Below, one piece after another: positions 1 through 64,000 of a stretch of DNA of 64,000 nt. The notes under the pieces were generated by a model, which saw only the letters and a list, made by a program, of their open reading frames with translations, was not told the DNA's origin and did no database searches. How positions within the stretch are numbered: the stretch's first letter is position 1; each line of letters opens with the position of its first letter. The translations under genes and the position numbers were made by a program. This DNA is from Cladosporium halotolerans (Eukaryota): positions 434,001 to 498,000 of the forward strand of contig NW_027191461.1 in the NCBI RefSeq assembly GCF_011745625.1, in the 5' to 3' direction.

Positions 1-2944
1 TGAGCCGATGACTGTCTCGCGGGCGGCGGATCGAGCGTTTGTTTTCAGGCCGCTTGAGCGTGAAGAGGCTTCTCCTGAGCCACATGTCTCGGATGATGCT
101 GAAGAGGAGATGTCAGGCAATGATGACGAGGTCGAGGAACCAGACGCGACACAGAACGAGTTTGAGGATGCCTCTGGAGCCAGCGAAGATGAAAATGAAG
201 TGCCCGCCGACGATGCAGAGACATCTGCAGTGGATCCCAACGAGACTATCGTCGTGGATGAGGATGAAGCCAGCAACGTGGATGAGTCGGAGGTGGCAGA
301 TTCGCCCACCGTCCAACCACCCGTCGCTTCCTACGAAGAAGACGACAGTATGGTCGATGTCGATTCATCCATGGTGGAGCCTCCGGTTGCATCCTACGAA
401 CCCGAAGACAGCACACTAGAAGCAGATTCGCCGACCGCTGAGCCACCCGTGCCGGCTTATGAGTTTGACGAAGACGACAGTGTCGTGATGCACGAAGTCG
501 AAGAAGACGATACGCAGATCGCTAGTGACCACGAGGATGACGATGACGCCCCAGACGCAACCATGTTTGGCCTGCAGACTCCACGCCATCAGACTATCCC
601 ATGGCAAAATCTCCGGGACGATAACACCATACCGGTGGACTTCGACCTGCATTTCGCCGATGTTCGCAGTCCCACTCGCATTGACGCAGAGGTGCCGTTC
701 GCCGGTGAGGACATCGTCTCGGAGACTCAGGCTGACTACACAGACGCCGATTTCGAGATGGACAATCAGACTGGTGGCTATGCTGCAGAGCCGACAATGA
801 CACTTAACGACTTCATCGATGTGGATGCGCTCGCTGAGCCAACCATGCAGGCGGATGCGTTTGCTGGCGCGGAAGATGAGGTTATTGATGTCGAGCAGGC
901 TGAGGCAGAGCCTGTGGAAGCTGCCGATGAGCAGGACAATACAGTTATCATCACAAGGCCGGAGGCGAGCTTGTCCAGCCCGGTGACACCCCGGGACAGC
1001 GAGCCAGTGCAGGCCGTAGCCACGCCGCCTCAGCACGTGGACGATGTACTGGAGGTCGTCGACGACGAGCTGGTGCCTCACTATGCGTTGCCCACCCTGT
1101 CTTCCAGGCGCAAATCGCTCCCTGCTTTGTGCAACCAGACTCCTGTTCGATCCGCCTCAAGGCCTACGACTTCAGACGGAGCCAGCATTGCGAGGATCGC
1201 CCGTCCATTCGACGAGCCCTGGTGGTCTAGGTCTCGTAGGTCCTCGATGGCGGAGCTGGCAAACTCTACGACGCCCAGCCGCAAGCACAGCACTCCTGCG
1301 AGCAAGGGAACGCCGAAGGCTGTTGACCAACTGCCGTCGTCTCCTCTCGCAGTCAAGACGCCTGCTTTCACACCAGCCAAGCGCCTCGCTCGCATTGCAC
1401 CTGGATCTGAAGCCAACAGTCAGGCTCAGACTGTTGCAGCACCTGTACGCTTCCGCACGCCTGCTCCTTCGAGCATCAAACACGCAGCAATAATTCAAAG
1501 GCTGCCATCTCAGCAGCACGAGCTTGAGTCCAAGAGAGTTGCAACTCCGACCTCGGCCCGCCGGCCGTCAGGCCATGAAGGTCCGTCGGAGCAAAAGAAT
1601 ACGAGCGTTGTTCCTCTGCGTCTGCGCACGCCGACTTCGACTCGTGCTGCTCGCACACCTTCGACTAGTGCCACGCCGCTTGCAGAAACCACTCCCGTCG
1701 CGACGCCAAAAGAGCGTTTCCCTCGTCGTTCAGCAAGACAGCCGGCCGCCAATCATGCAAGTACAGTTGCTGCTCCCGCCCGCTTCCATACTCCCATTCA
1801 AGGAAAACCTAAGCGTCCTGCTACCGCGCAAAGGCTCGCCTCGCAGAATGGCACGCCCAAGATTCAATCCGCCACGGTGACTCCTACCGGTCGTCCGGGC
1901 GCTGCTTCTCAGGAACCACCAAGGCGGACACCTTCGCCAATTAAACCAACAGCTGCAGTGACGCCGCAAGCACGTTACCCTCGGCTGCCTCCAAGACAAG
2001 CCTACGAGCAACATGCGAGCACTGTCGTTGGGCCCTCGCGGTTCCGCTCACCCGCTCATGCTAGTCCCAAGCGGCCAGCGACATCGCAGAAGCCCGTCAA
2101 TCTTCGGAAGATGGCGCTGAAATCGTCAGCTCCAGGCGGATCTCACACCCCCATCAAGACTCCTCTGAAGCCAGCGGCCATGACTCCCTCGCAAGTGCCC
2201 ATGACGCCGCACCCTGGTGCTCCGCTTCGCGGTGTCGTCGCTCTTGTCGAAGTCTTCACGCTCGACGGCGCCTCCGCCTCCGCGCCTTTCATCTCCCTGC
2301 TCCAGCGCTTGGGTGCGAGAACAACCAAATCCTGGAGCGAGCGCGTCACGCACGTCATCTTCAAAGACGGCTCGCCGACGACCCTGCAGCGCGTGCGCCT
2401 CAACAACAAAGAAGTCGCCGCGACGGGCAAGGGCTTCGCCATCCACTGCGTCAACAGCCGCTGGGTCTCCGACTGCGACGCTTCGGGCTCGCGCGTCGAC
2501 GAGGACGACGATGCCTACGCCGTCGACCTCACCGACGTCCCGCGCGGCGGCGGCCGCAGGTGCAAGTCCATGGAGCCCGCGGCGCTCGTCAACATTGGCG
2601 GCAACATCGTGCGCGACCGCAAGAGCAGCGGCGGCGGGCGGCCGTCGATCGGCCCTCGCGCTTCGCTTGGCCGGTCGGCTATGAAGCTCGGCTCGTCCGC
2701 TGAGAAGGAGAAGGACGCCGACGACACCGTCCCTTTCACGCCGGGCGTGGGCACGAACCTCGAAGGCCTGGAGGATGATTTCGACTTCGAGGAGGACGAG
2801 TCGGAGCTCTCGACGCCGGATTATCTTGCGGCGCCGGACAAGCTGGTGCAGATGACGGCGCCTATGAACCGTGTCCGGAAGCTGGAGCTGAAGGGGGAGG
2901 AGGGGAAAAATAGGCGTTTGACGTTCTGGAAGGGGAATGTTTGA
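1..2944 (+). CDS. Large low-complexity protein with C-terminal BRCT domain (microcephalin-like BRCT); 5' end probably lies upstream of the window
   Basis: 978-aa ORF whose frame is open to the window edge. Acidic N-terminus, S/T-P-rich middle, and a BRCT-like segment GVVALVEV...LLQRLGA...VTHVIFKDG...HCVNSRWVSDC. Confidence 0.8.
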   Translation, partial: EPMTVSRAADRAFVFRPLEREEASPEPHVSDDAEEEMSGNDDEVEEPDATQNEFEDASGASEDENEVPADDAETSAVDPNETIVVDEDEASNVDESEVADSPTVQPPVASYEEDDSMVDVDSSMVEPPVASYEPEDSTLEADSPTAEPPVPAYEFDEDDSVVMHEVEEDDTQIASDHEDDDDAPDATMFGLQTPRHQTIPWQNLRDDNTIPVDFDLHFADVRSPTRIDAEVPFAGEDIVSETQADYTDADFEMDNQTGGYAAEPTMTLNDFIDVDALAEPTMQADAFAGAEDEVIDVEQAEAEPVEAADEQDNTVIITRPEASLSSPVTPRDSEPVQAVATPPQHVDDVLEVVDDELVPHYALPTLSSRRKSLPALCNQTPVRSASRPTTSDGASIARIARPFDEPWWSRSRRSSMAELANSTTPSRKHSTPASKGTPKAVDQLPSSPLAVKTPAFTPAKRLARIAPGSEANSQAQTVAAPVRFRTPAPSSIKHAAIIQRLPSQQHELESKRVATPTSARRPSGHEGPSEQKNTSVVPLRLRTPTSTRAARTPSTSATPLAETTPVATPKERFPRRSARQPAANHASTVAAPARFHTPIQGKPKRPATAQRLASQNGTPKIQSATVTPTGRPGAASQEPPRRTPSPIKPTAAVTPQARYPRLPPRQAYEQHASTVVGPSRFRSPAHASPKRPATSQKPVNLRKMALKSSAPGGSHTPIKTPLKPAAMTPSQVPMTPHPGAPLRGVVALVEVFTLDGASASAPFISLLQRLGARTTKSWSERVTHVIFKDGSPTTLQRVRLNNKEVAATGKGFAIHCVNSRWVSDCDASGSRVDEDDDAYAVDLTDVPRGGGRRCKSMEPAALVNIGGNIVRDRKSSGGGRPSIGPRASLGRSAMKLGSSAEKEKDADDTVPFTPGVGTNLEGLEDDFDFEEDESELSTPDYLAAPDKLVQMTAPMNRVRKLELKGEEGKNRRLTFWKGNV

Positions 2945-3177
2945 GGTTGAGATTGAGATTTGGGTTGGGATTGGGATGGCGTTCATTTTGGGTCTGGTTT
3001 GATTGGATTGGATTGGGCTGTTTTCCTCTATACCCTTCAAGCGACGAGCTTGGCTTTTCGTAGTCTTTCGTTACTGTAGCTTTGAACGGCCGTTACTTTG
3101 ATGAACTTGGGACGTTTTGTCAATGTGAGACTGTCATTACTCATTGGCAAGCGCGGAATCACAAAAATAAGTCGATG

Positions 3178-3641
3178 CTACACCGACGCAGTCACCCAAG
3201 CCTTCATTGCCCGAATCGCATCAGCATCGTGTGCCCTCAGCAGTTCTGTGGCCTTCGGCCTCGACAAATCAAGCTGATCAGCCTTGAAAGGAGGGATTAG
3301 CAAAACACTTCACTAGCTCCCACAAGCTCAAAACTCACCAACAACCCAACATCCGCAGCATCAACCTTGACCAGCTTCTGCGGCTCTCCAGCTTTGCTCT
3401 GCGAGGGCGCAGCTTTCTTGCCCCCGCCGCCAGCCCCAGAGCCGCCGCTGCCCAGCGCTTTCATCGCATCGTTGAGAGCTTTGAGGTCGACATCTTTCTT
3501 GGGAGCCGCGGCGGGCTCGTCCATCTTCTTGTTGTCGAGCGAGGACAGGGCTGCTGCTTCGGCGGCGGCGGACGCGGCGGCTGGTGGGCCCGTGGGCGTC
3601 GAGGCGCCTTCGTGGACGTCGGGGGGTTGGGGCTCGGCCAT
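3178..3641 (-). CDS. HYPK-like (huntingtin-interacting protein K / NAC-UBA-like) protein, 2 exons: 3641-3339, 3282-3178
   Basis: GTGAGT donor at 3338 and CTAAT..AAG acceptor at 3283 join VKVDAADVGLL to ADQLDLSRPKATELLRAHDADAIRAMKAWVTASV*, the typical HYPK UBA-like C-terminus. Confidence 0.8.
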
Positions 3642-3995
3642 TGTTTAGGACTATACTTGGTCAATGGAGGAATTTTGTTCACACAACGTATCGCTTTTCA
3701 CGATCAATTGTAGTGTTTCTAGATGGAATGCAGTTGGCATCGTCCAGTGATGAGGTAAATTGTGGAGTCGCTCGCGGCGGGGCAGCGCTTCGCTTCACGA
3801 GTTTCGCGGGGCGTCCTCCCGAATGCTTGATTGCTCGCATGCAGGAAATCTAATTTTGGCGCCCAGACTGACCGCTCGCTATTTCGAAAAGTGTCATTTT
3901 GGAGGATCTTCTCATCAATCGACGAGTCGAAAGCTCTCGGACGGCCGAACCCTAAGTCGCAATACGGACAGCACGACCCTCCTAGCCAGCCGCTG

Positions 3996-4002
3996 TGACT
4001 CA
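3996..4002 (+). promoter_or_regulatory. Gcn4/CpcA (cross-pathway control) site TGACTCA upstream of the DAHP synthase gene
   Basis: Perfect TGACTCA about 90 bp before ATG 4090 of an amino-acid biosynthetic gene. Confidence 0.6.
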
Positions 4003-4089
4003 GCCAAGTGGAATTACTGGCGTGTTAAGAACTTCGCGATCGCGCCCTGATCTGGAAACTCTTTCATCTGGTTCATATAAGGTTTCAGT

Positions 4090-5556
4090 ATGAACGGAAC
4101 CACTGCCAATGCCGGCACGGAATGGACGCCTTCCTCCTGGAGGAGTCGTCCCATCAAGCAGCCGGTCGAATACGAAGATGAGAACGCCGTCCAGAAGTCT
4201 CGCACCAAGCTCAATCGCCTCCCGCCCATAGTGACGCCTACTGAGATCTGGCGACTGAGACGCTCTCTGGCTGATGTGGCGGAAGGCAAAGCTTTCCTGC
4301 TTCAAGGTGGCGACTGCGCGGAGTTGTTCGATTACTGCAACGAGAACGCTATCGACTCGAAGATCAAGCTGCTACTTCAGATGTCTCTGGTGCTCATTTG
4401 GGGCGGTAACAAGCCCGTCGTTCGCATTGCGAGGATGGCGGGTCAGTACGCTAAGCCTAGGAGCTCGCCAATGGAGACTGTCGATGGCAAGCAGGTGCCG
4501 AGCTTCCGTGGCGATATCCTGAACGGCTTTGCACCAGACGCGAGAGACATTGACCCGGACCGCCTTGTGCAGGCTTACTTCCACTCCGCCGCTACGTTGA
4601 ACTACCTTCGTGCTCAAATTTCCTCCGGCATTGCGGACCTGCACAACCCGTTGGATTGGAACCTCGGCCATGTCGGCGACCAGGAGCTGCAGGCGAAATA
4701 CACGACGATCGTTGAAAGCATTCGAGAATCTCTGCGCTTCATGAAGACCATCGGCGCCGATACTTCGGGCTCTCTTCATGCAATCGACCTCTTCACCAGC
4801 CATGAAGGCCTGCTTCTAGAATATGAAGAAGCCTTAACAAGAAACCTGAAGCACCCTTCCAACCGCAACGTCCCTCCAACCCGCAAACCAGCCCCGGCGC
4901 CCAAAGTCTCACCTCTGACAGGAGGTGCTCTCCTCAACCCCTCTATCGAAGGCGAAGAGGAAACGTCCGGTTACTACAACACCAGCGCCCACTTCCTCTG
5001 GGTCGGCGACCGCACGCGACAGCCCGACCACGCCCACATCGAATACTTCCGGGGCATCGAGAACCCGATCGGCATCAAAGTGGGCCCCTCGACCTCCACC
5101 TCCGACCTAACCCAACTCCTCGACATCGTCAACCCGCGCAAAGAAGTCGGCAAAGTGACCCTCATCACCCGCTACGGCTCCGGCAAAGTCGAGGAGCTGC
5201 TGCCGGCGCACATCGCCGCCGTGCGCGCGACGGGCCACGTCGTCGTCTGGCAGTGCGATCCGATGCACGGCAACACGCGCTCGACGGCTTCGGGCGTCAA
5301 GACGCGCTCCTTCGCCGCCATCCTCGCTGAGCTCTCCTCCGCGCTCAAGATCCACCAGCAGTGCGGCTCGATCCTGGGCGGCGTGCATTTGGAGCTCACG
5401 GGCGATGCGGTCACGGAGTGCACGGGTGGGAGCGTCGGGTTGCAGGATGAGGATCTGGGCGAGCGGTACGAGACGTTCTGCGATCCGAGGCTGAATGAGA
5501 AGCAGGCGCTGGAGCTGGCTTTCTTGGTGGCGGGGAGCCAGCGGGGTGGTGATTGA
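4090..5556 (+). CDS. Class II DAHP synthase (phospho-2-dehydro-3-deoxyheptonate aldolase)
   Basis: Class II motifs LLQGGDCAE, RMAGQYAKPRS, TSHEGLLL, LWVGDRTRQ, CDPMHGNT, GGVHLELTG, CDPRLN. Confidence 0.95.
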   Translation: MNGTTANAGTEWTPSSWRSRPIKQPVEYEDENAVQKSRTKLNRLPPIVTPTEIWRLRRSLADVAEGKAFLLQGGDCAELFDYCNENAIDSKIKLLLQMSLVLIWGGNKPVVRIARMAGQYAKPRSSPMETVDGKQVPSFRGDILNGFAPDARDIDPDRLVQAYFHSAATLNYLRAQISSGIADLHNPLDWNLGHVGDQELQAKYTTIVESIRESLRFMKTIGADTSGSLHAIDLFTSHEGLLLEYEEALTRNLKHPSNRNVPPTRKPAPAPKVSPLTGGALLNPSIEGEEETSGYYNTSAHFLWVGDRTRQPDHAHIEYFRGIENPIGIKVGPSTSTSDLTQLLDIVNPRKEVGKVTLITRYGSGKVEELLPAHIAAVRATGHVVVWQCDPMHGNTRSTASGVKTRSFAAILAELSSALKIHQQCGSILGGVHLELTGDAVTECTGGSVGLQDEDLGERYETFCDPRLNEKQALELAFLVAGSQRGGD

Positions 5557-5715
5557 TTGTCTGCGAGGCGGGCAGAGATTTGGTTTGGTTTGTAGGATTT
5601 GGGTTAAAAAGTAGGGTTTCTCAGTGTTTAGATACTCGTGAAAGCATTTCGTTACAGGTATATTGAACTCTTCGGCGGATCGCCACAGCGCGATCGTATT
5701 CCACTGGAGGGGACT

Positions 5716-7674
5716 TCACAACCGTGGCTTGGTAGAGCCAGCTGCAGGTTCTTTGAACGGAAGGCCAGCGACCTCCGTGATGAGCTCCAAAGCCTCGATG
5801 AGCTTTTCGTCCTCATACCGCCTCCCAACCAACTGCAGCGAGATGGGCGCGTCGACATATGTCTTCGGGTCGTCTAGAGAAGAGAATGATTAGACGAAGT
5901 CCTTCGAAAGGCTGGCTTGTTTCCAACTTACAAAGCTCATAATTATACCTGTCGTCCTCATTCCTCGGCACATAGCCCTTCTCGACCTCATCCCCAGCAT
6001 TGCACGCCAGACCCGTAGGGAACACGAGCGCCGGATAGTCAAGCAGATTCCACTGGCTCGTGTAGCCCCAATACCGGGCACAATCCAACGGCGGTGCACA
6101 GCCGGGGCCTACGGGACAAAGAATCACATCCACCATCTCGCTCTCTTTCTCAAGGGAATTCACCTGCACCGCCTCTCCGCTTTCAGGTCCCGACAGGTCC
6201 GTCCCAACACTGTTCCAATGCCGAGCGTACGCCGCGCGGTACGCGTCACGCTCACACGTCAACTTCCAGACTTCGGGCACAGAAAGCGTCTTGACATTCT
6301 TGTTCTCCTTGAGAATGAACTCGCTCAGAGGTCTCAGGGGCTCCGAAGACGCGGCCATGGCTTCCTGCTCTTCCGAGGCGCCATCGGCGAAGTACAGGCT
6401 GCTGATGATGCGCCAGGCTTCGTCGTGGGCGTAGGGTGGGAAGTCGACTGTGGTGATGTTGGGGTTGGATTGGAGTTTGGCGAGGAGGTTGTCCATGGCG
6501 CGGAGGATGGGCGGGTGCGGTTTGACGATGGCATCGTCGCGCAGGATGCCGATGCGGAGGGTGCGGGTGTTGGAGTTTGTCCGGAGCTGGGGAAGTTAGC
6601 TTTGTGATGTAGTACTGGAAAGCGATGCTGGCGAGTTTTCTTCGTTGCTCGATTGCCATCAGGTAAGCCGAAACAATTGTCAGGGCAGTATTTTGGTTGG
6701 CAGATAGTATAGAGTGAATGACCTACCAAAGTGCCTTCGGTAACGCTGTTCTTCCAGGGCATCGGAACCAACATGGGCTCATATAGCCACGGCTTCTGGT
6801 CAATGAGCGCTTTCATGAAGATCTTAACACCTTCCAGACTGGTACTGAGCGGTCCAACCACAGGTACGATGTGTTCCGCGCCCAACATGGTGGCGGCGAA
6901 TCCTTCGAGCGGAAGACGATAAGACGACGGGCGAAGACCGAACAGACCTTGGTTTGCCGCAGGCGACCGGATTGAGCCGCCTATGTCGGTGCCAATGCCC
7001 AGGCAGCTGCCGCGTATGCCGAGGAGAGCTCCTTCTCCGCCACTGCTTCCTCCCGACGTGAGCTTGGTGTTGTAGGGATTGACCGTGACACCGTAAATGT
7101 TGCTCGATGTCTCGAGGTGCATAAGCGTCTGAGGCTCTGTTGTTCTGGCATAAAAGACGCAACCGGCGTTCCACAGTAGCTTCAGAATCAGCCCATCGTC
7201 TGGCGCGACGTTGCCGACCCAGGATACGAAGCCTGCGTTGAGGTCCTGGCCTTTCATGGCGATGTGCTCTTTGACACTGATTGGTAGGCCATGCAGAGGG
7301 CCCATGGGTTTTCCATGTCTTGCGTAGTATTTGTCGAGTTCTGTCGCCCTCTCCAGCGCTTTTTGTGGAAGCAGTTCTGCAATACAGTTGACGAGTTTAC
7401 TGGCGAGACTAGCTCGTTGAAGGAAGGCATTTACGACTTGCTTGCTTGTGAGTCTGCCCGTGGCCAGCTTATGGAGAAGGTCTTCGGTCGAAGACTCAGT
7501 GATGCGTACGATGTCAGTCGATAGCAGCTTGGCTGGGAGCGAGATCACGTTGAGAGGCAGGTCAGCTGGCGGATCAGGTATCCGCGGTTCAACACAAGAC
7601 AGAGTGTCTGCCAAATGAGTTTGGGCTGCATTGGCAATATCCTGCCACGACATGTTGCTGGTGATGTTGATCAT
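5716..7674 (-). CDS. Amidase-signature family amidase (acetamidase/FAAH-like), 3 exons; introns 6726-6587 and 5931-5874; start at 7674 or 7653
   Basis: GPLHGLPISVKE, GGSSGGEGAL and GTDIGGSIRSP motifs. Both introns have GT/CTAA[CT]/YAG signals and restore the frame. The protein ends STKPRL*. Confidence 0.9.
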
Positions 7675-8599
7675 TTTCCTGTGTCGTGCGTTTTCCGCGC
7701 GGATGTCTTTTTGAATAGAGACAAAGCTGGAGCAGACTGAAAGAAAGTACGTGGCACAGCAGCAGTTGCTAGGTATGTGCTAGAAAACCTACTCTGGGAA
7801 CATGTACCCCATGCTGATATGCGTCTGTATCTGTCGCGGTGGAGACTGATAGCGAAGAGGGGTTGCGTAGATAGCCGACAGAAGCTCAGAGCCTTGCCCG
7901 CGATAGCCCTTGGCCGAAGCTACGTGGGTGACCGAAATCGACACGGAGGTTCCATTGAAGTGAGGTCGTCTTGTCGCCTGGCTGAACAACCAGGCCGAGG
8001 CAGACCCTGTTACACGTCGCATAAGCGACTCGCTATAGAGCCCGCGGGCTATGGCTCCTGAGCTTGTCCTACACCGCGCCAAGCACGTTGGGAGCATGCA
8101 GCTGACAAAATCCCCGGCGGCGTCGGTGCGCATGACAGCTGGCTGTCGATGGTAACACCGTGTGGACGTCGACGACGCCGCGGTGAAGGCGGCGGGTTTG
8201 TCTGTTTCGGTATCCACGCGTGGCGGACAGAGAGCGCGGGCCTGGCTCCTGGGTCTGCTCACGTTTGAGACACGACCCGCGCGATGAAACGGCGCCGATC
8301 AGTGACGTATTGGGTGCGAGCCTCGGCATCTTGTGCGCCGCACGCCAACGAGCTCGCCCGGAGCGCCCAAGATCCATGCCGCTAACGATGGCTAACGAGC
8401 TAGTCCACGAACCTATACACCTCCGAGCCTGCCGCGCGTGTGCGTCTTGACACCAGGTAATGATGGACGCCGCCTCTGGCATCTTCTCGTTACTCCTTTG
8501 ACCTCTCACACTGCAACCTCTCTTCCTCTCCCTCTCGCTCTCCCTCTCCGGTACCGACCAGCCGAGTAATAACTCTGACCAGGCGACGATTAGCACATC

Positions 8600-10581
8600 A
8601 TGGCCGGTGTGTCCCTCGCATGATTACCGGTTGCGCATCGCACAGAGACTCACTCTTCTTAGGCCTGCCCGTGTCCTTGCTGGCGCCAGCCGTCGCTTCA
8701 ATCGGCGCATACGTCAATGCCAAATACGGCATATTGAGCGACCTCACTTTCATTGGCAGACTGATCGGGCAAAGTCGATACCAACCTAGCCTCGAGAAAC
8801 AAGACCGAGTGAATCTGTTTTACTTGTTTGAGTCGAACGCAAAAGACCCCAAGATCGCCAACCGAACATTCCTTCTCCTCCCTCCCGACGCTTCTGAACC
8901 GAGCAAAAAAACTGCATGGACGTACGCAGAGGCATACGAGATTGTACTCCAGTACGCAGCGTGGCTCAGGGAAGAATACAAGATCGAGAAAAATGAATCG
9001 GTCGCTATCGACTTTACGAACAAGCCGCAGTTCGTATGGATGTGGTACGCGCTGTGGAGTCTTGGTGCAGTGCCGGCCTTCATCAACTCCAACCTGAGGG
9101 ACAAGGCTTTCGTTCACAGCGTGAAGGTCTCGACAGCGCGGGTTCTGTTCGTAGACTCCAGCATCAAGGATGCTCTGAACGACCAGACACAAGCGGAGCT
9201 ATCTTCCGGCAACGAAGGAAAGGGCATCAGCACCGTCATACTCGATGACGAGACCGACCAAAATATCCGCAACAGAACTCCTTACAGGGCTCCTAACGAG
9301 GCGCGCTCTGGTAGGAAGATCAGGGATTCTGCGGTCATGATCTACACTTCCGGCACCACAGGCCTACCAAAGGCGGCCCACGTTTCTTGGGAAAAGGTCC
9401 GAGGCGCAGGAGGAGCAGTACCAAAGCTCCTCCGATTGGGTCCCGACGATCGATTTTTCTCAGCCCTTCCCCTCTACCATACCTCTGCCTCGATACTCTG
9501 CGTCTGCGCCTGTGTGGGCGTCGGCTGCACATACGTGATGGGGCCAAAATTCTCCCCTCGCACTTTCATGCGGCAAGCCACCGAAACAGAGGCCACGGCC
9601 ATGCAGTACATCGGAGAGATGTGCAGATACCTGACCGTCGCGCCACCAACGCCATACGACCGTGCCCACAAGCTGCGCCTCGCTTTCGGCAACGGTCTGC
9701 GCCAGGACGTCTGGCAGCCCTTCAAAGACCGCTTCGGTCTCGACACCATCGTCGAACTGTATGGCGCTACAGAGGGTATCGGCGCGACGCTAAACTTGAG
9801 CCGCAACGACTTCTCGCGCGGAGCTATTGGCCGGACGAACCTGATTTCCGGAATCCTCACCAATATGGGCCAGGCGCTGCTCAAATTCGACCACGAGAAC
9901 GACCAGCCCTGGCGAGACCCGAAGACCGGCCTCTGCAAGCGTGCCGCGTACAGCGAGCCCGGCGAGTTCGTCGCGAAGCTCGACCCGAACGCCATCGGGG
10001 ACAAATTCCTCGGCTACCTCGGCAACGAAAAGGCAACGAACAGCAAGATCCTGCGCGACGTGCTGAAGAAGGGCGACGCGTGGTACAGAACCGGCGACCT
10101 GCTGCGATCAGACAGCGAAGGGCGCCTGTGGTTCGTCGACCGCATCGGCGACACTTTCAGGTGGAAGGGCGAGAACGTGTCGACGGCCGAAGTCTCGGAG
10201 GTCCTGGGCTCGCACCCGGCCGTCAGGGAGGCGAACGTCTACGGCGTCACATTGCCAGGTCACGACGGACGGGCGGGCTGTGCGGCAGTCTTGTTGCGCG
10301 AAGGATATAAGCTGGACGACGCGCAGCGGCAGAGTCTCGCGGCGCATGTGAAGAAGCAGTTGCCGAAGTATGCGGTGCCGCTGTTCTTGCGGTTGAAGCA
10401 GGGAGAGCTTGAGATCACGGGGACGGCTAAGCAGATGAAGGTGGGACTGAGGGATGAGGGTGTTGACCCGGATAAGGTCGGTGAGGATGAAATTATGTGG
10501 TTGCCGAACCTGCAGGAGGGATATAAGTCGTTTTCGAGGAGCGATTGGGAGAGTCTGGGATCTGGCAAGGCGAAATTATGA
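8600..10581 (+). CDS. FAT1: Fatty acid transport protein / very-long-chain acyl-CoA synthetase (FAT1-like) with PTS1 (AKL); likely exons 8600-8606, 8663-10581
   Basis: IYTSGTTGLPKAA AMP-binding motif and the FATP signature GDAWYRTGDLL...FVDRIGDTFRWKGENVST. Ends GKAKL*. A short ATG exon plus a GT..TAG intron joins in frame. Confidence 0.88.
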
Positions 10582-11312
10582 GGCTTACACTTGATGTCCA
10601 CGAGCTAGAAATGCTGCGAAACTAAGGCACATGCAATTAATAAACGAATCATTGGAAACAGGATCGATTCCGCGCCACGTGAGCACGAGCTAGGAAGCCT
10701 TCACTGAACTAACATTGTGCAGATGAAACAAAGAGACGGCGTCAGCGCCGGAGGCATTTGCGAACACAGCATGGTTCACTAAGCCCTGCAAAGATAACAT
10801 GATTTCACTGAGTGAATGCAATATGGCCAGTAGACATTGTGCGTAAAAGCATAATCGTAGACTATGGGTACCGAGTGAGAGTCACCGCGATTTCATTGAT
10901 GAGATGCACATGTCAGCGAGCATGCGAACAGGTTTCCGTCATAGTCATCTGAGCTGGCCACCACATAGATGGTCAAATCACACTTTCCGAGGGAGCATCA
11001 TCAGCATGACAGCAAATCCGTTTCATTGAACGAAGTGAGAACAACGGAGTGTCCAGCGCAGTAGCGTTCAGAGTGAGGACACGGAGGAGAAGCCAGTTGC
11101 AGCTGGCGTCACAAGCCGAAGTTCACCCGGACACCCGCAGGTCGCGCGCAGCTGTATAACCAGCGCCTTTGAGCGCAACATTCCAGCGCAACACCACCTC
11201 CGTTTCTTCTCCCCCCCTACCTCCCTCCGCGACACCCTCTCCTACACACACAACTTGCTGGACATCTAGCGCGCGTGCAATCTACGGGAGTTACAATCAG
11301 CACCGCGCCAAC

Positions 11313-14300
11313 ATGTCTACAGCAGACTTTCTGAACCAGGACTTTGGCGACGATTCTGAGGAGGACTTCAACCCGGAGCCAGAGAGGAACTCCGACGACG
11401 AGGGCGACGCGAAGCCCGACACGAACGGCGATGACGAGGATGATGAGCCTGCACAGCAATCACGAGGCGGTCGTGATAATCGGGACGGCAATGATGATGT
11501 GAAGGATGAAGCGGAGGACAATGAGGGCGAGGATGAAGAGGAAGGCGGCGACGAGGAGGACGAAGAGGATGATGAGGAAGATGACGAAGAAGAAGAAGAT
11601 GACGATGTAGAGGTACATTCACTAGCTGGGCAGGGAAATGGCTTTGGATGCTAACATACTACAGGGTCAACCCTCGCGCAAACGCCGGCGGAAGCAGAGG
11701 CGCAACCAGTTCATCGACGTCGAAGCTGAGGTCGACGAGGAAGACGAGGAAGAGCCTGAGGAGGACGAAGATCTCCCCGGTGAGGAGATGCACCCTGACG
11801 ACTTGCAAGAACTTCCCCCAGGCGCCGATCGCGATGACCGCAAGCACCGCGAGCTTGACCGCCAACGTGACATGCAAATGCACATTGACGCAGAGGAGGA
11901 GGCTGCAAGACTCAAAGAGAGATACGGTCGCCAGGGCCGTGCGGGAGGCGGAGGAGCCGCGATCATAGACCAAAGGCTCCTGATGCCTACGATCGACGAC
12001 CCTCGCATCTGGCGCTTGAAGTGTCGCCCAGGCAAGGAGCGCGAGATTGTTGTCAACATCACACATCGCATCTTCGAGCGGGCCACTACACGCGACCCTC
12101 TCCGCATTATCTCAGCCTTCTTTAGAGAGGGCGCCATGTCCGGCAACCTGTACGTCGAGGCACGACGCCAGGAAGACATCGTACCAGCACTCGAGAACAT
12201 CACGCACATTTTCTTCGGCACTAAGCCTATGATGCTGCCTCTTGAAGAGATGCCGGACCTCCTTCGCATCAAGAAGACCAAACAGCTCGAGCCCGGGATG
12301 TACGTTCGCATCAAGCGCGGCCTGTACGCTGGCGACCTTGGACAAATCGACGAGGTGGAGGCGAACAATGTCAACATGACTGTGAAGCTTGTACCGCGTC
12401 TCGACTACGGTTTGACAGAGGACGCCAATGCCGCTCCCGGTCTCGACGGCAACAAGCGCAAACGCCCTGTAACCACACGCCCTCCTCCGAAGCTCTTCAG
12501 CGAAGCTGAGGCCAGGAAGAGGCACAGCAGATACCTCTCGAGAGTACAAGGCTTGAGCAACAACAACTTCAACTACCAGGGCAAGGAGTACATCAATGGC
12601 TTCTTGGTGGACACTTTCAAGATCAACAACTTGCAGACAGAAGATGTCAACCCGACACTCGAGGAAGTCACCAAGTTTACCGCGAGCACCGAAGAAGGAG
12701 GCGAGGGTCTTGATCTTACTGCTCTTGCCGCAACTCTGAAGTCGAACGCCGGCGCGATCTTCCAGCCTGGCGACAATGTCGAGCTGTTCCGCGGTGAACA
12801 AAAGGGCGTCGGAGGTCGCGCCGTCAAAGTCTACGGTGACCTTGTCTCTATTCGTGTGCTCGAGGGCCCTCTACGCGGACAGACTATCGAAGCGCCCGTG
12901 CAAGATCTGCGCAAGAAGTTCCAAGAGGGTGACCATGTGAAGGTCATCGGAGGCAGCAAATTCCAAGACGAGGTCGGCATGGTTGTCCGCATCAGAGACG
13001 ATAAGGTGACTATCTTGACCGACTCGAATCAGCAAGAAGTCATCGTCTTCAGCAAGGATCTCCGCGAGGCGTCGGACTCTGGCGGCACCATCGGCACAAC
13101 GCCCTACTCTCTTTTTGATCTTGTTCAAATCGATGCGTCCACGGTGGGCTGTGTGGTCAAGGTTGACCGGGAGAGTGTCCGTGTTCTTGATCAGAACGGT
13201 GCGGTGCGCCAGATGCTTCCTAGCAACATCTCCACCAAGATTGAGCGTCGCCAAAACGCCATTGCTACGGATCGCGACGGCAACGAGATCAAGCACGATG
13301 ATCAGATCAAGGAGTATGGTGGCGAGCAGAAAGTCGGTCATGTCATCCACCTGCACCGCAACTTTGCCTTCGCTCGCAACCGCGAACGTCAGGAGAACGC
13401 TGGTATCTGGGTGTCGAGAAGCAGCAACATCATCACGGTGGCCGCTAAGGGCGGCCGGTCCAACAGGCCTGGCGCGGACCTCTCTGGCATGAACCCAGCG
13501 ATGAAGAAGGGCGGCCCTGCAGCGAACGCCCCAGCGATGCCGCCGCCCATGCAGAAAGGTCGTGACAGGCTCATAGGCAAAACCGTGCGTATCAAGCTCG
13601 GCCCGCAGAAGGGCATGATCGGTCTGGTTAAGGACACGACTGATGTCATCGCAACCGTGGAATTACACGCGAAGAATAAGAAGGCGCTGATCCCCAGGGA
13701 CAAGCTGAACATCATCGACCCCAACACCGGCGCGGTCATCGGCGACGGCAAGGCCTCTGGTGGTGGATCGAGACCTCCGGGCATGCCGCCTGGAGCTATG
13801 CGCTCCGGCGGACAGACTCCCGGCCGCGGCTTCGGCGCCGCTCCTGCGGGTTCGCGCACCCCCTCTTATGCTATGGGCGGTGGCAGCAGAACGCCTGCAT
13901 GGAAGGCGGACGCTGGAGCGCGCACGCCCGCTTACGGCGGGGGTACTTCCTACGGAGGTGGCTTCGGCGGTGCGACGGCATATGGCGGCCAGACGAGTTA
14001 CGGAGGTGGCACTAGCTACGGAGGTGGCACGAGCTATGGCGGAGGCAGCGTCTGGGGCGGCGGCGGCGGCGGTGGTGTAAGTGAACCATGAGTGATCAAT
14101 CTAGACTGCAAGCTAACACATGTCTCAGCAATCTGCCTGGAACCCCAGCGGCGGCCGCACACCAGCACACCAGCCCAGCGGCGGCAGAACCCCTGCCTAC
14201 GGCGGCGGACTTGACGCTCCCACTCCTGGCTTCGCCAACTCCGCACCCACGCCCGGGGCCTATGGCGACCAGCCGACTCCCGGTGTGTACAAGGGAAGCG

Positions 14301-14365
14301 GCTACCCTGAGACTCCGTACACTGCCGAAACCCCTGGCGGCGACGATGGGCCTCGCTACGATTAG
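11313..14365 (+). CDS. SPT5: Transcription elongation factor Spt5; exons 11313-11612, 11665-14076, 14129-14365
   Basis: Acidic N-terminus, NQFIDVEAEVD, NGN domain, several KOW motifs, and C-terminal repeats (GSRTPAW, GGRTPAY, GGTSYGG). Both introns are canonical and keep the frame. Confidence 0.95.
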
Positions 14366-14787
14366 AGGCAAATCCAAGAACACAAGAAAAAAGATCACGA
14401 AAAGACCAAAAACATCTGCGAATTGAATTACGTGCTTTGCGGTGTTTTCGGCTGACAGCGGGCATCTTCGGGAGCGAGGTATAGCGATCACGGAACGTTT
14501 CATCAAACAAAAACTGGGGGACTTTAGAAAACTTACCAAGCCATCAGCGAGGCTTAAGTAGCTATTTGGCAGGTGCTGTACTATTATACCATTGATTTAG
14601 CCTCTTCCAGATGATCATGTCTTCACTGCTTGCCGTGCTTCTTGGCCGTGTGGTGATGGGGCGATAGGCGTCCTTCAATGCTCTGGAATACAGTCGACTG
14701 CCATCACGACATGTTTCACGGCTTGCTCGCACGTTTTCCCGTGCTTTGCAGACTGAGATAGGTCCAAGGGGAAACATGATTATAAAT

Positions 14788-16463
14788 CTACGAAGTCTTA
14801 ACCTTAGCCTGCCTAAAGCTCTTCAGCTCCTTCAGCGCTGACATGATCATCGGCACCGCCATCGGGCCCAGCAAAGGCACGTACACCGCGACCTTGTGCT
14901 CGTCCGGGAAGTACACCTGCCCGACCATGGAGGGCTCGAAGAACGCCTTCTCCGCCTCCGCCTCCGCCGTGCGCGCGTTCTCGAACGCCAGCTGGTACCG
15001 GCCCTCGCGCAGGTTGCTGCACGCTTGCTCGAGGTGGCTGATCGTCTCGTCGACCGAGGTGGCGACGGAGGGCGGGATGGCGATGGACTCGAGTTTGCGG
15101 GTCAGGCGATTGAGAGCGCCGAGAGTGGAGGAGGCGGAGAGGATGAGGGAGGTGGCGCGCTCACGTTTCAGACTTGCGATGCGCATGGCTAGCGAGGGCG
15201 GGGAGTTTGGCACGCCGAGTAGGGAGATAAGCTGGTCGGCGAACGTGAGCATGACTGGTTCGAGGTCTGAGGTCGTCAGGCGGCCTGCTTGTTTCTCGCT
15301 TGGGTTGAGGATCTGGACGCCGCCCCATTGCGGGATAGTCCAGCTGTTGCCGCCTGTCTCGAGTAGGAGTGGTGTTTGGCCTGGGCCGGGAATGTATAGG
15401 ACCATGTTAAGTGTCGGTCCGGACCCTATGCTGGGGCTCAATGGCCATTCGGCGGCGTTGATGAAGCCGCTCAGATCTGATTGCAAGAGCTTGTACGAGT
15501 TGGTCGCTTCGTCGTACTGTGGTCCAGCGATGGAGGGGGAGAATGAAGCGAAGAGCTGGACTTGAGTGTCAATTTGGAAGTCGCTCACGGTCGACAGTTG
15601 GCGCAGAAGCGGTTTGATGTATTGCCGGAGCGCTTCTTCGATGTCCCATGCTGAGGGAGATGCTGAGGCTGCAAAAAGCGAGAATGTGACATGGTACGTT
15701 GATGAGTACTTGAAAGCGCGAGTCGTGCGTTTCTCGATTGCCTTCGTAGCCTCTGTTCCGAGGTTGAATCCTTTACTTGCTGCATGAAATGGACTGTGAC
15801 GGAGCAAATAGGTGATGGATGCTTGTTCGTCCTTGAAGATCTGCTGCAGCTCATTGACCAGAAAGGCGACAAGATTGTCGGTTCCTATTGAGTCCATAGG
15901 TCCGTGGGTTAATTCAAGCGTTGGGGTCATAGAAAGCAGATTGGCAGAAGGCGCTTTGCTTGTGGATTGCTGCTGCATTGACGCCGTGAGAGCACGCTCA
16001 TGGGTGGCGTTGTGGTGGTCGTCCAGAGCAGAAATCTGAAAAGAGAACAGAGATTGGCCATTGTCCAGATTCAATGTATTTTCGGTTTTCTCGGCAATAG
16101 CCTTCAACTGGTCAAGTGGCAATGATCCCGTCTCCAAGGCTACATGAATCGGATACTTGAGGTCGCACGCCTGCTAAAAGGGTCAGCATGCATCCTTACT
16201 TTGATGGGCCAGTGTAAACATACATGGCCTTCTGACCACCGAGTCATCTGTTCCGCAGGTAGTTCCGCGCGGTATATCGAAGTAGTCCATATCCAGTGAG
16301 GCAAACCCAAGGTCGCTACGACAGCCCAGAAGGCCAGTATGATGATGCGGCGTGTCCAGACTGAGCCTGGGCTCTCTGGAGGAGCAACAGAGACCGCATC
16401 AGCCTTCTCGGATGCAGGAGTAGCATCCTTGTCAATGACAGTGCCTTGCAATGGCTCAGCCAT
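14788..16463 (-). CDS. GPI17: GPI transamidase subunit PIG-S/Gpi17; intron 16223-16171
   Basis: N-terminal TM followed by WTTSIYRAELP; LSGFINAAEWPL; IPQWGGV; AEKAFFEPSMVGQVYFPDEHKVAVYVPLLGP. Confidence 0.92.
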
Positions 16464-17158
16464 TGTGACCGTTGGTGGGGTTCCTGACCGTCAACACCCA
16501 GGTGCAGGAGGTGTAGTAAACGGCTTTGCGGAGTAGCTTCGGCGATATCCCGCTCTGCAGCGTCGAGATACGTTGCCAGTGAGGCGGCACTACGAGTGTG
16601 TAGACGAGGCGTATGATGTATGATACGGAGCAAAAATAATCAATAGGCATGTACCTGTATGTGAGCACGTCCATGGCGGCATTGTCACATCATTGTGGAA
16701 GCTTGCCTAACCGGATCGCGCACACAGTCGCCCTCTCTCCAACCGCATGCTTTGACGTATACTACAACCCTGCAGAGCACTGAAAGATCATGTTGCGATG
16801 GCAGACGTGCAAGATGGGACTGAAAAATGCTGTTATTTTGCAGAACGACAGAAAAGATTGAAACGAAGCGACCATGCAAGCCTCTCGAACTTCGCTTCTC
16901 GACTACAGAATATCCTGCCAGAATCCGTCTTCAATCGTAGCACGCTGCGTAAAGTTTTGTCTCTAAAGGGAAATGGGAGAGGAGAAGGAGCAACCGCAAA
17001 CTTCTCCTGCTCGTCTTGTGTGTCCCTCGTTGCCACGCCAAGACTCTATGTTTCCGCCTGTCTGGAACGTCCGTGTTTCGCCAAACTCCGGTCGCGACTG
17101 TCGTGTGTGCAGACAGAATCGGCCTTCTCACCAGCTTCGTGTAGCTAGCTCGTGTCAC

Positions 17159-17959
17159 TTACACGTACTGCGAGAGCCAGCGGATACCCTCGCCGTAGCC
17201 CTGGCGCATGACGACGGAGCACATGAAGATCTCGACCGGGCGGATGCCCTCGAGAGGGACCTTGCCCTTACCAGCTGTTGCGAATATACGTCAGCACACC
17301 GTATCCTCAACCTATGTCCATGCACTTATTTGTGGCAATCTTACTGGTCTGGTAAAGGCCGAGCTCATGCCTGAGCTGGTCCTCGCTCACAGCGTTGGGG
17401 TGGTCGATCTTGTTGCCCAACACAAGGAAGGGAGTCTTGCTCAGGTCCTCCATGCTGAGCAGGGCGTCGAGCTCAGCCTTGCTCTCGGCGAAGCGCTCGG
17501 GGTCCTTGGCATCGACGAGGAAGACGATACCGCTGACTTCGGGGAAGTAATCCTTCCACAGGCGGCGGGCCTGCTGGTGACCGCCAAGGTCGAAGGTGGT
17601 GAAGCGGCAGGCGCCGATAGAGAGTTCCTCGGACGTGGGGTGGAGAGTCGGTTGCAGGATGGCGACGCGGTCGTTCTTGAGCATGTGAAGGAGCTGTAGG
17701 GCAGGGAATCAGTGGGATATTCACTGGAGAGAGTTGGTCGGCGGAGAGGACGTACGGTGGTCTTGCCGGCGTTGTCGAGACCAAGGAAGAGCAGCTTAGC
17801 GTGCTTGTTGGCCAGCCCAAGCTGAGCGAGCATATCCCAGACTGTACAGTGGTATTCCCGTCAGCATCTTTCCCATCATACACCTTTCCATGTGTTCCCA
17901 TAATGCGCCAGTCCAGGGTTGAGACCGAGGTTCAACGTACACCAATCGAGAATCCACAT
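17159..17959 (-). CDS. SAR1: Small COPII GTPase Sar1, 4 exons
   Basis: The spliced product reads [97 protein letters not shown]. Confidence 0.95.
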
Positions 17960-18270
17960 CTTGTCCTCGTTCTCTGTGAGATTTGTCCGTGATATCCGGT
18001 CGGTATGTGGGAGTCGCAGTGCGATGTGTGAGAGTCAGGTGAAGTGTTGCGACAGGGAAGACGGGTACGATAGCGGACGGCTTATGGGAGCGCCGGGGCG
18101 GCGATGGCGATGTCACAGGGCTAGAGGTGCCACTAGCGCCAAGCACCGCGCCGACCTCACTGCCAGCTGGTCCCTGAGCCAGCGGACTATTGGCGAGGAG
18201 CAGTGACCGAACGTTTATACCAGGTCAATTGATTGAAACAGACCAGAACACAAGACGCTCATTCGAGAAT

Positions 18271-18676
18271 ATGGGCGCAAACAACCCGGTATGCTATACT
18301 CACTACCTATTCTCCAAGCCAGACCCCAGGCTAACTTCGGACTGCCCCACCAGCTCGACCGCGTCGCAGGTCTCGCAATGCTCGTCCTTGCTAGCACCGT
18401 GTTCGCCTACTACACTATCTGGACTCTTCTTATGGTACGAAACATCCTCGACGATGACAATGTTCCGTCCTAACAAGTTCCCTCTAGCCCTTCGTCGACG
18501 ACTCGCACCCGATTCAGTCCCTCTTCCCACCCCGCGTCTGGGCCATTCGCATCCCCGTCATCATCCTTCTCCTCGGCGGCGCTGTCGTCGGCAGTTTCCT
18601 TAGCGTGGTAATGGTGCGAAGCAATCGCAAGAAAGCGGCTAAGGCAGCCAAGGCGAAGCAGCAGAAGGCACAGTGA
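18271..18676 (+). CDS. DPM2: Dolichol-phosphate mannose synthase regulatory subunit DPM2; exons 18271-18288, 18354-18434, 18488-18676
   Basis: Spliced product MGANNPLDRVAGLAMLVLASTVFAYYTIWTLLMPFVDDSHPIQSLFPPRVWAIRIPVIILLLGGAVVGSFLSVVM...; two TM helices and the YYT-W..PFVD..HP motif. Confidence 0.88.
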
Positions 18677-18910
18677 GCGTCTGGTCGGATTGCATAGCGA
18701 AGGGTCACAGGACTCAGGGGATCGATTAATCAAAGGCGGGAGCGGGGCGTCTATTGCTTTCAAGAGATATACCTACCCTTGCGAAATAGTATGGGACACT
18801 TTCAATTGATATTTGCGGACATCGAAGCTGAAGTGAATCTCATTGCTTCGTGCTTGATGTGTTCATTCCCTTTGGCCGTTGGTAAGGTTTCGCCCGGCCA
18901 ATTCGAAAGA

Positions 18911-21900
18911 CTACATGACACTGCACTCCTCCCCAAGCACCAACCTCACAGGTCCTTCCTCTGCACCCTCCTCACCCTCAAGCTCAGCGCCCAAGCCCTC
19001 ACCACCTCCAGCAGCACGGGAAGCTCTCAGTCGAGTAGCAAGTTCGGCAAGCATCGAACGCTGTCATTTCAATCCAGTCAGCAAATCGTGATCCGAAAAC
19101 AGACCAAACCGTGTCGTAAGTTGCCCGATCGTCGTCAACACAGCTCGAAGCAGCTGCGCGGGCTATTCGTCCCAAGGCAGAGCGCCCACGTTTCCGAGCC
19201 TGCCGAACAGAAGCTCGAGCAGGTGGCGGTGCGGGAACTGCGAGAGACCGATCAGAGCAAATCGACTGCACGTAAGGTCTCAAAAGTAGGTGACAGTAGG
19301 AATTTGAAAGAAGCAGGACTCGCTACGAGTCTTCCTCCGACAGCCATCCCTCCACGACATGGCCAAGCGGCGGCGAGAAAGAAAAGCCACTTACCGTGAT
19401 GAAAGCGTCCTGGTTACCGCCCTGCCGCTCCACGTCGTTCTGCTGCATGATCTGATAGCTCTGGTGCAAGCGCTTGCGGCTCGCCAGGCCGTTCGGCGCT
19501 ACGTACTCGTCATCCTCGTCATCGTCCTCCTCTCCACGCGGAGGCATCGCCGGTTCGGAGGTGACGCTGGACTCGTTTTGCGAGCCACTGCGGCGGGAGG
19601 GCCTTCGGCGACCCATGCGCGGTGGCCAAGCAAGTGAAGAAAACTGGCTGGCGTCGCGAGCCTCGATACCACGGCCGAGCCTGGCCGCTTCGCGCGCGCG
19701 GGCATCGGGCGAAAAGATCTTGATCGTGTGGTCGATGCCGCTGACAGCTAGCATGGGTTCGTAGGGGTGACCTTGCACGACGTTCACGACCTCGCCGTCG
19801 CCCTCCAGGATGTTGACGAGCTCGCTTGTCTTGCGATCCCAGATGAACAGATTGCCGTCGTCCGAGCCAGAGACCACGTACTCGTCGTCGAGGCCGAAGA
19901 AGTTGACGTCTTTGACCGTCTTCACGTTGCAGTGGCCACTGTAGACGCGCGTGTGAGCGCTGCATGGGACGTTGACAGCGACTTTCTCACGCATGCGGCG
20001 GCGTTCGAACGCCGAGCGGTACATGAAGCGAGGCAGGCCGGTGTTCGGGACGCCGTCTTCTTCGTCTGGGTCGGAAGAAAGCTCATCCTCATCATCATAG
20101 TCCTCTTCGGAATCGCTAGGCCCGTCGTAGTCGTCATCGTCGTCATCTTCGAGCTCATCGTCTTCATCGCTAGAAGGTCCGTCCAGCTCGCCAGACGATT
20201 CGACGTCCGCCATCATCTCAGCGACCACATCAGCAGGCACTGCTCCGCCTGTGCGCTCTTCTTCGTCCACTCCCACAGATTGCCGTAATTCTCCAGCCGC
20301 AACCGTAGCATCCGCCGTAGACGCATCATCTCCCGCATCCCCACTCCTCGCCACAACCTCCACATCCCTCACAGGCTCATCCTCACCCTCACTAACCTCC
20401 TCCAACCCCGCCTCCTCCTCAGCAGTCTCCCTAACAACACGCCCAACACCGCCAAAAGCCCGATCGACAAAAGTGTAATTGACCCCCTCGGCAGCATTAA
20501 GCAGCACGCCGCGCGCAACCTTCTCGCCCCAGTACCGGAACGCAGTCTTCCTGTCCTGCGCCTGCACCTGCGCCTGCGCGCCCTCCTCCTCCGACCTCGC
20601 GACAGCAGCAGCGGACGACAGATCGGCGAAAGGGATCTTGACAGCCGCCGCGAAAGCGCGGACGGCGGCCTGCTCGGACGCGAAAAGCTGCCGCCTCTCG
20701 TCGACCTCGAACCTGTTCGCCTGCACGTTCGCGACGGGCTTGTGGCGCGCGAGGCCGAGGAGGTAAGGGACTAGGATGTCGTCGAGGGCTTCGGGCGTGG
20801 CCTCCGCGGCGGGGATGGGGAGGCGCTCGGCTGCTTTGGAGGTGGGCGACATCTCTTCTGGGCGCGTGAAGCCTTCGACGAGGCGCCCGACGCCGGACTC
20901 GAGCCAGAGGAGGATTGCCTTGAGGAAGTCGTAGCCGAAGTGCTCGCTTTGGGTCAGGGTGAGGTCGTTGGTGCGGATGTCTATCGTGGAGAATTGCGCT
21001 ACGAGAGGGCTTGTGGCGCCAGAGGGTGTTTGCAGCTTGCCTCCGAGAGCGCGGGCGAGGGTTCCAGCGGCTTGGACGAATCTTCGTCCGCTTTCGCGAT
21101 TACGGCGGAGGGTTTGCTGGAAGACTACGTCGTTCGGTAGCGGGTCGACGGGATAGCCCCAGTCGCGCATGGCCTGATCCATGTCCGATAAGATGCTGGC
21201 GGAGATTCCCAGAGCAGACGTGAAGGCCGCGGTGGGTTCGTGTTCGCCGAAGAGAGACGACCGGATTTTGACCGTCGCCTTCGCAATCCTCTGAGCGTCC
21301 CTCTGCTTTTCGGTGAGTGGTGCTGTGGCGGCTCGGCGTGCTTGTTCGCGGTTGGGCAGAGGAATGTCTTCTTGCTGGCCGTTCTGGTAACGTATGCGAA
21401 GAGCCCTTTCGTCTCCCTCGCTCTCGGCTGACTCCGTTCGCGGCCGCGAAGTGACCCTCGGAGCATCGCCCTCAGTCGAGGAGCTGCTGCGCTCATTCGA
21501 CTTGCGTTTTCGCTTCTTGTCCTTGCCCGCTTTCACTCTGCCGCCCGAGCTGCGTTGAGGCGGTTCCGTAGACACAGACTCATCTGCACCCGGTCCTCGT
21601 ACGAGGTCGAACGAATAGATGTGATCTCCACTCCAACTGACAATCATCTCGTCCGGCCTGGCATCGCTGATCTTCAGCGCAGTGATATGCCCGTTCTCCG
21701 TCCTGCCCATCTTCTGCTGTCCCCTCGGCGCGAACTTCCTAACGCACTTCGTAGCCTGGGCCATGCCCTCCTCCGCTTCAGCAGACATGCGGCCAGACGA
21801 TGACATCGGCGTGCCAGACTCCGTGTGCTTATCCCGACCCGCCATGCGCCTGTCGTGCAAGAAAGCGTGAAGATGCGCGCCACCGAGGGCGATGTAATGC

Positions 21901-22646
21901 GGCTGCGAGCCCGAGCAAGAGATGGAGTTCAGATCGAGATTGTAGCGCTTGTACGAGATCAAAGGCGGCGGCACGACTCCGTCTCCGCCGAACCGCCCTC
22001 CTCTAGGCGACGGGTATGCGGAAGACGGCTGCCGCAGATCCCACTGTCTGACCTCGCCGTCCTCTGAGCACGTGAGGAACAGGTATGGCGAAGATTCAGT
22101 GACGATCCTCTTGACACGGTCGCCGTGGCTCCTGTACACCCTGCAATCCGTGTCCCCGTCGCTGAGATATTTCACGCCGTCGAAGACGTTGTTCCTGCCT
22201 CTTCTCCTGCCTTCAGAGGCCAGATGGGACGCAGCAGAGGCCGCGCCCGCGTGTCCGGCATATTCAAGATCAAACACCCTGACCTCCCCATCGCCCGCGG
22301 CAGTTATCACCGTCCTGTCACGGCTGTGGGGCATGAACTTGACGGAGAAGATATTCTGCGTGTGGCCGGTGGCGACCGTAGTCGCCAGCTGGAATTGTTG
22401 GTTCTCATCTTGCGACTGGTATTTGTGGATGTTGAGGTGCTGGTCGTCGGAGCCGGAGGCTAGGAGGCTGCCGGATTTGGACCAGCTCAGAGCGTTGACG
22501 CAGCCGGAGTGGCCGTCGAGTTCATTGACGATGTCGAGTTCGTTGATAAGCGAGCGGTCGCTGTAGAGCTTGCGGTACGCGTGGTTTGGAAGGGCAAAAT
22601 CCGAGGTCTCGCGGTGCAGGATTTTTGTGCTGAGGTGGTCCTTCAT
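18911..22646 (-). CDS. DCAF8/DCAF6-like WD40 protein (Cul4-DDB1 substrate receptor family); exons 22646-19395 and 19060-18911, ending in CaaX motif CSVM
   Basis: LDGHSGCVNALSW..LASGSDD, GHTQNIFSVKF, YSGHCNVKTVKDVNF, VVSGSDDG, VVNVVQGHP..LAVSGID. The GTAAGT donor at 19394 and a GCTGAC..CAG acceptor at 19061 give RSMLAELA...EECSVM*. Confidence 0.85.
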
Positions 22647-23142
22647 GATCGCGAATGGCGAGCTGATGGACGGAGCTGTTGTTCAGCGAAGCTCTGATGG
22701 GAAGTGGTCGTGATGGATCTGGTGAGATCTCGGGTCCGTCAGTCAGTCAGTCAGGTGTGCGTGGCATGTCTGTTAATGCTAGTGAGGCCGTGTGAGGGTG
22801 AATGTGGCACGAGACCGGCAGTCGATTGATTGCTATGTGGTGTCATGAGAAGTGAGCCTGAACAGACGTCACAGCGCACAGCTCCCGAATCGTGCGCCGC
22901 TGCCCCGCGTCTGGCTGCCAATCTTCACATGCCAAAGAGCAACGATGGCACAAATGCAACGAAAAAAACAAACATGAGATGGGATACCATGACAGTATAT
23001 GGTTAGCCATTATCGGCCAATCTCTGTTCAAAAAACAACTGATAGATTGAGTGTCCGAGTTGGCGAACGGGACAATCTCAAAAACACCCATGATGCTTCG
23101 AAATGAAATCGTAATAAATCCTCCATCCTCAAACAAAACCCA

Positions 23143-24075
23143 TCACAACCTCGACCTCTCCCCCTCCCCCTCCAACCCCCCACACCTCTCCAAAACCCAG
23201 TCCCCAACATCCCCCGCATACCGGACCTTCTCCTCCCCAACCTCAACATGCAACTGATGGAACCAGCCCTCGTAAACCCTCAACTCCCTATCCCCCGCCT
23301 GCACAAACCCAAACATCCTCCTCGTCGCCTCGAAATCGCAGATGCCATCCGCCGTGCCGTGGCCCACCCACAGCCTCGTCTTGCCCCCCTCGCCCACCCC
23401 CTCCGGCACCCGCACGCTCCCGACCTCCAGCGCCGCCGCCCGGTCCAGCATCCCCGCCAGCCCCTCCAGCGTCCCCGTGTCGTGGCACAGCGGGTCCGCG
23501 CGCACGACGTCCGCGTGCGCCGCGTCCCGGCTCAGCAGCAGGGGGTCGAGCCTGTTGACCATCTGGAAGCGGGGCAGGAGCTTTCCCGCCAGGCGGCCCA
23601 GCAGAACCGTCGACTTCCAGGGCCGGGACTTGGGGTGCAGGGCGACGAAGGGGGACTCGGCGAGGAAGCCGCGGACGCGGCGCAGGGTGTCCGCGGGCCC
23701 TTGCGCGGTGTAGGTCAGGACCTCGGCGCCGCCCATGCTGTGGCCCATGAGGAAGAGGGGCGCGTCGGCGGGGACGGTGGCGAGGAAGGCGGTGATGTCG
23801 GCGAGGACGGTGGGGGTGGGGCCTGTGAGGCCGCGCTGGTGCTTGGAGGGGGCGCTGCGGCCCCAGCCGCGCTGGTCGAAGGCGTGGCAGGCGATGCCGC
23901 GGGCGGCGAGGATGTGGAAGAAGGCGTCGTAGTAGCCGATGTGTTCGGAGAAGCCGTGGACGAAGGCCAGGCGGGCTTTGAGGGGGGTTGAGGCGGAGGG
24001 GTGCGTGGTTTTGGTGTAGAGCTGGGTGCCGTCGGGGAGGGCGAGGGTGCCTTCTTCGGTTGTGATGTCTGACAT
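23143..24075 (-). CDS. Alpha/beta hydrolase, monoglyceride lipase/lysophospholipase (Yju3-like) with PTS1 SRL
   Basis: VHGFSEH, FDQRGWGRS, nucleophile elbow GHSMGG, HGTADGIC and YEGWFHQL. Ends ERSRL*. Confidence 0.88.
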   Translation of the reverse strand: MSDITTEEGTLALPDGTQLYTKTTHPSASTPLKARLAFVHGFSEHIGYYDAFFHILAARGIACHAFDQRGWGRSAPSKHQRGLTGPTPTVLADITAFLATVPADAPLFLMGHSMGGAEVLTYTAQGPADTLRRVRGFLAESPFVALHPKSRPWKSTVLLGRLAGKLLPRFQMVNRLDPLLLSRDAAHADVVRADPLCHDTGTLEGLAGMLDRAAALEVGSVRVPEGVGEGGKTRLWVGHGTADGICDFEATRRMFGFVQAGDRELRVYEGWFHQLHVEVGEEKVRYAGDVGDWVLERCGGLEGEGERSRL

Positions 24076-24991
24076 TTTTGGTCTTTTGTTTTGCGAGCCT
24101 TGACGCTGGTTTGCGAGTTGAGAGTGTTGAAAGGTCGGATGTGGCGGAACGTCGCCCAGTCTATGCGCTCATCAAAAGAATGCAAACGCTGGCAAAAGTA
24201 TATGTCTGCGAGAGGACCTCGAACGCTCGAATCAAGATCAGAACGGTCTGTATCTGAGGTCTCGAAAAGCTACAAGAGCTGCTGATATCGCCGACGGACA
24301 GTAAGACAGGACAACGAACGTCAGCAAAGCCAAGCCGAGGCCCGCGGCCGGCTCCATCCATCCACCATCCACCAGTTTCCCAAAAGCGAATCTCACACGC
24401 GCCTCAACAGCACGTCTCTACACGCCACATGCAACAAGACATCGCGAGCCGAGCGTGAGCGGTCAGCAATCTGCACAAAACAGCACCAGAACCTCACAAA
24501 GAGAATAGAAAAACATGTGCATGAGTTCATCTCAGTTTCCATCCTCGCTATGTACAAGAACGCTATGAAGGTATCTTTGTGAAAACACACACCAGACCTG
24601 CGACGCACGATCGCTGGCCTTCCCTATGCATGCATTGTCGCTAATGCTTATGCTTATGCTTCCTCCCAACTCGAGCATCTCTCCGCCTTAGCCCATCTTT
24701 ACACCAACCGAAGGGCGCCCGCCCTACTCTCGCGAGCTGCCATGCCTTCTCTAACTTCCCCCACAGATGGAGCCAAACGCAGTCCGGCATCAAAGCGACA
24801 TCGCTCGATAGCAAAAACGCGACAGCGGCCGAGACGGAGTAATTCCTCTCTCCCCCCGCACCTCAAGCGCCGCCTCCTCCCATCCATCGAAACCGGCAGC
24901 GAGGCGCTGATTACCTCGCACACAAAAACAAAAAGGACGATCTCGTGAAAATTCGTAGCCCGCAAGCTCCACCCGGAGCCCCCAGCCTCCC

Positions 24992-26773
24992 TCACCCCTG
25001 GCCCTCGAACTTCTGCATCGGGTTCGAAGTCGGGTACGACCTCGGCGGCGGCGGCTCGTGCTGATACATGGCGAGCGGCGCGGAGACGGGCGCGATGTCG
25101 CCGCCGTACGGCACGGCCGAGCTGACGGGCGGCGGCTGAGGGTGGTAGGGCGCGGAGTCCTGCGGGAAGCCGACGAGGCTGGCGGCGGCGGAGCTGAGCG
25201 GGGGGCTGCCGAAGGGCGTGCTGGCGGTGCTGCTGTGGGCGTGGCCCTGGGAGCCGGCGGAGTCGTAGAGATCCGCGGCGGGCGGGGGCGCCATGGGGAT
25301 GGAGTAGCCGTGGGTGGGCAGCTGGGGCATGGCCTCGTGGACTTTCGCGAGGAGCAGGGGCATGTAGCGCTGCTGGCCGCCGCGCAGGGAGGAGATGAGG
25401 GTCATGAGCTGGTTGAGGTAGTCGCGCGGGCCGTACTCGAAGCTGTGCTGCTCGTAGGGAACGCAGGACATGACGTCGGTGAGCGTGCAGGCGACGTCGA
25501 AGAGCTTCTCGATCAGGCCGATGCCGTGGACCTCCATGGATTGCTGGGAGAAGCCGCTGGTGGCGGCGACGAGGTCGCGGGAGATTTCGATCGGGTAGCG
25601 GAAGGACATTGCGTTTTCGTTGGAGACGGAGGAGAGGTAGCCGTGGCTGATCGAGAGCTGCCAGACCATGGTGCGCAGCCATTGTTGTGAGCAGCGCAGG
25701 TCGACGGCTTGGGTTTCTGTGCTTTGGAGGTAGATGGGCAGGGCTTCTGATAATTGCTGCTGGAGTCTGGCGAGCCATTCGGTAGTGCAACCCGTTCTCG
25801 CCTTATTCCAAAGGCCAACGAATGTATCGTCAAACGGTCTGAACAGGTTGACGAGGTGAATGAAGCCGCTCAGCTCGACGGTTTCCGAGGGATCTTCGTC
25901 CAGACGAGGCGGGTTGATCGTCGATTGAAGAGTCAACGGACGGTGCTGCTGCAGCGCGTACGCACGCTCTGTGACGAAAAGCAGCCAATACAGTCGGCGT
26001 TTCCGCGACGTCTCCACGACGTCTCCGTTCATCTGGTAATGTGACTCCTCGTGCATTCCCATAATCTGTGCGAGAGTCGTGGCTTCCCGGAGATGGAACC
26101 ACGCGGTGTTGTGCTTATCGAGGCAGAAGTAGCTGCCGAACAGGAAAAACGAAGTGATGACCGTCCAGACCGTCGGGTTCTCGACGTAATCGTACCCTTT
26201 CCTCACCCTAAGAGTCTCCTGCAGTAGAAGCTGCCCAAGCTCAAGACTAGGCTGAGGCTGGATCTCCAGATCCTGGAAGGCTCCTGGGGGTAGGTTCATG
26301 TTCGGCTGAATCATCATGTAGGCACATAACGAGACGACAAGGCAGTACGCCTCGACGCTGTTCTCCATCTGGCCAATGGTCTCGCCGACTTTCTGCCTGT
26401 GGATGATGGGCTGCGTGGGGTATATGTTGGCGAAGAAGAACTCGACGCACGACGTGATCATCTCCATGGACAGCAGGCCGGCCTTGCGGAGGTAGGCGGT
26501 GGAGTGAGGAGCCTCGTCGAAGCCATGCTGGGCGGCGGCGGCGAGCTGCGACTGGCGCTGGTTCTCCCGCAGCTCGGAGATGACTTTGGCGCGGCTGCCC
26601 TTGGGACCCTTCTTCTGAGGGATGGCGTTGTAGGTGCAGGTCAAGCCGGCGGAGGTGCAGTTCTTGCACGGCCGGGAGCCGTCGCCGATGCACTTGACTT
26701 TCCTCCGGTGGCAGGCGTCGCAAGCCCTCTTGACGGCGGGCGGGGTGGCGGAGGAGGACGAGGGCTCGGCCAT
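24992..26773 (-). CDS. Zn2Cys6 transcription factor of the COL-26/BglR/AmyR-like group (an in-frame upstream ATG exists at 26857)
   Basis: KRACDACHRRKVKC..PCKNC..LTCTYNAIPQKKGPKGSRAKVISELRE followed by a fungal TF middle homology region (RRLYWLLFVTERAYAL). Confidence 0.85.
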   Translation of the reverse strand: MAEPSSSSATPPAVKRACDACHRRKVKCIGDGSRPCKNCTSAGLTCTYNAIPQKKGPKGSRAKVISELRENQRQSQLAAAAQHGFDEAPHSTAYLRKAGLLSMEMITSCVEFFFANIYPTQPIIHRQKVGETIGQMENSVEAYCLVVSLCAYMMIQPNMNLPPGAFQDLEIQPQPSLELGQLLLQETLRVRKGYDYVENPTVWTVITSFFLFGSYFCLDKHNTAWFHLREATTLAQIMGMHEESHYQMNGDVVETSRKRRLYWLLFVTERAYALQQHRPLTLQSTINPPRLDEDPSETVELSGFIHLVNLFRPFDDTFVGLWNKARTGCTTEWLARLQQQLSEALPIYLQSTETQAVDLRCSQQWLRTMVWQLSISHGYLSSVSNENAMSFRYPIEISRDLVAATSGFSQQSMEVHGIGLIEKLFDVACTLTDVMSCVPYEQHSFEYGPRDYLNQLMTLISSLRGGQQRYMPLLLAKVHEAMPQLPTHGYSIPMAPPPAADLYDSAGSQGHAHSSTASTPFGSPPLSSAAASLVGFPQDSAPYHPQPPPVSSAVPYGGDIAPVSAPLAMYQHEPPPPRSYPTSNPMQKFEGQG

Positions 26774-27067
26774 GTTGGTCGGCGAGCGTCGTATGCCTCT
26801 GGGAGAGGCGACCTCGAGAGGACCCGAGGACAGGTTGGACAGCAACATTTTAGCCATGCGGTTCTCCGCCGGCGGATTGTCGAAGGCGTCCGTGCGTCGA
26901 TGCTATGCAGCAACGGTTGGAGGCTGCAGGGCCGCAGGGTGGGCGTCAGAGGAAACGGGTGGTGTGTGGAAGAGGGCTAGAAGCAGCAGGGAAGAAGGCA
27001 AAAGGCAGGGCTGGGAGGATTGGCATGCGCGAGAAGGGCCGGCGAAGGCAAAGAGAGAGTGTGGCTT

Positions 27068-27094
27068 GCAGCAGCAGCAGCAGCAGCAGCAGCA
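27068..27094 (+). repeat. (GCA)9 trinucleotide microsatellite in the upstream/5' leader region of the Zn2Cys6 gene
   Basis: Nine perfect GCA units read directly. Confidence 0.95.
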
Positions 27095-29060
27095 CGGCGC
27101 GCGAGCAGCACGCGGGCAGCGAGTGGTGACTGGTGAGTGGTGACTGGGCAGCAGAGGGATGGCGTGGATGGACGGCGCGGGAGGGAAGCAGACGGGAGGG
27201 CAGTTGGGTGGCCGCCGTGACGGCCTCCCAACGACGCAGAGGCCCACCTACCGTGGATGGAGGCGCGAGAGGCAGCGCGCGAGGCGAGGCGAGGCGTGTT
27301 GCCAGGCACGCAGCGAAACTCAGCGCGCCGATGAACTCGTTGGGCCCGCAGGATGGCGTGGACGGGGTGAGCGGGCGCATGCGACAGGGCGCGAGCCACG
27401 GATGGCCGGCGATGACGAGCAGCGCGCGCCAGCATGCGGCGCCGGCGTGGGCCTTAGGCGCAAACTCAGACTTGTTGGCCGACGCTTGCGGCGTGAGGTG
27501 GTGACTGGTGGTGAGCACGCCAGCCCTACCCGCCTGCGCTAAGCCGTGCCGCAGCAGACGCCCGCCGAGATGGCGCGAAAATTCGGCCGGAGTCCGTGCG
27601 CCCTCCGGCTATCCGCAGCTGACGCACGCAGCCCGTACCCGGTCACGTGCCGCACGCTCTGCTGACACTCTGCGCTCGCTCTGCGCGCCTCAGCCTCGCG
27701 GCCCGGCGCAGAGTCTGTCTGTCTGTCTGCGGCGTCTGCAGCAGCCGGTGGGCTCGAGCCTTACCTGATCCGCCGGCGTGCAGCAGGCCGGTCGCCGCTC
27801 CGCCAAGCGCGCAAAAGACGAGACGCTCAACGCGCGCAAGCCCTCGCTCACCGAGAGCGTTGAAACGGGGCCGCGGCGCACTGTGCGCAGCGCGCGGCCC
27901 AGCACAGCAAGGCGTGGCGAGCTGCGAAGACGGACATGCTCGATGTGGTGCGCGAGCAGCGGGAGGCCCAGCGAGAGCAAAGGCGCGCCGCCGCTCACCG
28001 CTCGCCGTCGATGATGATGATGCCTTCGATCGCGCGGCTCCCGGCGGCCGCAGCGCAGCGCAGCCCGGTGCTGGTGAGCTCCATCGCCGCCGCGGGCTGG
28101 TTGGCTGCTGAGCCTGCTGGTGCTGGCGCTGAGTCGACCATGTCGATTTCGTCCGAGGGAGACCGACCGAGTATCCGCCGGGCGGCGGGCAGCGCAGCTG
28201 AGGCAGAGAGGACCTCGAGGGCTGTGGGCGTGGCAGAGGGGGCGGAAAGGTGCATTCGCTTCAGCGTCGAGGGGAGGGCGTCGCGGCGGAGGGCGAGCAA
28301 CCACTTCTTATATTCTTCCGCGCGACGGCTAAAGGCCTGCCTCGGCGCATTAGCCAGCGAATGAAGCCGTCGCCAGCGTGGAGTGCCATCGGCATCGGGA
28401 CCACTCACGAAAACCAGCAGTGCAATGTCGCACCGCAGGCCCGGTGGGCGTGTGAAGGCCGTGGGTGGCAGCCCTCCGCGGCAGGTTCCCCAGGCGCTCG
28501 AGTCAGGCTGCGCATCTCCACAGTGCGCCCGGAACTCGGCGAGAATTGGTCGAGAACCAAGGCTCTGGACGGCCGTGATTCGACGGGGAGCAAGTGTTGT
28601 CAGCCTCGCTCACGTGGCGAACGCTTCCGACATGCAGAGCGTAGATCTGGCTTGCTTCTCTGGTAATTTTGCACAGCGTATCCGTTCACTTGGGAAGCGC
28701 TCGCCTCGTCTGAGAAGCTCGCGCAAGCATCAGCCAAGACGGAAGGAAAATCACATACCAAGCAGATGCACTATCTTTCTCGCTACTTCCCTTTTACCCC
28801 GTCATTTCACCCCCGGCAAAACCACACGGCTATTGAGCGAGTGATCCCAATCGGTCCGCAGCCCAGGCCCATTCTCGCCCTCCCTCGTCATCGTCACCGG
28901 GAACTAGGCACGTGTGAGTGGCGCCCACACGTCGCCCGCCCGCCCGCTCGCCCTCCTCCACAACCCAAGCCTCGCCCACATGCCTTCTCCGCAGTCTCGC
29001 CAAGCATCTGTTACCTCAAAGAAACCGCGTCCGCCTCCCTTCAATCGCCGACCTGGCCGT

Positions 29061-29748
29061 CTACGAGTTGCCGAGGGGGTTTTCGTCGGCCTGCAGGATG
29101 CCCTCGCGGATCAGGTCGTCCGGTTTCGGCCGATTCTGGAGCTGCTTCTCCAGGCTGTCGGCGCGCATGTGCTTCTCGAGGTCCTTCTGGTGGCCCTGCA
29201 GGGCCGGCGCGGCCGTGCTGTCGGGGAGGATGTTGCCTGTGTGGACGTTTGTCGTTAGCATTGGTCTGAGGTGCTTTTTCGTCCTGTCGTCATTGCTCCG
29301 CGGTAGGTCCTTCTCTTTTCCGGCTCGTCCACATGGTACCGTAGACTAAGACCCTGGCGCCGTTCTCAAATCAAGGAAACCATGCATGCATGCATGCGGT
29401 AGCTCCCCCTTTCCACCCCCATAAACCAACTCCCTCCCCTTCCCTCAAAAAACAAGACTCGAAAAAGAAAAAAAACTCACGCTCAACCAACTCCCCCCTC
29501 TCCATCCTCCTGCTCAGGCCCTTCTTCAAGTTGTCCGTGTTGCGCTGCCTCTCCAGCTCCGCCTGCTTGGCCTGCAGCGCCGGCGCGGCCGCCGTGTCCA
29601 GCAGGATGTGGCGGTTCTTGAGGTCCTCGGCGTCCGGGCGCGTCTGCAAGTGCTTTTCCAGGCTGTTGCGGCGCTCGACGGGGGAGATGGGGGAGGCGTC
29701 GACGCCGTCGCTGGCGGAGGTCGGGAGGGAGGGGGTGCGGTCGGCCAT
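29061..29748 (-). CDS. Small RPEL-repeat protein; exons 29748-29481, 29236-29061
   Basis: Three RPEL-like repeats: LEKHLQTRPDAEDLKNRHIL, LKKGLSRRMERGELVERNIL, LEKQLQNRPKPDDLIREGIL. A 244-nt intron with GTGAGT/GCTAAC/CAG keeps the frame. Confidence 0.85.
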
Positions 29749-30555
29749 GGTTGGGGTTGGCGGTGGGTGGGTGGGGTGACGGTGGGTGGGGTTGGTGATG
29801 GTTGTGGTGGTGGGATGTGTAGGTGATGGGTGTTTGTGGAGTATGAAGGGATGTGAGGCGGGCGGTGAAGAGCAGGCAAGGTAAGGTGTGTGTGAAGCTT
29901 CAAGAGCTGAGGTAGCTCGCGGCGGTCTGCGGCAGCGATGGTATGTAAGGTACCTACCTACCTGCCTGTTGCCCAGCGCACCCAAGCTCAAGCTCCCTGA
30001 CGAAAGCGCGTGTCGATCCACGAACGCCGCAAGTCTGCGAGTCTCAGAGCCGGGTGAAACGCGTACGTGTGCGTCGTTGCGGGCGTGACGAAATTGGCAC
30101 GGGCGCTCTGCTACCCGTGAGACAAGCAAGCGTGAGGCCACGCCAGGCGAGCGATGCGCATTTCTCTTCATCCGTTGCGGCCAAAATTGTCTTGCGATGC
30201 TGTTTCCCATGCAACGCTGCGATGCCCAAAAGCAAGGCAAAGCAAGCTCGAACCCTTGCGGGTGACGCGCGGGGCGACCCCGCAGTCGTCGCGAGGGCCA
30301 GGCCTGGTGTAAGCGTGGTGGCCTCAGGCTTGCAGCGCATGTGCCGATTGATGCCTGACCAGCCCAGGTTGGCAGGCAATAAGAAAAGCAATGAGATATT
30401 TCACATGATACGAGCAGGCAAATACGAATCGGGGTGCCAATCGTGGCTTCAATCCCGTCGACACTTTCATTCAATTATTTAGGCACGCCAGGCTTCGGCG
30501 GCCGATCTTCTCGCACCTGCTTCTCTCCCTCATTCACTTGAAATTCACTTGAAGT

Positions 30556-32862
<2,307 letters not shown>

Positions 32863-33516
32863 CTATCGTGAGCGCAGAAGGACCGCGAGTTCAGTGTAGG
32901 TCCAGGCACCCGACGAAGCAGACCACGAGAGTCGGGGAAGAAATGCGCAAGCTTGAAAGTGGATGATGTTGTCGAAGCAGACGTTGCGCCACAAGCAGTG
33001 ATGAAGCCTTGAATTTTCCAGAGAGGTAAGTCGCGCGGGATCAGGGTCCAACGTAGATCTGACGAGGCAGGCGCGGCAGGCACGGCAGGCGCCTCCAGCG
33101 GCGGGGGGCTTGGGGTTACTAGGGTACGCCGTTAGGGTAGTGCGGGTTTTATCTTCTTGCCCGATTCCGTTCTCGGTTCTTCATTTCGCACTTGGGTCAC
33201 AAATAGTACATTGGTTGCGAATGCCTCGTGTCTAACTAAGTTATCCAGTCAAGCCAGTGCCTCGTTGTTTTTCATAATTGCGATTTGCGGACATCTAATT
33301 GGCTGTGTCAAGCCGGCGTCGATGCATTACATGAAGCTACTCACTTCAACATTGCACCACCCACATGTCAACACCATTGGTCTCGAATGTACTGGCGCAC
33401 TCTCGATACACTCTCACCAGGCCTGATCCTAGCTCACAGCCGAGTCGTTTCACGATCTTGCGATCAATCATGCCAATCATTCCATCCACATTCATCAGAC
33501 AACAGCTTCCAATCTC

Positions 33517-33837
33517 TCAAAAGAACTTCGTATCCTTCAGAGCCTTCCACCCCTCCCCCTTCCACTTCAATTCAAGAATCTCGTCCCAAAGCCTGCTCAT
33601 CAAGTCTTCCTGATCGCTGAGCTTCATCCTCTCGAGTCTTGCGGTGGCATGATCAACTTCCTGCTTTGCCGACAGCCGGCAGCGTCGACGTTTGAGGGTC
33701 GCCTCTACCGGAGAAGAGACCTGCGAGACTTTCCGTTTCGGATTGGTGTCGGTCGTATTGGATAGGTTGATTGGCAGGCGAACGATTAGCTTAGAGGCTG
33801 ACGACTCCCCTGCTTCAGAGTCTTGCTTGGATGACAT
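33517..33837 (-). CDS. Possible small orphan protein (about 106 aa, basic NLS-like KRK/KRRR)
   Basis: ORF MSSKQDSEAG...KDTKFF* between TRM2 and PRP43; no recognisable domain. Confidence 0.3.
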   Translation of the reverse strand: MSSKQDSEAGESSASKLIVRLPINLSNTTDTNPKRKVSQVSSPVEATLKRRRCRLSAKQEVDHATARLERMKLSDQEDLMSRLWDEILELKWKGEGWKALKDTKFF

Positions 33838-34120
33838 TGCTTGATTGGACTTCTTGAAGTTCCGAGTATTTGTTGTTGTTGCGATCACGATCGATGAGCT
33901 TGGTTGGCCTCTGAGCGGCTCACCGAGAAAGAGTTGTTGTCTAGATTGCAAGTTTGAGGGAAGTTCCTGGACAGGTCATGTGCGAATTGCTGACGCGAAC
34001 CTCATTCACTGAACGCCATGCAATATTGAATACTAGTGAAAAGTTACACTGAGATTGTTGGGCGTTTCACGACAGCAGCCGATGTATTTTCTATGGTAAC
34101 CTCCTCTAAGCCTACGAAGA

Positions 34121-35845
34121 CTATGTAGCGTTTTCCTTGGCCGTGGGCGCGGCGCTCTCGCTCTGATCTTCATTGCTCGCGGCTGTCACTTCTCCCTCTT
34201 TGCTGGCGGGTTCAGCGCTAACATCTTTGTCCACACGCTTAAGAAACGCCACACCCTCGACATGGCTGGTTTGAGGGAAGAAATCAAAACCACGAATGCT
34301 CTCAATCTCGTACATGCCTTGCCTCTCGCCGAGTCCACCGACCAGCCAGCCGACATCTCTGGCCTGAGTGTGCACGTTGCAGCTGACGTAGCACAGCCGC
34401 TTAGGGCCGTAGTCCATCAATTGCGAAATGAAACCCTCGTCACAGCCTTTCCTAGGCGGGTCGATGACCACAGCTGTCTCATCAGCCGGGAACTTAGACC
34501 TATCAAAAGCGTCGAAGAGAGCATTCGCGTCTCCTGCAATGAAGCGAACAGAGTCTTTGGGTAAGTTGTTGAGACTGGCGTTCTTGCTGGCGAAGTCGAT
34601 TGACTGGTGACTGATGTCAATGCCGACTGATTGCTTGAACATCGATGACAGGGTAATCGTAAAGAATCCAGATCCGCAGTAGGCATCGATCATGTTCTTG
34701 ATGGGTGATTCTGAGCCAGCGTCAGGCCCGAGAATGTTTTCGCGGATGTACTGAGTAACGAGAGGCAAGATCGAGTTGTTGTTCTGGAAGAATGCGCCAG
34801 CGGGGTTGTCGAGACGGTAGTCGTCGATGTACTCCGTGGATATGGCCCTTTGGTCGGTGATGCAAGTCTTGCGGTGCAGGAAATCGCCCCGGTCTTCAAC
34901 GACAACATCGTCTCCATTCTCTGTATCCTTCTTCTCCGCCTGTGTATCATCTTTCTTCACTCTTTCAGTGTTCTCTCTCAACAAAAGCGTTGCACCACGC
35001 TGGTACTGATCAATGTTCTCCGCCACCCGCTTTCTTTCTCTCTTGTTCCCACGTCTGACAGCGTCCGTTCCAATCGGGCAATCTTCAATGTCCAATGTCT
35101 TTCTTGTGCCCTTCAGCATAAATCCAATGGGTGGTACCTCATCCCAGGTGGGCTTCTCGCCCTTTCGACGGGACTGGCGACCTCCAGGAGGCCCGTCGAA
35201 GTGAGGTGTGAGTTTCGTTCGGTAGCCGTAGATGAGAGGCGAACCGCAGGTGTCTCGCACGCTAGGTACAGCGGAAGCAGGTAACTTGGAGAAGTTTTGG
35301 TAAGCCCTCTCGACAACCGTTCGCTTATGTGCGAGCTGGTAGGCGTAGGGCAAGTGCTGGAACTGGCAGCCAGAGCATTTGGTGAAGTATCCGCAGCCTG
35401 GCTTCTCCGTCCTGTGTTCGCCGGCTTGAACTACTTTGACAAAGTCGGCGAGAGCATAACCCTGATCAGAATTGTTCTTGTACACTTTCGCAGTCACAGT
35501 GTCGCCGGGGACAGCGAATGGAACCACAATCACAGATCCATCCTTGTGCGCCAAACCGTCGCCGGTAGAAGAAAGCTCAGAGATGTTCACATCGATCTCA
35601 GTCTGCTCTTGCGGTTCCACCTTCTGCCCTTCTGATGAATTTGTAGTTTTCAACAGACGCCTGACGTCTGCCAGAAGTACATCCTCGTTGGATCCATCGC
35701 TAACGGTTGTGGTCTTCTGCTTCTTGTTCTTCTTGAAATGGCGCTTGCCTTCGTTGAACGCACGCTTCTGCGCCATGATTGCGGCAAAGCGAGAGGAAAG
35801 CAGGCTCGTTGGTGCTCGAAACGCGCAGCGCCGAAATGGTAGCAT
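34121..35845 (-). CDS. TRM2: tRNA (uracil-54 C5)-methyltransferase Trm2; alternative start at 35776
   Basis: TRAM domain (ISELSSTGDGLA..VPFAVPGD), CGYFTKCSGCQFQH, YGYRTKLTPHF, FFQNN, IDAYCGSGFF, VIDPPRKG, YVSCN, FDFFPQTSHVE. Confidence 0.93.
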   Translation of the reverse strand: MLPFRRCAFRAPTSLLSSRFAAIMAQKRAFNEGKRHFKKNKKQKTTTVSDGSNEDVLLADVRRLLKTTNSSEGQKVEPQEQTEIDVNISELSSTGDGLAHKDGSVIVVPFAVPGDTVTAKVYKNNSDQGYALADFVKVVQAGEHRTEKPGCGYFTKCSGCQFQHLPYAYQLAHKRTVVERAYQNFSKLPASAVPSVRDTCGSPLIYGYRTKLTPHFDGPPGGRQSRRKGEKPTWDEVPPIGFMLKGTRKTLDIEDCPIGTDAVRRGNKRERKRVAENIDQYQRGATLLLRENTERVKKDDTQAEKKDTENGDDVVVEDRGDFLHRKTCITDQRAISTEYIDDYRLDNPAGAFFQNNNSILPLVTQYIRENILGPDAGSESPIKNMIDAYCGSGFFTITLSSMFKQSVGIDISHQSIDFASKNASLNNLPKDSVRFIAGDANALFDAFDRSKFPADETAVVIDPPRKGCDEGFISQLMDYGPKRLCYVSCNVHTQARDVGWLVGGLGERQGMYEIESIRGFDFFPQTSHVEGVAFLKRVDKDVSAEPASKEGEVTAASNEDQSESAAPTAKENAT

Positions 35846-36487
35846 CGATCTTGAAATGGACCTCGCTTGGACTTTTTTAGTCGCAGCTATCATGTGAAAA
35901 TGCTCGTTGGAGTAAGCTGAATTCTGAGATGTACCGAGACCGTGATTCCGGCTACGGCGCAACGTCTATTCTAGCAGCCCCTCCCGCACGCCCTACCTTA
36001 CTCATCACACACGAAACAAAGAGAGAGATCGGTTCGCTTGAGTCAGAAATTCCGGAATGCATCAACTCAAAAGTGGAAGGTCGCTACAACACTACTTGCA
36101 CTTCTTTTGCGAGAGATAAGATTCAAGATCAACCTCGGAAGCATCGCAGCTAGGTATACCGCCTTCCATACGGCTTATCATATTGAAAGACTCAAGGAGT
36201 AACTTGATCGTCGTTAATTCACGGCCAAGGAGTTGCCGAGACATACCTGTTACTCTAGCTGCCTATTTCGGTCTCGCCGCCAAGCTGACCTACATGAAAA
36301 CACAACTTCCCCTCAATGCCGTGATACTATATCAAATGACGCAGCGGAAAAAGCCAGTCTACAACGTCACACGCACTTGGCGACGGAAGAGCTATCATGG
36401 CGTTCAGTAGTTAAACCAAGCGAACCGTCTGTTTCTAATCGCAAGATCTCCCAGCAACCTCAAGTGAGCACTCAGAAATCGGTAAAC

Positions 36488-38064
36488 ATGAGGCTCGCGT
36501 ATTTGGCTTACCTTGCGTCACTTACAGCGGCATCGCCTTTGCAGGCAGATAGGACCATTGGGTCTGTGGAACCTCGAGTCAACTACGATAACTACCATGT
36601 CTACAGCATCAAGCCAGCGTCCGTTGACGAAGCTCGTTCAATCGAGAAGCGCTTCGAAAGCTATAATTCGCAATATGTTCGGGACAGGCTATCCATTGCA
36701 ATTCCTCCCAACGAGGTCGACAGCTTCAATGCCCTCGAATTGAAAGCCCGTCTGATCAGCTCGGACTTGGGATCATACATCCGTTCTACCGAAGAGAAAG
36801 CTCCGACTTACTCGAGTGCTTTGCACAAACGAGGGGACCTTCCGGACCTATCTTGGTTCGATACTTACCATGACTATGCCGATCACTTGCAGTACTGGGA
36901 CGACCTTGTCAGTGCCTTCCCGAAGAACTCGGAGAAATTCGAGATCGGAAAAAGCTATGAGAACAGACCCATGTACGCCTTTCATCTGTTTGGTGACGAT
37001 GACAAGAAAGGGTCGAAGGGTCGAGGAAAGGGCCGTGGCAAAGGTCGTGGCAAACCATCGAAGTACGGCAAGGGCGAAGAAGAGAAGCCTGTGATCCTTT
37101 GGCACGCCACAGTGCACGCCAGAGAAGTATGTTGCCACCAGTCTTGCATTTCGTGACCTACTGTATTCGACACTGACACTATCTCATTAGTGGATCTCAA
37201 CGATGGGTTCGTCGATCGCCCTTCTGAGTTTGTGAAGAAGTACTGATTGCCGCTAGTGATCGAATATCTTGCCTACCAGCTCATCGAGGGCTACAAGTCC
37301 GGAGATGCGAACGTCACGGCGTTCCTCGACCACTACGATTTCTATCTGGTCCCTTTCCACAATCCTGACGGTAAGAGACTACTCCTTCAAAATCGACTTT
37401 CACGATCGCAGAAGCTCACATACACGGCACAGGCTTCGTCTACACGCAGACAAACGATCGTCTCTGGCGCAAGAACCGCCAGCCCCGCCCAACGCTCAAC
37501 ACCACCTGTCTCGGTACCGACGGAAACCGCAATTGGATCTTCGAGTGGGACGCGGAGCCGCCCGAGGGAGGCTCGACTCCAGACCCCTGCGGCCAGACCT
37601 ATCGCGGCCTGGCACCAGGAGACACGCCCGAGAACCAAGCAATGGACGGCCTATCCGCAAAACTGTCCGCTCAAGGTGCCGGAATCCGCTCCTTCATCGA
37701 CTTCCACTCCTACAGCCAGCTGATCCTCACTCCGTGGGGCTTCTCCTGCGACCCTCTGCCTGAGACGCTGCCCAGAATGGTCGAAGTAGCCAACGGCACG
37801 GCGCGCGCGATCGAAGCCGCGAGCGAGAGGGGCAGCGAATACCTGGCTGGTCCTGGCTGCGAGATCTTGTACTTTTCTACGGGCAACTCGCGCGATCACC
37901 ACTATGCTGTGCACGGGGCGAATCACTCTTGGACTTTGGAGCTGAGTCCTTCGGCTGATGAGGAAGAGATCGGTTTCGTTCTGCCCGCGGAAGAGATTTG
38001 GCCTGTCGTTAAGGAACAGTGGGCTGGCCAGCTGTGGCTGTTGAATGAGGTGTGGGATGAGTGA
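36488..38064 (+). CDS. Secreted zinc carboxypeptidase, family M14A; exons 36488-37126, 37191-37206, 37257-37370, 37433-38064
   Basis: Signal peptide and pro-region; HARE|WIST (Zn ligands), NPDG, WRKNR, DGNRNW, DFHSYSQ, Y248 and WTLEL (E270). Three canonical introns restore the frame. Confidence 0.9.
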
Positions 38065-38309
38065 GATGTGAGCTGAAGTCTGGAAGAGTATCCGCGGTAA
38101 GGGGCACTCCTCGGGGATGGCAGTGCATGAGGTTTATGCAGCATACGGATAAGTACTTAATTCAGCTTCGTCATTAGTTTCTCACGCTCTTTCAGCATGG
38201 CTAGCAGGTACGATCAGTGTACCAAGGACTGAAAGGTTTTGAAGATACAGATTGTATGTAGATTCCGATGACCTCATCGAGTTCCTCAAATTCGACTAAT
38301 CAATGCCTC

Positions 38310-38382
38310 GCCCTGATAGCTCAGTTGGTAGAGCGCGTCACTAGTAATGACGAGGTCGCCGGTTCGACTCCGTCTTAGGGCA
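38310..38382 (+). tRNA. tRNA-Thr (anticodon AGT), no intron
   Basis: GCCCTGA/TTAGGGC acceptor stem, D arm GCTCAGTTGGTAGAGC, anticodon arm CGTCA-CTAGTAA-TGACG, T loop GGTTCGACTCC, followed by a T-run Pol III terminator. Confidence 0.95.
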
Positions 38383-38652
38383 TTGATCTTTTGCTTTTGC
38401 CCGGCATGCGTGCATCGCGCTCTCCATCATCGCGGAACCTGATTATGTGTAATACTTTTGGCCTGGGCGGGGAGGGGTGGACTACGGGTTTGGGGAGCGT
38501 GCATGATGAGAGAAGGGTCACCACCAAGTGTTCAAGATCATTGACTTTGACTCGTTGCATTACAGCGATGCTTTCATTATACACAAGCTGCGTGAGGATC
38601 CACATCCTCCTTTCAGATATGCTTGCCTCCCTATCCGCCGGTCTCCCAAGAC

Positions 38653-39687
38653 TCAGCTCCCATCCGGGGTATCGCCATACTTCTGCCTAAACGGCAGTAG
38701 CCTACTCGGCCCTTGTCCCGAGCTCGCCACATAGACATCTTTATTCAGCGCCCCTGGGTTACTATCACCGTTCAACTGTGTAAATGCCACCGTCCTCGGC
38801 GTCATGGGGTTCGATGGATCCCTCCCCCAAGGTGTGGTCGGCGTCTTGGGCAGATTGAGGAAGATCTGCCTGTTCATGTCGCGCTGCTCGTCGCGCGTCA
38901 TGGTCTGCGGCCGGTACTCTGCCAGCTTCTTCATCTCGATGTCGTCGGCTCGTTGGTCGCGCTCGCGCTGGGTGGGGATGGTGGATAGGATGGAGTAGAT
39001 GAAGTAGACGCTGAAGATGGCGCTGGTGATGGATTGTGGTTAGCTTGATTGAACGCTGGAGAACGATGGGGACAGCGCCAGAGAGGAAACATACACCATG
39101 GCGCAAGTTACGCCGAAAGCGCCGCGTGCTTGCATGCAGTATCCCTCGTTCGCCTGTGTCGCGTACTGACACCCCTTGCTCAGATACCACGGCAGTCCGG
39201 GACTTGGGTTGTCGGGGTCGCTCATATCTGGGGCAGACTGGTTGCGCAGCGACACGGCGTAGAGCGCGAGCATGAGCCCGGAGACGAACAAGCTGAGGAG
39301 CGGGAGGAAGAGGTGCATGATAAACAGCACCGCCTTGACGAGCAGGATGAACATGCCGAGCACTGATATTACCGTGTTCCAGGTGGTCATACTGCGTGGG
39401 TTAGCCTACTGCCTGTAGAGCATCCGAAGCGTCGAGGAAACATACAACTGGCTCCATACGATCGGCGTGTCGATTGGTCGGTAGTTCGCATAGCTATACA
39501 GAACGATGCTGGGGTCGCTGTTGAAACCTTGGTCTGCGCCATTTTGCCAGAGCTTGGTGCGGTATGTGTTTGGGTCGGCGATACCGAAAAGCGTGAGAGC
39601 GCCGACTGTGAGAAGGAATTCCAGACCGAACAAGGCGTACATGAGCTTCGGGAGCCGCCAGTGCCGTGTGATGAAGAATCGAGGCAT
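38653..39687 (-). CDS. Fungal multi-pass (about 4 TM, MARVEL-like) membrane protein; introns 39445-39392 and 39094-39023
   Basis: The spliced ORF is continuous: hydrophobic helices, SLRNQSAPDMSDP...PWYLSKGC...GYCMQARGAF, and a cytosolic tail with TPRT motifs. Confidence 0.75.
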
Positions 39688-42316
39688 GTTGGATGTGTTG
39701 AAATGCGATGCTGGGCAGGACCGCGCGATCTATCGTGGGCCTGCCACCGCGGACGCCTCAGTCGCAATATTCCAGTTGCTAACTCCAGCTTGTTATTCGT
39801 GAGAAGTGTAAGCTGACCGCGCTGCCTTCGCCGTCGTCGCAGGCACCAGAACCAGGTCGCCCATGAAACGCTGTATCGTATAGATGTAAAGAGGGCAGAG
39901 GAGCAGAGGCGGCTGGGCAGATAAGCAACATCCTTCGGCACGCAAGCGCATGCCTGCAGTCTACGAAGGTCATGCTCTGCGCCGCTGGTCTTTCAGCCCG
40001 TGAGGAGTCGTCCGTAAGCGCCAGCTAGATGTGTGATATGTCCCAGCCGCCAATCAGCTGGCGAAGCCGCCCCAGCTGCAAGCTGCAGAGTGGCAGCGGT
40101 GGCGCTGGCTGGCCGACTCGCCGATCACCACCTCACACTGGCAAGCTTCCTTTAGGATCGTCAGGACCATCGAATCACGTACTTGTATATCGATATGTGA
40201 TCTAGCCGACTCCCTCTCCAGCGCGACATCATTGATTGAGCAAACTCTCGTCCATCGAATCACCCAGTGGCGCGCGGGTCTGCCAGTCGCCGTAACCCGA
40301 TGGCATGCTCACCGCACGCTCGTTTCTCACGCTCTGAAATCATTATCACCATGAGACCTCAGGAAGCATCATGATTTGCATCGGGAGTCAGCACTTGAAT
40401 GCCTTTCAGACGCCCCCTCATTCAAGTCATGTCGAACCTCGCGACGCAGGTTGCCTTCAAAGCTCTGCCCTGCGCGGCAGTGATGTGCCGTCCTCTGACA
40501 GCGATTGCTGCACGATTAGCGTGATTTACATACGCCTGGGAAGAGGGGACCTCAAGAACGCGCGCGCTTAGGAAAAGTGATGTCGCTTGGAGAAGGTCAT
40601 GTAGGCAAGCCATGTCCACAAGCCGTAGGCTTGTCCTCCTGAGATTGACCGAACGTGGAAATACGATGAATCAAGCATTCCTTACAAGTGGCAGTCACAG
40701 CAGGCCCGCAAGATCCTACGCCTTGTTCCTCGAAAGCGTTTTCGCCTCTATCCCATTGGAAGCTGCTACTTCGAGCAACCCGCTTGCGACCGAGATGAGA
40801 TCTTTCCATTCTGGAGCCTTGTCCTGCTATTTACTAGGAAACATAGGTTGGCATTAAATATCGACGAATGCAGCCCTTTTTGCTTCGGCAAGCAAAGCAA
40901 GGAGACACGCACGTCCTTGGATTGATATTGCGGCTGGATCCATTTTCTTCAAATCATTTGGCGTTCACGATCATCACTCTATTTCCTTTTTGTGCTTACA
41001 CACACAGGATCGCAAAGTGATGGAAAATTCTGTCTTGCATAGCTACCATGTTCTAATTTCCAAATCGTGAAATCGTTCCATTTCGCGGGCTGGTGAGAAT
41101 CACTGCAAGAGTAGAGACAGCTTGGCGCAGATGCATTTCATTCGTTGAGAGATTGCGGCTCAACTGTAGGGCTGTACCGATCGCCGGCTATGGGACGATG
41201 AGGTAATTCGCAAGCCTCATGCTCTGATGGCGCAAAATATTAACGAAATCTCACGTGGCGGCAAACGGGGGCGGACCGTCTATACGAGGTGCGGATCGAC
41301 TTTGAGGTCACTTTCTGTTCCTTGCCGGAGGACAGCCCTCGTTTGCCACTATGTACTCGCAACACGAACATCCTTCTCGTGTTATAGGCGAAAACAGTGG
41401 ACACCGTTACAAAAGTCTCGGATGCCCTCAATTCGGCGAGCGACGCGTCTTCTCAACGTGTCGCGGACGCAGATCCGCCGCGTGAAACTTGACGAAACTG
41501 TGTTTTTGCAGTGACAGCCCTAGCCGCGGCGAAAGGGCGTCGATCGCCGACCCGGAACGCCAGCCGCCAGGAACAGGAACCTGCAAGGTACGCCACCAAA
41601 ATTCGAGACGACGTGCCGTGCTGTGGCCTCAACTTCACGACGACGCGTCTAAGAAGATTACTTTGGAACTTCAGACGCGCCGTGCGGACTCTTCAGTCAT
41701 GAAAATAGGAGGTGACCTGCGGCTTGTGATTCCTGACTGAACGATCAGACATCGACAACATTGGGACGAAGTTTTGGGCGAGACTACGCCACAATCTTGC
41801 ATTCACTTCGCAAGGCTCCGGCGAAGAGCCGCATTTGCAAGTGAACGGCTGAAGCCCACGATGTGACGCGGGTCGTCGCAGAAACGCAATCCCTGCAATG
41901 TCTTTCCTGGGAAAGCGAGCGATCTCTCGGCAGGCTCCGGCGGGCTTGGGTAAATTTCGCGTGGCCGATAAGTACCCACGTCGGTGCTCGAAATACACCA
42001 TGCCGTGCATGCCCACAGCGTTGGCGCGCCAATAGTTGCCCATGCCCGCCGAGCCGTCTTGGACAAGACTCGCAGACAATCGGTTTAGCGAGACCCGGCC
42101 CACTCTTGGTGGTAGCATCATGCGGAGGCCCTCTGTCTGCCAACGGCAAGTAGTCCAGTTTCATGCAGCGGTCCCCTCGAAAGCGTTTCTGTAGGTCCTG
42201 GGCTGCTATCCACCTCTGTCTCTTCCCCAGTTCTACAATCGACACGCTCAGCACTTCCTTTCTTTGCAGCGCATCTTACCGCGATCGAGGCTCTGCCCAT
42301 TCTCGCGCAGGCCAAG

Positions 42317-42969
42317 ATGCTTTCACTCGCTACCCTTTCGCTTTCTCTCCTTTTCAGCTTTGCCGCCGCGCAATCGAGCGCAATTACATGGATTGAGCCT
42401 GGCGTTTCAGCAGCCCCGTTTGCCTACGCTGGATCTGTCGTCGACGCTTGCCCCGGGACCACAGTGATCGCTCTCCAATGTACATCTGCTGGATCCGACA
42501 ATGCGTTTACCGACCTTTGCGGCTCTGATGCTCCTGTAAGATATATCCATGCGGCAATTCGATGTCTCCCGCATCAACTAACACCAGAAAGTCCATGACC
42601 ATGACTGTTGGTCCTAGCCAAGTCCACTTCCACGGCAGCACCGCTACCTCAGGCCTCGACTTCCAGATGGACATGACCTGCGACATCGACGAATCTTCCG
42701 CTACCTGCACCGACTCCACCAGCTGGTCTGCCGTGGGCACGTCTACTGATTCCGCCCAGTCTTCGACCTACGCCGTGGACGCGATGGCTACGCACTCCGC
42801 AGAGGTTACTGCCGGTGCAGACAAGCTGGACAACACCGGAAAGTGTACTGCCAGCAGTGGAAGCGGCAAGGGTCGCGACGGTGCCAAAGACTCCGCCGCC
42901 GGTGGCAGACTTGCTGTCGGCATGGGTCTTCTCGGCGTGTCCTCTTTCGTCGGCATGCTGCTCCTCTAA
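42317..42969 (+). CDS. Small secreted, probably GPI-anchored Ser/Thr-rich Cys-containing protein; intron 42536-42591
   Basis: Signal peptide MLSLATLSLSLLFSFAAAQ, YAGSVVDAC..TVIALQC, VTAGADKL motif, and a hydrophobic C-terminal tail after DSAAG. Confidence 0.8.
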
Positions 42970-44514
42970 GTCGACTACACATACGATGCGACACCAACGC
43001 ATTTCTCAAAACCTCGATTTTAATACGTACGCGATGCATACACTTCACGAACAACGTCCTCTTTCCTCCAACATCTTCAGACCCTTTACCCGGCCGTGGA
43101 CTCTTCAATCAACAGTCGGCACCACGCGAGGACCCAGTTCAAGGCCGCGGCGTGGCTAGAAGCGTTGACAGTGGGACGAAGAACGAGCTTCGACTAGGGA
43201 AACCGCTCCGCGCTCCGCGGAGTCTTTGAGGCGGATCATGGAGTCATTGTTAGAACACAGGCCTGCAGGAACAGTATTCGGCGGCTGGACCATCTGCAAT
43301 TCCTGCAACACACCCGCCACTGCCACCAACAACAAATCCTAGCATTTTTCGCAACCGCCGAGCCGGCTCTCCAGCTCACGGCGCATTATAGACAGTAGAC
43401 TTAATGAGATATACCCACCCTGCCACACCAACCAGATTCCCCATCGTCAATCGCACGGAGACACTTTCCGCCCCTTGTTTGACGTTCGGTGTCCGTCGCA
43501 GAGCCAAGCCGGATCTGGCGCGACGCTAGTTCAACGGCGGACGGCAGCTGTGCCGTCTTGGAGCGCATCGAGGGCCAAGTTTTCTACTTTTGGTTTTGCA
43601 GAAACGCCACAATCAAGGCCGTATCTGCTCGGCAGCAGTCGTGCGCCAAGCAGAGATGAAAATGGCGCCCGACTAACATCCTTCCCCGTACGTTCGCCAC
43701 GCCATATCCACACGCACGTGTGCGCATGGTAGTTCAGCGCGTCGCGTTCGCCGTCGCGCTCATGACTCGTGAGATTTCTAGCCCTACGGCAACCGACGAC
43801 ATTGTGCTTGCAATTTAAGACATTATCCAGGTTTGTTACTAACCCATGACTGAGCCGCGTGGCAGACGCATATTTTAATGGTAGGCAATATCGTCTTCAT
43901 TAACATCATCGGCCTAGACCGGCAGGGCTAAGAGCCCAGCAGGGCTGATCTGATCACCCTGTCAAACGGCAGCGCAATGACATCTTGGCTCACAGCCTCG
44001 CAAGGCTGACTATCGAACTGTACATACAGGCCTCCACCGTGGCTTGCCAGACACGTTGTGAGATGCGGTCCTACTGCGTCAGAGCCACCCTCATCCACCT
44101 TATCGCTCGTTGAGGCTGTCGCGCGTCACCCACCGTGATGGCCGATGTGACTAGGGCTGGCGCGAAAGCACACACTTGGCCAAAGCATGTCATTAAGAGA
44201 ACCCATCCCGAAAATAAGTGGCACGGCTCTTACTGTATTACCTGACGTCTATCGATGTTCAATCCGATCGAAGGCTCTTGACCGCCAATGGGAACAGTGT
44301 CTCCCCGTGATGCAAGGAAAGTTGGTCAGAACGAGATGGGCTGTCAAAACTTGTCAGGCTATCGTCCCAAATCACTACCAGATTGCTTTTGGAATTGTCC
44401 CAGTGCTGTGCTCAGAGTGATCCTCGCTTCAGAACCGGGTCCTCCAGAACTTGGTATCGACGGGTGATATGGCTTTGCCAAGCGTCAATAGTACCCCAAA
44501 CCCTACCATTCCTT

Positions 44515-45136
44515 CTAGCGTATTCTATTCACCAGCGACAGGTACGCGATGATAGCCAACGCCGTCGGAATGTGAAGCAACTTGCAAGTATTGTCGCCTT
44601 GCTGAGATGTCCTCGCACGCAGAAAGTACAGGCCGGTAGCAATCCCCCGAACAACTGCAAAACAGCGAGAACGCCAATCCACAAGCTGTCGCTACGCCTG
44701 CAAAGCTGCAGTCCCGCAATGGCAAACAAGGCGGCCGCCGCAATCATCTCCACAGCGGTCACCTGCCGCAGGCGAATCAACTCTGCGGGCGTAAGAATGA
44801 TCGGCAGAGTCTTCCGGCCGGCAGCACGATCGCCTTCGATGTCGTGTGGAAGTCTTGGACATCGATTGTCAGGAACGACCATAGCGCGAACGCAGCGTCG
44901 AGCTCAATCGCCATTTCCGCCTGAGGCGCGTGGGAAGCGACGAGAGCGTTGACCGTTCGGAGCGAGAAGAACAGCGCCGTCGGCGTGTAGAGACTTTTCC
45001 AGAACCAGTGGCTTTGCTTCGGCCAGACGTAGCAGAAGAGCGTCCAGGCCTCGAAAGTGGCGATTTGGACATGTCTGCGAATCTCACTTCTATGAATAAG
45101 CCGCAGACGCTTGGTAAGTGATCCGTTCTTAGCCAT
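44515..45136 (-). pseudogene. Disrupted UbiA-superfamily prenyltransferase / membrane terpene cyclase-like gene
   Basis: The motif TIDVQDFH/DIEGDRAAGRKTLPI is split by a 2-nt insertion near 44845. There is a second frameshift in the G-run at 44644-44648, and the first Asp-rich motif region is absent. Confidence 0.7.
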
Positions 45137-45767
45137 TGTGGGCTAGCTAACCTTGTATGCAAAGCAGCTGGGAGAATGGACCGATAGTACGAAGAAGTGC
45201 CTTAGGCAGAGAATTGCAGCCTGCTGATTTTATGGCCGGAATGTCGAACAACTGCCCGTCAACGAAGAATCCATAGTGGTGTCTTTGCCGATCTCCTTTA
45301 GCTTTCCCTTTCCATCACTCTCCTCGAAATCTTCGGCGACGGCTTCTCAGAGTGCCTGAACCGATGACCCTTGAGAGAAGTCTGGAGATATTCGCAAAGG
45401 CGCCGCAAAGGCGTCCACAATTCACCCTGAGTCCTTCCCGGTACTGAGCCTCATTCTTCGATCTTGAGGGGATCGCCCTGAACGCTTTCGCTTCGGCTCC
45501 CCATTCGCATTATACCGCGAGTCCCCGTCCACATCCAGAGCCAATATGCTGCGCTTCCCCGCCAATACTCAAAGATTCACCAACGAGCTCCCCCTTCGCA
45601 AGCAGCCTATCTGATCTCTCGACACGTCTCGCCGTTTCCTCCAAGTGATTCTGAATCTCTATTGACTCGAAGGAAGGAAACAAAAGTAAACAAACCGGGA
45701 TTACCCGCGCTTCACCTCAGGCGCTGTGATTGGCTCGGGAGAAGCCGGCGCTAGCTGCGGGCTGCCA

Positions 45768-45819
45768 AAAAGTGTACAAAAGTGTTCAAAAAAGTGTACA
45801 AAGGTGTACAAAAGTGTTG
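45768..45819 (+). repeat. Tandem array of five ~10-bp units, consensus AAAAGTGTAC
   Basis: aaaagtgtac aaaagtgttc aaaaaagtgtac aaaggtgtac aaaagtgttg read directly. Confidence 0.85.
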
Positions 45820-46259
45820 TTTACGTTTGTTTTTGTGTTTGTTTTTCGAAGTTCCGAGGCGCGTCAGAGCGGGGGAGTGAAGTCAGACAATGCGGTCAAA
45901 ATATGACATTTGCGAGATGGATCTAGGCATTGCGGCCAGCTCTTGCTGAGCCGTTCGCGGTCGGATTGATTGTTTGATTGGAATGCGGAAGGAAGATATC
46001 CGACGTGCCCTAAGGTAGTGAAGGGCTAGCAGCATGTACGTCGTGTGCTTGTTAGAAGCGGAGGTCGAAGGGCGATTTTTCAGCCTCGTAATGTGAAATT
46101 GATCAAGACAAAATGGATATATGTAGGTAGAGATCTGGATGAAAGCTCCGCTCGAAATATCGTCCGCCAAATGCATCCGACCCAATCCAAGCCAGACCAG
46201 ACCCAGGCCCAACTGACCGATCGAAAAATAACCCATACAAAAGAAAACAGAAAAGGCCG

Positions 46260-48137
46260 TCACAACTTCGTCCTCCCCTCCTCACTAACCCCCCTCCTCA
46301 TGCCCGGACTCGTCGGACTCCCCTGCCCGCCGCCCACATTGACCACCCTCGCCGCGCCCCTAAGCGCCGTCGCCGCGGTACTCATCGCATTCACCGCGCC
46401 CTCCACACTCCCCCCTGCTCCTCCTCCTCCAGCACTCGCCCCAGTCCCCACCTCCCTCGCCGCAGCGCTCCCCCCAGGCGTCTGCCTCTGCAGCTGCGCG
46501 CTCGTCAACCAGTGCACCTGCCGCCCCATGCCCGCGACCTGCCCGCCGAGGTAGGCGATCTCGTCGCGCGTGCGCAGGTTCTCGTTCAGGATCTGCATGC
46601 TGTGGCGGCCGTCGAGCTCCGTGAGCGCGGCCGAGACGCGGGCCATTTCGTCGCGGAGGGACTCGTGCATGGAGAGCAGGTGGTGGAGGGGCGAGGAGTA
46701 GGGGCCATCGGCGCCGGGGGCGGTGGTGGAGAAGGGCGAGGCGAGGTCGAAGTCGGTTGTTGTTGGGGGTGGGAGGTCGGTGGGGCGGGGGAAGGGGGCT
46801 TGAGGAGCTGGGCGGAGGGGTGGGGAGGTGAGGGAGCGGGGGGTTGCTGTTGTTCGCGGTGTTGTTGAGGAGCGGGTGGTGTTTGTTGTGGGTGGCGATT
46901 CGGGTTCGATTGCGGAGCCGCGGTTTGAGGGCGGGACGGGGAAGTCGTAGTCGTCGGCGGAGGCGATGCGGGTGCTGTCTGTCGCGGTGCTTTCGGCTCT
47001 GCTGCGCGAGGGGACGATGAGGGTTTCCGTGCTGCCGTTGTCGGGCGGACCGGAGCGGTTGGCTGAGAGGATGTCTTGCATTGCTGTGAAGCCGGTTTCG
47101 AGAATCTCGAGTTTGCGGTTGATGAGCTTGTGCGCGGACTCCTGCTCGTCCATCCGCTGCTTCTGAGCATCTAGCACTGGTCCGAGCTTTGCGAGCACGC
47201 ATCCCTTGACGTGGATGTCGAGATGCGCCCGCCTGCTCTTGTTCGTACATCCTAGCGGTGCTCCAGGACACGGTACATTGACCGCAGGGCAAGCTTCCTT
47301 CCGATGCTCTTCCCTGTCTCTGTAATATATAAGCGAGCTGCAGAGGTCGCATTTGACCTGTCGGTCGGGGCACTGGAGCTGCCAATGAGTCTCGAGCTCC
47401 GCCTTCGGCATGTTCTGCTGGCAGCTCTCGCAGCTGACGTTGTAATGCAGACACCCGAGATCGTAGTCTTTCCTCCGCACAGACTGGCCGCAACCCGAGT
47501 CTTTGCACTCCACCATGGCGTAGCCGCAGTAGATGGTGATGTGATCCTGCACTTCGCCGCGCTTGATCTCCGATTTGCAGCCGTTTTCGCTCTTGGGGCA
47601 TTTGACGACTAGGTCGTCGAGGATGTTGACCAGAATTTTGCTCGTCGATGCTCGTGGGCCTAGTTTGGCTGGCATGCGACAAGTCGGGCAGTCTCCCTTG
47701 GGCCCCAGTGGCGAGTAGGTGGTCCACGTCTGGCGTATGCATTCACGGCAAAAGCAGTGGTCGCAGTCCATAAGCAGCACCGGGTCCACCAAAGGACACC
47801 GACAAATGGGACAGACCAGATTGTCGTCATACTTCGAGACATAGTCCAGCGCGCGCAGGTCGACGGGCGGGTTGAGGTTGCAGTTGCGCGCCTTCTGCGT
47901 GAGGTAGTGGTTCTCCTCCATGTTGCGGCGGGCCTCCAGTCGGCGCATGTTGCGGAGGGCTATTTGCGTTGAAACACTGGTTCCCCCGGGCGATGGGCTC
48001 CTGCGCGATCCCGGCGGCGGGGGCGACAGGCTGGAGTGACCTGTCGAGTTGGAGTCGGACATGCTGCGATATGATTGGACGGATGCGTGCGCGCTCGGGC
48101 GCCGCGTTGATGAGGACGTGGTCGAGTAGGTAGACAT
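46260..48137 (-). CDS. RING (C3HC4) plus TRAF-type zinc finger protein (putative E3 ligase)
   Basis: CPICRCPLVDPVLLMDCDHCFCREC..CPTCR, followed by repeated C-x2-C..H-x3-C zinc fingers and coiled coils. Ends RTKL*. Confidence 0.85.
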   Translation of the reverse strand: MSTYSTTSSSTRRPSAHASVQSYRSMSDSNSTGHSSLSPPPPGSRRSPSPGGTSVSTQIALRNMRRLEARRNMEENHYLTQKARNCNLNPPVDLRALDYVSKYDDNLVCPICRCPLVDPVLLMDCDHCFCRECIRQTWTTYSPLGPKGDCPTCRMPAKLGPRASTSKILVNILDDLVVKCPKSENGCKSEIKRGEVQDHITIYCGYAMVECKDSGCGQSVRRKDYDLGCLHYNVSCESCQQNMPKAELETHWQLQCPDRQVKCDLCSSLIYYRDREEHRKEACPAVNVPCPGAPLGCTNKSRRAHLDIHVKGCVLAKLGPVLDAQKQRMDEQESAHKLINRKLEILETGFTAMQDILSANRSGPPDNGSTETLIVPSRSRAESTATDSTRIASADDYDFPVPPSNRGSAIEPESPPTTNTTRSSTTPRTTATPRSLTSPPLRPAPQAPFPRPTDLPPPTTTDFDLASPFSTTAPGADGPYSSPLHHLLSMHESLRDEMARVSAALTELDGRHSMQILNENLRTRDEIAYLGGQVAGMGRQVHWLTSAQLQRQTPGGSAAAREVGTGASAGGGGAGGSVEGAVNAMSTAATALRGAARVVNVGGGQGSPTSPGMRRGVSEEGRTKL

Positions 48138-49360
48138 ATTAGGTGGTGCCGAGGTGCTGTTATTCTGTTTTTGACGGTGTTTTTGGCGAGTCCTGGACCG
48201 GAATGCGCGGTCACGGAGCTATTCCAGCGCGCGCTCGGAGCTGACGAGGACACGTCGGGGAATATAGCCAGCGCAGTGAGGCTCACCACGCACTCCGCCG
48301 CCGGGTGTCAGGTCACTGCGGCGTCTGGCAGCGGGCGTCCCAGCCGCGTGGGAGCTGACGGGGAATTGCTGTGGTTGCTGAAGTCCCGCCCAAGCAGAAG
48401 GCTCGGATATCGGTCGGCAGGCCGCAGCGCTGCAGAAGCTGGAAGCACAGCCTCGGTGGACGGGGATCCAGCGCACGCACGCTGTACAACAGCACAGCTC
48501 GTAAGCTTCGAGCGTGGTGTATGATAGCCTTAGGCGTAGATGACCAACAAACCCTATGTTTCGACTCCAGGAACGGGGCGGTAGCAGCAAGGCGCTGGCG
48601 GCGTAGTGTGAGGCGAGGGACAGAGGTGGCGCCGGGTGAAACATAAGCTCTGAATCCTTGAAGATGCCCGCGTGGGGGGGCTGACGATCCTTGATCGCGC
48701 TGCCCCTTTCCGCGCCGCGAGCGTCGAAGATCCTCCCGCCCGCCCGGCATAATCCCGACACACGTCCCATCCTCTCTTCAAAGCACAGAATGCAATGTGG
48801 AGTGCCAACAGCTTGGGCACCCGAGTGCAGGGCGGCAGTCGTGGAGAAGGCGGTGATGCCTGAAGATCTCAATCGATCGCTGAGCAAATCATTCCATTTA
48901 TCGAGGCTACAATCGCTACATCTACAAAAGTCGCGCACACGGACCATGATAAACATTAACTATTAACAAGCTTCCACAGCTATCATTCGTGAAACAAAGG
49001 AAACGCGCTGCGGCCCAAACCCTGGTGTCGATGTGCTGGTAAGACACTGGAGGAAGAGCTGCAAATACTCCTGACAATGCTCTCGTCCGCAATCCTATTC
49101 AGCATTCTCGATAGTCGATGGAGTCGCCTATGTGTGGTATCCTGTCATGACACGAAGGAAGGCCAGCAATGGTATGCGTGCAATGTGTGCTGAAGCTGAT
49201 CCAGAAACTCGTGCAGAGTAACCAAGGTGCGCCGCGAAAAGTATCCTGACAAGTTAGGTCGAGCTGCACACAGTAATCGAAAGAATGCCTGGCCAATCCA
49301 GTCCCACGAAAACGTCTCAGTCATAGAGCGAACCGGAGCGATGCGTCCGGTAGTCTTCAA

Positions 49361-52300
49361 TCAGTGCGAAGCCGAAGCACCCGCGTCCTCCTTCTTCCCC
49401 GACCCATGCCAAATCGCCCTCCACCCCTTCTTTGTGGGCGACGTCCCTTCCTCCCCAACACCGCTCTTGCCCCCCTTCTCCGACGAAACGCTAATCCCGA
49501 CCTTGCTCGCGATGTGCTCGAACTTCGCCTTCGCCGGCGACGGGCTCTTGGCCGGCGACGAAGCAGCCTTCTTGCCTGGGCTGGCGGGCGAGGAGCCCTT
49601 CTTCGCGTGGCGCGTGGGGATAAGCCTGGGCGACGTCGTCGGCGACAGATTGGGCGAAGTGCCGGGCGGGCTTTCGATGCCGTCTAGGGACGCGGCGCGG
49701 ACGTTGGAGTCCGCGTTGGTGGGCGCACCTGCGAAGCCGGCGGGCGGCGTCAGCAAGTGGACGTGAGGGGGTTCTTCTTCCGGGTCCATGGGCGTACCGT
49801 CGAACTGGGCGTGCGCGAAGAAGCCTGTCGCGAGGCTGGCGGCGTGCGCGACGGAGCTGGGCGTTTTCCATTCGAAGGGGCTGATGATGCGCGGGCCGGG
49901 GCGGTGGATTGTCGAGTCGATGCTGGTGAGGCTGGTGATGCGGTCGGTTGCGGGCGGAGGGCCGCTGGCGGCGCGAGGTTGGACGGGTGCGAGGGTTGGG
50001 GCGTTGGGGGCGCGGGGATGCTGGGGTGATGGGATCTTGGATGGAAACGGAGGCTTGGACATCTGGCGCGTTTCGGCCGAGGGGTATGGCATTGGTGGGC
50101 ATTCCGTCAAGGATGAAGCACGCTGTGGGAATGATGGGTGGTGTGGTCCGATGCTGCCGGCATCCTCCTGACGTTTCTGCCAGGCTCCAAGAGGGAAAGA
50201 GGTTTCCTCATGGTGGTTGCTGTTCAAGGCTGGAGTCACGAGGGCGTTCTCGTTCTGTGGAGCATAGACAGCTTGCTTGAGCGAGTCCAGGCTCTGCAGG
50301 CTGAGCTCCATTGGAGGCCTGATTGTCGTTTCCGCTTCGGTAGACCGGTTGCCCGAGTTTGTGCTCGCATGATTTGGGCTAGGGGTAGGACGGCGACCTG
50401 CAGATTTCGTGGGACTCCCGTCAGAGATCCCCATCGAGACGGAGGTGATCGGCTGCGATTTGATCAAACCGGCGCAGTACCCCTCCAGGAAGTCACCCAT
50501 GCGGTCAGCGCTGACCGGCTTGCGATAGAGGCCAGCTTGGTGCCCTTCGATCCATTCGTGAGATTTGTTGGAAAAATCGACAGTCTTGTAAGGACTGGAA
50601 GTGACGCAGAGTTCGTCCAGGCATTCATGGTCGCGAGCTGGGGAGGAACTGTTGTCGCTACAGTAGCGGCTCGGATGCTCCTCAATGAAACGCCAGACAC
50701 GTTTGTTCTTTGGGCTAAGATTGTGGGCCACACGGTCAGGCATCTGCGCGCTATTGAGATATTGGATCTGGTCGTTCCAGTTGCCGCCTTGAATGTTGAG
50801 CATAGGCGGCTTCTTGCCCGCTTCAAGGTGGTCGTTGACCGGAGTACCAGGCGGAGCGATGGGAGCTGCGTAGCCCTCATTCTGTGGTGAAGTGAACTTG
50901 ACGAAAGCGCCGTCCGGAATTTCTGGATTCCAGTTGGTGTTGTGCAGGTCGCGCTTGGGAGTGATCGGAGACTGCGATCCGGTCTGCACACGCTGGTACT
51001 GGTCGGGTTCGACATTTTCCTTGTCCTCAGACTCATCCGTCGGATCAGGATACTCGTGCTTACGCAGAGAGTAATCACGTGTGTTGCGTGGGAAGAAATC
51101 GGCTGTCCTGACGCTGGAGACACTCGAGCCATCAACAACGATCTTCTTGTCCATGGGGCTGGTGAACAGATTGTTGTTGCTGGACGCCTGTGCTGTCGGC
51201 TTAGAAGCGTGAAGCAAAGCGAGCGGTGTAGGAGCTCTGGCATCGACAGGCTTGGAAGAGGGCTTGTCATTAGCCGTTGGCTGGCGCATGCCGCTACCTG
51301 GCTTGTAGACCGGGCTCATGGGATTCAATACCGACTTGACGCTGGCGATCTGCTTCATTGTAGGATCCTTGATCGGCAACGCGTGAGACTGACGCGGCGA
51401 AGAAACCTTGGGATTAGACGAAGACGTAGACCCGTCGTGCTGAGGAATGGTATGCTCGCGAGGTTGCACACCGTTGCTTGTAACGGCCGTCACCGCAGGA
51501 ACAGCTGGAGCAGAGTTCCCGGAGTCCATGTACATGGGATACGGCGCACCCATTGAGCCGTCGAACGGCGGTGGCGGCATGAAAGCGCTCGGAGAAGCCA
51601 TTGAGTATGCCAACCCAGGATATGGTCCAGCCGGACCGGGCATGCCAGACATGGCAAAAGGCTGTCCCGGCATGGGCACAGTCGGTGCGGATCCAAAGAC
51701 TGGCTGGGCCGAAGATTGCCATGGTACCTGTGACGGCGGAGCGCCAACGGCGTTCGAATGCTGATTGCGCTCAAGGAATGAAGGAAGGCGATTCCTCGGA
51801 GGAGAGCCCGGCTGACGGTCGCGCATGGCTTTCGGAGATGTCGGTACACGGAAATCCTGCGGCATGTCTTTCAGAGACTTGAGGGCCTTGCGGACGCGAT
51901 CCATCGATGTGACCAATTCACGGCGCTTGGTGAAAAGAGCTTCTTTCGCGGTCTTCGCCATGGTCTTACCGTGCAAGACTTCGGTTTTGTCAAGGTCCTT
52001 GAGCTCTTGCTCGAGCTTTGAGTACTCAAGGTCCAATGCATTCTTCTGCGTTGCGATTGTGGGCTGCGGTGCATAGTTGTTAGTCGCTTGTGAGTGTGTG
52101 TTGCTCCTGTCACGGCCAATAGCCTCCTCGAAGGTAGGCTGGGTGGCAGCGGGAAGACCAGGTTGAGTTATGTTGAGATTCGGGGCTGGCGCGTACAGGC
52201 GAACTGCACCGTTTTCCTCGCTGAGCGGCATGACGACGCCATTGACGATCTGGCAGAGCTGGCCATTGATGTCCTGAGCAACATAGCCTTCCTGCGTGGT

Positions 52301-53253
52301 GTTGATCCACTGAGCCTTGCCGACGTGGTTCGGAGCGACTTTGATCAACGCGCCGTTGCTCTTGATGGCGCTGTAACCGAAGCGTGGGTGGCACAGTGGA
52401 GATTGCTCGCTTGGTACAATACGCCCGCCAGCAGTAACGCGAACATGCTGCGGCGAGCCGTGATGCTTGACCAAGGCCTCGATTTTTGATTTGCGGATTG
52501 AAGGGGTAGGTGAAGCACGAAGCCTCCAGGCTCCAGGTCGGGTTGATTGTCCATTGTTGACAATCTCTCCAAGCACGTGCGGCTGTTTGTGAAGAATCGA
52601 AGAAGAAGGTGCGTGTTCGGGTTGAGGATCGGCGAGGACGGCCACATTCTCATCGTGAGGCTTGTTCGCTCCGAAGTGGAGGCTGTCTAGACGGACACGA
52701 GAACGAAGAGATCGAGCAGCGAAGGACTTGGATCCACGAAGAACGTGTTCTGTCGGAGACTCGGGGGTTAGCAAAGCACGCCTTTCAAGTTCACGAGAGC
52801 TCGCAGATGGCGGGGTCTGGATGATCTTTTCCACCCAGTCTCGATGGAAGGTGAGATCTGGGTCAAGCTCATGCCAGGCCATGATTCGGTGATCATTGGG
52901 CCAGTAGCCAATGGTCGGTTTCAGGAAGATTCAGCGCGAGTGCAATGTGCCATAACGCAAATGACGCCGCGAGGATTGACCGTGGCGACCGCGGCGAGCG
53001 GGACGAGCCTCCTTGTTTGTTTACGCACGACGCATCCAACCGCGCAACCACTTCAGGCAGTGACGCAGCGCGATGCAGAGCGAAGGGTGAATCTGAAAGG
53101 AACGAAACATCGAATACCTTTGACAAGATCCGCATCTTCTCCGTCATGCTCTTCAATCGCTTCGTGAAGCTTGGGGGCTGAAGACGTCGCACGCAATCGG
53201 TGTAGCTGTTCAGCAGAATAGACCCGCCTGGCAGTCTTCTCCGCCGTAGTCAT
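49361..53253 (-). CDS. Large uncharacterised low-complexity fungal protein; exons 53253-53118 and 52749-49361
   Basis: GTATTC donor at 53117 and GCTAAC..CAG acceptor at 52750 join ..DLVK to EHVLRGSKSF.. in frame with a >1100-aa ORF. It contains an ordered-looking block HGSPQHVRVTAGGRIVP and a coiled coil. Confidence 0.7.
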
Positions 53254-54019
53254 CGCGATGGGAGATCGAAGGAGAGACAGAGGTACGGGTTGTCAGATGC
53301 GTTGAGGAGCAGAGTTGGCGGCAATACTTGTGCAGACTTGCTCAGTTGTCAGTGGTAAGCAAAACTGCAAGGGGCGAGAGACTGGCGTACCGGCACTACG
53401 TGAGGGAGGATGGCCAAAAGGCGAGATCGAGACGATTACTGTGTAGCGGGTTGGAGCAGACGATTAGCAAGAGTTGGGAATGGCGGTGGCTGCGATGAGA
53501 AAACGAGCGATCGAACGAAAGTGGTGGTTGGTCGTATGGTGCAAAGAGACATGGGGGCGACGAGAGGATGCAGGATGTATTGTAACGACATGGCTGTGCA
53601 CTGTTTTGATAGTTCTTGCTGGTAGATATGGTAGCGCAGTAGGAATGAAAGAGCTGTGCGCATGTTAGGGCAAGCCCGCATCTCTGTGACCAGGCAGTCG
53701 CCGATGCGCATGGCAGAAGGTACGGTCTGCAGCCGGACGATCGTGTGCAACGTGGTATGTACATGCTCCCATACATGTACTTTGCTTCCATCAAACTCTT
53801 GTCACGCCAATGATGTAGGTATGCTCCATGCATTGGACCTTGCCAAAGCAGGGAAATGGTATTCCCAATATCTCTTCGGAGCGCGATGATTCTTGACCGC
53901 GTTTCGAAACCCTCAATCCCCAGCGCCATGCCATACGAATAATGTACAAATCTTCTCTTGTGTTACAGTCCTTTCCAAGAATATGTTTGTAGCTTTAAGC
54001 ACACGATCTTTGTGGCTCT

Positions 54020-54481
54020 CTACTTGTTCTTGGTGTGCTTGTAGGAGAAGCGCTTCCTTGTCCTGCTCAATGTCAGACTCGATCAACAATTTTTTCCCGG
54101 GACGAGAAAACACTCACGCTGCAAACTCTCCCAGCTTGTGTCCCACCATATCCTCTGTTATCCTAACATCCGTGTAGTTCTTGCCGTTGTGCACCTGGAA
54201 GATCAATCCGACGAAGTTGGGCAGAATCGTCGCTGCGCGTGCCTGCGTCTTGACCGGAGGCGCTCGCTCGCCGGCCTTTGGTCTCACAATCGGTAACCTA
54301 AGGTAGATGTCAATTAATCGAAAATGCTCGCAAATATGTGGCCTGAGGTGTGTCGAATGCGGAACATACGGGACAATGTGAGGGCCTGGCGATTGTTAGC
54401 GGGTTGCTCGCAATCGTGTGAGAATTTCTCGATAATACCTTTCCAGACTGAGCGCGCGAACAGCGCGCCTGAAGGTCTCAT
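54020..54481 (-). CDS. RSM19: Mitochondrial ribosomal protein uS19m (Rsm19); exons 54481-54439, 54385-54370, 54297-54118, 54062-54020
   Basis: Spliced product [93 protein letters not shown] carries the S19 signature. It is absent from the ORF track. Confidence 0.92.
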
Positions 54482-54770
54482 TGTGTTGCACGCCGGGACT
54501 ACTGTGTCTTTGCTGTCCTCCTGCGTATCTTACCTCGTCCGTGGTGCTCTTCATCCAGGAAGTCGGGGAGCGGATCTAACCTCCTTTGGGAAATCAGATC
54601 AAGATCTATCACGTGATTTCGCGTTCAGTCCGACACGAGCGCCACTATACTGCCAGGCAACGCCGAACGCCGTCACTTCAGGCAGGCTGCAGCTCTGTGC
54701 CGATAAAAAGGGTCGTGCTTCTGCTGGAATGTCGCTGCCACCACATACCCGTCGATGATAATTCTACATC

Positions 54771-57135
54771 ATGCCGCCCAGCGGTAAGTCCTCTAATTGC
54801 CACGCGGAAGGGTAGGCGCTGATCTATTCACACAGCACCTGATACGATTCGTATCCTCGTCTCAACAGACAATCATGTGGGCTATAACGAGCGGGACCCC
54901 ATCCGGGGCGACGACAGCTGGAAAGCGTTCGACGAAGTAATGTGTTTGGCCAAGGAGCGTGACGTCGACATGGTCCTTCTCGCTGGCGATCTCTTTCATG
55001 AGAACAAGCCGTCTCGGAAGTCGATGTATCAGGTCATGCGAAGCTTGAGAATGAATTGCTTTGGCGATAAACCCTGCGAGATCGAGATGTTGAGCGACGC
55101 GAGCGAGCAATTTGCTGGGTGAGTTGTGAGTGGCAAGCTCGACATGTAGATGCCGAGATGCTAATGCGATATCGACAGCTCATTCAATCACGTCAATTAC
55201 GAGGACCCGGATATTAATGTCGCAATCCCTGTATTCTCGATTCATGGCAACCATGACGACCCTTCCGGCGAAGGACATCTCGCCGCCCTTGACATCCTCC
55301 AGATGTCTGGGCTCCTGAACTACTACGGCAGAACACCCGAGTCCGACAACATCCAGGTAAAGCCTGTACTCCTACAGAAAGGATCGACGAAGCTTGCACT
55401 ATATGGAATGAGCAATGTTCGTGATGAACGTCTATTTCGAACGTTTCGCGACGGCAACGTGAGATTCTTCCAGCCAAATGTGCACAAGGATGAATGGTTC
55501 AACCTTGCCAGTGTGCATCAGAACCACCACGCCTATACGGAGTCCGGCTACCTCCCTGAAAGCTTCCTTCCGGAATTCCTTGACCTCGTTGTATGGGGTC
55601 ATGAACACGAGTGCAAGATCATTCCTGTTACGAATGCGGAACGTGGTTTCAAAGTCATCCAACCTGGATCATCGGTGGCCACATCGCTCTGCATTCCCGA
55701 AACAGTAGAAAAGCATGTCACTATTCTGAGCGTCACTGGCAAAGAGTTCACGCACGAGCCTATCAGACTGAAGTCTGTCCGTCCTTTTGTCATGAGAGAA
55801 GTTGTGCTGCAGGACGACCGTCGCATGCGCCAAGTGGGTCAAGCAGGCGGCGACAACAAGGCTGAAGTGGACCGCTTCTGCATGAAACAGGTCGACGAAC
55901 TGATTGAGCAGGCAAACCAGGAGTGGCTGGATGTGCAGCAGGAAGGCAATGACGAGCCCGACGAGGAGCTGGTCCCACCGCTACCTCTCGTCAGATTGCG
56001 TGTCGAGTACACGGCACCAGAAGGCGGGAACTTCGTTATCGACAATCCGCAACGCTTTTCTGCTAGGTACGTTGGCAAGGTCGCGAACACAAGCGATATT
56101 ATCCAATACCACCGCAAAAAGGCCACCGCGGCCCGGAAGCCCAAACAGACCATCGAGATGCCAGATTCCGCTACCTTGGCCCAGCTCGGCATGGACGCCG
56201 TCAAGATTGATGAGCTTGTCAAAGAGTTTCTTACTGCGCAGTCTCTTACCATTCTTCCTCAAGCGCCTTTCGGCGACGCTGTACAGCAGTTCGTACAGAA
56301 GGACGACAAGCATGCCTTGGAAGAATTTCTTCTAGAGACGATGGACCAACAAGTCGAGCATTTGGTCAATAATGATGGCGATTTGTCAGACGAAGACGAG
56401 ATGGCCAGGATGATGGAGCAAATGAAGGCTTCACGCGAACAGAATTTCGAGCAAGGCGGCCGATCGACTAGAAAGCGTACGAACCGCAAACCGAAGCCTG
56501 ACATGTGGGATTCGGATGAAATGGGGCACTGGGAGGATGACCCCGCCTCTATCATCCGAGACGACCTAGAACATGACGACATGGATGTCGACGAGGAAGA
56601 TGACGACGGAGACAGCGTGACGGCCAGCCGTGCTACTAAGACTACCCGTGGAACTCGTGTTCGCGGGCGAGGTGGCCGCACAGCAGCGGCGGGCACCACG
56701 CGTAAGGCCACGACCGCAGCGAAGAAGGCGCCTGCCAAAGCCCCAACGAAGGGCCGTGGCAAGAAGAAAGACCCGACTCCCTCTGAAGATGAGGACGAGC
56801 AAGACGACGTGATCATGTTGGACGACGACGACGACGACGATGACGAACGTGGGAAGGGGCTTTTCGTGAGCCAAGATTCGGCCCCACCCAAACGTGCCCC
56901 GGCAAAGAAGACAACCGCCGCATCCTCTCGGTCTACAGCTGCGAAGAAGCCTGCTGCTAGCAGTCGTCAGACCCAGATCAGCTTTGGCGCCAGCCAAGCA
57001 GCGTCATCGAATGGCACTCGCAGAACGGCTAGCACTCGCGCTGCAGCGCCTCGCAGGCTGCAGGAACCGAGCGAAGACGAGATTAGTGATGATGATGCGT
57101 TTGAGACGCCACCAGCCAGTGCGATGAGGCGGTAA
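54771..57135 (+). CDS. MRE11: Double-strand break repair nuclease Mre11; exons 54771-54783, 54836-55118, 55179-57135
   Basis: [36 protein letters not shown] and WGHEHEC phosphoesterase motifs; C-terminal RGRGGR (GAR-like) tract. Confidence 0.96.
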
Positions 57136-57533
57136 AGGCTCACCCCTGAGCCATGCCTTGTTTACGAGGAAAGGGTGTTATTCTCCAACAGAACTGCATG
57201 TCTCAGGGTCGAGACATTACATTAGCTTAGCGACGGCGCAAGGAAATGGTCTGTGAGCACGGTACAGGATTGCTACATTATGTATCCAAAGAAGCTTCAG
57301 CACCGGCTGAAATAATAGTCAACGCCTCACACGCCTTGATCTCAAGGCCCGTCTCCAAGGCCGAGAATGTCCTTTCCTTTTGCCCCGAGTCCATTCCCGT
57401 TCTACATCCCTGAAACGCCTTAGAAAATATAAGCAAGAATTCAAGGCTGGATAGGAATCGTGAAACTTCTTCCACCAAACACAGAGGCGTGTCCGTGCAC
57501 AGCCTTCGTCGCACACATCACCAAAGCAGCACT

Positions 57534-58409
57534 CTATCGGTAGAACTCGCCCCTCTTAACGTTGACGCCGTATTCTCCAACAGCCATGCCCAGATCCTCC
57601 ATCGTGAGAACCGTCCTACCTTGTCCACCGCCGGTTCCACCGCCTCCGTATCCAGCCCTCGGTCCACCGAGAGGCGCGTTCTTTCCAGCATCTTTCTTTC
57701 CCTTGCCAGCGGCTTCGCCCTCTCCTCCGCCGCCACCGGCACCCATGCCGAATCCAGCGGCACCTCCAAGGCCAGTGAGCGGGTTGTTCGATGTGGTGTT
57801 GGTACTCCTGATGCGCGAGTACTGGTACGCGTCCGCTGCGATGTCCGCGACGAACTTCTGCGTCGCGAGCGCGAGGAGCCGCGCCAGGCGGCGGTCTGTC
57901 TGCGGAGGAGGCGGGAGGCCGGCCAGCGTGAGGTAGTAGTCTGTGACGGCGTCGGGGATGAGCGGGGTGTAGTCGTCCATCTTGCCGAGGAACTCGCGCA
58001 GGCTGGCGTCTTTCTTTTGCGGGATGCGCGGCTCGATGACAGCTTGTGGGTGGGTTGCTTCGGGGCCCAGTTGCGGCGGAGGGAAGGCGGGTGAGCCTGG
58101 GTTGGCTGTTGAGGGCCCGGCGGAGGGAGGCTGTTGGGAAGGCGGTTGCTCGTTCATTTCGTTGGCGATGGAGGTGTCGATGTCGGCGTCTGTGGGTTGA
58201 CTCGGCTGGGATGGAGGTGGTTGTGTCGCTGTCTCTTGTGTGGGTGCTGATGCCTGTGTGGATTCGGCCGCGGCTGGAGTCTCGTTTACTTGTTGAGTGG
58301 ACTGATCTGGTGCGGCTTGCTGTGTAGGTTGTTCAGGCTGCTGCTGAGGTTCCGCGGTCGGCAATGCGCCATTGGTGGGGGCAGTGGGAGGGGGATTGGC
58401 ATCTGCCAT
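57534..58409 (-). CDS. TAF10: TFIID/SAGA subunit Taf10
   Basis: [72 protein letters not shown]. Confidence 0.95.
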
Positions 58410-59010
58410 GGCTGCGATCGCGTCTTGTTGACGATATCTGTGATTGCGCCGACACGTGATCCACCGGAAGGCGTGAGTGTGTGAAGCTCGATATCCTGAT
58501 CTCGAGTGATTGGTTCCGTACGATTGGCATGTGACGCTGGCGTTGTTGAAGTCGCGAGCCCTTGGAGCAGCGCGCACCAGCAAGCGGAATGGATTCCGCT
58601 GTCTCTGCTCTTCTGCGATGGCTCTCGGGACTTGACTTCACCCGAGACTTGACACAGAACGAGGTAGGTGAGATACTTCATTGTGATTTTGCAAAATCAG
58701 TTTCAAACTGTATGGAAGACACTACAATCGTTGCATCCAAGTACCCGGACTTGTTCATAACTTTGCTTTCAAGCGATAAGTTTGCCCTCAGTCCATGGTG
58801 CCTGGTACACCGCCACGCAACCCTGGCACTACTGACGTAGCAATGCCATTTGTGAGACCTACAATACGCACATGTGTGCGTTGACATTGGGAGTCACGCG
58901 GTGGTACGCTATTTCCGCGAGATATAGGTCGGATGTGTCGGTGAAAGCTCACCATGCCCTGCAGGGTTGCTTCGCGCCGGATCCTGACGATCCCCCGTAT
59001 CTGTTCTAAC

Positions 59011-60030
59011 CTAGGCCTTAGGAGGCGGAAGGAATACATTCAACACCCTTCTGGGTATTCTTTTGAACCTCACTCCCTCCCATGTCCCAACGATCGCTCC
59101 AGCTTGGGTGACGTACACTGTGCCACCGAGCACATCTTTACCCTCTGAACGCATTCGCACGTAGCTCCGAATGTCACCCTCACATCCTGGACGGAAGCTG
59201 CTCGATATTCTTGCAGAATCCCAGCCATGGCTGATGTATGCGTTTTTCTTGGTGTCCTCGTCGCTCGCATTGCAGATAAATCCGGAGAGGTGGCAGGAGC
59301 CATCGAGGTAGTATGGCCCAGCCAGTTCGTTCTCAGATTTTTCGCGAATTTCGAGGAGTGCCGTAGCTTCCAAAGCTGTCTTGTCGATGATGACTTCGCT
59401 CATGGCTTGATAGTCACCATCATACTCCACAAACGTCTTGAAGAGCTTATAGGCTGTTTCGCGCTGGATGGTACGGACAGCGCCGGACTGTTCCACCATC
59501 GCTCTTGCCCGCAATCTCTCAATATGAGCAATGATCGAATGCTCAAGTGCCGACCATTCAGCGCGCCAAGAGGCTTCGCTCTCAAGTCGAACCGTGCAAT
59601 GAGCGAGCTCGTCGATCTTCATGCCTTCCGGAGAGATGTGACTGAAGAAGCATTGCACGGCTCCAGCAGCGTCGATGCCATCTGCAACGGCGCGCATTTC
59701 CAGCCATTGCCCCTTGCCAATTTGGGGATTCTGCGCTTTGAGTGGTTTGTCGACATGCATCTCACAGACATTCAGGCCTGGAAGCTCTTCCTTCCCACGA
59801 AGTTTCGCCAAGATGTAATTTGCTACTGTGATGGCCATGTCGCCGTACAGACCAGATGGAGTGAGGGTGACACCGTTGCACTTGTGATCACGGAGAACGG
59901 GCCAAAGCCCGGGGTCTGCGACACAAGACCTAATGGTGACAGTAGCGGATGTGTTGGCCGTGTAGGCCTCGGAAATAATGCGCTGGCATGAGGCCGAAAG
60001 GTCGTAGCTGTTTGTGCGTGTTGGCTGCAT
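59011..60030 (-). CDS. Stand-alone polyketide product-template (PT) domain protein (double hot-dog fold), 339 aa
   Basis: SCQRIISE..LRDHKCNGVTLTPSGLYGDMA..LNVCEMHVDKPL..AYKLFKTFVEY..PYYLDGSCHLSGFICN..YISHGWDS..SYVRM..GTVYV..VRFKRIPRRVLNVFLPPP matches NR-PKS PT domains end to end. No other PKS domain is in the ORF. Confidence 0.85.
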   Translation of the reverse strand: MQPTRTNSYDLSASCQRIISEAYTANTSATVTIRSCVADPGLWPVLRDHKCNGVTLTPSGLYGDMAITVANYILAKLRGKEELPGLNVCEMHVDKPLKAQNPQIGKGQWLEMRAVADGIDAAGAVQCFFSHISPEGMKIDELAHCTVRLESEASWRAEWSALEHSIIAHIERLRARAMVEQSGAVRTIQRETAYKLFKTFVEYDGDYQAMSEVIIDKTALEATALLEIREKSENELAGPYYLDGSCHLSGFICNASDEDTKKNAYISHGWDSARISSSFRPGCEGDIRSYVRMRSEGKDVLGGTVYVTQAGAIVGTWEGVRFKRIPRRVLNVFLPPPKA

Positions 60031-61566
60031 GGCTGTGCCAGGTAGTGTCACGCTGATGAACGAGAACGGAGTGAATAGGGCATATGATCTCAGTATCGAG
60101 TGGCGGCAGATCCTGCGTCAGAATTGTGGAAATACTTCAAGCATCATGAGTATTTACTCCTGGTCTTATAGGCACCCACGGTTTACAGCTAAGTGAGAAT
60201 CGGCGGTTGCATTCTGCGCTCTGGTGATCTACGTGCCATCCGGCTCCGATGCATGCTTACGGCCGGCGGATCAGCCTTCAGATCGAAAGACGGCCGCATT
60301 CGAGAAGGCAATGGCGGCAGTGATATTGCAGCAGTCCTCAAACACTTGTGCGTGAGCGTGAGGTGAGATGGACGCTGGAAAATGTCGGAGCCGCGTGAGC
60401 TGCAGGTGCCGACGTTGCAAGCCGCCGTGCCGAGCCCCACAGGCAGCGTTCAGGAACGAGTCTTGGTGGCACGGTTCCAACCTCACATTCATCCATCCTT
60501 TTGGCTATGTCAACCTGCACACATCCCTGTAAGGAGATTCAAAAACAAATGTGATAATCACTTTTTGACGCGCCAATGATAGCCGCCGTGCCTGCATCTA
60601 TCGTCGACATGCACCGCCCTGCCGCAATGAGCTCGAACTCCGGCCTTGAGCTTCTTGACGAATCACAGACAGAAATGGACATCTCTTTCGGATTACATAA
60701 CCGGTAGATGTGACGATTGTGGCGCATCTGACACGCTAGGCGCTGTAAGGCAAAGGAACTTGATCCTGGAAGTATTGGCAATATCAATCAAAGAACCTTG
60801 GCTCTCCACAAGCCAGCCCGCGGATGCAAGGATCAGGTCCAATTCAGGCGTCTCCCCTGTCGTTTACCTGGCACGCCCAATCGCGGGATAGAACGACTTC
60901 ACACAGTGTGCAGACCGCCACGTGCCTGTCAAGCTTGACTGCCGATAACGACCAGCATGTAGAACCGGATCGGCAGTAAAACGGAAGCACACCTGCAAGC
61001 GGCCTGTTTACTGCTCGAGCAGCCAACGGCTTACATGGATGCACGTCTGATCCTTGGGTTGCTCCTATCTTCTGGCCACAATGCTATCCTCGCGTGACGG
61101 CGATACTTCGCTGTTCTAGATGGCTGCCGACGTCCAGGCCCAACCAAGAGACTCCACTGTGAAGTACCTCAGATGGAGCATTGATGGGAAAATGCCCGTG
61201 AGGGTGTCCAGTTCGCGGCCAGACGTCACACATCGGTTGATGTTGCTGCTTCACCCGCGATCGCCAATCGCGCTTGACCATTGAAACAGGACGGCTCCCG
61301 CTCTTCCGCCAAATCAGGACGTGAATCTGGGATAACCACCCTTGAGGCATCCTTGCCTTTTAATCAATCTTTCGTACCTCGCACGGCTTGGTAGTCGATT
61401 GACATCATTCTGGCCAGAACAACATGTCTCACAACCAACTTCTTCAAGTGACCGACAGGGATTGGACGTGCAAACCCATTGAATTGAGCAAGTCTTGTCG
61501 ACTTCATCCCCTTTCTTCACACGGCCCAGAGACGATCTGGTGTCGATGCTTTGAGCGAGCCGTAGG

Positions 61567-61572
61567 TATAAA
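61567..61572 (+). promoter_or_regulatory. TATA box of the hydrophobin gene
   Basis: TATAAA about 100 bp upstream of ATG 61672, followed by a CA-rich leader. Confidence 0.6.
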
Positions 61573-61671
61573 GCAAGCGCTCAACTCCTGCAATCATCCC
61601 ATATCTCAACCACCACCTTCATCCTCCACGCATCACACACATCCAAATCTCAGCAATCAAACCCGGTTACA

Positions 61672-62047
61672 ATGCAGTTCACCGCCACCATCCTCGCCCT
61701 TGCCGCCAGCGTTTCTCTCGCTGTTGCGCAGACCAACCCCGCCCTTTGCGGCGGCAGAACCGCCCAGTGCTGCCAGCTTGACGCTCTTGATCTGGCCGCT
61801 GTCTCTTGCGAGAACCGTATGTGATGGAGAGTCATTTACTTCTGGGTCACGGTAGCTAACACCTTCTACAGCCAGCGGCTCGCCCCAGACCCTCGAGGAG
61901 TTCGACTCTGTCTGCGCCGAGACTGGTGTCACTGCCCAGTGCTGCGTGCTCCCGGTCGTAAGTCTCGCTCTCATCGCGCACGTTAGAAGAAAAAGGATGC
62001 TGACCCTCTTGTAGCTCGGCCAGGGCCTTCTCTGCAGCAGCCCTTAA
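61672..62047 (+). CDS. Class II hydrophobin (cerato-ulmin family); exons 61672-61816, 61872-61957, 62015-62047
   Basis: Spliced 87-aa product MQFTATILALAASVSLAVAQTNPALCGGRTAQCCQLDALDLAAVSCENPSGSPQTLEEFDSVCAETGVTAQCCVLPVLGQGLLCSSP*; pattern C-x6-CC-x11-C-x16-C-x8-CC-x10-C. Confidence 0.92.
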
Positions 62048-62286
62048 GCGATGGGTTGCGATTCAATGACAGTGGGAATGGCTTGGGAGTGGAACATCAA
62101 AGAGTTCGGAGTAATCTGAGAGAGTCCTGTCAATCCAATGCTAGCTCAACCGTGCCATAATATCTTGTACGAACATGCTAAGATACGAAAACCTCGCTCA
62201 ACTCGCATCAGTAGGGTCTTCGCAAACGCATCATAAACACGCGAAATGTAACCAATCTGCACTTATCCTGCAGATCATCAGCTCCC

Positions 62287-63363
62287 TCACCGTTTCCAGT
62301 CGGGCAAAAGAACCATCCTTCCCTGAATCTTCCCCTCACCCAGGCGCTCAAGCACTTGCGGGAGGTCCTCGATCGACCCTGTCTGAACCTTCGGTCTAAG
62401 TATACCCTTTCCCATCAGATCAAGACACTCTTCATAGCTCTGAACACTGCCACTATAAGATGCCTGAATACTCAGGCCATTCGGCACAAACACTACCGGA
62501 ATCAAGGGCGCTTGCTCGCTCAACAGCCCAACCAGCACCAACCTACCCGCAGGCCGCAGCGCCAACTGCGCGCTCAGGACCGTGTCCGCGTGCCCGACCA
62601 AGTCGATGCACGTGTCGATCGCGATCTGCCGCTCCGCCACAACCTTGTGCAACTTCTTCGCACCAGGATCGTCAGTACAGAACGCATCCTCAGGTCGCAC
62701 GCCCAACCTAATCGCCTCGTCGACCGTCTCGCGCCGCTTGTCAACGACCAGCACCCGCTTGACGCCGAGGTGCAGCGCCGTCTGCAGCGCGTTCATGCCC
62801 AGCCCTCCGAGCCCAAGAATCGCAACCGTCTGGTCCGGCTTCACAGCCGCAGTCACTTTCACAGCGTGGTAGGCCGTCAGGACCGCGTCCGCGGACACGG
62901 CCGCGAGCGGCATCTCGAGGCCGTCCGGGAGGCGGAAGACGCTGCGCGCGGACACGGCCGCGTACTCGGCGAAGAAGCCCTCGCGGCCGATGCCGTACGC
63001 GCCGCCTTCGCTCTTGCACAGCTGCTGCAAGCCGCGGGAGCACTCTGGGCAAGTAGGTTGGAGGCAGCCGGCGACGAGGTAGAGGCCGACGCGGTCGCCG
63101 GGTTTGTAGAGGTTGCTGTCGACGTTGGAGCCGATCTGCGCGATCTCGCCGGCGCCTTCGTGTCCGAGGACGAATTCGTTGGCCATGCCGTACATGGATT
63201 CCTTGATTCCGAGGATCGTGCAGTCGGAGTGGCAGACGCCCATGGCGAGGATCTTGACTAGCACGTCGTCTGGTCCGGGCTTGGGGGTGGGCACTTGGAC
63301 TCGGAGGGGTTTGCCATGGCCAATTTGGCATTTCCATGCTTGCATTTGGTCTGGGACGGGCAT
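62287..63363 (-). CDS. Zinc-dependent medium-chain alcohol dehydrogenase
   Basis: GVCHSD, LGHEGAG, structural Zn cysteines (C..TCPEC..LC) and the GLGGLG Rossmann motif. Confidence 0.92.
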   Translation of the reverse strand: MPVPDQMQAWKCQIGHGKPLRVQVPTPKPGPDDVLVKILAMGVCHSDCTILGIKESMYGMANEFVLGHEGAGEIAQIGSNVDSNLYKPGDRVGLYLVAGCLQPTCPECSRGLQQLCKSEGGAYGIGREGFFAEYAAVSARSVFRLPDGLEMPLAAVSADAVLTAYHAVKVTAAVKPDQTVAILGLGGLGMNALQTALHLGVKRVLVVDKRRETVDEAIRLGVRPEDAFCTDDPGAKKLHKVVAERQIAIDTCIDLVGHADTVLSAQLALRPAGRLVLVGLLSEQAPLIPVVFVPNGLSIQASYSGSVQSYEECLDLMGKGILRPKVQTGSIEDLPQVLERLGEGKIQGRMVLLPDWKR

Positions 63364-63786
63364 TTTGAGTTGCTCTTGTAGGATTGTATGTTGGTGATGT
63401 TGACAATCTTGGGTGCGTAGGGCTAATATAATATGTGGCGGGGCTGTGTCAGCAGCTGATGTCGATCATGAATGGAAGGATCGTGAGAGTTGCATCCTGC
63501 GATACCTCCGAGATCAGCTCCAGCTCAACTGCCTTTAGATTTGATTGTTGTCGTGTTCCTATTCAATCATCAGAGGCTGTCAGGTTTGGGTGGATCGCTG
63601 CAGCGTCGTTGATGCTGATTTCCCTCGGCCCATGATCATGCGGGGCCAAAGGCGATCCACAGGCTGGGTCACTAAAGCAGTAGCTGAATGTACTACAACA
63701 ACTTGTCGAGACTTATCTGCGAGTGTCATAATGATTTCATATATTTTTTCTTCGTATAGCTGTCATCAACGACTTCAGTCGTCCCT

Positions 63787-64000
63787 TCACTCCACAGCCT
63801 TCGGCCTGCCCTTCCTATCCACTCTCTGATCCCTAGGGTCAAACCCACCGTTTCCCCAAGCAGCCCACTCAGGCGTCGCATCGCCAATGTAATCGTGAGG
63901 ACCAAACGGCTTCCCGCTCTCAACGAGCTCGAAGAACTTCGGGTAGTCGATGAGCGTGTGCCAGCGCATCTCGCCGTTCTCGCCCGAAGGCAAGTAGTAC
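63787..64000 (-). CDS. TYW1: 3' end of wybutosine biosynthesis radical-SAM protein Tyw1 (partial)
   Basis: WHTLIDYPKFFELVESGKPFGPHDY..TPEWAAWGNGGFDPRDQRV resembles the conserved Tyw1 C-terminus. Only about 70 aa are visible. Confidence 0.7.
   Translation of the reverse strand, partial: YYLPSGENGEMRWHTLIDYPKFFELVESGKPFGPHDYIGDATPEWAAWGNGGFDPRDQRVDRKGRPKAVE

Follow-up and report, generated by a model that had tools for sequence, protein, structure and literature searches.

A conserved stand-alone product-template gene related to melanin-type polyketide synthases in Cladosporium and other Dothideomycetes

In the portions of the literature covered by our searches, product-template (PT) domains, which determine the pattern of ring closure in fungal aromatic polyketides, are encountered solely as internal domains. 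The locus described here raises the question of whether a PT domain can exist as a gene of its own and, if so, from which polyketide synthase (PKS) it was derived and what function it may have. A preliminary description of the window, by which we mean the whole 64-kb stretch of DNA analysed, had assigned one open reading frame (ORF) to a free-standing PT domain and had offered two readings of it, a trans-acting cyclase/dehydratase serving a PKS encoded elsewhere or a domesticated PKS fragment.

The open reading frame, its transcription and its surroundings

The PT coding sequence is located on the minus strand at 59011..60030 and is intronless, with 339 codons and a TAG stop. As the preliminary description had claimed, the frame runs intact from ATG to TAG and encodes a protein of 339 aa. 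Residues 13-336 of this protein correspond to profile positions 2-329 of the 329 positions of TIGR04532 (NCBIfam PT_fungal_PKS), with a score of 277.3 bits against a cutoff of 168 and an E-value of 1.9e-82, which excludes a chance match. The profile search that had been proposed as a check thus recovers the PT model over its full length, and the borders described earlier are borne out by the alignment, in which 12 residues precede the start of the model and 3 follow its end. Of the Pfam families, the generic PS-DH (PF14765) alone is matched above its cutoff (35.6 bits versus 23.7), PF21089 (PKS_DH_N) staying below it with 17.5 bits versus 27, and a search of the ESM Atlas with the PT protein returned generic PS-DH clusters only.

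Five in-frame stops are found in the 303 nt upstream of the ATG, the nearest being 30 codons before it, and the stop-to-stop frame extends just 29 codons upstream of the ATG. An RNA-derived contig (run X17, record 4) follows the genome without a joint over the 5′ leader (60031..60331, minus strand). The TATA-like TATAAG is present where it had been placed before, at 60170-60165 of the minus strand; since it lies within the stretch that is covered by the RNA contig of a related strain, it is only a possible core promoter. A 3′ untranslated stretch (58688..59010, minus strand) shares one RNA-derived contig with the 3′ two-thirds of the ORF.

Matches to the window stretch were present in 20 public runs from 15 studies, including metagenomes of air, dust, surfaces, soil, and plants. 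Run X17, which is about 98% identical to the window, includes a contig over the hydrophobin-like gene (61672-62090, plus strand) that is divergent from the PT gene, and in this contig two short GT..AG introns at 61817-61871 and 61958-62014 are absent. Because of these two joints, the X17 contigs can be taken to derive from RNA. Over the PT gene, the X17 contigs at 58688-59703 (record 3, with 22 other letters in 1016) and 59757-60331 (record 4) are collinear with the window and show no joint. They cover the PT ORF and both untranslated flanks in a near-identical strain as unspliced sequence, with gaps at 58466-58687, 59704-59756, and 60332-60506 that were not used for transcript ends; such contigs yield neither transcript ends nor expression levels. 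Splicing of the ORF to other exons, which the preliminary description had named as a possible objection, is not seen in the X17 contigs. Runs X15 and X19 cover the PT region like DNA, and X15, probably DNA, crosses the whole region uninterrupted.

RNA-derived cover was also observed in the apparently intergenic stretch 60507-61670, where X17 record 5 runs from 60507 into the spliced hydrophobin gene and RNA run X20 provides one 231-nt contig only, at 60601-60830. No coding sequence conserved with relatives was found in 60507-61670 by tblastx, and the transcript seen here could belong to the hydrophobin gene as a long 5′ leader, or else be non-coding.

The surroundings of the ORF were searched by tblastn with nine PKS proteins, five of them full-length SAT-KS-AT-PT-ACP-ACP-TE enzymes and four partial, against the whole 64-kb window. 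Only the PT part matches, at 59014-60042 with E-values of 1e-48 to 1e-69. Since the next best match has an E-value of 0.096, no KS, AT, ACP, or TE remnant is found in the window with the nine queries, in agreement with the earlier statement that no KS/AT lies upstream and no ACP/TE downstream of the ORF. The MAT-PT-ACP embedding is absent, stops flanking the ORF on both sides. Downstream of the PT gene lies TAF10 (57534-58409, minus strand), as had been stated before, followed by Mre11, and upstream lie the divergent hydrophobin-like gene and a Zn-dependent alcohol dehydrogenase (ADH) gene. Elsewhere in the window, two minus-strand ORFs of 1173 aa (49361-52882) and 245 aa (48219-48956) match no Pfam family at E <= 0.001.

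Relatives, selection and evolutionary origin

About 80 proteins of similar length to the PT protein were found in Dothideomycetes. A length-restricted search yielded 93 relatives with lengths of 186-594 aa, for the most part 338-366 aa, with named members in Rachicladosporium, Oleoguttula, Friedmanniomyces, Elasticomyces, Lecanosticta, Fulvia, Cercospora, Septoria, and Tothia. Their automatic database names include 'iterative type I PKS product template protein', 'polyketide synthase', and 'hypothetical protein'. Without length limits, 599 matches were obtained, in which the stand-alone proteins come first and PKS-embedded PTs next at <=42% identity; the identity of the free family to embedded PTs is about 36-45%. 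Two assemblies of Elasticomyces elasticus carry two free-PT paralogues each (P0065/P0069, LTR17_021502 and LTR17_011710; P0070/P0081, LTR56_022473 and LTR56_015760). Among 79 metagenome loci with a PT relative, 30 are PT-only loci free of KS/AT/ACP/TE, at 36-79% identity to the query, and the other 49 are complete PKS genes at 30-45% identity. In the loci examined, the flanks of the free PT, covered over up to 10 kb, contain neither a PKS nor another biosynthetic gene. A recent truncation at this locus, for which a full-length PKS at the same place in relatives would have spoken, can be rejected, since the gene likewise stands alone in relatives and a PKS is absent from the locus in all 30 PT-only cases.

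The ORFs of relatives are intact in all 14 cases examined, starting at or near the same Met and ending 0-12 residues past LPPPK. A few database models of relatives are longer (384-425 aa) owing to an upstream in-frame ATG. Such an ATG occurs 42 codons before the conserved start in L001, L004, and L005 (ORF starts at 367, 2009, and 9875, respectively), which explains database models of 384-390 aa, and the 42-codon extension of some relatives is not conserved in the window. For the free PT, each of the 16 pairs with dS below 1 gives a Nei-Gojobori dN/dS between 0.066 and 0.157; as the sequences of L010 and L011 do not differ, 13 of these pairs are distinct. The ratio below 1 that had been suggested as a check is thus observed, and the free PT gene is under purifying selection.

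These data bear on the explanation that the ORF is a PKS remnant in decay or belongs, as an exon, to a larger gene that has been mis-read. Its borders are exactly those of one megasynthase domain, as such an origin would predict, and the few longer database models (384-425 aa, through the upstream in-frame ATG) could be read in the same way. Against this, the 14 intact ORFs of relatives, dN/dS values of 0.07-0.16, the lack of PKS remnants in the 64-kb window, the conserved synteny, and the location of the upstream stops inside an RNA contig collinear with the genome make this explanation extremely improbable. A pseudogene or an exon of a larger PKS is rejected on the same grounds.

The gene order ADH-hydrophobin-PT-TAF10-Mre11 is kept in L004, L005, L006, L011, and L012 (74-75% identity), and its ADH-hydrophobin-PT part also in L014, L015, and L023. 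Synteny with TAF10 and hydrophobin, another check that had been proposed, is therefore kept in relatives of about 75% identity. Six relatives' loci (62-75% identity) have about 4 kb or more of upstream sequence, and five of them (L005, L011, L014, L015, and L023) carry the hydrophobin-like gene upstream of PT, with conserved exons; the sixth, L013 (62% identity), is without it. The L023 stretch orthologous to this gene matches Pfam Hydrophobin_2 with 28.6 bits. More distant PT-only loci have unrelated housekeeping neighbours (Rad52, SFM1, S10 peptidase, SNARE, kinase, FAA hydrolase, and others). A functional link of PT with the Zn-ADH and the hydrophobin was considered and rejected, the synteny being found only among relatives of about 75% identity and lost at 62% and below. 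At L023:11225-18295 (74% identity), TAF10-Mre11 are replaced after ADH-hydrophobin-PT by a SAP/Tho1 gene and a gene for an aromatic amino-acid lyase, and a rearrangement breakpoint can therefore be placed directly downstream of the PT gene.

The origin of the free PT was addressed with an IQ-TREE tree of 74 PT regions (LG+C20+F+G4, SH-aLRT), including 18 PTs of other NR-PKSs. All free PTs and the PTs of melanin-type PKSs form one clade (SH-aLRT 99) against the 18 other NR-PKS PTs, the clade taking its melanin label from two of its members, Preu8 and the Cochliobolus miyabeanus PKS. The Preu8 cluster has been linked to the DHN-melanin cluster of Moriwaki 2004 (PMC9116485), and the Cladosporium fulvum orthologue, CfPks1, has been shown to be a 4THN synthase (PMC6312243). 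The family of the query, F1, comprises 29 rows with a support of 100 and a stem length of 0.55, and is sister (support 99) to PTs of Mycosphaerellales/Capnodiales PKSs, namely those from Cercospora, Vermiconidia, Neohortaea, Meristemomyces, and Polychaeton. Among embedded PTs, P0097 is the nearest to the free family, and its PKS type is a SAT-KS-AT-PT-ACP-ACP-TE enzyme of about 2030-2260 aa from Dothideomycetes and Arthoniomycetes, including those of Cochliobolus miyabeanus, Bipolaris, and Preussia (Preu8). The phylogeny against PT groups that had been called for accordingly places F1 within the DHN-melanin (T4HN-synthase type) PT clade, and it is this nesting that sustains the earlier alternative of a domesticated PKS fragment.

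A second stand-alone family, F2, consists of eight rows with a support of 100, including Tothia, L053, and L054, and its neighbours within the clade are synthases of Saccharata, Venturiales, and Pleosporales. The F2-type proteins P0085, P0088-P0094, and P0103 are 321-375 aa long, the named member being Tothia fuscella (Venturiales), and the F2 locus L053:10001-10966 has no PKS within 10 kb on either side. When F1 and F2 are constrained to form one clade, the log-likelihood falls by 56.8 units and the constraint is rejected with an AU p of 0.0014, a test in which the grouping was named after a first FastTree tree had been seen. Judged from the tree, the Venturiales-type F2 is of separate origin from F1, out of a melanin-type PKS PT (AU p = 0.0014).

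F1 has accumulated 1.64 changes per site since the split, about 10 times the 0.17 of its embedded sister group, and the difference between Cercospora and Elasticomyces is 2.07 for free PTs and 0.79 for embedded PTs. This fast divergence is in keeping with a change of substrate or role. A free PT and a full melanin-type PKS are both present in Elasticomyces, Cercospora, and Tothia, and also in the genus Oleoguttula, but there in two different strains. The PT of the co-occurring melanin-type PKSs keeps the His and Asp of the catalytic dyad. The free PT thus does not simply stand in for a cis domain that was lost, because these taxa retain a melanin-type PKS with an intact PT. On the whole of these data, we hold with high confidence that the gene encodes a functional, selected stand-alone PT-fold protein derived from a melanin PKS.

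Fold, active site and candidate functions

The AlphaFold2 model of the PT protein, for which alignment A1 of 73 relatives of similar length served as input, is a double hot-dog with a pLDDT of 90.4 and a pTM of 0.89. Foldseek against the PDB places the PksA PT chains 3hrr, 3hrq, and 5kbz first (E about 1e-27, TM 0.81-0.87), followed by PKS DH domains (Cur DH) with TM of about 0.6, and all the matches listed are hot-dog PT/DH domains. A sequence search of the PDB likewise has PksA PT on top (E 2.5e-24). Structure prediction, as had been recommended, therefore points to a PksA-PT-like fold.

The putative catalytic base of the PT/DH dyad is His49 (codon 59886-59884, minus strand) in H-x3-G-x4-P (H49, G53, and P58), and its partner is Asp243 (codon 59304-59302, minus strand) in D-x3-H (D243 and H247). 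H49 and D243 align with the catalytic His and Asp of PksA PT in 3hrq, and these two residues, like H247 and a further 15 positions, do not vary among the aligned proteins (73 of 73, with identities as low as 31%). The retention of the dyad, which had been claimed from the ORF itself, thus extends to the family as a whole. The dyad and H247 are also the same in all four groups of the tree alignment, including the melanin-type and other embedded PTs. Aligned to PksA without gaps, P58 stands nine residues after the His, at the position of a threonine that we take to be Thr1354 in the PksA numbering. According to PMC5386248, the Thr1354-equivalent position is Pro in all C2-C7 PT groups. Comparison of conserved positions between F1 and the melanin-type PTs gives 43 that are identical and only 2 that are conserved but different.

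The candidate function that we favour, with a probability close to even, is that of a domesticated, discrete PT-type cyclase/dehydratase acting in trans on polyketides. In this proposal, a copy of the PT part of a DHN-melanin NR-PKS (T4HN-synthase type, SAT-KS-AT-PT-ACP-ACP-TE) would have become a separate gene in an ancestor of the Cladosporiales/Mycosphaerellales lineage. By analogy with PT-type chemistry, His49 would deprotonate a poly-β-keto chain, after which aldol closure of the C2-C7 type and dehydration of the chain would follow. The substrate offered in trans may be an intermediate on the ACP of a melanin-type or other NR-PKS or, alternatively, a released naphthol or pyrone-type intermediate. 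The retention of PT-type chemistry is suggested because the fold, the dyad, the hot-dog motifs, Pro58, and the 43 shared positions are conserved. Separately expressed PT domains work with other PKS parts in vitro, in a deconstruction approach that is cited in PMC9808054. Counting against a trans-acting PT is the intact cis PT in the same taxa, which leaves no obvious missing cis function. Moreover, the adjacent genes have housekeeping roles and vary from lineage to lineage, so that they indicate no partner. The fast evolution of the family likewise speaks against this function.

The presence of an intact cis PT in melanin-type PKSs of the same taxa also means that catalysis by the free protein is not obviously needed, and a non-catalytic derivative could be envisaged in which the PT fold persists for binding or regulation. 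Such a protein might sequester reactive naphthol or poly-β-keto intermediates in its pocket, or dock on the PT or ACP of the melanin PKS and modulate its output. The location of the gene outside any cluster of biosynthetic genes, the fast divergence after the split, and the crystallisation of PksA PT with palmitate in its pocket, as given by the title of the PDB entry, would all be in accord with it. However, the invariance of the dyad, H-x3-G-x4-P, and D-x3-H in 73 of 73 proteins, together with two independent origins, is hard to explain without catalysis, and we consider a non-catalytic role unlikely.

A changed substrate could be accommodated by a further explanation, namely that the protein is a hot-dog enzyme with a new, non-PKS substrate, such as a dehydratase, hydratase, or thioesterase-like enzyme acting on free acyl-CoA, lipids, or aromatics, which may be linked to cell-wall or spore-surface biology. 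It would suit the housekeeping neighbours, the upstream region held in common with a hydrophobin-like gene in five of six relatives' loci, the long stem branch (0.55) with a rate above that of embedded PTs, and the recognition by Pfam of PS-DH only (35.6 bits). Yet the PT-specific model scores far above its cutoff, PksA PT is the best fold match ahead of DH domains, and just 2 positions are conserved but different from melanin-type PTs, compared with 43 identical ones, all of which render a non-PKS substrate improbable.

Returning to the trans-acting PT-type cyclase, a broader version of it can be formulated for both stand-alone families. In this version, Dothideomycete lineages would on two independent occasions have excised the PT from their melanin PKS, as F1 in Cladosporiales/Mycosphaerellales and as F2 of the Venturiales type, and the proteins would represent a natural dissociated, 'type II-like' NR-PKS cyclase. 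It would act in trans on ACP-bound chains of the melanin-type or another NR-PKS and might alter ring closure or the length of the released chain, or rescue derailed intermediates, in heavily melanised fungi. We put this forward tentatively, as a possibility that is open to considerable doubt.

Place in the literature and comparison with known systems

In the article text covered by full-text literature searches, no description of a natural free-standing PT was found, although supplementary tables of PKS censuses could list such genes. In the parts of the literature that were searched, natural trans partners are described for release, ketoreduction, and enoyl reduction, and none was found there for the PT step. 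Two PKS censuses choose their enzymes by the presence of KS or of SAT together with PT (PMC5635595 and PMC9239057), and a free PT would be missed by such censuses because of the filtering on KS or SAT domains. A conserved stand-alone PT family is clearly of interest to polyketide enzymology. If the proposals made here are true, a conserved, selected, and transcribed stand-alone PT that twice arose from the melanin synthase would be a natural experiment in domain dissociation and a candidate tool for re-programming cyclisation in engineered PKSs. It could also be an unrecognised pigment or polyketide component in Cladosporium-like moulds, plant-pathogenic Mycosphaerellaceae, and rock-inhabiting black fungi.

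In bacterial type II PKSs, aromatase/cyclases of the TcmN ARO/CYC type are free proteins that fold and cyclise an ACP-bound poly-β-keto chain. Their role is as proposed for the free PT, but they have an unrelated fold and belong to a bacterial, dissociated PKS context, and no TcmN-type structure is among the listed Foldseek matches of the free PT. Closer in context are the trans partners of fungal iterative PKSs, such as the metallo-β-lactamase-type thioesterases AdaB and StpB and the trans-KR TerB, which are described as discrete partners (PMC12139152 and PMC12953777). They likewise perform one function as a separate protein, but have other folds and serve release or reduction rather than ring closure, and their genes are usually located in or near the cluster or linked to it by experiment, whereas no partner of the free PT is indicated by its gene neighbourhood.

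The DH domains of PKSs (PS-DH, PF14765) share the double hot-dog fold, H-x3-G-x4-P, and D-x3-H/Q with the free PT, but their structures match it worse than PksA PT does (TM of about 0.6 versus 0.85). To our knowledge, the PT of PksA, the norsolorinic acid synthase, is the only PT whose structure has been solved (3HRQ/3HRR/5KBZ). It is the best fold match to the free PT, with the dyad aligned. The two differ in that their identity is 23-24% and in that PksA PT is an internal domain of the C4-C9 group with Thr in place of Pro58 (PMC5386248). The DHN-melanin PTs ('group II', T4HN-synthase), for example those of Cochliobolus/Bipolaris, Preu8, and CfPks1, constitute the closest clade, within which the free family is nested. 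They share with the free PT the dyad, the C2-C7 signature Pro, and the 43 conserved positions, but are internal domains of PKSs of about 2030-2260 aa, while the free PT is a protein of 339 aa that stands apart from any PKS and evolves faster.
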